From contig OZ336880.1 in assembly GCA_965287045.1 (NCBI GenBank), forward strand, positions 4,712,001 through 4,776,000: DNA of 64,000 nt, read 5' to 3'. The notes under the pieces are model-generated. The model saw nothing but the letters and a program-made list of their open reading frames with translations, was not told the origin of the DNA and made no database searches. Positions within the stretch are counted from its first letter, which is position 1. Each line of letters starts with the position of its first letter. This document shows, piece after piece, positions 1 through 64,000 of the stretch. Source of the stretch: Carcharhinus amblyrhynchos. Its lineage: Eukaryota. The translations under genes and the position numbers were made by a program.

Positions 1-116
1 AATATAACAGCCTAAAGACAAGATTCAATCTTATTATATAAACAATAAATGTGTTTAGCTTAGAAAGGAAAAATAAATAAAGTGTTACGAAAAAACAACC
101 ATGAACACCTACTTAC

Positions 117-313
117 TTGTAAAATGTTTGCATTTGTCTGTATTTAATGGGTACAGCCATGCAAACCATGTCAGCTTCATTCCTGACTGCTTGAAAATCT
201 CCACAGCACAACAAGAGGTCCACCTTAACATTGTCCTTTTTCTCCAAAAACTGAATACTCTCATAGATTTTGTCCAGTTCACCATGGCAGCAACCTTCTA
301 CTGCTACCTTCAT
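117..313 (-). CDS. DBR1: Lariat debranching enzyme, first coding exon (197 nt); gene continues off the left edge
   Basis: Translates [65 protein letters not shown], with the DBR1 metallophosphoesterase motifs GCCHG and CGDFQ. ATG at 313-311 in ACAATGA context; donor AA|GTAAGT at 116-111. Confidence 0.97.
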
Positions 314-445
314 TGTAACAGTGTGCAACAGCTTGCACTACAAGTTCCAATGAGCTGGGTGTCTTTAGGAGCAATCTCCCTTCCTGGGCCCTATTTAAGC
401 ACGCTCATGTCTCAGTGTACTGACCCAATTAAACTATCATAGACT
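314..445 (-). other. DBR1: DBR1 5'UTR part of the ATG-containing exon
   Basis: On the - strand a pyrimidine tract and acceptor (ccctttctttaatttcag|) end at 446; the region is AT-rich and not promoter-like. Confidence 0.65.
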
Positions 446-2797
446 CTGAAATTAAAGAAAGGGCAATATTTATTAATTACTGAAGTTAAACTTACAGGTT
501 TATATATACAAACACAGCTTCAAGATTTTTCTTACAGGCTGTTGAATAAATAGTTAAGAGACTCAAAAATAAAATGCAGTTATAAATTGAAAAAGACTAT
601 TTGACAATAGTGTTGATAGTTAAAATATGACTGCTTAAACTCAGACAGTGAAATATCAACAACTGTCAGTGTCCTATTAGGCCTGGTTTCGAATCAAACT
701 ATTAGAATAAGTATTACTAATTCAATCCTCACTGATAGCTTAATAATTTGCCAGAAATACAAAATCGCAAAACACGTCTGGTTCTACAGATAATAAAACA
801 ATAAGATGCTCCCTTTGATTATTATAACGTTATTATAAGGTATAAAATAACACTATCATATGAGAATGAAATAAAATACTTTGAAAAATACGAACAACCA
901 GGATTATGATTTATAGTTCTATTTGTTTTAGAGGAAAAATTAAAAATTCTAATTCCATTAGCTATATTTCAAGCATGGCAAACAATATCAATAATATCCA
1001 AACTGCATCTCTGAATGGTTTCATTTCAGGTAGTTCAAAACTATGACTCCAATTGTAAATATTTTAGATCCAGGCTTAAGATTAAAAAAAAACCTGTTGT
1101 GGTCAAACGAGGGGGCAAAAAGAGGGAAGCCCCCTCAGTCCCCACCCCTGGGCAATCCTAAAAGATTGTCATAATATAGAAAGGCAGTTATAGTAGCAAA
1201 CACAGGCTACATTTTATGTAGCTAGTCACATGCTGACAATACTGACCAACAGTAACAAGGAATCAGAACGAGTAAGGGAATCTGTCTAATTATGATTGGT
1301 AACTCAAACTTGAAATAGTTAATACTGTTGATGTAGATATTCCCAAAAGGAGAAACTAGAATTATGCCTAACAAACCTGATGGGAACTATGTCTAAAGAC
1401 TACTTTGTATCCAAAAAAATTAAAATTTGTTAATGTCAACCTCCAATGCAGTAGGAATATTGCTATTGTGCCAAAATCCTGCTATTTGAACATGGTTGGG
1501 TGAGCAATCTGAAATTTCAATTCCTGAATATCTGTAGAAAAGCTGTTTATAATCCAAACAATTCATTGAATCATTTAAATCAGTCCTGAACTTAATGGGC
1601 AGATAACTCATTCTTAAAAATTGAAGTATACACAAAATCAAACAAATACAACTGCCTTTATAAATATTTATTTAAAAATGGCAAAAATCTAATATATCCA
1701 CAACAGCACTGTTAGAAAGAATTAATTGGGGAATGAAGTATAATGCCAAAGTAGCAATTACTCATATGAACCTCAGCAAAGAATGTAATCAATTTGACCA
1801 AGATGGGGTTCACAATTGAATTTGATTTTTATAACTTGGTACCGATACCTGCACACTTCTAGTAATGAGGATCAAGTAACCTTGGCCTAGGTCTTCTCTC
1901 TAACTCAAGGAATCTAAGCCAATTGCAACGTATAATCTACCTTTATACTTCTTATCTAACAGTATAAATATGAAAATGTAATAGTAACTTTTCTGTCTCA
2001 GCTACATGATAGATGAATCATCATTAGGCTGGATTTATGAAAGTTGGAAAACATTTATAAAGAATGACTTACAGTTGCAAATACAGAATGCAAATAGTAA
2101 AAAAAAGTCTAGGGACAAGTGGAAGATTGTGTGCAATGGGTCTGAGTCAATGGAATAACTTACTGTTAAGAGTAAACAAGGTGGGATAACTTTGTGAAAT
2201 TAAATTGATCTTTCCTGACTTTCCAAATACAAAGGAACATAAAATGCAGCAATTATAAGTCTTTTTGAGTATGTGAAAACACTAGAAACAATTAGTTATG
2301 CATTCACTAGCAACAAAGTAACTTTAATAAAACAGCTGTCATGATCACATATCACAACAAGGGGACAATATTTGTGCACCCAGGGCAGATAATGTAGGAG
2401 CATTATACGAGTCACTTTAATGTGCAAAAGCGCAGATTTATAATCGGAATCAGTGAGACAGCTGACAAATTTAAATACATACCTACGAAGTATTTATTTT
2501 CAGGGTTGTTACCATCGCGTAGATGTAGGGAGGCTTACGAGGAGTGTTTAGGCAATCCTTGGTCCCCCTCTAGTAAATTACAAGTGTGAGCCTGGAGATG
2601 GGCTATTTGACTACTGGGGGCATTATCTTACAGCCTGCGCACCCCGCCCCCCCATTAATCCAAAATGGTGGTGATGGAGGGGGCGGCACCAGGGACTAAA
2701 CAACACCCCCCCGGCAGGGCCCAAGGCTATCAAACAAGTGAAGTGACTTCGCCACACCATAACCCGAGCCTCCGTATGCTTCTTCTTTCCTACCTAC

Positions 2798-2880
2798 CTG
2801 TTCTGCCTCCCTCCCACCAGCCAGTTTCGCCGCCACTGCCACGCTCCGGGAACCACACCGCCCAACCGCCAGTTCGGCTT
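2798..2880 (-). other. DBR1: Putative non-coding first exon of DBR1 (5' end approximate)
   Basis: CpG-rich segment just downstream (on -) of NRF1-like motifs, ending in a strong donor CAG|GTAGGT at 2797-2792. Confidence 0.55.
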
Positions 2881-3380
2881 CAGGGCGCATGCGTTCGAAC
2901 GCCAGCTTAGGACCGACGCGCATGCGTCCAAATGCGAGTTCGGCACCATCGCGCGTGCGTCCCCCATTCAGGTAAACTCAGTGTCACCACGCCGCAACAT
3001 TCAACACTTTCACAGGAAAGAGACAGGACGCACTCAGAGAAAAACAACTGAACAAAAAAAAACTCCACGTAAATCACTTTGCGGAACTTTTTTATATAAG
3101 ATCTAGAAAATAGAATTGTTAAAAAATCTCAAAGCAATAACTTACAATTTATCCGAATCTGCAGGTGATGGATAAGGTAAATATAAATTCAAATCCTCAC
3201 TTTCGATTAATTTGATTTATTTTTTAAAAAACAATAAATAAATAAACAACCGCTCTTAAGGTGGCCGGTAGAGCTGTAAAGTCGTTGATGTGAAGGTTCG
3301 CGTGTTTCTGTCGTACGACTGTAGAAAGTGCGGTTGCAATGTTGCGGCTGCGCCCTGCAGCATTGCCGGGTCCGGACAGG

Positions 3381-4328
3381 GTGGGGCGCACCGGGGGGGA
3401 TCCGGACTGGTGTGTGGGGGAGGGGCAGGTATGTGGCGAAGGGGCTCGGGGCTGCCATGTGGGGGCGGGGCTAGGGTGAATGGGAGGGGCTCGGGACTGG
3501 TGTGGGGGAGGGGCCCCGGGGCGGTTTTGGGGGGGGGGCCGGGCGCCGGGCTGGTGTGTGGGGAGAGGGGCTGGTAAGTGGCGAAGGGGCTCGGGGCTGC
3601 TGTGTGGGGGAGGGGTTAGGATGAATGGGAGGGGCTCGGGACTGGTGCGGAGGAGGGGCTGGTTGTGGGGAAGGATCTGGTGCGACGTGGGGAGGGGCCC
3701 GGGGCGGTGAGAGGGGGAGGGGCTCTGGTCTGGGGAGTGGCGGAGGGGCTCCGGGCTGGGGTGGGGGCGGGGCTCCGGGCTGGGGTGGGGGCGGGGCTCC
3801 GGGTTGGTGTGTGGGGGCGGGGACCCGGGCCGGAGCGGGGGAGGGGGAGGGGCTGGCTGGTGTGAGGAGAGAGTCCCTGGGCTGGTGGGTGTGGGGGCGG
3901 GGTTCTGGGCTAGTGTGTGGGGGAGGAGCTCCGGGCTGGGTGTGGGGGCGGGGTTTCCGGGCGGGGGTGCGGGGAGGAGCTCCGGGCTGGGTGTGGGGGG
4001 CGAGGCTCCGGGTTGGTGTGTGTGTCTGGGCGGGGCAGTGTGCTGGGGTGGGGGAGGAGCTCCGGTCTGGTGTCTGTGTGTGGGGGGGTGGTGGGTGGCG
4101 GGGCGGGGCACCGGGCTTGTGTGTGTGCGTGTGTGGGGGGCGGGGCTCCGGGTTGGTTTGTATGTGTGTGTGTGGGGGGCGGGGCTCCGGGTTGGTGTGT
4201 GTGTGGGGGGCGGGGCTCCGGGTTGGTTTGTGTGGGGGGGGCGGGGCTCCGGGTTGGTTTGTGGGGGGGCGGGGCTCCGGGCTGGTGCGGGGGGGCGGGG
4301 CACTGGGGTGGGGGCGGGGCTCCGGGCT

Positions 4329-4366
<38 letters not shown>

Positions 4367-4385
4367 GGGAGGGGCTGTAGGGGCG
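3381..4385 (+). repeat. G-rich degenerate minisatellite, unit about GGGGCTCCGGG(C/T)TGGTGTGTGGGGGC, ending in (TG)17 at 4331-4364
   Basis: Direct reading: many imperfect copies of about 24-30 bp, strong G skew on the + strand. Confidence 0.92.
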
Positions 4386-4403
4386 GATTAGCTGCCGCTG
4401 AAG

Positions 4404-4448
4404 ATGGCGTGTCTGTTGGAGGCCCCGATGCGGATGAGCGTGCTCTCG
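4404..4448 (+). CDS. ARMC8: ARMC8 exon 1 (MACLLEAPMRMSVLS)
   Basis: AAGATGG start context, resembles the human N-terminus MACLLETPIRMSVLS, donor GTGAGT at 4449. Confidence 0.93.
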
Positions 4449-5750
4449 GTGAGTATGTAAGCCCCCTCCACTCCGCATTGAGTCAGTCTCCTCAGGCATA
4501 GCTGTCAGCTTAAAGCGAAGGGTTGCCATGTCTGGTGTGAGCAGGGTGTTCCTCTGCCTCGGCTTCAGCTCGTCGTCTTTACTGTTCGGGAATATGGGCA
4601 TGCTGCGGCTCCCGGCTTGGGCCTGATATTTACTGTAAACCTTCCTGTTCCTTAAGTACAAACCACCAGCCCTTCCGACATTTCACTCAGTTTAATATTA
4701 GATATGCAATATCTTTGTGAAAGGATGTATGTATTTAAGCGCTTTTGATCTTTATTTTTATGTATATTTTTTAATTGGAGAGGAAACCTGTTTACTCGTA
4801 TCCACACTCTTGTTATTCTACAGCGATCATTCTCAAAGAATCGCAGTTCCTTTAATTCAGAAACGAGTAAGTGATAAGAGTAGAAACAGAAAGTGCTGGA
4901 AAAAAATACTCAGCAGGTTTTGTAGTATCAGTGGGGAGAGAAACAGATAACAGTCCAATGATTCTTCGGAACTCCTTTAGACATTTACGGTTCAGAAGTA
5001 GCCCATTCTGCCCATCAAATCCATGCCAAATAATTCAGTATGTACCTACTCCCTGGCATTATTTCACTAGTTCTGCAAATTTATCTCCCTAAAATAGCCA
5101 TCCAGTCTCCTGAAATTATTTATTGTCTCTGCTCTCAGCATTCTCGCGGGCAACGAGTCCCAGGTTCTTAATACTCGCTGTGTTTTTAAAAAAAGTCCTT
5201 CCTCACATCTCTGAAAAATCATAGTTTTATTTCACAAACATAATTTTCTTTAGGTACGTATTTACTAAATAATTGAAAAGCAAAGTGGTGTCCAGCTCCC
5301 TTCTGCAACTTTTAAATTCAAATTTCTTTGAAAAAAGTTCAACTGACCTATGGAAACTTAGCAAACCATAGGCTGAGTGAAGTTTGAAACTAAATCTATA
5401 TAAGAATAGAGATGTTGTCTTTCTGAAGGCAATTTTGGTCTGATCTCTAAAATGGAAGTAAAAGACTTCATGGCACTGTTGGAAATTAGCTGGGCCATTC
5501 TCCCCAGTGTCCTGGCTAATATTTATCCCTGAGCCAACATCTAAAATAGATTATCAAAGGCAAACTATCCTTCCTTATTAACTTGTCTGCAGTATATCCC
5601 ACCATCCTCTTGCAATGCCTCTTTGTGCCGAACTCTGTGGAACTGCACTTGTCTATTTATTTGTAGCCAGAGAATTGCAATCAGTGGATTTTCTTCCTAT
5701 TCCTTTGGAGTCCCCCAACAACTTATCCTTGATCCACTCCATTACATCCC

Positions 5751-7668
5751 AAGGTATTTTATACATATGTTAGAAACAAGAGGGTGGCTGGAGAAAGAGT
5801 TGGTCCACTTAAGGGCAAAGGAGGGAAATTATGCATAGAACCAAAAGAAGTGGGTGCGATCCTTAATGAATACTTTACATCGGTATTCACAAATGAAAGG
5901 GACACATCAATTGATGGTGCCTCCCCAAGTCATGTATACTGGGGAGGAAGTGTTAGGTGTATTAAAGTACACAAGTCCCCAGGGCCAGATGGCGTCCATC
6001 CCGGAATGCTGAGGAAGACAGAAGAGGAAATTGTTGGGCCTCTGACAAAAATCTTTGTTTTTTTGTTGGCCATAGGTGAAGTCCCACAGAATTGGAGGAT
6101 GGCCAATGTTGTCCCGTTATTTAAAAAGGGCAGTAGTGATAACTCGGGTAATTCTCAGCCAGTGAGCTTGACATCAGTGATAGTGAAATTGTTGGAGACG
6201 ATTCTTGGGGATAGGATCTATTAACATTGGAGACTGAATGGTCTTATTAGCGACAGACAGCATGGCTTTGTATGAGGGAAGTCATGTCTCATGAATTTGA
6301 TTGAGTTTTTTGAGGAGGTGACAAAAATGATTGACGAAGGAAGGGCTGTGGATGTTGTCTACATGGACTTCAATAAAGCATTTGACAAGTTCCTTCATGG
6401 CAGACTGGTGCTAAAGGTTAAATCACAAGGGATCAAGGGTGAACTAGCTAGATGGATTCAGAAGACAAAGGGTAGCAGTGGAAGGGTGTTTTTCTGAATG
6501 GAGATCTGTAACTAGTGGTGTTTTGCAGGGATCAGTGCTGGATCTCTCATTTGTAATATATATATAAATGACATGGACAAAAACGTAGCTGGTCTGACTT
6601 ACCAAGTTGGCGGATGATAATACTAAGATTGCTGGAGTAGCTGATAGTGATGAAAATTATCAGAGAATACAGCAGGATATAGATAAACTGGAAAATTGGG
6701 CAGAAAAATGGCAGATGGAATTCAGTGGAAGCTATAAAATAAATGGCAGAACCATCGGGTGCATAGACACTTCGATAGATCTGGGAGTACAGGTCCACAG
6801 ATTCTTAAAAGTGATAGCACAGGTGGAAAAGGTGGTGAAGAAAGCATATGGCACACTTGCCTTCATTGGCCAGGGCATCAAGTATAAAAATTGGCAAGTT
6901 ATGTTAGCCATATAAAACTTTGGTTAAGCCACATTTGGAATGCTGTGTTCAATTGTGGTCATGATGTGGAGATGCTGGCGTTGGACTGGGGTAAACACAG
7001 TAGGAAGTTTCAGAACACCAGGTTAAAGTCCAGCAGGTTTATTTGGTAGTAAATGCCACTAGCTTTTGGGGTTTGCCACTTCATCAGGTGAGTGGGAGTT
7101 CTGATCACAAACAGAACATAGAAAGGCGCACACAGTTTACAGAATACTGATTAGAATGCGAGTCTTTACAGCTAATCAAGTCTTAAAGGTGCAGACAATG
7201 TGAGTGGAGATAGCATTAGGCATAGGTTAAAGAGATATGTAGTGTCTCCAGACAGGACAGTAAGTGAGATGTTGCCAGCCCAAGCAAGTCATGGGGGTTA
7301 CAGATAATGTGACATGAACCCAAGATCCTGGTTGAGGCCATCCTCTCATGTGTGCGGAACTTGGCTATCAATTTCTGCTCAGCGACTCTGCGCTGTCGTA
7401 TGTCATGAAGGCCACCTTGGAAAATGTTTACCCGAAGATCAGAGGCTGAATGCCCGTGACTGTTGAAAGCAAGACTGTTCCCTTCCTGTCAGGACCTGGA
7501 ATGCAATGGGAGGTGGTTTAGGTAGACATGTTAGCGACATTTAAGTCTTATCTGGATAGACACATGAACAGGTGGGATACAGGCGGTAGGACTGAATGGG
7601 AAAACATGATTGGTGCAGGCTTGGTGGGCTGAAGGGCCTGTTCCTGAGCTGTTGTTCTTTGTTCTCAT
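5751..7668 (+). mobile_element. 5'-truncated CR1-clade LINE, RT ORF broken by stops and frameshifts
   Basis: ORF fragments KSPGPDGVHP, WRMANVVPLFKKG, VDVVYMDFNKAFDK, ADDxTKI; 3' tail gggctgaagggcctgttcctgagctg...ttctttgttct. Confidence 0.93.
6961..7468 (-). mobile_element. Penelope-like element 3' fragment (GIY-YIG endonuclease C-terminus plus pseudo-LTR)
   Basis: - strand reads FNSHGHSASDLRVNIFQGGLHDIRQRRVAEQKLIAKFRTHE/DGLNQDLGFMSHYL* (one frameshift), followed by a CTGATGA-containing terminal repeat. Confidence 0.85.
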
Positions 7669-8959
7669 CGACTTGTTACCTCCAGGTGCCAGCATCCAAA
7701 ACAATGCCAGTTTCCACATGTAAGGTGACAATGCCCAGCTCTACCTCAACAACAGCTCTCTTGACCCCTTCACTGCTCCTAACTTGTTAGACTGTTTATT
7801 CAACACCTAGTACTGGATGAGCATAAATTCCTTCAATTAAATATTTGAAATATTGAAACCATCCATTGCCTTTGGGTTCACCATAAACTCTGCTCCCAGT
7901 GACCTCCCTAACAGTTGTCTGAGGCTGAACCAGAGTGTTTGCAGCAAGTCATGTTTGACCCCAAGATGATCTTCCTTCACTAAAACTGCCTATTCCATAA
8001 CATTACCACTTGGCTCATCTGCTGCAGATGTCCTCATCTGTGTATTTGTAACCTCTCAGAATCCTTCAGAAATGGCTTGATTCTGAAATTCTCATTTTAT
8101 ATTCCTCAATGGTTTGGCACTCCCTGCTGTCCAAAGTACGTGTTTCTTTAATTTCAGCCTCTTGAGCATCTCCAATTTTATTCGTTCCACCATTGGTGGC
8201 CATGCCTTCAGCTGCCTAAACCCACAGCTCTGGAATTCACTCCATAGAGCTGGCCCAAACATGATGTGCTGAATGAACAGGTTCTGTGCTTGTAACCATT
8301 TTGTGGTTCTAAATCTCACTTCCTCTACATCTTGTTTTCCTTCTTTAATACACTCCTTAATTTACACCCTTGACCGAGCTTTTGGTCATTTGCCCTGATA
8401 CCTCTGTAGTTTAATGTTGTATTTTTGCTTTATAATGCCTCTGTAAAGGGTCTCAGACATCTATGTTAAAGGCACTATGCTGTCCTTGAGCAGCTAGATT
8501 GGGAACCTTGCTATGTGCAAGTTGGCTGTCATGTTTCTACATTGCAACAGTAACTATGGTTCAGAAGTACAATAATAGCTGTGAAGAGCCAAGTACTGAG
8601 GTGGTGAATGGTGCTAAATAAAAGTCTTTTTTGTAGTTAAATATACTTGTGTTTCTGCAAGCTTTGAGGAGTGTTAGTTATTACTAATAACCTGATTTAC
8701 CAGCCTATATTATGGTGGCATTTTGGTAATAATGTTGGGCTGCATTTAAATAATTTCATGTTTTCAGTGGAGAAAATAAACAATTAGATTTTTGTTAAGC
8801 TTTTTGCAAACATTTCAGTTTGGAATTACTGTGTTAGCAAAATAAATAAATATAACATAAACATCTAGTGTTTTGAGATTCCGCCTGTCAGCTGTTTGCT
8901 GGTGGCAAAATACACTGTTTACATGCTATATAGTGAAGATGAGGATTGCTTGATTTATT

Positions 8960-9250
8960 TATTAATGTACAATAGGCTTACATTAACACTGCAATGAAGT
9001 AACTTTGAAAATTCCCTAGCCGCCACACTTCAGTGCCTGTTCAAGTACATTGAGGAAGAATTTGGCATGGCCAGTGCACCTAACCAGAACATCTTTTGGA
9101 CTGTGGGAGGAAACAGAGTACCCGGAAGAAACTCGTACAGTCACAGGGTGAACTGGGTGTGTGGGTGCAGACTTCACACACTCAGTGATCCAAGCTGGGA
9201 ATTGAATCCTGGTACTGAGAGGCAGCAGTGCTAACCACCGTGCCACTGAT
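8960..9250 (-). mobile_element. tRNA-derived SINE (HE1/V-SINE-like head, alternative tail)
   Basis: A/B-box head (gtggttagcactgctgcctc...ttcaattccc on -) and the core gtccaaaagatgt...gttaggtg...ggccatg shared with other copies here. Confidence 0.85.
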
Positions 9251-12200
9251 TGCAGCTGTGCTGCCTCAGGATCTTGTAGGCCCACATTTCCCAGCTCAGG
9301 ATTTCTGAAATTTTAACTGTGACCTAGCTTTTTTCTGACGCCAGGCCTTGACCAGCTAGATTGGGAACAGATTCAGCTTGACTGTTATAAATTATCTAAA
9401 TTATGCAGCAAAGGGATTTGAAGGTTGGAGCAGCTTTAATTGACTTTAATTAGCCTCAGTCCCTCAAGTTAGAGAAAGGAAAGTTGACCGCAATTTTGAC
9501 CTGTGATTGCCTTTGCAGTTGAATGGCCAGTTGGTCATTTGGAGACCAGATACAGACACAGTGGGCTGAATGATCTCCTGTGCTCTCAGTGATCAAAGTA
9601 CTCTCTTAAATAATAGCATTTTGGGAAGGTGGTTTTGGAACATGTGTGCCTGCAAATAAATTTCTTAGTAAAGGAAGAGAGCACTTTTGAGAAAAGTTAT
9701 ACCTTGTAAATGTTGATCCCTAGCTCTTTAATCTGAGCCAACTGTAATATTCAAACTCAATGTATAATATTATAATGGCACATTTCTGCTAGGATACTGC
9801 CATATGGAACACTAAACACACTGATAAGAGAGGATTATTTTATACATTTAGTTGTACAGCTTTTGAAATGTTTCGGCTATTAGCTTACTTTTGATGCAAG
9901 CTTACTTTATGCCATGATATATTCACAGTAAAGAAAAAGTATGAGCTGTTTCCTTTCTATCATTCATTGTCAATGGGTCAATATGAGATAAAACACTGGT
10001 TAATGCATTTTTATTACTGAACGTCCTTAGTAACACATTGTGATTTTTAATAGATTATTGATTAAAATTATATAAATGTGATTTTGACTATTGAGAGACA
10101 TTTGGTATTTTCACAACATTGTTGAAGTTCACACATGTTCCTTCTGAGATAGAGATTATGCATTGCAGTTCTGATGCACAAGGGCATTTATTGTTTTATA
10201 TAGGAAAGAAAGAATAGCGATATTTGTAAAATAATCTTCCAGTTAACCATTGTTTAGTTAAAGTTCTGCATAAAATTGCTGATTGCAGTTCAGGAACCTG
10301 ATTACTGTTGTTCAGCTCTCTCCAGTTGTAGAATGCATCATTCACTTTCAAAAGGATGCACAATCTAACTTAAGCCTCCCAAACACTGACTATTAATGGG
10401 CCTGCTTTGAATTCTAAGTCGGAATGATTGAGTTTTCTTTGCAGAGTAAATCAGCATTTTCAGTTGTCTTGATAATGCAAAAGAAATGAAGTTCAATGTT
10501 GTAATTCTTCATTAGAAAGTATGCTTAAAAACCTGATATTTACACTGTAGAAATTCACATTAGCTGTGTTTAAGTGATTGTAATTTACTTGCTAATTCTT
10601 GAGGCAGTATTTCTAAAAATAAGGAGCAAGCTGCTTTCCAGTGCAGGTTTTAAGGATCTCTCTTTTGGTGGTTGTTGTCACTTAATTCTGCAGTTTCTTG
10701 ATTTTCTCACTACAGAACAGCAATACAGTGGAACTCTGAGTATAACAATGAAGGTAAGAAAAAGGTGCAATCAAACAATTAATACAATTACCATAGATTG
10801 TTGTATTATATATTGGTAGGAACATACCAGTTTGTTTTTGTGTTAGAGAGCACAAGAGATGCCCTAGGTGTGACAAATATGAGAATTTGCTAAAATTAAT
10901 TAAAAGCCAATCATCTTTTATTTAATATGACCTAAGGGGTAAATTGGCTATTTCCCAGAGATACTCCAACTTTTTATGGTCGGACCCAGCTGTAATACAA
11001 TAAGAAGTTAGATCAAAATGCTGTTACGATATTAGATATGATCAGGATGAGCGAATAATTACTAGAAGAGTTCAGACATCATTTTACTGTTCTGCCACAT
11101 TGGCATAGTGATTGGAAGTATCAGGATGATTCATTTCTTTCTAATTGGCATTGGTCATACCTGTGTACAATATACCTGGCACTATGATGTCTTCAAATCG
11201 ATAAATGACATTGCATTTGCTCCTGGGATAGTTCAATTGTTAAATGAGACCAGTGTGTTACATGGAACGTAAATGGGTACATGGGAAGTGTGGCATAATA
11301 TTTATGTAGCTGCTGCGTTTGTAATCAAGTGCAAAGCAAGGTAACAAATATAAAACAGCATATGGTATTGTGTAATGTGGTCTTTGTTGTGGTATAATGT
11401 AAAATATTTTCTGCTACATCTCCAATATTGTAACATGAAAGAGGAAACATGTTACAAACTCCCACCAAAATCTAATTATAGAATTGTTATAGCACCGAAG
11501 AAGGCCAAACAATGTGACATGTCTATACTGAAAGAGCTAGTCCCATTCTCCCATCTTTTCCCAGGCCCAGCAGATTTCTCTCATGTGCATTTCCATTCCC
11601 CTTTAGAAAGTTACAATTGAATCTACTTCCACCACACTCGGGCTGTGCATTCCAGAATCTAACAACCTCATTGCATAAAAATGTTTTTCGTCATGTCACC
11701 ATTGAATCTTTTTGCAGTTGCCTAAAATTGGTGTGTTCTGGTTTTCAACCCTTCCACAAATGGAACAGTTACACTCTGTTTACTCTTTCCAGGCCCCTCA
11801 TAATTTTGGACACCTTTATCAAATCTCTCAACCTTTTCTTTTCCATTATGTTCACAGTCCAATATAAGTTAACTCTTTTCACAGGATATCAATGAATGGG
11901 CTTGAGCTATGAAGATTAAGTGCAAATGTAAATGACTGAAGACTAGGACAGAGCTATTCAAACTGGGTGTGAGACAAGATTTTGAGGTTGTGAGCTCCGA
12001 AGTAGTAATGGCTGCTGTGGCACTAAAACTGACATTGTGAGGCTCCTCTAAATCCTTGCTTTTTTATTATTGGTGGGCATAGCATAATTGACTGCCCTCT
12101 TGAGGTCCCAATTGCTGATTCAAAAAAAAGCCTGTAAATAGGTACAAGTATTGATTTTTTTTTGTGTAGAGAAAAACTTACTTCCCACTATGAGGAAGGT

Positions 12201-13109
12201 GGGGTAGAAGAAAGTTAATGAGAGGGGCATGATCAATGCTTTACCCCCCCCCCCCCCTTCAAATTTTTATCCTGTGGTGGTCACACAAAGTCTGGGATAT
12301 TTCAAATTGGTCACACTGGGGAAAAAGTTTGGGAAGTGCTAGGCTAGGAACCTGTTTGATACTAGGATGGTGAGGATGTCAAGCTAAGGAAGTCAAGTTA
12401 GTGTTTTTATTGCATCCCTTTTTGAGAAAGGAGGAGGTTTCAATCATTTGGTGTGTTGGATAGTTGGTAATGGAGCTGGATTGTCTTATTTCATGCTCTT
12501 TATTTAGCTCAGCAGAGAATTTTAATTTCTCTGAAAATAGAAGGCGACGTTATTCCTAAAGAAACTATTGACATTAATTTGAGTTGTCAGATGTTTGTAA
12601 CTTTAATAAGCATTGCTTTTATAGTTTGTAAATCAGATTGAATAATTACAACTCCACTGCGTTTAATTTTACTTTTTGTAAACTGCGTTCTTAGCACTGG
12701 TAAAAACGTTTATCAACAGGGAAACAGCAAATCAAATGAACTAGTGTCTGCTATTTAATGCACAAGGGAAGAAATACTCAAAAAGCAGAATTGAAATTTT
12801 GATAATTTTTATTGATTTGAAATATAAATACAGCTTGTGCCTCATTACTATTTCTTATGTGTTTATATTAAAACATATGCTGAAATATTGCCTGGCTCTT
12901 GATTACTGTTTTCTAGCAGGACATGGCATACTTTAATTGCTTTAAAACAGATTGGAGCATGAGCCAGGAGGCAATGTAGTGCTCATTATATGAAGGTGTT
13001 AAGTTGGGTTAAAATTTCTTTATGTTTCAACATTGGCTTAAAAGTTGCAGATGTTTTAAAATAAACTTTACGTCAGATTATACTTTAATGAGGTTATATC
13101 ATTTAATGA

Positions 13110-13330
13110 GTGCCTTCATGGATTGACTGCGTAAGTCCAAAGATATGCAGATTAGGTGAATTGGACATGCTAAATTTCCTTTAGTATCCAGGGATGAGCA
13201 AGTTAGGGGAATTAATGGGGTAAATGCGTGGGGTTACAGGAATAGGACGGGGGTGGGCCTAGGCAAAGATGCTCTGTTGGAGAGTCAGTGTAGAATTGAT
13301 GATCACTGTAGGGATCCTGTGATTCTATAA
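13110..13330 (+). mobile_element. HE1/V-SINE-like SINE, 5'-truncated
   Basis: Core gtccaaagatatgcagattaggtgaattggacatgctaaat and tail cactgtagggat...attctat. Confidence 0.8.
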
Positions 13331-16300
13331 AGTGTACAGTTTGTTGATGTACACTCAGAAGATTTGTTGAGGTAAAGGCACGAGAATTGGAGTGAAAGCT
13401 CTTTCAAAGAGTTGGCACAGCTAGAATGGACTAAATGGCCGTCACCTGTTCTGTGTCGTTCTACGTCTGTGATGAACACCAGTTGGATTTCGAAGAGACG
13501 AACAAAAATGCCCAGCCTGTCTGCAGTATTCCATATCCAAAAGCCACTGCTTGGTGAAAGTAAAATTTCTGGTATCCCAGAAAGTGAATACCCAGGGGCT
13601 TAAAACAATATTTATCTGTCAGATACTCAATTTTCTCATTGTAGGTTGACATCTAAACCTGTTGATGAGATTAAATCAATAGTTTATCGTCCAAAATGTC
13701 TGCTTTTTTTTTATTGAAGCAATCTAAGGTTACTTGTATCACTGTGTTCTTTCCCCAGAACCCACTCTGCATCAAGCCTTTATACATTACGTTAAAGTAT
13801 ATAATGTCCCCTGTCTCAACTGTTTCCCCGAGACAAAGTATTTCATGCTCCGTTTTGTCCATGTGAAAACATTTCTCTTAACCTAATGCTGTGTAATATG
13901 TTAGCCACAGTCACATTGCTGCTGATTGTAAAGTACATTTACCTTTATTGTGTATGTATGTTGTTTTCTACCAGCATTTGCTCATACAGAAACATAGGAA
14001 CAGCAGTAGAGTCATTTAGAGCCTCAAACCTTTTCAATGAGGGTATGGCTGATGTGCAACTGAGTGTCATATTTGCATTTGCCTCATATCTCTTAGAGTT
14101 GTGTTAGCAGCATTGTCAATTCAAAAGCAAAACACTACAGCTTCTGGAAATCTGAAATAAAAACAGAAAATGCTGGAAATACTCAGCAGGTGTAGGAGAG
14201 GGAATCAGAGCTGATGGATGGATTATTCCAAAATAAATGCTGACTCTGCCGAGAAAACTGGTGTGCAAATTCCCAGCTGTGCAGCTGGCTTTTCTTCCCA
14301 GATATTCTGGCAATTAAAGTTTTTTTAAAAAGTCTGATGCAGTTACGTTGGTTGGACAGAGTCTCATAGAGCTGGCATTGCCACAGAGACAGAGAACCTC
14401 CTATACACACTAGGGCAACCCGTCCCCTCTTGGATAAGGGGGCCCTGCACATACATACACACCTGGATAAAACCCCTCCCCCACAGCTAAGGGGTAACCT
14501 CACCTCACAAGCGTCAATGTCATGCTGGTGAGATATAAATATTCAGTGAGGGGAACAGCATATGGTGGGGAAGCCCTTTAATTAGATATACTTTTATTAC
14601 AATTTATTGAAATGCAGCTTCCACCCTTTCTGGATGTATATTTGGACCTGGAAATCTCTTTGGACTGGCACTGCTATAGCTTACCACCATTCAGAAAGCA
14701 CTGTTTTCTATCCTTTTTAGATCCAAAGTGGTTCAATTGATTTATCACACCAACAATTTATATTGAATATCTCTCCCTAGTAATCCTTTAATTCTCAAAT
14801 CTTCAGTAAGAGATGTGCTCAATTATAGTTTCCCATTCTTGGTGCCATCCTGGTGAAATATGCTACACTGACCTTGATGTTCTTTGGAAATTGGGTACTC
14901 AATGACAGCAATCCTAACTGTGACTGATCCTTTTTTGTATAAATTTATCATTACTTATTTACTCTTGGCCCCTATTTTTAAAACCCAAACTCTGTCAATC
15001 TTTTTTTTCTTGCTTTATCTCCTGATACTTGCACCTCCAAGGAATTGGTATTTTGAGCTCTTGAGCTTCATCCGTCTGCATTTGGAAGTGCCCATTTGAT
15101 CAGTGGTTCCCAACCAATGTACCATGACATTATAAAAGGTGGGGATTAGATTGTTGGTTAAGAGCATTTGAACAAATAACATCGCTAAAATAGTTTGGCT
15201 GTTGTTTTCATTGCTAATTGTGGAATCTTGCTGTATGCAAGTTCACATGCTACACTTCTCTATTTTACAACAATGTCTGCAGTTCAAAAGTATTTAATTG
15301 GTTGTGAAGTACTTCGTAATGTTCTGAAATTGTGAAAGATAGAATGCAAAAGTTTTTATTGTGTTTTTGTTTGTTTACTGAAGCTAATCTTTTAATTGTG
15401 ATGCTCAGCTGTGCTGCAATTGGACTCCTTCCGTTGATTTACACTTGTGAATAATGTTTTTAGTTTTGCAATAAATTGTAGAATCTGAATGTGCCTGCTT
15501 ATTGTACACTGCAAACTGAAGATGCTGGGAATTATCAACAGGTCTGGTGATGTCTATAGAGAAGAAACCAAGTTAATGTTTAGGTTGAAGTCCTTTCATC
15601 AGAACTGGAAGTTGTTATTAGGCTTAAGTTTACAAGCAAGCATAGAAGCAAAGGAAATGGTTGAGGGGGAAGGTATGTGATGGAGTGGAGGACAGGAGTG
15701 ATTAAATGGCAGCAGGGATGATAGTGCAAAGAAGCAATAGAGAATCAGATGATGAGTTCAGAGTTATAAATGGATACACCAGAAACATTACCAGTACCAC
15801 CACCGAAAAGTGAACGTATATGTTGATCGCAGGAAATGGGTGAGAACTTTGGCTTGAGGTGCATGAATGATAGAAATGTCTGTTAGCATGTATGGATCTG
15901 AAGCACAAAAGCAGAACTTAATTTGGAATTCATATGTAGTGCCTTGGATAATATGCCAAGGAAAGAGGTGTGTCTGTGAAAGTGAGTTTTACTGGTTACC
16001 TGAACAACCACAAGAAGGAAAACAGAAATAACCAAGGTGAACCATGTAAGAAATGGAAACTCAGTTGAGTGATCAGAACTACTTCAAGGTGGACATTCCT
16101 GGAAGTGGAGCAGAATAAATTAATCTAAAGCAAAATCCTGGAAACCTGATATTTAAAACAGAACATGTGAGAAACACCCAGCACCTTAGGCTGCATCTGT
16201 GGCTGTGAACATCTTTAAAATTTTAGCTCTCTCCCTCCTTCTGTTTAAAGGATAACTGTCTAATAGTGCCCTTGCATGCCTTTCTAATTATTCTACTGAG

Positions 16301-17189
16301 GTGAAGGCTTTGTGTCTATAGTTAATTCTTCCCCTGTAGTTAAACTTTAAATGTTTGTAGAATGCAGTGACTACTTTCCAAACATTTAAGTGAAACAAGG
16401 TACGTTTAAAATTGCCCAAGAATTTTGCAGAGCTTCCAAGGTATTTTAAATCTCTCACAGTTCATATTGTTTCAGACCAAGCAGTTTGAGACTGCATCAT
16501 CCTGTCAATCACATCCTTCCTCTATGGTATGTGGGTTCGATCTGGGATAAGGATTTACATTACAATTTTTACGTTGCACAAATAATTTTGTAACCATGCT
16601 AAAATTGTAGGATAAACATTATCAAAATAAACTCATTTAAAGATCTCAACCATGGCCATAGGGACGGGATCTGGAATTCTTTAACAATTTTCTCTAGTGG
16701 TTTGCCTAGAATGTGATATTTTTCCAACTTCTTATTCAGTCCTCATTTAATATTTTCCATATTTTATGGCAGTGGTCAGATGAGGGTAAAGCTTTCTGTG
16801 AATGTTCCTTTTTCACTACGTTATCTAGACATTTAAATTTATTGAGTTAGTTCTGAACTAGTCACATCAGCTGAAAGTTTTAATGTCTTCTGAATAGATT
16901 GTTGGCTTGGTGATATTTTTGCAGCATTATGGACATTTCTGTGTTGTGGATTTTGATCTGTTAATGGTGGCCCTACTGCCTTAAAGAGATTTTTTTCAGT
17001 TGCTCTAGATGGAATTGATCTGAAGTGGGATAGTACTTTCTCAGCTCAACTCAGCCAGTGTGCGCAACAAAGCTTGTTGTAAACTTTTTTTATTAAGTGA
17101 TGCCTTTATGATTCACCATTGTAGCATTGGCTTATTAATGTACTATTCTTTCAAATTAGTACAGAATAGGGAGGGTAGAGTCTAAAGAG

Positions 17190-17470
17190 TCCATACAGTG
17201 CTCAAGGTGGCCATTTGGCCTATTGAGCCTGCACCGACGACAATCCCATTGACAATCCCCTATCCGCGTAACCTCACGCGCTTACCCTCCAATCCCCCGA
17301 CACTAAATATGGCCAATCCATCTAACCTGTATATCTTGGAATGTGGGAGGGAACTGGAGGACCCAGAGGAAATGGGGGGAATGTACAAACTCCAAACAGA
17401 TGGTCACCCAAGGCTGAAATTGAACCCGTGTCCCTGGCACCGTGAGGCAGCAGTGCTGATCACTGTGTCA
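17190..17470 (-). mobile_element. HE1/V-SINE-like SINE
   Basis: Reverse complement of the same head, core and CR1-like tail. Confidence 0.82.
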
Positions 17471-17959
17471 CTCGTGGTAAGTGGTTATAGCCATCTAGTT
17501 TTGATTGAAAGTGTCATTTTGGCAGTGCACTGAACGACGTGTTTGTCTTTGACTGAAATCACCGAAATATGAATGTTAGAGAAACCTAAGAAGTTAGGCC
17601 AGGAGAAATTCATGAAATATAGAGGTAATTCTGGATATGTGGTTTAGATTGCCTTGCTGTATATTAATGGATTTATGTGACTATACATAATGTTAATGAC
17701 TGGTGGACCCTGCTGCATCTCATGACCAACTAGCTCAATTTATCACTAAATACTCTTTTCCACCATATTTGTGATGCCTTTTTTTGTTTTCAAATTCACT
17801 GGAGTGTTATTAGAAAATTTCAGACATTGTATATTGCTTATAAAGCCTAGTCTCTGTAACACTGATATAACACAATATTTTTAAAAATTCTGCTGGAGAC
17901 TGTGCTAATGAAATGAAGCAAATCAATCATAATGTTGCATGTACATTATTCGTTTTTAA

Positions 17960-18300
17960 TCAGTGGCCTTGTGCTCCCTATCTCTGCTATCTCCTTCAGC
18001 TGTACAACTTGCTCCAGTCCCACAACGCTGAGATATCTGCTGTCATCTAATTCTGGCCTTAAGGATCCTCAATTTTAATCATTCTACCATTGGTTTCTAT
18101 GCCTTCAGCTGCTGAGACCCTAAGCTCTGGAATTCCCTCCCTACACCACTGTCTTTCTACCTTGCTTTCCTATAAGACAGTCCTAAAAACTTGACAAACT
18201 GTTTTTGACCTAACTTTAATATCTCCTTAAGTGGTTTGGTGTCAAGTTTTGTTCTATAATGCCCCTGTGAAGTTCCTTGGAACACTTTTATATGGCATCT
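17960..18300 (+). mobile_element. L2-like LINE 3' end
   Basis: Similar to 8150-8480 (gccttcagctg...aagctctggaattc...ataatgcccctgtgaag). Confidence 0.65.
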
Positions 18301-19504
18301 TCAACATATTAATAAACAATTTTTTAATAAACAAGCTTGTGGGATAATATTGTGCATCTCTTATGCTGCTATATATGTACTGATACAGTTTCTGTAAGAA
18401 ACCAATTTTAATGTTTGTTGCACTTATTCATGCAAACTATGCTTATTCAAAATATTTGCATCTTGAGCACCAGTGCCAGACAGTACAGCATTATCTAAAA
18501 AAAATGCTGTATTGCAATGGCAAGCATCACTGAAATTTGAAGTTGAATATATTTAATATTGTATGTCTGAGATCTTGCTTTGAAGTACTAATGCTTTTGT
18601 CTACTTCAGATTTAAAGTCTAATAGTGTTGTACACTACATTAGTCACTGCCTTGTAAATTAGGAATCCAAATGCAGCTAATTGTAATTTTGTTTAATAAA
18701 TGTGTAATTGTTGGGCACATGATCTCAGTACTTGCATTCGATTGGATGCATGTGCTCTTTAATCATTTGTGCATTTCTCAGCAAAGCCTTTATACATTTT
18801 GATCAGTTTGCCTATTTGCTATCTGTTGAAATATTGTTTAACATGGTGGACAGTCATCATGGAAACATCAATGATAGCTTTCCTCTGTACAGAGTCAGCT
18901 TGATTGGTTGAAATAATCTCTGCGTGCCAGAAGAAGAATTAAGCTTGACCAGCAGTACAACAAGGCACACAATATGGCAAAAGAAAAGCCACATGTTCTT
19001 GAAAGCTTACTGTGGAACTAACAATTAGTATGCAAGTCAACCTCCACAGGAATGACTTTGACGAAGTTAGATTACCTCCATCACTACCGGACAGAGCCTT
19101 AGATGCTGCAATTTGTGCACATTTGTGTTGTGTGTGATAGATTCATGCCTGAATTCCAAACTTTGAAGGAGAAACACTGCAGAGTTGTTAAGTAAGCATG
19201 CACAAGAAGAATATTTACCCATACTTGTATAAGGTGTTTTTCATTTAAGATTAGTGCATGTGGCAGTGTTACCTCAGCCATTGGTCTAGAATAGAGTGGA
19301 AATTTTATTTGTAAAATGATACACATCATCTTGACCGCTTTTCTTGTTTAGTGTGGTGCATTTATTTTGTGAAAAAAATCATACAATTTGGTAATAGATT
19401 ATTGTTGACCATGAGATTAACCTTGATAATTGTCTAGTTGCTAACAGCAGGAATCCTGTTCAGGCAAAGTGCAGCCATTAATCTAAGCACTTTGTTCTCT
19501 TTAG

Positions 19505-19581
19505 GAAGTTACAGCCAGCAGTCGTCATTATGTTGACCGGCTCTTTGATCCTGACCCCCAGAAGGTGTTGCAAGGTGTTAT
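19505..19581 (+). CDS. ARMC8: ARMC8 exon 2 ([26 protein letters not shown])
   Basis: ttctctttag| acceptor, |GTAAGT donor, 77 nt, in frame with exon 1. Confidence 0.96.
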
Positions 19582-20485
19582 GTAAGTACTATATGAGGAT
19601 ATGTAATCCATCTCTTCTGGATCCTTGGGTAAACTTCATTACAGTTTGTAAACTATGTCTCACTTGTGATAAACCAATCAGTCACATAGACTGCAGTTAA
19701 TTAATTTAATGACAATCTATAATGCAGACCATAAATTTAACTTTTGGGAATGAATGAACAAATGGTCTCAGTTGTGGCAATTAAAGATACTTTGATGTTC
19801 TTTATATGCAAGTGGTTTTATGGAAATAGCTACATACAAAATATTCAGAATCTTGGTTGAAAACCATAATTATGTGTTTTTTCAACATGCATGATGCTTC
19901 GATTTAAAGTACTGAAGAGAACCACATTTAAATGATCTCCAGATTATAATAAATAACAATGGAAGTGTTATCTTAATCAGTCTTGTAAACAATGGCTGCA
20001 GATCTCGTTTCAAAAGAAGAGGCTTAATACATGGTTCCAATGAGTTTTGACTGAAATATCATTTTGTTTGGTTTGCATTGTCAACCTAGAGGGAAATACC
20101 TTATTTTCCTGAAACATGAGATGAGCTTGGATCTTAAAATATCAGCGCAACAAATAGTACTTGAGTACCCCTTTAAAAGCCAAGAGTAACCTCACAAAGT
20201 ACAATAAAGAAGGGTATCCTAGAAACATATGCCACCTGAAACAGGTTTAACAGCTGGCCTAAAAATACACAAGTGGAAGACTGATGGTGGCCATATGTGG
20301 CCCACAGCCAGACTGTTGGTTCAAAATGAACACCACTGAAATTGTGGGAATAGTCCCCAGGAGCACAAATTTTGGAAACAAAATATTTTACTTTGAAATT
20401 AAACATTGAAAAGATCAAATCACTTCGCTTTTGGTGATTTTTTTTTAAAACATTGTTTTGTGTTTTTGCTTAATTTTTTGTGCAG

Positions 20486-20557
20486 TGACATGAAGAATGC
20501 TGTAATTGGAAATAACAAACAGAAAGCGAACCTGATTGTCCTGGGAGCAGTACCAAG
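20486..20557 (+). CDS. ARMC8: ARMC8 exon 3 ([24 protein letters not shown])
   Basis: tgtgcag| acceptor, |GTATTG donor, 72 nt, phases consistent. Confidence 0.96.
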
Positions 20558-20804
20558 GTATTGTGATAGTTTTATCATTCTCTATGTTCAGATCATGGGA
20601 CCAGGAGTAGGTCCTTTAGCCCCTTGTACGCGTTCTACCATTCAGTGGCTGATCTGGGACCTAACTCCATATACCCACCTTTGCCTCATTATTCCTTAAT
20701 ACCTTTGATTAACAGAAATCTATTATTCTTAGATTTTAAACTGGTCATTGACCCAGCGTAACAACCATCTGTGGGAGAGTTACAAACTTCTACCGACCAG
20801 TGTC

Positions 20805-21200
20805 AGTCATGGCTCAGTTGGTAGGGTTCTTGCCTCTGGGAGTCAGAAGGTTGTAATTTCCTAGTGCCTCTCCAGGACTTGAGAATGATAAATACTGAGG
20901 GTGTGAGGCACCGTTGGAGGTTATGTTTTTCAGAGGAGATGTTACGCAAAATCCCTGTCTGTTGTCTTAGGTAGACGATCCCATGGCGTAACTTTGAAGA
21001 AGAGCAGGAGACTTATTCCTGGAGGCTGGACCAATATTTGTACATCGATCATCGTCAAAACAAACAGATTATCTGGCCTTCAACATATTTCTATTAATGG
21101 CAGTCTGCTTTGTACAAATTAACCACCATCTTTCCTATGTTATAATAGTGACTTGGCTTCAAAAGTACTTCATCAGTTGTGAAGTGCTTTAGGACACAAA
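20805..21200 (+). mobile_element. DeuSINE/SacSINE1-like SINE
   Basis: tRNA-like head ggctcagttggtag, then gatcccatggc...gaagaagagcagg...ccaatattt...acagattatctgg and tail caaaagtacttcat. Confidence 0.7.
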
Positions 21201-21419
21201 GATTTTGAATAACTAAATAAAGGGTGTCTTCTGACTTCGTTTCTGAAAGGCTCACTTCTTATTTTTAGGCTATGTGCGCTTCTCTTGGATTCCCCAATCA
21301 GCAGGACTAGTTTCTCTTGTTCTGCGCTATCAGCTCCCTCTCAATATTTTAAATTGCAAAATAATTGCCCCGAAATCTTCCAAATGCACCAGTACTAATA
21401 AACAAATATTTAACTTTGT

Positions 21420-23190
21420 TTATTCTTTTACAAGATGTGGGTGTTACTGACTAGGCTGGTATTCATGCCCATTCCTTATTGCCTTAAGAAGGTGGTCGTG
21501 AACCCACAGGTACACCCAGAGTGCTGTTAGGAAGAGAGTTCAAGATTTTGACCCAGAACAGTGAAGGAGCAGCGATATGGTTCCAAGTCAAGGTTGTGTG
21601 TAGCTTGTAGGAGATCTTACCGTGCATCTGCTGCCCTTGTCCTTCTAAGTGATAGAGGTCACTGGTTTGGGAGGCACTGTTGAAGGAACCTTGGTGAATT
21701 GCTGTAGTGCATGTTGTAGATGGTACACACTATTGCCATTGAGCCTTGGTGGAGGGAATGAATGTTGAAGGTAGTGGATGGGGTACCAATCAAGTGGTCT
21801 GTTTTGCTGAGCTTATTGAGCATAGTTAGAGCTGGTGTCTTCCAAGTAAACAAAGAGCATTCCATCAGATTCCTGACTTATGCCTTTTATGTTGTAGACA
21901 GCTTTGGGGAATTGAAATTCGCCACGGAATTCCCAGCCTTTGACCTGCTTTTGTAACACAGCATTTATATGGCTGGTCAGTTTAGCTTCTCATCAATGGT
22001 AACCCTCAGGATATTGATAATGGAGGATTCAGCGTAAGTAATGCCATTGAATGTCAGAGGGGAATGGTGAACTTCTCTTGTTGGAGATGGTCATTGCCCA
22101 CCACTTGTTTGCCCAAGCCTGGATGTTGTCTAGATCTTGCTGCATATGGTCATGGACTGTCTCAGCACCTGAAATTACAAATTATACTGGACCTTTGCAA
22201 TCAGCAGTGAACATCCCCACTCCTGACGTTATAATAGAGAGAAAGTCATTGATGAAGCAGCTGATTTAGTTGGGCTAGGGCACTATTCTAATGAACCTTT
22301 GCAGCAATGCTGAATTAATTAAGCTGCAACAATCACAACTGTGCTCTGTTATGCTATTTATGACTAAGCAGTGGAAAGTCCACCCCCCCACTCCTCCAAT
22401 TTCCATTGACTTCAATTTTGCTAGGGCTCCTTAATGCCCCACTGACTCAAATGCTGTTTTGATGTCAAGTCACTCATCTCTTGAGATCAGCTCTTTTATC
22501 CTTCTTTGGACTAAAGCTGTAATGATCAGGACCTCGGTGGCTCTGACAGAGCCCAAACTGAGTGTCATTGAGCAGGTGAGGTGCTGTTTGATGGCACTGT
22601 TGATAACTTGTATAACTTTGATGATCGAGAGTAGACTGGTGGGGAAGTCATTGACTTAGTTGGCCTTGTCCTGCTTTTTGTGGAAAGGATATACCTGCCA
22701 AGTGAATGCCAGTGTTGTAACTTCACCGGACCAGCTTCACTAGGGGCATGGCTAGTTCTGAAGCACAAGTCTTTACTAATTCCGGAATGTTGTCAACGTC
22801 CTTAGCCATTTCAGTTTCCAGTGCCTTCAACTGTTTCTTGATATCACATGGAGTGAGTTGAATTAACTGAAAACTAGTATCTGTGACACTAGGGAACTTG
22901 GGAGGAGGCTGAGATGGAACATTGAATCGGCACTTTTAGCTGAAGCTGGTTGTCAGTCCTTTATCCTTGATTTTTGTACTGATGCACTGGGCTCCTCCAT
23001 GATTATAGATGGGGATGTTTGTGAAGCTACCTCCTCCAATTAATTGTTTAATTATACAGAACAGTTTGTGGCTAGATGTGGCAGAACTGCAGAGCTTGAA
23101 TCTGACTGGTGGTTGCGACATCACTTAGCTCTGTCTGTTGCATGCTGCCTCTGCATGCTAATAGTCCTGAGTTGTAGCTTCTCCAGGTTG
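21420..23190 (-). mobile_element. Decayed non-LTR retrotransposon (RT LINE, CR1/L2 group), 3' portion
   Basis: - strand remnants of LDIKxAF (about 22445-22470) and a VGMFADD-like motif (about 22200-22227); 3' tail shared with 42878-43405. Confidence 0.75.
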
Positions 23191-23756
23191 ACACATGAAC
23201 TTGATAACCTGCTTAGACAAGGAAGAAGTCATTGTGTGGATAAGTATTCTTTCTTGCTCCAAAGCATAAATTGCTCGTGTTTTGGGGCAAATAGGTAATT
23301 TCACTTTGCAACAACACATTTGAAGGATGGAGCATGTACAAATTTATCTTGTAATCCAAGGTGTTTTCAGAGGGACTGAGGAATTGATGTAGAACAGAGA
23401 TTTTGTTTTACTGTAACCATATGTATGTGTTGCAGTTGGGGCGCAATGTAGTTTCCTTTCCTAGCATTACCATCAACTAACTTGTGTAGGGGAAAATCTT
23501 GTCTAAAATATAGAATTTTGGGAGAGCGTCCTGCTTGTTCACTTGTGTTTGTATTAAAAGCCCTTTTCCAATAAATTAAGTGGTAATTTTAGTAAATTTT
23601 GAACTATCACATTTAAACTAAAGAGCCCTATACAGTTGATGCAATCCGCTTGAGTAATTTCTCAGGTATATTTAGGAAATATAAAATGGTTGTGTATTTC
23701 TTTTTCACTCCAACTTGAGTTTAAATATAATTTAATTGCTTTTTTTTGTTTTACAG

Positions 23757-23899
23757 ATTACTGTACCTACTACAGCAAGAGACATCGACAGTGGAACTTA
23801 AAACTGAATGCGCAGTAGTATTAGGAAGTCTTGCAATGGGCACAGAAAATAATGTCAAATCTTTGTTAGATTGCCACATAATTCCAGCATTATTACAAG
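23757..23899 (+). CDS. ARMC8: ARMC8 exon 4 ([47 protein letters not shown])
   Basis: ttttacag| acceptor, |GTAATG donor, 143 nt. Confidence 0.97.
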
Positions 23900-25109
23900 G
23901 TAATGTTGTTTTGAATGCATGTGCATTAAAGATTAAGTGATCATCATTCTGGTTTGTTTGTGATGTGTTCCAAGCTGAACAATATGATGAATGGTCATTT
24001 ACTTAGGTAATGAAAAGCTGCTTCTGTGCATATTCCTGACACACAACTAGATTGTAGGAGATATTGAATATCAGATAGTTTTTTAAAATTTATTTTTGGG
24101 ATGTGAATGTTACTTGCAAGACCAGGATTTGTTATGCATTCTTAATTTCCCATGAGAAGGTGATTCCCTTTGGCCTGTTGTGCCTGCTGCCTGGAAGAGT
24201 GACTCACCTGGTCCCACACCTTCACATTTTCCTCAGCCTTGCAACTCCTCTTATTTCAGATAATTATACAATTCTCTTTTGAAGGTGTCAATTTAATCTG
24301 TCTCTGCACTTCTGGGAAAAATATTCTAGATCCTATCCATGTGTTTCTGTTGTCAGTTGCTTTTGGTTGGTGTTCTTTGGTTCTTGACATTTGTCAATGG
24401 GAATGGTTTCCCCCTATCCGTCCAGACTTCTCACAATAGAGCTAAGCCTCATTATGCCTCATGGCTGATTTACCTGGTTTCATTACTTTGAGCCTTTCAG
24501 AAGTGAGACAGCTTGCCTCAAGGGAAACATTACTTGTTTAACAGTTCTTTCTCTCTGATCTATTCTGCCAATTGCATATTTTTTATTTACCTAAGATAAA
24601 TGTTTAAAAAGTCTGGATGATTTATACTTTTATAGGTCTATAGTAAAAGCTATTTTTATGAATGAAAATTTTAAAGTTTTTTAACCTGCTGTTGTTACTA
24701 ATAGGGTTAATTGGTTCTATGTGGGTGAATGGCATGGAAATGATTGTCATGGAGTATATGAGGAGTCATAAAGGGTAGATGGGGGTGCATGAGGTGGCAT
24801 GAGCTCACATGGAGGGGTGTGAGGGCAGGAGGGTTGTTTTTGTCTTGTTTCAGTGTTTTCTTAATATAATGGGAAGAAGTCTCAGAGCACTGAGGCAGAC
24901 TTTTTGAACATCCATCTCAGCATTTGATTGCTCATGTGGCTGCCTCTGAACTCTTTCTGAGGGCGGCGGGCGGGTCTGACTCCTGTTATTGCTGTACCCA
25001 AACCACAGAATGGAAATCCTGCCTTTGCAGAACCTTTCTCCCAAAGTGGGTGTGCTATGCCGGGAAATTACCTAATTCCTGTCAACTACCTTGAAGGTGA
25101 AAATCCAAC

Positions 25110-26990
25110 CCTTAATCTTCCTCTATTCTGAAATTATGAAAAACAACTGTTCACCACTACTTTGTTTCCTGTTACTCAGCCAAATTTGCATCCATGCTCC
25201 TGCTGTCTTTTTTATTCCATGGGCTTCAAATTTGCTGACTTGTGTAGCCCTTTGTCAGATGTCTTTTGGGAGTCCATGTTCATCACATCAATCGCATTAC
25301 TTTCATTAACCCCCTCCATTACCCCATCAAAACCTCACTTAAATTAGTTGGATGTGATTTCTCCTTAACAAATATGGGCTGGGTTTCCTTAGTTAATCCT
25401 CATTTATCCAAGTGACTTAATTTTGCCCTGAATTATTGTTTCTGAAAGTTTTCTCGCCACCGATCATAAACTTAGCGGATTGCAGTTGTTGGACTTATTC
25501 TTGCACCCTATTTTTGAACAAAGGTGTTACATTTGCAGCTCTCCAGTTATCTGGTTCCTGCATCACAGAGAGAATGGGTGATACGGTGGTTAGCATTGCT
25601 GCCTCTCAGTGCCAGGGACCTGGGTTCAATTCTAGCCTCGGGCTTTTAAAAAAGTTTGTGTTAGTGTCACAAGTAGGCTTACATTAATATTTCAATGAAG
25701 TTTCTGTGAAAATCTCCTAGTTGTCACATTCTGGCGCCTGCTTGCATACATAAGGGAAAATTTAGCACGGCCAATCCACCTAGCCTCCGCGTCTTTGGAC
25801 TGGGTGACTGTGTGAAGTTTGCATGTTCTTCCCCTGCATGGGTTTTCTCCAGTTTCTTGCTACAGTCCAAAGATGTGTGGGTTAGGTTGATTGGCCATGC
25901 AAAAGTGCCCCTTAGTGTTGGGGATTAGCAGGGTAAATATGTGTGTTTATGGGGATAGGGCCTGGGTGGGTTTGTTATTTCAGAGTCGATGGTCAAGTGG
26001 CCTCCTTCTGCACTGTAGGGGTTCTATTATAATGGCCAGGGTCTACACAATTTCCACACACACTTCCCTTGGTATACTTCAATTCTGTATGTCCGATTCT
26101 GATTACTTACCAACTGTAACTACAGTCAGCCCATTGAATACTTCAATTTGTAAACCATGCAGTGTTTCAGTTACCTCCTATTTCACTATGACTTGGGCAT
26201 CACCTTTCTTAATGATAGATGCAGAGCATTGAGTTAGTGTCTCAGCCATCCTATCTGTCCTGATGCGTAACTCCTCTTTCAAGTCCCCAATTAGCTATAC
26301 TTTCCTTTTACTATTTATATAAAAATAGACTTTCATATTACCCTTTTATATATGTAGTCTCTGCTCATAACCTCTCTTTGCTTCTCATTTCTTTTTTCCT
26401 CTCTTTTTATATTTGGCATGATTCTCAATTGTAATGTTCTGATGTCTGTCATATGCATTATTTTTCTGCTTTGGATTTGTTTGCCTTACCTTTCCCCTTT
26501 GATGTACACAAGCTATCTCCTCTTCTTGAAGACAGCCAATTGTTCTGTTACAATTTTGCCAGCCAGTTTTTTGATTGCAGTTAATCTGGGCTGGATCTGT
26601 TCTCTTCCCATTGAAGTTAGTCCTTAATTAATCCTTTCTAACTCTGGATTGCTCCTTGTTCTTTTCCATTGCTGACCTAAACCTTATGATACACTGCTGA
26701 TCACTGTCTTCCTTCCTTGTTGGGCCAGAAACACAATTTAGAAAATACTCCACATCATTAACTCTTTTCCTTTTCTATTCTTTGCACCAGTTGCAGATTT
26801 GTTTCCCTATATCTTTCTCATTAGATGATGGCTACAGTATACCCAGCAGTGTAATGGCACTTCCACTGTTTCTCAACTCTAACCAAATAGATTCTGCCCT
26901 TGACCCTTCTGGGACATCATCTCCCTAGGATGTCTGTGATATTCTCATTAATCAGTATTGCTACCCCTTCCATTTTCTTTTAGTCCCTAA
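25110..26990 (-). mobile_element. Decayed CR1-like LINE carrying a nested SINE
   Basis: Pyrimidine-rich antisense LINE sequence (ccctatttttgaacaaaggtgttacatttgc, matching the ANVTPLFK motif on -). Confidence 0.6.
25572..26030 (+). mobile_element. HE1/V-SINE-like SINE interrupted by an inverted SINE tail fragment (about 25645-25800)
   Basis: Head gtggttagcattgctgcctc, inserted gtcacaagtaggcttacattaa block, then core and tail resume. Confidence 0.8.
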
Positions 26991-27263
26991 ATTTTTAGAA
27001 GACCTAATATCCTGGAATACTTAATACTCAGTCCTATCCTTTTTTTCAGTCAGGTCTCTGTTATCATCATGATACATTTCCACATGACCAACTGAACCTG
27101 CAGCTCACCTAGCTATTCACTGCACATGGTGTATTTGCATGCATGCACATTAACTTAATTTAGACCTTAAATCTTTAGGTCTTGTAACAGATATTTAATT
27201 GGAGAGTGTTGTATTGAGATAAATAATTGAGTGTATTAATTTCTTCTTCCATCCTCGAAATAG

Positions 27264-27361
27264 GTCTCCTCCTTCCGGACCTGAAATTTATAGAGGCTTG
27301 TCTTCGATGTCTTCGCACCATATTGACGAGCCCTGTGACACCAGTGGAGGTACTCTATACA
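27264..27361 (+). CDS. ARMC8: ARMC8 exon 5 ([33 protein letters not shown])
   Basis: aatag| acceptor, |GTAAGT donor, 98 nt. Confidence 0.96.
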
Positions 27362-27442
27362 GTAAGTACAACATTTCAAATGCCTGAGTAGATTTTGTAG
27401 TTATTGCGTTTCTGTTTACAAGGGCATTTCAATTCTTTGAAC

Positions 27443-27675
27443 ATAGAATCTACAGTGCAGAAGGAGGCTATTTGGCCCATCAAGCCTGCACCAACAACAA
27501 TCCCATCCTATCCCCCTAACCTCACATATTTGCCCTCTGACATAAGGCACAATTTATCAAGGCCAATCAACCTAACTTGCACATCTTTGGACTGAGGGAG
27601 GAAACCGAAGCATCTGGAGGAAACTCACTCAGACACGGGGAGAATGTGCAAACTCCACACAGTTACCCAAGGCTG
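27443..27675 (-). mobile_element. HE1/V-SINE-like SINE
   Basis: catagaatctacagtgcagaaggaggc...acatctttggact...aaactccacacag. Confidence 0.85.
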
Positions 27676-28067
27676 GATGTCTTATTTAAAGACATTATTT
27701 TGTGATGAGACGCAAATTTTATTTTCCCCACTCGGTTCTTGTTTTTAACTAGTTTTTCCTTTGCTCCGTTCATTTAAACAGGAGTGCTTACCCAAAGGGT
27801 ATAAGGCCACACACACATCTCTAGAGGGCTTCTGTTGCATTGCCTCTTGCTGGCTGACATAGCAGCAAAATTGTTGCCTGCTTTTAGCTATAAGTAATGT
27901 AGTGCTCCTTACAATCAACTAGCAAGGAATAAGAAACTGAGGTGGAGGGAGTGAGGGAACGTGCACCCTGTCAAATTTATTGGTGTGTTGGAAGTTTCAG
28001 GAAACCCAGTTATTTCTTTAAAGATATACAGTATTTTAATTTTTTTTTGTTTTGATACTGTCCCTAG

Positions 28068-28160
28068 GATGTTACTGTGGTTCCACATCTCATGTCCTTG
28101 CTCAGTAGATCTCGATATACACAGGAGTACATCTGTCAGATTTTCTCCCATTGCTGCAAG
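28068..28160 (+). CDS. ARMC8: ARMC8 exon 6 ([31 protein letters not shown])
   Basis: tccctag| acceptor, |GTAAGA donor, 93 nt. Confidence 0.96.
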
Positions 28161-28689
28161 GTAAGAGAGTTTAATAGAAATAGTGAATTTTGTTTGTAAA
28201 GACACATAAACTGAAAAATCTTCAAGTGTCATTGCTGACATTTTAACTGTAATCTCAAAGTCTGTCATAAATCATTTTAATTATTGTGTTAAACCATATA
28301 TAATGAACCTGTAACACATTTGACAAAATAGTGTGAACATGTGTTCTTGGAAAAGCACGTGCAAGCACTTGTAGCTTCAATTTATTCCACAGGAATCTGT
28401 GATCTTTTCTTTTTATTTGTGCTTTACTTCACTGAAATTGTGAAGGAATCAAAGGATTTTACATAAGTTTGTTTCAGCCCAGGGACCGATCTGCAGGTGA
28501 TGGGATGAAACTTAATTTGACCAATTTCAACTGACGACAGAATAGCAGCACAAGTTTGTCCAATTCAACAAAATGGGTGTCCTTTTTAGTGAGAGGTTTA
28601 GGTGGGGAGAAACACTAGTGGAGGAAAATTATCTAAGGACAGGAGTAAGGCATATTGGGGAGAAGTAACTTCATCCTTCATGTTTTAAG

Positions 28690-28975
28690 TTTATTTATTT
28701 TTTAGTGTCACAAGTAGGCTTACATTAACATGGCAATGTGAAAATCCCCTAGTCGCCACACTTTGGTGCCTGTTTGGGTATGTTGAGAGAGAATTTAGTG
28801 TGGCCAATCTATCTAACCCGCAAGTTTTTGGACTGTGAGAGGAAACTGGAACCCCCGGAGGAAACCCACACAGATACAGGGAGAATGTGCAGCCTCCTCA
28901 CAGTCACGCAACCTGGGAATTGAACCTGGGTCCCTGGTGCTGAGAGGCAGCAGTGTTAACCACTGTCCCACCATA
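28690..28975 (-). mobile_element. SINE, same subfamily as 8960-9250
   Basis: gtcacaagtaggcttacattaaca...ctagtcgccacac...gaggcagcagtgttaaccac. Confidence 0.85.
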
Positions 28976-30107
28976 CCAGCCGGTGGCCTGTTTTGTACTC
29001 GTTTTGGTGTATTTATTTGCTGCCAAAAATAGGACAATATTTCATTTTTCACCTAGATGTAAGGTATTTAATTTTGGGTGGAATAGATGAACCCCACTTG
29101 GTCACACTTTTGGATTTTGACGCCAAGTATTCTCAGCTTTAATTTCACTGCTCACTCTGGAAACTGACCTTTTTTCCCTACTCACTGGAAGATGCTGTAG
29201 ATTGACGAATAGCAAGATAAATGTAACTTGACCCACCAGCTGGGCAAAGAACCTTTGGCACTGTACTCTGATTAGAATGTGTCATAAGCCTGATCATCTT
29301 GACTTTAGAAGACAGAGGAATGTGTATCAGATTAGGGATTGGGTAGAAACCCAAATTGATAAAAAATTTAATAAATAAATGTATTTAACTTTAAAGTCAA
29401 TGATCGGAATTGGGACTACCCTTAATTATCTCCTATATTTTTGCTAGCTTCCCATGGAGATGAAGTCAGCCATATTTATTATCCAGAATAGTAAAATTAA
29501 TATTATTCAGTGTTTCTCAGTCACAACATTCAGAAGTTTAGCTTAAACAAATATGGATGCTGCTTCATAGACATCGTTACTTGGATATTTCTTTCAGCTT
29601 GGAAAATTAAAAATCTGACTTTAATTCTGAGGTTTGTGACCGGTGAAAAGGAATCCAGTTTAAAAAAAACCATTATAACAAAAGTGTGTCAATTTGTCAT
29701 CACCCTACACGGGTGGGGGGAAGAATTACCATTCTTCCTTCAGCAACTCCATACAGTTTTGACATCTGAAGAATTCAAGGAAGCATCATGTGGTGCTCAA
29801 GCATTTGCTGCAGATGTGCCTTCCGATTAGTTGCTTGTACAGGAACTTCTGACTGTGTGGGATTATAATTGCCACCGTTTACAGTTTCAAGCAGATTGTT
29901 GCGTCTACTCCGTTGACGTATTTTGGGCAGTGGTACAAATTTAGGTTCTCAGTAATCGAGGTTTGTGGAGATCTCCGAAGTGAAGTTCATGAAGTATGTT
30001 GACCTGAATCTGAGAAGCCCTCGGACAAAGTAGGTTTTCCTTCCTCTCTCAAACCTTCACTACCCAGTGGAAAGCCATTTGTATTTGCTTTCAATTTGAT
30101 TTTAATG

Positions 30108-30415
30108 AGGGCGGCACAGTGGCCAGCACTGCTGCTTTATAGCGCCAGGGACCCAGGTTCAATTTCTGCCTCGAATCACTGTCTTTGTGGCGTTTGCACA
30201 TTCTCTCTGCTTCTGAATGGGTTTCTTCCAGATGCTCCAGTTTCCTTCCACAGTCCAAAGATGTGCTGGTTAGGTTAATTGGCCATGCTAAATTGCCCCT
30301 TAGTGTTAGGGGGACTAGCAGGGTCAAATATTGGGGTTATGAGGATGGGGTGGGTTTGTTGTTGGTGATGGGCTAAATGGCCTCCTTCTGCACTGTAGTG
30401 ATTCTGTGTTCTATG
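30108..30415 (+). mobile_element. HE1/V-SINE-like SINE, near full length
   Basis: Head ggcggcacagtgg...ggttcaatt, core, and tail cttctgcactgtag...ttctatg. Confidence 0.87.
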
Positions 30416-33400
30416 TGCTCACTTAAGTGACTTAGTAAATGTCTTCAGACATTTCAGAAATGCAGAAGATTGTGCCTGAGGGAATGATTGAAGACACCAT
30501 TGAAAATGTAGAATTTGAGGAAGTTTTTCTAAGTTTTGGAAGCAATGTAAGGAGAAGATTTGAGCTGAGGGTGCAAATGTTTGAAAACGTATTGGTTTCA
30601 AATAACGCAAGGGAGGGTAATACAAAGCAAATGTTGACACAGAGGACTCGGATTCTGTAGTTTGGATAGGACAGGAATCCAAACTATCCATGGTATATTG
30701 GAAGGTATTGGATATTGGAAGGCCATGGAAGGATTTGTGCAAGATAGGATGTAGCCAGCATTTGAGAGAGCTGAAATGTACGGCAGGATGGAACATGGCA
30801 GATTAGAGAACACAGAAGAAGCTGAAGCTGTGTGTGATGAAGGTGGAGTTGGGGCAGTCATGGTACAGGTTGAAATAAACAAGTATATTGGATAGAATTT
30901 GGTGCTTTGAAGTTCAACCAAGTGTTAAAAGTAAGAATGTGGTTGCTTGCAGTTGGGTTGAGTCATACAAAAAGTGGATAGAGTTGAGATTTTGGGTGCA
31001 AAGTTATTTCTGGGAGTTGAATATATGTTAGGCATGGATGGATGCAGTACCATAGATATTGAGAATTTGATTTTCTGTTTATCTGTTTTGACTCGATTTG
31101 GGCAATACCTGTTTTTGGCACATGCCTTTAGTGCATTGAGGGTCCCATAAATCTCAACCATCTCTGCTGCATATTCCATGTTACAATTTTGACTTTCTTC
31201 CAACAATTTTAACGTCTTCACAAAACAAAGAAGGTTTCTTTCAAACCTTTGGTGTTGTGAATTGAATAGCATATCACAGAGTAGGCCCTGCCCTTTTACT
31301 GTGATATTACAGACCAGAGACCAGTTGAGCAGCCTATTTGTGCAGTTCAAAAGGCAATAATTATCCGGGTTGAATCAAGGCTTAAAATAATACTAGATTC
31401 ATTTGCAAGCAACATAATTGCACAAAAATAGGTGCAGCAATGTACCAGTAATACAATATCTGATAAGATGTAGTCAAACATCTTGGATGAAATAAGTGTG
31501 ATCCAGTGACTTGGCTCATATAAAATTGTATTCTCATCTTTGAAACCCAAGTATATGTAGTTGTAGGCCAGATGGGTTTTCCAGCATGATAAAGTATCAA
31601 ATTATTAATCACTGTTACCATTTTGGTATACAGAGGTTTCTTAATGAAGTAGATTTTAAGACCTTGAGTGTGAATATTTCCCCAGTCAACAAATTTAAGT
31701 TAATGGTTAACCAGTTGCGTTAACAGTTTTCCAAATGTTCTAGTTGGCGGGATGTTTTGGTGCCGGTGACCCGGGGGAAGGGGGATGATGGGCGACGGGG
31801 GTGGCTGCACTGAAAGTGAAATCCTATTGACAGCAGTGGGACCAGAAGATCCCATTGCCAGCTGATGGTGGGCTGCTTCTACTGCCTCAAGATGCACCAC
31901 CAGGGGGAATGTGGAAAATCCCACCAACCATCTCAAAAGGGATTGAGCTGGCTATTTCATAATCCTGCAACAAAATTAATTTGCAATTAACGGAAATATT
32001 ACCAAACAAAGGAAATTAGTTGAACCAGATTATTCTCATCGAAAAACCTACCTTGACAATTTTATCTACTGGCTGTTCATGAAGTAAAGAAGCTGCATGT
32101 TTAGAAACAACAGGAAATATTTTTTCCTCCACATTTGTTTGTCAACCTAAGGTCATGCAAAATGATACAATTTGGAAGTTTTCCCTATTTGATGCAAATC
32201 AAAGTTCTGCTTCTGTTGTACCTTGGCTCAGTTTGGATTGCATCTGCATTCAGAAGGGGGAAGCTAATGGTGTTCTCTGGTACTTGAAGTAAGCACTGTT
32301 TGTTAGGTCTGTTGACTAATGCAATGGCATCAGCCCATTGCTGCCTCTACTTGCACAGTGTCACAGATCTGATTCAGAATTGCCAAATAAGGATCATTAC
32401 ATCCCACCTCCTTTTGTTTTCTCCTCCTCACTTCCACGATACAGCATAATGCTTCTGAATACTTTTAAGCTTCAAGTTGGAAAGATAAATTGTGGAGAAC
32501 TAATAAGAGTGCTTGTTGAGAGGAAATCCCTAGGCATAGTAAGGGGAATTAAGATTGGGCCAATTCTGTTCTGGAAGAAGTTAGTGTGGTGGATTGTGTG
32601 ATGCTGTGAGAGAGGAAATTGTGATTTATAAGCAATGGCAGTGAGTTAGTGTCTTCTGGCCGATTAACATAGATTCTAGTGTAAAACAAAAGCTCAATAT
32701 TATACTTTCCAATTATTAATCACTAACTGGATTTATTTTACATTATACGTTTCCAGTTTATACTTGGTTGTGTTTAATTGTATTTGTTTTTTACAGCTCA
32801 GTTTATGGCAGTTCTGAGTCTGAGTTGAACGCCCAATTTTATAATTTAACAATGAGTACTGGCTGTTTCTGAGTACTTCTTTTTATTTGCGTGCTATTAC
32901 TGATTAAATTTAACTACAGCATTAGATTGTTGCACCCCACGACCTGGCAGTAATTCTCATGGTAAAGCGATGAGCTTTTACCATCTTTCAATCATCAGAT
33001 ATTTAAAATTCAAACTTAATGCTGCTTGTTCACCATCTCCTAATTTACTCTGTCTTCTCCTTTGCCCATCTGTCTGCATTTCTGACTAAATCAAGTCAAT
33101 AAGAAGAACTTGAAGTTGCTATTATGTGTTACTTTTAATCTTTGTTATTGACTGGCCCTTTGCTGTAGCTTCATTTTTAAAATAATAGTTCAGCTATTTT
33201 TAAGTTTATTGTTGACATAATGTAAGGAATATTGTTTTAATGACATTTGAAGAAAACTCATCCTTTTTGCTTTTTTTTTGAAAGTATACAATTTTTAAGT
33301 CAATTCCTTTCTGCGTGGATAGATTTTTATCCTTTCAATCCAAACTAAAAAGGGGCTATATATGCCCTTCAAGTATTAACCATATAGTTGTGTTTAATAT

Positions 33401-33494
33401 GTGGATGATACTTTTTCCTGTTTTCCCTCTCTAAACTTTGCTTTGGCAAGTGAAGTGGAACAGAAATATTATATTGTCTCTTTGTCTTTGTTAG

Positions 33495-33575
33495 ACTCCG
33501 GAGCACCAGGCTGTGTTGTTCACCCATGGTGCAGTTCAGAACATTGCCCATCTACTGACTTCATCTTCATACAAA
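33495..33575 (+). CDS. ARMC8: ARMC8 exon 7 ([27 protein letters not shown])
   Basis: tttgttag| acceptor, |GTAAGT donor, 81 nt. Confidence 0.96.
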
Positions 33576-33844
33576 GTAAGTGCTTGGAAATTATGTAGAG
33601 AAGAAATATTTGGTAAAGATATTTTAAGTTCGGCCAAGAGCTCTAGAGTAAGAATTTGTGTACTGCACTCTGTAACAGAAATGTCCAATTTTTTGAAGAA
33701 CAGTTTTGTTTTTGAAAGCAAACATTCTTTTGAATTATCTCTTAATGATCAAAGCTTTTTTTGGTGTATCTTTGTCTATTACCTGGGCTGTTCAACAGCA
33801 TTCTAGGAAAACGTCAAACTGTTTCAAATGATGCTAGAGAACCA

Positions 33845-34165
33845 GCTAGGGGAAGCAGTCAGGATTTTGTACATTTCAAAGAGACTTCCTCTCGTTCGAA
33901 TGAATACAGATCTAGTTAACCCAATCTCTGCTCGTATGACAATCCTGCCATTCCAGGAATCAGCCTGGTGAACCTTTGTTGTACTCCCTCTATGGCAAGT
34001 ATATCCTTTCTTAAGTAAGGAGACCAAAACTACACAGCATACTCCAGATATTGATCCACCAGGACCTTGTACAGCTGCAGTAAGACACCCTTGCACCTGT
34101 ACTTAAATCCTCTTGCAATGAAGGCCAGGATATCATGTGCCTTCCTAACTGCTTGCTGCACTAGT
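33845..34165 (-). mobile_element. CR1-like LINE fragment
   Basis: - strand resembles the CR1 ORF2 C-terminal region (LEYAVxFWSPYLRKDI...QQRFTRLIPGM). Confidence 0.75.
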
Positions 34166-34530
34166 ATACAATGAGCTGAAGTAACAGTGGAGGTGGAAAA
34201 AGTCAACTCTTATGATGCAGGGAGTATTGGGTCTGACATTTAGTGCAAGGTTAATCGAATAGGATGTTGAGGTTGCAAATAGTCTACTGTAACCTACAGT
34301 GGCCAATTGTAGGGATTGAGTTGGCGATGACAGCTTCCCAGTGTTAAGCTTAATGAAAGTGTCCTTTCTAAGACTGTATGTTTGGCAAGAGAGATATTGT
34401 GAAGTAGCTGGAGAGGCAGAGCTGGGTCCTACCAGCATAAATGTGAAACTTTTTATAGCTTAATCTTAAACTGTCTTAAATGTAAATATATTGATAATTG
34501 AAGTATTTATTCAATTTTGTTTCTCAATAG

Positions 34531-34606
34531 GTTCAGATGCAAGCATTAAAATGCTTTTCAGTCTTGGCTTATGAAAATCCACAAGTTTCTTTGACTCTTG
34601 TAAATG
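34531..34606 (+). CDS. ARMC8: ARMC8 exon 8 (VQMQALKCFSVLAYENPQVSLTLVN)
   Basis: tctcaatag| acceptor, |GTGAGT donor, 76 nt. Confidence 0.96.
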
Positions 34607-35214
34607 GTGAGTAGTGTATTTTGTTGAGTTCCTTTGTCTGCTTTTTTTCTCTGTTCTATATCTTTTCCAGAAGCATGACTTGTTACGTTTTGCATAACTA
34701 GAATTTATATGGAATCAAGTGTGTAAGTTGAACCTTGTGTTTTTATAGAGCTATAACCATGGTACCTAGCATTTTAGTAGAATATTTTTCACGGGGCTAT
34801 TTAGTCAGGTGCTAGCCTGATGTCTTAAGTAGTTTTGTTCTTACAAATTTTGATAAACCAGTTTTACAAAAGAAGTTTAAAATCAATTCAGTCTGCTTTC
34901 CCTCTACATGAATATCCTTTGTCTGAAGTAATGTTTATTTTGGTGATCAGAGGCACCCTCTGCTGTTCTAGGCCTGTGATTGCAATAATGTTGCTATTCT
35001 ATCCTTTTTAGGATTCAAAGCCACAGGTGATTTTCATATTAGTATTTGATTGGGCTTTATTAGCTGATATTTGTTTATTTTTGTTTAAGTATGATTAATC
35101 CAACATTTGCTGTTTCCGTCAGTGAAGTAAAAGCTGCTACAAAACCAATGCAAACATCCTCTGTCAAAGGTTTTGCTTGCAACTTCTCCAATGATTCATA
35201 TTTTTCTGTTTTAG

Positions 35215-35305
35215 TGTTGGTGGATGGTGAGTTATTACCCCAAGTATTTGTGAAGATGATGCAGAGGGATAAACCTATTGAAATGCAGCTGACATCTGCA
35301 AAATG
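35215..35305 (+). CDS. ARMC8: ARMC8 exon 9 ([30 protein letters not shown])
   Basis: ctgttttag| acceptor, |GTACCT donor, 91 nt. Confidence 0.95.
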
Positions 35306-35569
35306 GTACCTATTCATTTTTTTCATTACTGACATTTTGTTAAAGGTGCATATCTTGCCATTTACATTAAATAGGTAAATTGCTTCCACAACTTTAGATC
35401 ACAGCTGTTCCAAACATTATGGTTTATGGTATAATATTTGAGGATATTTGCTTTGTTCTAATATGTCAGTGGAGTTTATTGTCTACTCGATATAATTAAT
35501 GAACACAAAATAAATGCTGAACATTCCAATTATTTCTGTAAGTTACATTACAATTTTATTATTTTACAG

Positions 35570-35630
35570 TTTGACTTACATGTGCAGGGCTGGTGCAATC
35601 CGGACAGATGATAACAGTATAGTTTTAAAG
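35570..35630 (+). CDS. ARMC8: ARMC8 exon 10 (CLTYMCRAGAIRTDDNSIVLK)
   Basis: attttacag| acceptor, |GTTGGT donor, 61 nt. Confidence 0.95.
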
Positions 35631-36148
35631 GTTGGTATGAGGTTTCAACAGTACAATCAACCTGTTTGCTCTCTTTCTCTCTCTCTTTCCCTCCCCCACC
35701 CGCCCTTCAATATCTCAGCTGTAGTCAGAACCACAGCTGAGATATTGTACAAGAAAAACATTCTTCTTCAGTGTGACGAAAAATCCGAGTATCCACATTG
35801 GGGAAAGAGGTGATGAGTAGAAATCACTTGATTCCTATTGAGAAAATTCTGTTGAAGTAAGGCTGCTTCAAGATGTTCCATCTTGTTTCAGAATCCAGGA
35901 TGACGATGTTCCATGTTTTCTTGCTGTTTTTCTTCTTCACAGTAATTATTAGGCAAGTTAAGCTGTATAGTTGAGTCAGTTATTCTTTGTCTTGCTTAAG
36001 AACAATTTGGATCTGAAGCAAGCACCAGGGATTGCAGTTGGAGGAGGGTTTCAGCAGAATGCACCCTTATTTCATAAGCTACTACCATTCAGTAAACAGT
36101 TTTTGCTTTTTATCTTTCCATTTTAGCAAACAAACTCTTCAAGTTCAC

Positions 36149-37006
36149 AGGGGCGTTTCTCCCAATCGCTTTTTCCACCCTCCGCCAGGAGTGGTTCACT
36201 CCACTGGGGTTTACAATAGCTCCCCACTAATAGGGAAATAGTGGCTGACCCTGCAGGAGTAAAGGGAGGTCATGGAGGAACACCACCCCCCCCCACCCCG
36301 GAGGTCAGGGGAGAGAGGCAGTGCCCACTGGGCTTTGCCAGTCTGGCTCACTGACACTGCCCAGGGGGTAAAGTGGCAATTTCCAAGGGGCACCTTTGCA
36401 CTGCCTGCAGGGCATCAGGCAGTGCCAAGGGTGTGGGGCCCATGGAGCAGGGCCTGTTGGGGGAAATCAATGCCACTCTGCAATTAAGATCAGTAAAAAG
36501 TCTGACAACACCAGGTTTAAGTCCAACCGATTTATTTGATAGTACACGCACTCAGTGTACTATCAAATAAATCGGTTGGACTTAAACCTGGTGTTGTCAG
36601 ACTTTTCACTGTGTTTACCACAGTCCAACGCCGGCACATCCACATCATTAAGATCAGTAGCAGAGAAGGGAGGACAGTGATTACGGTTGGCCCAGACACA
36701 CGTGGGAGGCCAGTGATTGGGAGGTGGAGGGTGTCCGAGATGCAGCGATTGGGAGGTTGGCAGTACGGGGCTACTGCGCATGCTCCAATTTCTGTCCTGA
36801 CAGATTGGCGCATGTACAGAGGCCCGCTCAGTGCAATGCTGTCGGCTTCCCTCATGGGAATAGTCCCCCCCACCCTGGATTTTTATCGTGATTCACGATG
36901 AGGCACTGTGCAGTACTCAGTGTCAGAGATTCATTTTGCAAATGAGTTACTCCGGTTTTTACACAAATTCAGCACTTCGATGTTTTTTGGGAGAATCCCA
37001 GCCCCC
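36149..37006. mobile_element. GC-rich non-autonomous (MITE-like) element hosting a Penelope-derived insert
   Basis: Imperfect terminal inverted repeats (ggggcgtttctcccaa ... ttgggagaatcccagcccc), non-coding GC-rich interior. Confidence 0.5.
36496..36646. mobile_element. Penelope pseudo-LTR-derived inverted-repeat insertion
   Basis: 52-bp perfect arms; sequence related to the terminus at 6961-7050; flanked by ATTAAGATCAGTA direct repeats. Confidence 0.8.
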
Positions 37007-38809
37007 ATGTATATGCCATGTAAATGAATATGCCCAGTGGAGTTACTATTACTCGTTTTTGTTTACTAATCAGAAATACAATTGACCATTTCTGGAATTC
37101 CAATTAGCTGCAGTGTGGCTTGGAGCCTAATGTACCTATTAAAGGTAAATTAGGTACCTCCTGTACCTAATAAAGAAAAATACACTGCCTCAGCATGTGA
37201 TTCCTGTTGGTTTTTTTTGCTTTCCTTTTATTAATTTAAGTCTGTGTTTTTACTGGAATCCATATTCCAATTATGATGTGAATGCAGAGCCTCTGACAGG
37301 AATGAAGGTGGCGACCGTTATGGAATGATCAGTATCTGTCTTTTAATGGTACATCTTCATTCTGTCACTGGAGACCCTCTGGCTTGCACGGTTTGCCCCA
37401 GAGATTTTGCTTGGAGGATCAAGTGTTTGTGAATTCTGTTTTGTTCAGCAACGATGTGTGGTACCTTATCCGTGGCTCACATGTCTGTGTTTGCTGTGGT
37501 CACTTCTCCAGGCAATGGGGACCCTTTTGCATATATCTTGTGTCAGTTGCCTAAGGAAGTTGTATTTAGCCGCTTGTAAATAGAGTATGAAACAAGACCA
37601 TTGGTTCTTTACAACCTCTAGAACCATATACTCAGTCTGGAAAGACTTCTGCAGATGTCAGATACAGAACAATAATGCAGTTTAAATACTGCTGAGGAAT
37701 ATGGACACTAGGCTATTCCATTGTACCTTTTCTTACGAGACAAAGAATAGCTACTAAAAATATATAAGTACAGGGCAGTATGGTCTACCTGTATCTTTCT
37801 GCACAAACCACTGGAGTTGAGAACTGTGGTTGGCGACCACCTTGTAAGTTTGGTCATGTGATATTGTAACCACAGTGATGCCTGAGCAGGTGACACCTGC
37901 ATGTGTTACTGTTTTTCTATCCCTGCTTCTGTGCACTTTGGTTTGGCCTCAACTTCTTTGTAAAGGTGAACGCTCTGAATTGGGGACCTCAGTCATAGCT
38001 GATCAGTACTTGAATGTCACATGCCTAAACTGTCAGGTTGGACCAAACAAATTGAGAGATTGGGGAGATTGTTTGGAGCAGTTGTTTGGATGCTTCTCAA
38101 AGGCAAATCATCCCAAACTTTGCTCTGCACCAGTTTTTTTTTTTGAAGCAGTTCTGAGATTTTTCATACAGTGATGAAAATTACATTTCATGGGGCCACT
38201 TGGCATCTTTTGCCAGTGTTTGTTTTTGCTCCTGTAACCCATCCCCTTCAGATTTTTTTTTACATTTCTTTTCAAATATTTGTTCCACTTCGAAGGGTGA
38301 TCTGGTCTCTACCTTGATGGTCACTCAAGTGCATTGTGTGGTTCAAATTGTTCTCCATTCAAGAATCCTCCTCCCATTCCCCTTGTTTCCTCCAATTTTC
38401 CCCTCTTTTCTGAACCTATTTTCTCCTCAGCCCTCAGTTCACACACTCCTCCTCCACTGTCTTTTGCCTCCTTCCAGTAGACATTTGGGAAGGTTGGAAA
38501 CGCTTCAAGTCACCAGTCTCCTTTTTTAGAATCTAGTGAAGTGATTTAAGAAAAAATACAGATCATGTGTATTCGTCACACATACATGTTTGAAAAAGAA
38601 AATTGCGTTTCAGTCTTACCAGATAATGGACTGGACCTTGCTGGAAAACTAATGGTGTACAGTAAATGATGTACGTCATAAAGTACAAATTAAGCAGCAT
38701 GTTCTGGGATCTTGCTGATCGTTTTATGCAAGTTCATTGTTTGCTTTGCACAAACATCTCCCTTTTTTTTGAAAAACCTGCAGGTCTTCACATTTGCTCA
38801 CTTTTTTTC

Positions 38810-39150
38810 TTTCATGGGATGCGGGCATAAACTGGCAAGGCCAGCATTTGTTGCCTATCCCTAATTGTCTTTGAAACAGGATGGCTTGTTGGCCATTGCA
38901 GAGGACAATTAAGGGCCAATCACATTACTGAGGGACTGAAGTCACATTGGCAGAACCAGATGAGATGGCAGATTGCCTTCCTTGAAGGACATTAGTGAAT
39001 CAGGTTTTTTTTTAATTTGACAGTGAATGATAGTTTTGTGATCATCATTACTGAGGCTGGTTTTATATTCTAGATTAACTGAATTGAAATTCCACCAGCT
39101 GTCATCGTGGGATTACTAGTCCATGACATTGCCACTCCATCTCCCCTTGT
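38810..39150 (-). mobile_element. SINE with LINE-derived tail (family also at 52348-52632 + and 57345-57610 -)
   Basis: ttcatgggatg...ggccagcatttgttgcc...ggacattagtgaa...ttccaccagctg shared among the copies. Confidence 0.75.
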
Positions 39151-39811
39151 TAAACTGTTTTAGAGTGCAAAACCTCTTTTACAAGAGTGTAATAATTGTT
39201 AATACAATTCCAATCAATCTTTTTGACACAGAATTGAAACACTTTAAATTATTCAATTTCTTTTTTGCATCTCATTGAATGTTAAAGATTTTGAAAATTA
39301 TTTCAGTTGTTTGGGACTCCTTTCTCATTTCCTTCAATTCCTTTTTTTTAGTCTTTTGTGACCTTAGTTTATTTTTCTGTATCTGGTTTTGATTCTTAAT
39401 TCATCCTCCTTTATTGTACCTTTTTCTTCCTCAATCGTTAAGGTAGCAAGATGGACAGTTGGCCCCAGTGTTAACTGTAGTCCCGGATACACCTTGGCGA
39501 ATGCCACACCATTAAAAGCTGACATTTCCAGCAAGCTGTATTGCAAAAGTTTTTCTAACTGAAGGTTGCAGAAGGGTTTAGTTGATGGGGCGCAGCGTGA
39601 GATGTTGTGCTTCAGCATGATCTGGCCTATTCTGCGGTCAGGCTGTTTCCCTTGTCAAATTGTCCACAGAAGTCAACTAACATGTACTATGTGACATTTT
39701 TTATTGTGTCATTTTACTCCCCTGTAAAACATATCTATGTTCAGTTGGTCATGTTATACAACTTTGTGGGTCTAACTAATGGAAAGTAAAATACAGTTTG
39801 AAGGAGGCCTA

Positions 39812-39960
39812 TTTTTAGTGTGCTGCTTTGTCATCATGTAAATGAAGACCTGATGGACAGTGGATCACAACTGCAGTTCACAAGTCACTCGTGAACTGCA
39901 GCTGTGATCCACTGTCTATTTGGTCTTCATTCACATGATGACAAAGCAGCACACTAAAAA
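39812..39960. repeat. 149-bp near-perfect palindrome (possible MITE remnant)
   Basis: 74-bp arms centred on C39886, ungapped, 6 non-Watson-Crick positions. Confidence 0.92.
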
Positions 39961-40075
39961 ATCTAACCCTGAAAAGTCCTAAATAGGTGTTCAATTGGGC
40001 TTCCCAAGAATTTTCACTGATTTGTATGTATTGCAAATATCCTGGTTAACCTCAGCAAAACCTTTCTCTGTTTAG

Positions 40076-40276
40076 ACACTCCCATGCCTTGTTAGGATGT
40101 GCAGTAAAGAGAGGCTGCTGGAGGAACGGGTGGAAGGTGCTGAAACCTTGGCATATCTGATAGAACCTGATGTCGAGTTGCAGAGGATTGCCAGCATCAC
40201 AGATCATCTTATTGCGATGCTCGCTGACTACTTTAAGTATCCAAGTTCTGTCAGTGCAATCACAGATATCAAAAGA
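40076..40276 (+). CDS. ARMC8: ARMC8 exon 11 ([32 protein letters not shown]...SAITDIKR)
   Basis: ctctgtttag| acceptor, |GTAAGT donor, 201 nt. Confidence 0.97.
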
Positions 40277-41101
40277 GTAAGTTTCTTAACTTGACTCGGG
40301 GATTTTCACAGTAACTTTAATAAACTTTTGTAAATTTATTAACGTTTTCAGTAATGTTCAGTATAATGAAGTAGATAAATAGTTGCAGTATTAATCTTGA
40401 TGAGATCCATAATAAAGCCAGCCGTGTTCATGATTTTAATCTAAACAATTGCACAGTAGTAAATTTAGTGTCCCCTAGCATTTCATAGTTCTATTGCTTT
40501 TGTGTTACTCTTACTAACAAAGATCAGCCACAGAGCAGTGACCTGCAATTTAATTGTTCCCCTGCTGCCTTCAAATTAGCATCACATCAGTGGGATATAG
40601 ACATTGGGTTTTTTCCACTATCTCCAGGAGATGGAGCCCTCACTTCAAAAAAAAATCTACCCCTTAGTTATTATTGATAACCTTCAATGAATCTTCAGCA
40701 AAAACAGCTGTTTGAATTACTTGTGCCTTGCAGAGATAGAACATAATATTTTAGTGTTACACTCCAAAGCTGGCGTTTATCTACTGCAATTAATGCACTA
40801 TTGTTACGTGCAATGTCAGCGAAAGATCTGATTTTGCCAGTAGTGTTTAGTCTTATTGTAGCTTGATTTCGAAGTTTAAATTGGAAATCTTTTATTTATG
40901 ATGGTCCTCTTAAGGCAGTTATTAAAAATGGATAATTGCTCAAGAATTGTTTGATATTTTAAAAATAATTTTAATGCAGGGATGCAATAATATTGTTTGA
41001 ATATTAATTCAGTTTTGTGTCCTGCTATCTGTTTTATTGATTGATTTATTGCAACTGCTACAAAAGTACTTCAATTTTTTGTCTTTCCTAATATTCTTCA
41101 G

Positions 41102-41197
41102 CTTGACCACGACCTCAAACATGCTCATGAACTTCGCCAAGCTGCATTCAAGTTGTATGCCTCCCTTGGAGCAAATGACGAAGACATCCGGAAGAAG
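41102..41197 (+). CDS. ARMC8: ARMC8 exon 12 ([32 protein letters not shown])
   Basis: ttcttcag| acceptor, AAG|GTGAGT donor, 96 nt. Confidence 0.97.
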
Positions 41198-41263
41198 GTG
41201 AGTCTGGGAGAGGGGCGTCCCCCGGTCCTGGCAACCAACAGGCAGGGAGTGACGTCAACCTGA
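41198..41263 (+). CDS. ARMC8: ARMC8-beta alternative C-terminus (exon 12 read-through, [21 protein letters not shown])
   Basis: Open, GC-rich in-frame continuation to TGA at 41261-41263; closely resembles the human short-isoform tail as I recall it. Confidence 0.85.
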
Positions 41264-41657
41264 GAACAAGGTGAAGAGAATTAACAGTGACTTTACGAAA
41301 GAGCATAATCAGATCTGAAGAATGAATGGGATTGACACTCATTTGTCTAGAGAAATGAGTTGTGACGTGTTCATGTTGGAATGACAAGTACTGGTGTTTC
41401 CTGTGTTGAACCTGCACCGGATCCTTAAATTACATTCTTTGCATGAGTTCGTAACAGTAGTAACAAAATAAGCACTGTGAAGTGTAGTGTATAGTACTGA
41501 CTCACATAATGCAGTAGTACTGTAATGCCAGTTATATAAATGCTTGCCTACCTATCTGCTGCAAACCGGAAGTACTCAGCTTCTGTTTCTGTATCACTTT
41601 TAATTTGTGGCCTGCTGATGTGTTCATTTGTGTTGCTGATGTGCAAGTTTAATTGTA

Positions 41658-41663
41658 AATAAA
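41658..41663 (+). terminator. Putative intronic polyadenylation signal for the short ARMC8 isoform
   Basis: AATAAA about 395 nt after the beta stop, preceded by TGTA and followed by GT/T-rich sequence (gcttgttttctg). Confidence 0.65.
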
Positions 41664-42877
41664 GCTTTGTGCAATGACATTGCTGGTAGCTTGTTTTCTG
41701 AATCTACAGTAAAGCAAAACACTGTTTCCAGATAACTTGAATAATGGCATTTAAAATGTAGTTGAATTTTTAATCTGTACACAGTGAGTGATAAGCCCAG
41801 AATGGCATCTTACCGTATCTCAAATAAGGGAGAACCGTGTTGTGATGCACATGTACCCATCAAGACTGAGAGCCACTAATGCTGGAAAATATGCATGCTT
41901 CCATATTGTCTGGAAATGTGATTGAAATGCCAACTTAAGAGTGTCCTTTTCCTGCAACAATGTGGTGTAATCAGTCTCATTTATTTCCTGTATTCTTTGT
42001 GAGCAAGATTGTCAAATTTAACAAAGTAATGCTGTGGACTTTGAAAACAGTCTGCTCACGTTAATTTCCCCCTCCAGCAGTTGTCATCTCTGATTTAGAG
42101 TGAGGTCCTAGTATCTCACTGATTTGTTTAAAATCATTTCAGTTTTTTTTTAAATTTCAGGTTCAAAATACAGGAAATGGCATTTTGACCTTTTTTGTTC
42201 GCAAATTGCAACTTTGCAATCATCAGTTTCTAACAAAAATGAGTTGCCTACAGGAATAATAAATTAGGATGAGCAAATCGTAGATATATCAGAATCGGAT
42301 CTTGGAGGTGAACAGACCTAATGCTAAACATGTAGACCCCCAATCTGTTGTTCTGTGAGCCTCCATTGTGCTTTTTCTGTGCTGGTTATGTTTGGTACAG
42401 AGAGAGTAATATTTAAGTATTGGTCAGGGCACCTGAAATGCCTTATTTACATAAAATGACTTTCATTGTGAGCAGTTACTATAAGTGTGTTTTTCAGCAC
42501 CTTTGGGCAGAATTTGAGGATGCTTAAATTAATTGAGAGGTGGGTGGGAGAAAGTGAAGAACATCCTTTTAAACAATTTTGGGATTAGAAAGCACCTACT
42601 GCACTAGAGGCTTTTGTGCAGTTATAGTGAAATCATTGTTATACCATGGTTCTTTTTTGTAATATTGGTGTAAAAGTATTTTAAGTTAACTTAATTAACT
42701 CAAATTATAGACTCAATGCTCAGGAAAAGACTCTTTGCCCCACTTGCGCTGGCTATACGTCTCCAGGTCTTGCTGTTCCTACATCCACTTTCAAATTTTA
42801 CTATTGTTATATTGTCACCTCATTTGTCCTGCTAAAGTGAATTATTTCACACTTCTGTGTTAATTTTTAAAAATACT

Positions 42878-44650
42878 TGTTCATGGAATGTGAGCATTGC
42901 TAGCTAGGCCAGCATTTGTTGCCCATTGTTAATTGCCCTTAAGAAGGTGATGGTGAGCCACTTTCTTGAACGTTGCAATCCTTATGGTGTGAATGCACTT
43001 AGTGGGGAGCTCAAAGTTTTTGACCCAGTTACAGTGAAGAAATATGCTGATATGGTTCTGTCAAGGTGATGTATGGATTGGAGGAAATCTTGTAAGTAGT
43101 GGTGATTGTATGCATTTGCTTCACTTGTGTTATGTGGTGGAAGTTGCGAGTTTGAAAGGTGCTGTCAGAGGAGCTTTGGTGAGTCATTGCAGTGTATATC
43201 TTGTCTATGGCACACACTCCTGCAACTGTGTGCCAATATTGCTGGGAGTGAATGTTTTAAGGTGGTGGCTGGGTCAAGCGGGTTGCTTTGTCCTGGGTAG
43301 TGTCAAGTTCTTTGAGTGTTGCTGGAGCTGCGCTTCTCTATTCCATCACACTCTTGACTTATGTCTTATAGATGGTGAACAGTGGGAAGTTGAGGTGAGT
43401 TGCATTTGCCCAGTTCACCAGCCTGTGTTCTCCAGACAATTGCCCTCACCTGCTTTTATGCCATTTGCAAGCTTTGAAATTTTGTCCCATACAAATCCCA
43501 ATTTCAGGGTATTAATATATATCTAAAGGAGCAGAGACCCCAACATCAACCCCTGGGAGAGACAACCGCATACTTCCCTTTACTCTGATAAAACAACTGT
43601 TGACCACTATTCTTGGTTTTCTATCCTTTAGCAATTTTGAATCATCACTGTGTCTTCAATCACACAAACGTTTGCTAACAAGTCTATTACTTGTCTATTG
43701 CAAGACCCTCGTCAAAAAACTCAATTGTGTTAGTCAAACGCATTCTGCAATTAACACCTGTGCTGGCTATCATTGGTTAACCCATATTTTTCCAAATGGC
43801 AAATAATTTTGTCCTGGATTAATGTTTTGTAAAGTTGTATCATCACTGATGCTCAGCTGACTGGCTTGGTAATGGTCGGATTTCTCTCTCCCTTGTTCCA
43901 TCCTTGTTGAAACATTTCAAGAACTACAATCCTCTGACACCCCTTCCGTATCCATTAGAGGATTGGGAGATTGTGGCCAGAATCACTACCCACATTTCCC
44001 TCAGCAACCTAGGATGCATCTCCTCGGGACCAGGTGATTTTTGAATTTTGAAAAGTAATCTTTTTATCCTTATCTATGCAATTTCTCTACTACCTTTTGC
44101 TGGGCATTGACAGCATCTGCTCTTTAGTGGAGAAACTGCAACCTGATTATTATGTCAGCCATGCTTCTGCCTCTACCAGAAGATCTCCATTTTGGTCCTC
44201 ACATATGGCTATCCTCTAAGTATCTGCTTATGCAAGACATTTGGCTTTCTTTTTGTTATCTACTAATCTATTCTCAAGTGCACATTTTGCCCTCTTATTT
44301 CCTTTTATAGTTCTTTCCCCCCCCCACATACAATTTGTGTTCAACTTGCCTATCTACTGAATTATAAATGTGCCATTTATCTTAACCCTCTATCCAGTTT
44401 CATTTTTAGCTCTATATCTAGAGTTATCTGGGGGCTTCATCTTTGAAGCATCTTTTTTTTCTCCCTAGTGGGGATGTGTGTAGTCTGTACCTGCACCTGA
44501 ACTAAGCCCTCTTTGAAGGCCTCCTGTCGTAATTTAGTTGCTGGTCTTTGATTCGCTGCACCAAGGTTAAATACCTTTTTAGCTGATTGAAATGACTTGT
44601 CCTTCTGTTTGGCATTTTGATTACCCCCCAAAAATTAAATGTAATACTGT
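42878..44650 (-). mobile_element. LINE 3' end (to about 43405) followed by a decayed CR1-like fragment
   Basis: First part matches 21420-21900; second part has an antisense SPGPxxMHPRLLRE-like motif (about 44000-44040). Confidence 0.65.
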
Positions 44651-47600
44651 TTCCTCACATCTGATTATCAAAGAAACTTTGACCGCCTGTATTAAATCTC
44701 TTTCTCCGTAACCATTTCTGCTCGGAGGAAAACAATCCCACCTTCTGTCCTCTTTCCACATAAATGAATTCTCTCGTTCCTGGTGTTATTCTAATAAATA
44801 TCAGACCCTACTCCAAGTCATTTGACATCCTTCCAAAAGCGTGGTGCCCATCTTTGACTTTCCCTAAATATTCATCAATTATTGGTTAAGTTCTGGGAAA
44901 TAATTTTCACTGGCCCAATTTTTACAATGTCATTTTTAGCATGTTATTACAGGAAAATCTTGTTGCCATGATGGATTTTATATCAGCTGACAAAAAAAGT
45001 TGGTGAATATTCTACATTTTTGTGATGTGAATTTAATCAACTTCTTAATATGTAAGTACGTTTCAGAATTATTGCACAGAAATAAAGTTCAAATGCTGCA
45101 CTTCATAGAGCTTGAGGCAGTTTTAAAGAAATATATATGAATGAGAGATTTACAAATGAAGACCGTATTCCTATATGATTTGAGAATATTGAAATGGGAC
45201 TTAAATATACCCACCTCTGCAGCATGTAAATATATTTTAGAACACTTTTTCACCTTTTCCTTGTGCCTGTATTGTTAATTAACAACAATGTCATTGACCT
45301 CCATAGTTCACACTAATGTCCCTTTTGCTACAGTGGGACAGTGAATAAAATTATCTTTTGCAAATTGTATTAATGTAACAAGACAAATTATATTTATATA
45401 TGGGCACTGACTTACATCTGCATAAATGGGAACCAAACCAAATCAATTCAAGGTTCACTTATTATCCTACGCCGTCTTAATCCATTCATTATTCATTTAT
45501 AAATGATACGCAGGTGCTCTGCTGCTTATGCTATTGACTGGGAAGTTGAGTTGTCTAATGGTTACTGCTACTTTAATTCCACCTTCCTCACAAGACAATT
45601 TCATTAAAATTTAAGATATACCCATTCTACCTTCACGTACTTGCATATTGCTGTCCAATTAGAAAACACTAGCGTTACTGATCATCAATAGCTTTGGCTT
45701 ACGGTCTTGCTGCCCATGCATTGAGCTTTATTTGTAAGGCCACTGAAAGAATATTGATTTTAAAAAAGGTACGCCTGAAATTTCGCAACAAAAAGACAGT
45801 AGGAATTCATATTGCATTCTGCATATTATGAAGGTCTGTCACTTAACAATATACAAAACATTTACAATCCATAACAAAAGGTCTTGGGCATAATCCTTGA
45901 AAAGTACATGCGTATAACACATGCAAAACCTTGAAAGCAAGAGTTTTCACACTCTTGTGCGTACTTGTATGCTTGAGAATCTCTGCCGTCTCCTACCCAT
46001 GGCCTGTGCAGTTACACAACATTAAAATGAGGTCTGTCCTTTGGCTCGGATATATTTATGCATGAATCATCAACGTGGGACTTCGCACATGTCTGTTAAT
46101 TCATGCATAACTATCGATTGCATTACTTGACGTACAGAATCAATCCACGGCAGGTTGACGTTATAATTCTGGGATATTAAAAGAATTAACTGGCACACAG
46201 TGCCTAGAATTTTTGGCTATTGAAATAAGGCTTGTTGTTAAGGTCAACATAAATTCATTCAGTTCAAAATGATTTGTTTCCACATCTGATTAATTTTAAC
46301 TAAGAACTGCCACAGGATCCTTTATCTTGAGCTTGTTCAGAGTTGCTGCCAACCTATCGGTTTGTTTTTGATTTATCTTTGCAGTTAGAAAATGAATAGA
46401 TGTCGTTTTCCAGGGCATTGGTCAGATACTTTCTGCATGAAGTCACCTTTTACATCAGGAGTTCTTTTGAATTCTTCCCACCCTTGCTGAAAATGCTTAG
46501 TGAGTGTTTTCATTGAGTCCTAGGCCAAATATCAGACGTGACGTAATGCTGGATTTTAATCAATTGCAGTATGAGTAAATGGGAATATTTTTAGCTTGGT
46601 AGTGAAATCCTGCAGTGGTCTGACATTTTTCCCATTCCAAAGTTGCTTTCTGGTTTTGAAATAATGCTTTGGTGTTTATCTTTTTGCTCAATGTGTTCTT
46701 TTGTACTATCATAGTCATTACTTTTATTCCTTCAAATAGATAGTTAACCTTCATTTTTGCAGTGCTGTAAATTCAAAGGAATCCCTTGTTTGGATCTCTT
46801 TTTGTATTTGCAAGCTAAGCTGACAGAGCCTTTTAACAGCTTCAGGTTGGACTGTTATTTAGTATATTCAAAATAATAGCAATCAAAAAACTTTGGAGCT
46901 CCTTTGTTTTGCTGGGAAAAGGTCTCATATTTGGAAGAATTGTCCTCTTTTGGTAATTTTATGATTTCTTGAAGATTTGTAACCCATCTCATTTTTTAGT
47001 AGTGATATTCAGAATAATTGTTCTTCATCAATGTACTTTATTTGATGCTTCAGCAAAAAGCAATTTCAACAACAATTTTAAAATGCTTTACCTGTTTGAG
47101 ATTTCAATAGCACAGTGAGTTATTAGACTTGTGTGTGTAGAAATTATTTCATGGTGCAATAGTCTTTGAGGTTGTGGTTAAGGTGCATTGTTGGAGCACA
47201 GTAGTTGAAAGCCATGCGCTGTACCTCCCTATGTTGTACATGGCTGAGTACATCATGCTAAATACTGTTAGAAGTAAAACAAAAGTGTTCTATTCTCCAG
47301 CCAGCACCAACATCCTTCACCTTTGATACAAAAAGATTCCCCACAAAAATGGAATACTCACAATTTCAAAAATAGATTGAGAATTCAGAAGAACATGTTT
47401 AATTTTGATGTTGATATCCTTGTACAGAAAACTTAACTCGGGAGTTAAAGAATCAGTTGAAAGTAGGTTGTTGATGCTCAGTTAGTAACTACCATGCCAA
47501 CTGTTTCCAGCTTAGTTTACAAAAACACATTCTCCTGTGGCTTCCTATGTTCAGTACAAGTCAAAGCAACAGAAAAATACCAATGCCCTTACAAAAATTG

Positions 47601-50600
47601 ATGCCTTAACTATGAAAGTTAGCGGTATTGCCACAAACATTAGGATTTTAACCATTGTTTAATTAGTGATATGATAAAGTGGGAGATGCTGAACGGTTGA
47701 ACTGATGACTAATATTGCTGCTGGTTACTGCTGTCATTTTAAAGGTTTAAAATGCAAATCTATTTTTCCCTCATGGAATTCTGTTGTAAATTTATATTCT
47801 TTAAGTTTAAAAAATAAGTACCTTTAGCACATTGTAGATTGGGTCCATTACAACAGATGTTCTTATGTTCTGCTATTGACAATGAATGAGTGAGTATTTG
47901 TTCACTTTTTTATGACAGCTGTAGATTTAGTTATTTTGTTTTATTTCTAATAACCTGATAGTTTTATGATGAAGGTGTGAATCATAAATTCTCTACTGTA
48001 GCAACATATTTCAAGATTTTCTTTTATAGTAAGTACTTCTGTTTGCAAAAGACAAATGACCTAGGGTTATCCTCAGCAATCCAATTATTAGATAACTTTC
48101 AAGCTCCTTCTATGTATTTTGAACTGTCAGCTTAGAATAAACTGACAAATTATTATAAAATGGCATTTCATCCCATTTAGAGGCTGCCATCATTACATTG
48201 ATAAACTGCAAATTATAGAAAAATTATCTCCATCATATCAACTAACAGACTTGATTTTGTAATGAGACTTCTAAGATCAATCCTGTGGTAAGATAATATC
48301 ATAAGAGCAAAGTCAATACAGTTCATGACTTGTTGAGCATTTAGGTTTTTAACAAATTATAAACTGATTATAGAGTACCATGTCATCAGGGGTATTGAAA
48401 AATTGATTATGGTAATTCATAACTTAAGATGTTCATTATTTCCAGTAATGTTAAAGCAGTCATGAAACCATAAATTTTATCATGTGTTTTATATATATAT
48501 AAAATGCAGCTTGGAATGTCTTTCTCTCTGTGCAGAATTAACATTGCTTGAAAATGCATTTGTCAAGTTGTGGGAAAGCTATGACTTTCTTGTTGGTATG
48601 GCAGTCCAAATTTTGCAGCCTGCCATCTCTCATAACCACCAAAATTGAGACAATTGTCCTCATCTGTCAGCTTTAGCTAAATCCTACAAATGCTTCTTAA
48701 AAGTTATGTAGGGGTTTTTGCATTTAACTATGTATCTGTTTTCCTTTTAGTATCTTTAGTTTCATTTACAAACCCTGAGGAAAATTAGTTGCTGTAAGCT
48801 GAGCTGTATGAAGGTGAAGTTAACAGCTCCATTGATAATTCATCTCCTTCATACCATTGCCAGTAATAGCATCTGGCCAAAAGCCTTGCTTTCATCTGTA
48901 GATAGTGTTTTAAAAAATATATGAAATGTTTCAATGAGATTCTTTTTAATCATATGCTCATTTTACTCAAGCGCTGCTAATGGTGTTAAAAATCAAACTT
49001 TAGGAAAACTATATAAAAACTTAAAAAATCATTGAATACTGTAATATGTATATGTTCAGCCATCATAATGTTACAATGAACTAGCCATTCCAATTATCCT
49101 TCACCAGCTCCTTAAATAACTATAATAGAATGGCTAATTCATAATGGCCCATTCTAAAGTAGTATCACCATGTTTAATTGCTGATTGATTAGTGGGAATA
49201 TGGTAGTAATGGCTTGTTAATTTGATGGTTACAACTTTGTCAGATTTGTTACTTGGTAGCAGTTTCAGCTATGGCTCAGAAGACTCCGTGTTCCAGTCTT
49301 ATTCTGGTATTTGAGTCCATAATCTAAGATGACACCCAAATCAAGTCTAGTGCTGGATGGTGGTGACTTCTTGGGTGAGACGTTAGACCAAGATGTTCTG
49401 TTGATGTTAAAGGTTGGCTTTGTCAGAGATCCTGGGTACCAGCAACCTTGGGCACTCTTAGTCAACTTGAGTACGAACAGCGCTAGATACCATGCATAAT
49501 CCAAGACAAGGCCTCTAATGGCTTCCAAACTATGAAACTTCAATCTGAGCATTTTAACTTGCACAGCTTTCATTATTCAAAAAGTCCATGCCTACCTCGG
49601 GTGCCGTTTATTATACTTTGCTATGTGCAGAATGGCTTTTATGTTTGCCAATGTAGCACTGTTTTTCAAGGGAATTCAGCGGTAAATACACTTCAAGGGA
49701 ATTCAGTCTGGGATATGATCAAGTGTAATATAAAAGCAAGTATTTTTATTGGGAGGTTAAGGATTTTGTTAAAAGTATACTGTGGTATTAACTCTCAGGA
49801 TGCCTCCATCCTGGTTCTGCAAATGGCAGTTATTTGGATTGAAGGAACTCTATTCCCATTTTATTTTTATTAAATGCAGTTTCTTGCAAGAATGGCATCC
49901 TTATAAGACCATTTCATTTTTCATCAATGCTGAAGTTATAGAACAAATCCTGATTTAGGAGCAAATCAGAGTGAAATGTCTTGAAGGAAACTAAGCACTG
50001 GAGTTTTGTCTGGCCTAGCTTTTGATATATTATAACTGTTGCTGAAAGTCTGTATAGTATAAATGCAGCCAAAGGAAAGCAAGATTTTCAGAGAATCCAA
50101 TGTTCTTACAGCTCTCTTGCGATATACCAGCTATTGCGCAGAAGAGGCAAATCTTACACCGGCATGCCAGCCATAAGCTGTGGGGACTGTATGTTCTGTC
50201 CTACTGCAAAATGTTTTGAGAGAATTTTAAATAACATGCACAAGTTGCACTTTCATTTAAAGAAATGTAATTCTGTCCATGTCTATAGTAAATTAAGATG
50301 CATCAACCTAAGTTGCTTATATTTAGATCTTTTTGCTTCAGGGCACAGGAGTATTCAGATTCAAGTTACCACTGTCTTTCTCTTTTGCTATCCCCTACAA
50401 TCCAACCCTCCATTTCAGTTCTTAACCTAGATGTTTCTTCATAGAGCGAGTCTGATTTTTAGGGATTGCCTTGAAGAAGCAGAGATTTCTTGCCAGTTTG
50501 CTTGGCTAGAAAATTGAGAAGAGGGTTTCAACAGCATTCTTGTGCTGTTATCATCAGTCTTCAGCATGGGTTCAGCACTATTAGCCTCTGTTATCATTGT

Positions 50601-53600
50601 TTTCATTTCTTTGAACTCCATGTTATGATTACAAGTTGACTGTTGAAGGGTGCAATTTAATGTTGAGATTAAAAATAGAAATTTGTACCTGCTGGAGTTC
50701 TGAAATTAAAACCAAGAAGAAACTATAAATACACAGCAGGTCTGAGGCATTTGAAAGGAAGTGTATTTGGTGAGCAGATTTTCCTTAAGTCTGCTCTCGA
50801 AGAACTTTGGTGAAAGTAAAGAGTGCTATGAGCAATGTGCATCATTCCTTGTCTCAGTATTATTGTTGAATGCCTTCAGGAAAGTATCTATAAATCTTCA
50901 GATGCAGGACAAACCGGTTCTTGAACTTGAATTTCACTATAAGAACTTAACAGGAGTTTGATGTATGAATGAGGATTTGTACTTGGTTGGGTTTGTCTGA
51001 CTAATTTTAATACGTTGGAATAATTTTAATACATATTTAATTAAAGTTGTGGTTTGGCAATTTTCTTCCTTTTACTGTTATCCGTTTATGTAATATCTTT
51101 AACAAAAGAGCAATGTACCTGAAATGAATTTCTGTATGAGTTTCCTTTATAGATAATAAAGTGAAATTGAATTTGAATTGAAAAGATGGTTTAACTGTTC
51201 AAATATAGATTAGAACCATTGGCATATCTTTCCCCTTTATGGTTGCTGACAAGACCTGTTATGTATTTACCATATTTCTGTTTATGATATTCAGACAAAG
51301 TTCACAGCAACCCAAAGGTTTTATACTTGGGATTATCTAATACGAATAGCTGTTCATTCCAACTACAGTTCAGGCCTATGTGAGGCAATAGTAGCTGAGG
51401 AAGGAACTGTGTCAAAATAACAGCAGCATTGATGCGTGGTGCTGGTTCTAAGACTCCCTAATGTCACAGCAAGTTAACTAATTGTATAGTTGTCAATTTT
51501 AAGTAACCATTAGCTAAGAAACCCTTCAGCTCGAAAAGTTGACTAAGAATTAAAAATACAAATTGAAATGGGATTTGTTTCATCTTCTAATGTAAATCTG
51601 AATTTCTGAGTTAATGCAGATGTATATTTCCAGAGACAACCTTAGGGATATGAGTGTTCAAAACTGTACACGTGTACATGGATGTTTTATTTAAAGAAAA
51701 TCTGTTTCCAGTATACTATACTAGTTGAGTTGAGACTGATTATTTCACCATGATTTTCTATAAGTTTGTTTATTATTTTAGAGAGATTTTCAGGACCAAC
51801 TAATTTCCTGAAGAAAGGTATAATTGCTCCTTCCCTAGCAGAATTGTAATATATTGAAAAGTGGAATTTGCATTATTATTGCTGTACAAAATTTAATTTA
51901 ATATCTCAGTTTATGACTTTGGGTTTGACTACAGTGATAAAAAATTGACATTAGGGAGATTTGTGAGAACAGATGCCATATTGCTTTGCTAAAATGCTGT
52001 TTTCCTTCAGGACAAAAAAGGTTGTGTTAATCAAATAATAGAAGTGCAGTAATGTATTTTCAGTGATTATGCCACAGTTATTTCACCTCTTCTATATGTA
52101 CCAATTAATAATATTTTCATAAAATGTCCACTATAAAGATCAGGTTTAAATTTCAGTCTGTTTCATCTAAGAACAGGCTGTGTAGTTTTTCCACGTACTG
52201 CTCGAGATTCAAAATTATACACTGTGCTTGACCTAAGATTAAAACTAAGGAATGAATGCATCAGAATGCAATGTAGTACATGGTGTGCAAATTTAAGAAG
52301 AAAAAAGTCAGGATGAAAGAGGACTTTGCTTCCTTTGGGAATCCTTAAGAGGGCACAGTAGCCTTGTGGAATGTGGTTACTAGCCTTGTGGCTAGTGACC
52401 CGAATGTTATGAGGTTAAATGACATAATGATAGATTGAATTCACTGGCTTGCTGGGCTAGCATCAGGAAAAAAAATGACAGTGAAAGCTGCCAAGTTGTT
52501 GTAAAAGCCCAGTGGCTCACTCATGTCCTTCAAGGGTAGGGGCTTCTTACCTCTACCTGATCCATTCTGAAAATGACTCCAGTCCCGCACTGTGTAGAGT
52601 CATAAGGCCCTCAAGGGGCAATAAATACTGTCATGTTACTGTTGATTGCATTCCAATAACTAATAAAAAAAAAGTCGACATCTGATGCATGTTTTGATTT
52701 GGGGTCGGGGGGATGGCGAGGGACAGGATGGAGCAAAAGAGATGTTTTAGAAAAATTGCTTTTGAAAGCTGATTTCCAAAAGAACTGTGTTGTGAGGCTG
52801 GATACAAGTGTCTCAGACTCTCGGGTGATGGCCTACCTTGGAAATGGCATCCCTGATTGGGTGGCTGCACGTTGCCAGGTAAAATCTATAAAATATAATT
52901 TTCTCTTGAGCAGTGCATTTAAGAAGAATTGCACAAGGAAAGGGCTGACATATAATGGTTGATTTTAGCAACTGAGATGAGATTGAAGTTTGCCTTTCCA
53001 ACTGCTACCAATATTTAGAAATCGCCATTAATGAAGTAAAATGCTTTCTAAGAGCATTCTCAAACAAAACTTGACTCACAGATATAAGACAGATGAGGTA
53101 GGTTAAAATAATTGTTATTTTGTTTACACCCTCTGAATAAAGATGGTGGTGCAAGGAAATCAGAATAACCAAATCTAAGAATTATCTATTTCTAACTTAG
53201 TGATCAAATTTTGACATCATTTTAAACATTATGAAAACTTAATTCTTTACTGTGTTTGGAAGAGTTTAGATTCAGATAATGTCAATCAAGATGATACATT
53301 TGATCTCCATTTCTTAGATTGGCTAAGTTACCAAATCCAGGAGATGAACAATTGCCATGGGAACTTCCTACAAGCACAGTTCATTTCAGGAACAATTGCT
53401 GCATGGATGGTCTTTTGTTTGCTTGCAAACCTTATTAGTCTGTTAAGATTCCTCTTGTGGAGGATAAAACTTAGATTGTTGGTACCAGATAATAGAAAAT
53501 ATAGACCAATTGACCCCCAATTTGCGATTAATGGGTTAGTACTGATGGCTTATCAATTGTTTCAAACCCATATATGAGTGTCTACCATTAAACTATTCTA

Positions 53601-53797
53601 TCTTGATATTGTAGTAAATTTGTTAAGATTGCAAAGTTTGTGAAAACAATTTGAATAATTTTCTCTGCTTCTTACTGAACCCCAGCTAAAATAATACCTT
53701 ATAAATTGCAAAAGCTAAATTTAATTATGCCTCAAGTGAATTTGTGACATTACAAACCCTGTTAGTTACTTATGCTGCTGTTAACTTTTTGTTATAG

Positions 53798-53880
53798 ATT
53801 ATTGAGACTGAAAATATGATGGATCGAATTGTGACTGGCTTAGCTGAGTCTAGTATCAAGGTGCGGTTAGCTGCTGTCAG
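53798..53880 (+). CDS. ARMC8: ARMC8 exon 13 ([28 protein letters not shown])
   Basis: tttgttatag| acceptor, |GTATGG donor, 83 nt. Confidence 0.96.
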
Positions 53881-56758
53881 GTATGGATGGACTCCTGAAC
53901 TTTCCTGTCTGAAATACAATTTGATAGTTCTAAAACCAATATAGTGACTAGTATTGTGTTGACTCGGCAGACACTGAATCTTTAATCAGTTTAGCAAATA
54001 CTCCTGTAACATTTGCATGGGTAATAAAATAGAGAATGAAAAAGGGCCCAGATTTGCTACATAATTAGTTGGCTATTGTATTATTAACCATTAACTTGAA
54101 GCTTAAGCACTCCCATTAAATAACTTGGAAGTATTCTTTGAGGCACTTAACCACCCCTTTGATGGTAATCTATTGCACTCTAACATAAATACACTATCAA
54201 TTTAAATTATTAGTTGCGTGGCAGATAAAAAAATTCTAATTCTGAGAAAGAATGACTGAATCAAATAATTAATTCAACTAAATGTTAGTTTGATAGTTTT
54301 GTGATTACATTTTCAAATTCTCATGTGCCTGGGGGGAAGCTTTTAGCTTTCATGATTTTTTTCTAGTGATTAAATCCAACAACCTTGTTGATCTGTGAAT
54401 ATTTGATTTAGTAAATTATTCTAAGATGCATCTTAATGAGTGTAACTAGTTAGGCAAATTTCAGTTTAATATTGTTTTTGTGTAAGGTGCAGCTATGTAC
54501 ATTATATAGGTGGAGTGTACCTTGGTTGTTTTGAGTTGTAGTCTTGCATTAAGTGGATGAATGTTAGTTTGACTGGAGTAACCCTGAGTTAAGACATTGA
54601 AGGCTGATCCCAGGCATAGAGGACTTGAGACAAAATAAAAATTCAGATGTTGAATCTTTCGAAACAATTTGGGGAAGACCTCATAAGGTTCATGCTAACA
54701 TTCTTTAATTGTGTAGAAATAGTAAGTCCTCATGTTAAATTTTGATAGTGGGACAAAGAAGAAAGGTTGAAAATTAGTCTGACAGGTTTTATACTGATGT
54801 CAGGAAGTTGTTCTTGATCAATTGGATCAAGTTTATTCAAGAAACTACTGGACACTGCAAAAGTGGTTTGTAGGTAGGATAGACGGAACAGCACCTTCAT
54901 TTTTCTTGTTATCTCCTGATCTGTCATTACTAATACACAGTCAGACAGCTTGAATTTTGACACTGATCATTTGGGCAGTTTAACTTTTAATGGCCAATCC
55001 TATTTTTGAATGTAGGAACAAATGAGGCACAGATGCAGGCAATTCAGCCCATTATTTCTGCCATTTCTATTAGCCTCCGTAACTCTCTTCAATCCCTGTC
55101 CTTCCTCCATTTCCCTTCATATGGACTTCCCAAGTGTTTCTTTTTTTAAGCACGTCAGTTGACTTTGTCTTTATGACCATCTGAGGAGAAATCATTCCTG
55201 AATGATATTCCTGAACTGGAATTCTAGGAATAGATTCTCTTGTTCTAGATTCCCCATCAATTGTCGTCATCATTTGAATTACCTTAGTGGGATTATCATT
55301 TAAACTCCTCAGCTATTGGACATATTTCCAAAATCTCTCACCATAACAACCTCCTAGGTAATTTCCTAGTAAATAATTGTTAGATTTTCTTTAAGTAAAC
55401 AAATCATTCCTAAGACCAAACTGTCCGATTTGATACATTACTGGCATGGTGCATAATTGAAGTAATACTTTTATATTCTCTATCTCTTGTGATGGAGCCT
55501 GTGTCATATTATGCTTTTGATTGCTATTTGCACTTGAACCATAACTTTCAGTGGTTTATATACTTGGACCCTTAAATGTTGTCTGCCCCATCCAGTATTT
55601 TCCATTCAAGCAATACTATCTGTTATTCTTAATCCAAAATGTACCATTCACTCTTTCTTGAATTACATCGGCACATTCTCAATCCATTTATGTCTGTACA
55701 TAATTTTCTACTGTCTTCTTTATTGTATTTACGATCTTAGGATCATCTGTAATGAAGGATTTATTTCCATCTGTTCCCAAATCCAGATAATATGTGAGAT
55801 GAAAAGCTGAGAGCCAACATAAATTCTTGGGGTGGGGTGTAATAGCAATTCTTATTGCTATCCTTTTCATCCTAATTGTCTACCTTCTACTTTCCTACTT
55901 GTTTCTCATCTAATTCCATGTACTTTAATTTTGGCTCGCAATGTGTAGAATTTCAAGTCTATGAATAGACAACCTAATCCTCTTCCCTGCATCACCTCAG
56001 TGTCTGTGACAAGGGGTCCAATAGATTGATTGACATGATCCACCTTCTGCAAAAGCATATTTTGATGAGAGCTTTTACTCTATCTATTCTTAAAATCTTT
56101 CTACTGCAAACATTAATCTTACTGATTCATCGGTATTTGATTTCTCACCTTCCTTTTGGAATAAAGACGTTTGATGTCTTCCAGTCCTACTGTACTTTCT
56201 ATACGCTACCTCTAGTTTTCAAAAAAAACCTGAAATCTATTATCTCTTTATTGATCCTAAGTACTTTCTCTAAATCCAGTGACCTTTAATGAATGCATTC
56301 CCAGTTTATTTGCCTCCCTTTTTAATATACATACATATCAAGGTCCCGCAATTTGTGATTTCATAATTTTATCCCATTATAATTTTTCTGTTTTGAATTA
56401 ATTTCTCTGTGCCAATCTTTAGTTTTCCTAAACACACTTGTATTATATCTTCCTTCTGTAATGTGAAAATTGAAAATAGCATTATGGTTCTTCTGCTAAG
56501 TACTCATCTTCTGTTATTGTTTTGAGTATATCGTCAGGTTTATTTGACACAGATCATAGACCAATATTACCTTGATTTATTATTTCAGATGTTGATGGGG
56601 ATTGGGTTTATTTAATCTGCTCAATCACTGGTCTTGTATGTTTGATCACTACTTATTCTTGCATTGTTAAGGGATAATCAAGCACACCATCCACATTTGT
56701 TTAATTCTATATGTTTTTTTTTGAGAGATATGTATCTTTGTCTGATTTCCATTCATAG

Positions 56759-56840
56759 ATGTTTGCATAGTCTGTCCAGATCAGTACAGCAACTCCGAAC
56801 AAGTTTTCAGGATCATACGGTGTGGAAACCACTAATGAAG
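56759..56840 (+). CDS. ARMC8: ARMC8 exon 14 ([27 protein letters not shown]); later exons not seen in the window
   Basis: attcatag| acceptor, |GTAGGT donor, 82 nt. Confidence 0.96.
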
Positions 56841-57344
56841 GTAGGTAGTGGCATGCATTTTAAAAAGCATTAATTATATTGAACTTTCAAAATGAACTTT
56901 AAATGTTTTGTGCCTCAATAGAGCTCAAGCTATTAGGAAATTAATTTGTTTGTTGCCACTAACTTGAGAAGTGTAATGTAGACATGGAAATTAAATAAGT
57001 TATTTATCTGCCAATAAAGGTCACTGGTGCACTGAGTAAATCACCTGCAGAATTCAGTCAAGGATCTGTCAAGTGCACAACTGGTTTGTGCTTGTGAATG
57101 AATACCGGCATATAAATGATGGATCTGATTAAAAACGCCGCTGGAATTAACTTGCAACCCAGCAGTGAATACTTATCTAAAGACATAATGATCATACTCG
57201 ATTAATTGTTCTGTATTAACAGGACCTGTTAAGAACAAAAAGGCAGCAAGTTTGGGTGTAACAAGTTAGAACTTCTAAAATCACGTACTCAGAATGCAAA
57301 ATTTGGGACCAACAAATTGTAGATAAAATGAGTATTTTTCTCTG

Positions 57345-58860
57345 TTTTTCATGGGATGTGGGCATCATTGACAAGGCCAGTATTTGTTGCCTATTCCTAA
57401 TTGCCAGACTGGGAAAGGATGACAGATTTCTTTCCCTAAAGGACATTAGTGAACCAGAATTATCAATGATAGTTGTCATGTCACTGTTACTGAGAAGAGC
57501 TTCATATTTCAGATTTATCAATCGAATTCAAGTTCCACCAGCTGCTCCAGAGCATTAGCCTGGACTTCTGGATTACTAACCTAGTGATGTTACCACTGTG
57601 TTACCATCTCTGACAGTACAGGGCGCACATAAGCTATGGTCTGATTGAATGGTGGAAAAGACGAAGGGCTGATGGCATATTCCTGTTGCTATGTAACTAT
57701 CACTGAATTTCTGACTTATCATAGAAAATACAGAGGTAATATCGCATTAATGGAAGCCATTCAGTCCATCAATCCTGCACCTGCTCTCTTGAAGGACAAC
57801 CCAGTTAATCTTACTTCCCTGCTCCTTCCCCATATTACTGCAATATTTTTGCTTCAGTGTTTATCCAGTCTCTCTCGGCCAAACTGTTCATTCCAAACTC
57901 AAATCACTCCTTGTGTTTAAAAAAAATTTTGTCTATACGCTACCTCTAGTTTTTTAAAAAAACAATTATCTGAAATCTGTACTCTCTTTATCGATCTTAA
58001 GCCATTGGAAACCATCTGTCTTGATTACGAAGTCTAAAGCCTTCAAAAATTTCAACAAATTATCAAATCTGCTCTTAACCTTCACTGCTTTAAGGGAACA
58101 ACCCCAGCCTCTCCACTTACATAACAGTAATGCCTTAACCATGTGACTAAACCTCTTCTGTACCCTCCCCATGCCCTTTCTAATGTGCGGTGTCCAGAAT
58201 TGGGCACCCTACTTCAGCTGGCTCCGAACTAGTGTTTTATGTATGTTTAGCATAACTTCCCGGCTTTTAGACCTTATGCCTCAACTGTTTTGTGAATCTG
58301 CCCTATTAGCTTCAAAGAATTGTGCACAGGTATCCAAAGGGGTCTCTCTCCTTGCATCTCTTCAAAATTGTACTGTTTAGCTTGTATTATCTCTTTATTC
58401 CTCCTTCAAAAATATATCACCTCACACTGAACTGTGTTAAATTTCATTTTCCATGTGTCACCCATTCCACCAGCTAATTTGCATCCTCATGAGATCTATT
58501 AGATACTGAACCCTAATTAACTTAATTTGATATATTACCAATCACCTATTTAAACTTTATATTCATAATATCAACTGCACAGTACTTATGCACCCTTGCT
58601 CACCTCATAAAATCCTCAATTGAATTAGTCAAACTAGGTCTCCCCTTAGTAACTCATATAGAATCCCTACAGTGCAGAAGGTGGTTATTCGGCCCATTGA
58701 ACCTGCACTGCCTTTCCAACACAGCATCTTACCCAGAACCTCTCCCCGTCCTATCTCCCTAACCCCATACATTTACTCCACTAACCCCCCTAACGTATAC
58801 ATCTTTACACAGCAAGGGGCAATTTAGCATGGCCAATCCACCTAACCTGCACATCTTTGG
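57345..58860 (-). mobile_element. Cluster: SINE (57345-57610), CR1-like 3' end (about 57720-58490), HE1-like SINE tail (58657-58860)
   Basis: Motifs match the other copies in this window. Confidence 0.7.
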
Positions 58861-59049
58861 AAAAATCCATAATACTTCACCATTACTATTCATGCTTGTC
58901 CAAGGGGCTGTCATTTTCACCCAGATTTTTGTTTCTTTTAAGAATATTTTCATTGTGGTTGACTCTCAACCATCGTCCAAGGTCAACTAGGGATGGGCAA
59001 TAAATGCTGACTAGCCAACGATGCCCATGTCCCATGAATAAATAAATAA

Positions 59050-60390
59050 AAATTAGGAATTTTCCAGTTTACATTTACCACAAAACACAAATCCCCAAAA
59101 TCACAGTATAGAGTAACCATTATTCCACATAAAGCTGCGGAAAAGACCAGCGGAAATGATTCCAATTATTAATCATTGTAGTCGGCATCTCCTCTCGTAC
59201 AGATAAAAGGATACAAAGAAGAGTGGGGGGTGGTTTCAGCATAACAGGATGCAGTCATGAATACGTGGCCCGAAGGTGCACAACCTCCTCCACACAGTAA
59301 TACAGAACTGCACAATATACCCAGGACCGCCAAACAATGAAAGGATAACCCAGAAAAAGGCAAACTTCAGAATGCTGCCATCAGTACAAAATGTAGCATG
59401 CCAACCTATGTCCATGTACAGGAACCAGTAAACTAAGGATTTGTACACCACACCTAGGCTTGCAACCTCCCTCCTCTCCAACTGTGTCAGAGGCACCGAT
59501 TAGGCTCCCCATCACCAGAAAACTTACAACCATTTTCCCACTAACAAAGAAAAGGGGAATCGTCAAGACACCCGTATCTCAGGAATAGATATGACCATCC
59601 TTCCAACAAGTAAGGGAAACTCTCCAGGATTAACTATAAAAATCAGCCTTTATCAACGCCTCATCCCACCCAAATGAAGAAAGGAAGTCCCAGAGAGAGA
59701 GGAGCATCAGGATTATCCAGTAGATGCCAGATGTTGTTTTTCCACATTTAAGTCACCATTGCCCCACATACCAGAAGCTCGTGGTGATTTAATCAGAGGT
59801 CAGCACATCTCAGGCGAAGGTTGAGAAGGTGGGCCTTCATGAATAATTTTAGCCAGTGCGGGAATTGAACCCACGCTGTTGCCTGCGCTTTGCATCGCAA
59901 ACCAGCCAAACAGTCCACTGAGCTAAACCAACGCCCAATAGATTTGTCAGAATTGAGACTTCTACATACCACATGAGTTTTGTCACATATACTATCACAG
60001 GAAGGACACCGGGAGCATAACAGTACAGCTTTGCAAGGAACAGGACACTGTCCTATGTCCCCTTCACCCTATGGGAGTCTGAGCCTTGAAGAAAGACAGA
60101 CAGACTGGAAGTCTTCATATAAGACCACTTGGAGGAGGCAATCTACTTTGCCAGCCAAAGAGAGACTCCATCAATGCTGAACTGAAGCACCCAGTCTCGT
60201 GCACGTTGTGTGACCAGCAGGACATTGCATTCCTAAAGGAACCAAGTCTCAGGAGAGAGAGCAGTCCAGGAGCCCCCAGAAGGGAATGCCTTAGGGAGGG
60301 CAACCTTCTCCCCTGTCCAACGTACTCTTCACCTGACCCGGATGAACAAAGCCATGACTGCCCAAACCTGCTGAATGACACCCTGCCTTT
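59050..60390 (-). mobile_element. Decayed non-LTR element 3' region (L1/Tx1-like, uncertain), interrupted by a SINE at about 59700-59940
   Basis: - strand RCPSCDSICDKTHVVC zinc-knuckle-like peptide near 59960-60015; many stops. Confidence 0.35.
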
Positions 60391-63269
60391 TTAAAATTCT
60401 AATTTAGTTTACCAGAGCTTTGGGAATCCTGTTTTCCAAATGAGCAAAATTTCATTTTGGACCTCAAACATGCCTAATGCCTTCACCAATAGATCTCCAT
60501 TTTGGTCTCAAAGCAGCTTTACTGCTCCTGTGTCAACCTGTTTATTGTTAATATGACTATAGAGGATCTTTTGGATTTCCTTTTGATATTAGCCACCAAA
60601 CTATTCTTAGACTTTCTTTGCTTATCATTTCCTTTTTCACTTCCTTGCACCTTTCACATTCTCCCTTGTACTATTATGTTTGTTAACTGCTTCATCCTAC
60701 TCCCCCTTCTTCAGTCTTTTGTGTGTCCCCCCCTATCCTGTCTGAGCTCATTTACCGTTTGCAGGAATAGGGGGAGATGGTGCATAGTGGTAATGAACCA
60801 ATAATCCCAGGTTATCACTATTTTGTTCATTAGAAGACATGAAGTACCTGCATTTTTAATGGGAGTGATGGTGTAACTGCAGTAATGAAAGACAGGAAGC
60901 TGTAATTTTGAGTGGGTGTCATCAAGATCTGGGTATATTATATTCATTGTCACTGACAATCTGTCCATTATTACGCGCATGATCTCTTTGTCGGTCTTAA
61001 TTATTCAGGAAGAAACAGCTGAAACTCAAATTTTTAACATTGACTGGGGCAGTTCTCAACAACAATCACTCCAAATTTACCTGAATGGGAAAATTTACCT
61101 GAATTGGTTGTAATCTCAATGTTGGTCCACTTGTACAGTGGTGCAGTTTCTCTCCCTGAAGAGCGCCTCAATTCAGTGACTTTGATATGGATTTAGTTTG
61201 GTGCCTCTGTATAGACTACTACAAGGGAAGGATCATGTCGAAGGCTAAAGAACACCTGTCATTTAAATAATCGTAATGACCTGGACTAACTGTTTCTGAT
61301 GGCTCAGATCAAGTCATGTTGCCCAGTGTTATAGTGCATGATTGTTCAAAACTATAATACATCTAAGGAGTTGCTCAGATTCAGAACTGATTTTTAAACA
61401 GATGTTACCTTTGGTATAGCACAGAATGACTTTATTTCTGAAAGATCACTGTAACAAAATACTGCAATTTAACAGTAAACTGGGTGACTAACAGAATGCC
61501 TGTTCCAGACACTGGATATGTTTATATATGTGACATTTTTCACACCGACAGAATACAACCAATTTTCAATTTAAGTTATAAAAAAGCAACATTAACCAGA
61601 TCTGAGCAATACTATCTGAATTGTGTTGGAAAACCAGTAATATACCACAGGATCGGTGACTTTGCCAACAGCAATACAAACTGAAATAAGCCAATACATG
61701 CTGTGCTCAAATGCAATTTAGATGATGAGAGTCGGATTGAAAGTACCACTTGCAACTTCGAGAATACACACAAGCACACGTGTGCACAGACACACGCACG
61801 CAGGCATGTGGTGCCCTTTGATGCGTGCATAAAAGCACTTATGGGGTTTTTAACCATGTTCCCAACGAGACAGAACCCCAAATGCCATTTAGTCTCATAC
61901 ATGTTGCAGTAATGTCATCGCTGCGGTAATGTAACCTTATTTGTGATGCTAATGAATAAACTTCAAAAAACTTCTAAGATACAGAACGAAGTCAGTACCT
62001 CTGTCTTTATTTTAAGCTCCTCAACCAACACCCCATGGTCGTCTGCCTTTACAAGCCCAGTTGGCAGACTCTTTACCCACAATACCCTGAGAGCCTGCAA
62101 GGGGCCACACGGGACATGCTGCGTTCATTCTTCCGCTGCAACTTCTCTATCCTCAGGCTTTAAGGGATGGAAATTCATAATTTTGTTTTCTTTTTAACTC
62201 AAAGCCCAGTCTAAACGATTGCTTTAGATTTCAATATGAACAACACAACTGTTATTTAAAATCATCATGGAAAAAGACTTGCCTGGAATAAAGTCACCTC
62301 AGCGACTTCGGATCAGTGTTTTCCTGCTCTAAGGGGACTTAAAATTCAGAGCATGATGTTGCTGTGCGTTGCCTACTGATTACAGAGCTATTAGGGTCTG
62401 ATTGAAGCCCCCCACAGCCATAGGCAGCCCCTCCCATTGTGGGATCCCATCCGAGGCAGGGTGTATTTCATTGTAAGTCTGTCTCTGTGCCTGCTTACTC
62501 GTTTGCTAAGGTCACTGCTGCATGCCAAGACATCTGTTTCACCTATTGTTGGACTGAAACTACTACGGAGAAAGGGGACATTCTCCCACAGGGATCGCTA
62601 AATCTTTGTGTGTACCAAAGATTTGTATACCTTTTTCAAAGTTAGCGATAAACTTTATTGCTGAATGCAAAATCTGGGTCTATAGTTACGTACTGAATAA
62701 GAAGCAGCAATACCCACTGTCTTCCTGTTATGTAAATTTGATACTGGTGTTATTGAAATTCCTGTCCAACACTTCGGATACACTCAGCATTTTAACAAAT
62801 GGATACCCTAGCAGAGGTACATTTTTGCCTCTTGATCGTTGGTTAAGAAGTGAAGCTACTCAGATGGATCTTTGCTGACCTTTATAACTAAAACTACTGG
62901 AGCATCTAGGAGAGAAGGCCACTTGTTACCTAATATGGAAAGTTTTGTGCATCTTTTTGCTTCTCAGACTATGGGTTCTGCAGAGGCTTGAGTAGAAAAC
63001 AATGGTTACGTTTGTATTATGTGGCTGTATGTTCAGTTGTTAATCTTGTGGTCCACATGGCTTGTGGTGATGCGTAACCGTTATCGTTGCTGTATAGTAA
63101 TCATTAAACAAGTGGTCCAATCCCAAGACGAGTTCTATTTCAGTTCTGCTATTGGATGAGCCATTCTGTGTTCTAATTCACAATTTAATACTTTATGCCT
63201 TGGTATATAAAATGTTATATTTTGTACAATTTAAATCATTTTACAAAGGAAGGATACCTATTTGTAATA

Positions 63270-64000
63270 AAAGCTTTCACAATTGTAGGCATGTAAATGA
63301 CAAAAGGATAGTAAGAGGAGGTTGGAGAAATTAGGGACAAAAGGGGGATCTACACAAAGGCTTGACAAGGCAACAGTTGAATATTTTACATCTTCCTTCA
63401 GCAAAGAAGAAGATGCTACTCGGGTCATAGTGAAAGAGGGTGTAGTTGAGATACTGGATGGGCTAGAATTTGAAAGGTGGTATTAGAAAGGCTGTGACTG
63501 TACTTAAAGTTGATAAGTCACCAGGACCAGATTGAATGCATCCAAAGAGTTTTGAAGGAACTAAAGGTGAAATTGCTGAGGTACCACTCATAATCTTCCA
63601 GTCCTCTTTAGATACAGCGTTGGTGACAAGAATTTGGAAAGTCACTTTAAACTTGATGGTGGGAAAGCTTTTAGAAATAGTGATCCTGAACAAAATTAAC
63701 ATTCACTTGGGCTGGTGAAAATTAAATAAGGAAATTCACAATGGATTTGTTCAAGGCAAGTTGTGCTGAACTAACTTGATTGAAATTTTTGGTGAGGGAA
63801 TGAAGAGGTTGGTAAAGGTAATGTAACTGAAGTCTACACAGCCTTCCAAGAGGCAATTGATAAATGTTGCATTCAGGCTTTTCAGAAAAGTTGAAGCTCA
63901 TGGAATAAAGCGGGCAGTGTCAACTAGATACCAAGTTGGCTGAGTGGCAGGAAACAATAGTGGTAAGTGGATGTTTTTCAAACAAGAGGATGTTATACAG
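63270..64000 (+). mobile_element. Decayed CR1-clade LINE running off the right edge
   Basis: KVDKSPGPD-MHP, EIAEVPLIIFQSSLD and GFVQGKLC remnants, homologous to 5784-6500. Confidence 0.88.

Follow-up and report, generated by a model that had tools for sequence, protein, structure and literature searches.

The start of intron 12 of ARMC8 in this cartilaginous fish encodes the 21-residue tail of the short beta isoform, and we think it probable that this stretch acts as a composite terminal exon in which a nucleotide element has been the main target of selection. That ARMC8-beta is a real and ancestral isoform we hold with high confidence. In the mechanism we propose, splicing at the exon-12 donor would lead to full-length alpha, and cleavage near position 41679, 482 nt past the donor, would lead to a 399-aa beta that, judging by its homologues, would join the CTLH ligase but lack the half that binds GID4. 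Positions are those of the window, the whole 64-kb stretch of DNA that was analysed (G000:C11:4712001-4776000), and the features are collected in Table 1. Our direct observations are the reading frame, the identity of the tail, the poly(A) signal, the intact alpha exons and a partial copy of the region on another contig, C17.

Table 1. Features of the ARMC8 locus in the window
Feature	Position	Strand	Basis or remark
ARMC8 exons 1-11, full span	4404-40276	+	tblastn, AG/GT ends, open frame
ARMC8 exons 1-11, common to alpha and beta: first six	4404-4448, 19505-19581, 20486-20557, 23757-23899, 27264-27361, 28068-28160	+	tblastn, AG/GT, open frame
ARMC8 exons 1-11: remaining five	33495-33575, 34531-34606, 35215-35305, 35570-35630, 40076-40276	+	tblastn, AG/GT, open frame
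Exon 12, with codon 378 at its end; internal in alpha, opening part of the putative composite terminal exon in beta	41102-41197	+	
Start of intron 12: donor, 21-codon beta tail, TGA	41198-41263	+	
Palindromic CRE-type octamer, sole + strand instance in the window	41250-41257	+	
Non-coding continuation of the conserved element	41264-41388	+	post-stop read-through of vertebrate record P0004, with frame shifts
Putative beta 3´ UTR	41264-41679	+	C17 copy
TGTA immediately 5´ of AATAAA; first AATAAA/ATTAAA in intron 12	41654-41663	+	
CA, putative cleavage site, 16 nt past the hexamer and 482 nt past exon 12	41678-41679	+	3´ end of C17 copy
Second AATAAA, candidate distal site	42258-42263	+	
Alpha exon 13	53798-53880	+	tblastn, AG/GT
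Alpha exon 14	56759-56840	+	tblastn, AG/GT

ARMC8 lies on the + strand as a single locus in its own genome, on a contig of 97.6 Mb. Fourteen coding exons were placed in the window by tblastn and a check of splice ends, all with AG/GT ends, and exon 11 is single-copy in the genome. Exons 1-12 total 1134 nt, or 378 codons, with no internal stops; over these exons identity to all eight vertebrate ARMC8 records compared is 87-98%, as expected of an orthologue, and the predicted protein matches the Callorhinchus model at 360 of 369 residues, which marks the organism as a cartilaginous fish. Another eight alpha exons follow further along the same contig, past the end of the window, so an intact alpha form stands beside beta. 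The first coding exon of a DBR1-like metallophosphoesterase gene (116-337, - strand) faces ARMC8 in head-to-head orientation across about 4 kb. The DBR1-ARMC8 synteny described in the available text of PMC6680376 backs the name. Upstream of the ARMC8 start codon and adjoining it, within the shared promoter region, is about 1 kb of G-rich tandem repeats (3409-4364; units of 24-31 nt, with a GT run at the end). Intron 10 holds a near-perfect, MITE-like inverted repeat (~39810-39965, arms of ~70 nt) with weak matches to many miRNA models, all below the model thresholds.

The original prediction had the exon-12 donor, AAG/GTGAGT, read through in frame to a protein of 378+21 = 399 aa, and the exon map confirms it: exon 12, with its AG acceptor, is followed by 21 in-frame codons (41198-41260) and TGA (41261-41263), and the 399-aa product has no internal stops. 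Its first 378 residues are those of alpha and the 21-residue tail is encoded by the intron, which is the organization of the beta isoform. The AATAAA noted there was likewise confirmed, at 41658-41663. The first 66 nt of intron 12 are 65% GC, as against 26-52% for the corresponding 66 nt of the 13 other introns, and the first 100 nt contain three G-runs, as against 0-2 elsewhere. The octamer near the end of the tail is of CRE type and a candidate element.

The mammalian tail given in that prediction proved correct and is identical to the window tail at 18 of 21 positions in PDB 8A1I chain A and in mammalian records, among them P0133, labelled human/chimp. Human and mouse beta share with the fish the junction after residue 378 (Q8IUR7-6 as cited in the available part of PMC8567238; PDB 8A1I), the length of 399 aa and the head-to-head arrangement with DBR1. 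The deposited sequence of 8A1I chain A runs to 401 aa, with two additional residues separating exon 12 from the tail; the paper gives 399. The publications found describe beta in mammals only, whereas the present case is a cartilaginous fish in which the RNA end is deduced from a genomic copy.

We surveyed 303 stored proteins, of which 105 show a read-through-type continuation at the exon-12 donor. Thirty of these are at least 14/21 identical to the window tail. The Amblyraja skate reaches 20/21, mammals 18/21 (Myotis 17/21, one cut-off mammalian record 14/17), the frogs Ranitomeya and Ascaphus 17/21 and 16/21, and tuatara 14/21. The skate, frog, tuatara and mammalian tails share the same frame, length and stop, and 10 of the 21 columns are invariant over the eight distinct tails. 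Conservation from shark to human had been predicted; this stands for the peptide in those groups, but the overall pattern is patchy, with loss in teleosts and decay in turtle and crow that the prediction had not foreseen. In automatic gene models, the Chrysemys turtle tail lacks one codon and runs through the usual stop, crow tails match at only 4/21 and all 17 named teleost read-throughs at only 1-4/21; the 53 records of the teleost-type GSN variant all stay at or below 4/21, and in P0167 and P0169 the tail is cut to three residues. Gar, bowfin, sturgeon, coelacanth and chimaera enter the set only as spliced alpha models, which are uninformative on intron 12. The tail match is not due to chance: read-through-type continuations found at other ARMC8 donors reach at most 4/21, in a control that is unsystematic because the proteins were collected with exon 12 plus the tail as query.

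In Salarias (P0019) and seven teleost-type records, the read-through meets exon 13 after only ~80-100 nt, an intron 12 too short for a 480-nt terminal exon. It is possible that teleosts make a short form by intron retention, as many gene models end in intron 12 with unrelated tails. Farther afield, a metagenome scan returned 10 loci, all distant, non-vertebrate-like relatives: eight have no intron at this place and two have a donor at the same position with an unrelated read-through, as do several other distant records. The position of intron 12 is thus older than the tail. Presence of the tail in skate, this fish, two frogs, tuatara and mammals means that it predates the split of cartilaginous and bony fish; by parsimony over gene models, not aligned DNA, it was probably in the jawed-vertebrate ancestor or earlier. 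The age proposed for the alpha/beta switch, the last common ancestor of jawed vertebrates, is therefore supported as a minimum, and the switch would have been lost or have decayed in teleosts and some sauropsids.

AATAAA occurs 0.9 times per kb in the window, and the hexamer at 41658 is therefore weak evidence taken alone. Stronger evidence came from a search of the fish's own genome with 41264-41800, in which two candidates gave two matches: the gene itself and a copy at G000:C17:27011530-27011941 (L013:1501-1912), 371/416 identical (89%) to 41265-41679. The C17 copy ends at the CA 16 nt after AATAAA and continues with seven A in eight nt, where the gene sequence differs. Positions 10-30 nt past an AATAAA make up 1.8% of the window, and 0.2% of its 8-mers have at least seven A, a joint chance of 0.018 x 0.002 = 4e-5 for such an end, in a rough post hoc calculation. 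The 20 kb flanking the copy contain no ARMC8 exon and no intron sequence beyond 41679. The copy spans no splice junction, being too short to reach one. As in a retrocopy, the 3´ end lies at the poly(A) site, an untemplated A tail follows, although of only 8 nt, and the 5´ part is truncated. No target-site duplication was found at the copy, the best 7-mer being at chance level; the duplication may have decayed, given the divergence of 11%. A contig from a DNA run of a close relative (X18), which differs from the window at 10/642 and 21/647 positions in the neighbouring intron, carries six of the eight listed substitutions and all three listed deletions of the C17 copy, so the copy is real and shared and no assembly artefact. 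Most likely it is a 5´-truncated retrocopy of the end of a beta mRNA polyadenylated at 41679. Read in this way, it points to cleavage near 41679 and gives indirect support to the predicted transcript end near 41680; on the simplest reading, an ancestor made beta mRNA in its germ line or in the early embryo. The 5´ end of the copy (L013:1501, window 41265) lies two bases past the beta stop, such that the copy covers almost exactly the 3´ UTR, which may reflect chance truncation or the copying of a free 3´ UTR fragment.

Sequencing runs were also considered. At least half of the words of 41102-41760 are present in 22 of the 24 listed runs; the share is 0.56-0.88 in 16 small runs and 0.91-0.96 in large ones, and the expected share is ~0.10 for exon 12 alone and ~0.87 for RNA ending at 41679. 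We regard these shares as suggestive and have set them aside, since none of the runs is recorded as RNA and the small ones are only guessed to be so. Over 41400-43000, three runs show cover only on the repeat at 42880-42971, in incomplete records that make the gap uninformative. That repeat is a fragment of a very high-copy family (summed depth >30000 in the DNA run).

Both beta and its use of an intronic poly(A) site are already documented for human and mouse (PMC6680376, PMC12687426, PMC12395873, PMC11364545, PMC8189437, bioRxiv 10.64898/2026.01.14.698769, as far as the available text of these sources goes). Human ARMC8-beta enters the CTLH complex but fails to bind GID4 (PMC8567238, in the sections available), which for human bears out the claim that beta does not recruit this receptor. 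CTLH rings could carry 0-4 GID4, according to the accessible part of PMC9180843. Excerpts of a human atlas of intronic poly(A) sites list two regulated ARMC8 peaks with a retained coding length of 1203 nt (PMC5928244), and these peaks probably represent beta, since the length fits exons 1-12 plus the tail. In the same atlas (seven of seven supplement rows), use of the two peaks is 0.19+0.11 = 0.30 combined in naive B cells, 0.30+0.29 in blood B cells, 0.45+0.25 = 0.70 in blood T cells and 0.64+0.15 = 0.79 in plasma cells, and use of the proximal peak (hg19 chr3:137964478-137964523) is 0.29 in one myeloma group, below the 0.64 of plasma cells (supplement 4). One row excerpted from PMC10960005 gives another ARMC8 intronic site, of skipped-exon type and at a different position. 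The literature searched, with subscription papers and some supplements outside its scope, contained no report of beta outside mammals, of its age or of losses in lineages. The sole pointer beyond mammals is an ARMC8 of 40 kDa predicted in Xenopus (PMC4368662, available text), and an evolutionary study that included elephant shark treats beta only as a human isoform in the passages at hand (PMC6680376). Skate, frog and tuatara models in databases already carry the tail, without comment.

What, then, has kept the tail? The original prediction offered a peptide motif or an RNA element controlling the choice between splicing and poly(A). The second of these gained support, from similarity past the stop, tolerated loss of the stop and disorder of the tail, while the first found no positive evidence. 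The vertebrate record P0004 has a tail of tetrapod type, 18/21 identical to that of the window, and has lost the stop; its 47 post-stop residues match the window DNA to 41388 with 37.2 bits, while the best score elsewhere in the 64 kb is 20.9 bits and none of 426 blocks scores as high. The similarity thus extends ~125 nt past the stop and reaches ~190 nt into the intron, and two thirds of its length lies outside the coding sequence. Among the seven records tested by back-translation, P0004 (whole and post-stop) and the turtle P0124 (tail only) were positive, and P0009, P0010, P0012, P0166 and P0181 were negative. Twelve of the 13 substitutions among the eight distinct tails need one base change (including L-P, S-P, T-M and R-H), a count that is weak evidence because single changes dominate at low divergence anyway; several substitutions are non-conservative. 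In the crystal of mouse ARMC8-beta only 5-9 tail residues are ordered (PMC9932110, as excerpted). Folding energy of the element against shuffles gave z ~0 in seven of seven windows, which suggests linear motifs rather than RNA structure. A search against Rfam gave no match in the element and 10 weak matches across 39000-54500. We therefore favour constraint acting mainly on a nucleotide-level element for splice versus poly(A) choice, and the peptide would be largely a by-product of it; this call, drawn from one record (P0004) and a few gene models rather than a vertebrate DNA alignment, is unproven.

A peptide under selection is the rival that fares best, although we think it unlikely. The isoform would again be real and ancient, with selection mainly on the 21 residues, which might cap the cut armadillo solenoid, serve as a short motif for binding or signal the stability of beta. 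The constancy of frame, length and stop from skate to mammals and the 10 invariant columns fit such a role, as do the few ordered residues of the crystal and the findings that beta self-associates and that it stabilises the ring (PMC8567238, PMC9932110, in part). A peptide does not account for similarity reaching ~125 nt beyond the stop, nor for loss of the stop in the turtle and P0004 and the three-residue tails of P0167 and P0169, and the tail is mostly disordered in the crystal. Moreover, it belongs to no Pfam family, and among 1.84 billion representatives three of four matches were ARMC8, the sole non-ARMC8 relative being one marginal repetitive match.

We consider it improbable that the stretch is a conserved DNA element with a CRE-type site, be it an enhancer or an internal promoter, that serves ARMC8, DBR1 or a neighbour, with beta and its tail riding along. 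Such an element could explain the GC-rich island with its retained CpGs and unique octamer, as well as conservation past the stop, and turnover of conserved regulatory elements is known in teleosts, which fits the loss there. However, the donor marks the precise start of the conserved stretch, residue differences at the octamer mean that skate, Myotis, Ascaphus and P0004 cannot have it, and the C17 copy indicates that RNA ended in intron 12. Absence of function, with the match due to the slow evolution of cartilaginous fish or to mammalian contamination of the assembly, is very improbable and largely refuted, since other donors show no comparable match, tail positions 12-14 have skate-type rather than mammalian residues, and the stretch lies in an intact gene on a long contig with an old copy elsewhere in the genome.

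The composite terminal exon with a selected nucleotide element thus remains our preferred reading, and the size of intron 12 (12.6 kb), the TGTA and AATAAA, and a putative CA cleavage site at +16 (10-30 nt expected) agree with it. The donor counts against it: typical composite terminal exons have weak donors, and AAG/GTGAGT is consensus-like, as judged by inspection and not by a strength score. U1 normally suppresses nearby poly(A) sites. Taken with a consensus-like donor, this suggests that strong use of the site depends on a regulator, for which the conserved sequence adjoining the donor is the obvious candidate. In our model, the ~190 nt after the donor would be a protein-binding element, a candidate that may damp the donor or free the poly(A) site only 480 nt away; its G-runs would, we assume, be candidate sites for hnRNP H/F. 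Such an element would allow tuning of the alpha/beta ratio and hence of how many GID4 sites each ligase has.

Conserved composite-exon poly(A) sites are already known, in FLT1 and CSTF3. In the available account of sFlt1 (PMC2926593), an internal exon becomes a composite terminal exon through intronic poly(A), as in ARMC8, and the product has a short new tail but no effector half and is a competitor of the long form, with conserved cis-elements, in likeness to ARMC8-beta. sFlt1 is a secreted receptor decoy reported from chicken to human, whereas ARMC8-beta belongs to a ligase scaffold and reaches cartilaginous fish. The intron-3 site of CSTF3 (CstF-77) is, in the text available (PMC3708835), conserved among vertebrates and resembles ARMC8 in its large intron, the competition of splicing with cleavage, and conserved sequence round the donor, UGUA and hexamer. 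It has a very weak donor and no apparent protein, unlike ARMC8 with its consensus-like donor and stable protein. The same source describes weak donors as typical of composite terminal exons and U1 suppression of the poly(A) site as shown for CSTF3.

What is new here is the age of a known isoform and a testable element for it, within a familiar class of mechanism. The analysis delimits a 190-nt element for mutagenesis and names lineages that appear to lack it. The role of ARMC8-beta is listed as open in reviews (PMC12687426, PMC9180843, passages available). GID4/CTLH is used for targeted protein degradation, and the alpha/beta ratio would limit the ligase able to engage GID4. Tentatively, we picture intron 12 as an RNA switch of ~190 nt, as old as jawed vertebrates, that overrides a strong donor and sets the number of GID4 docking sites per CTLH ring, with differential use in lymphocytes, where it would account for most ARMC8 transcripts of human T and plasma cells, and with teleosts and some sauropsids as natural knockouts. 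An off-switch for GID4 is likely to be at least as old as jawed vertebrates. Cartilaginous and bony fish separated ~450 million years ago, and the keeping of the tail and of intronic poly(A) use since then speaks for beta as a regulatory product under selection, as opposed to processing noise in mammals.
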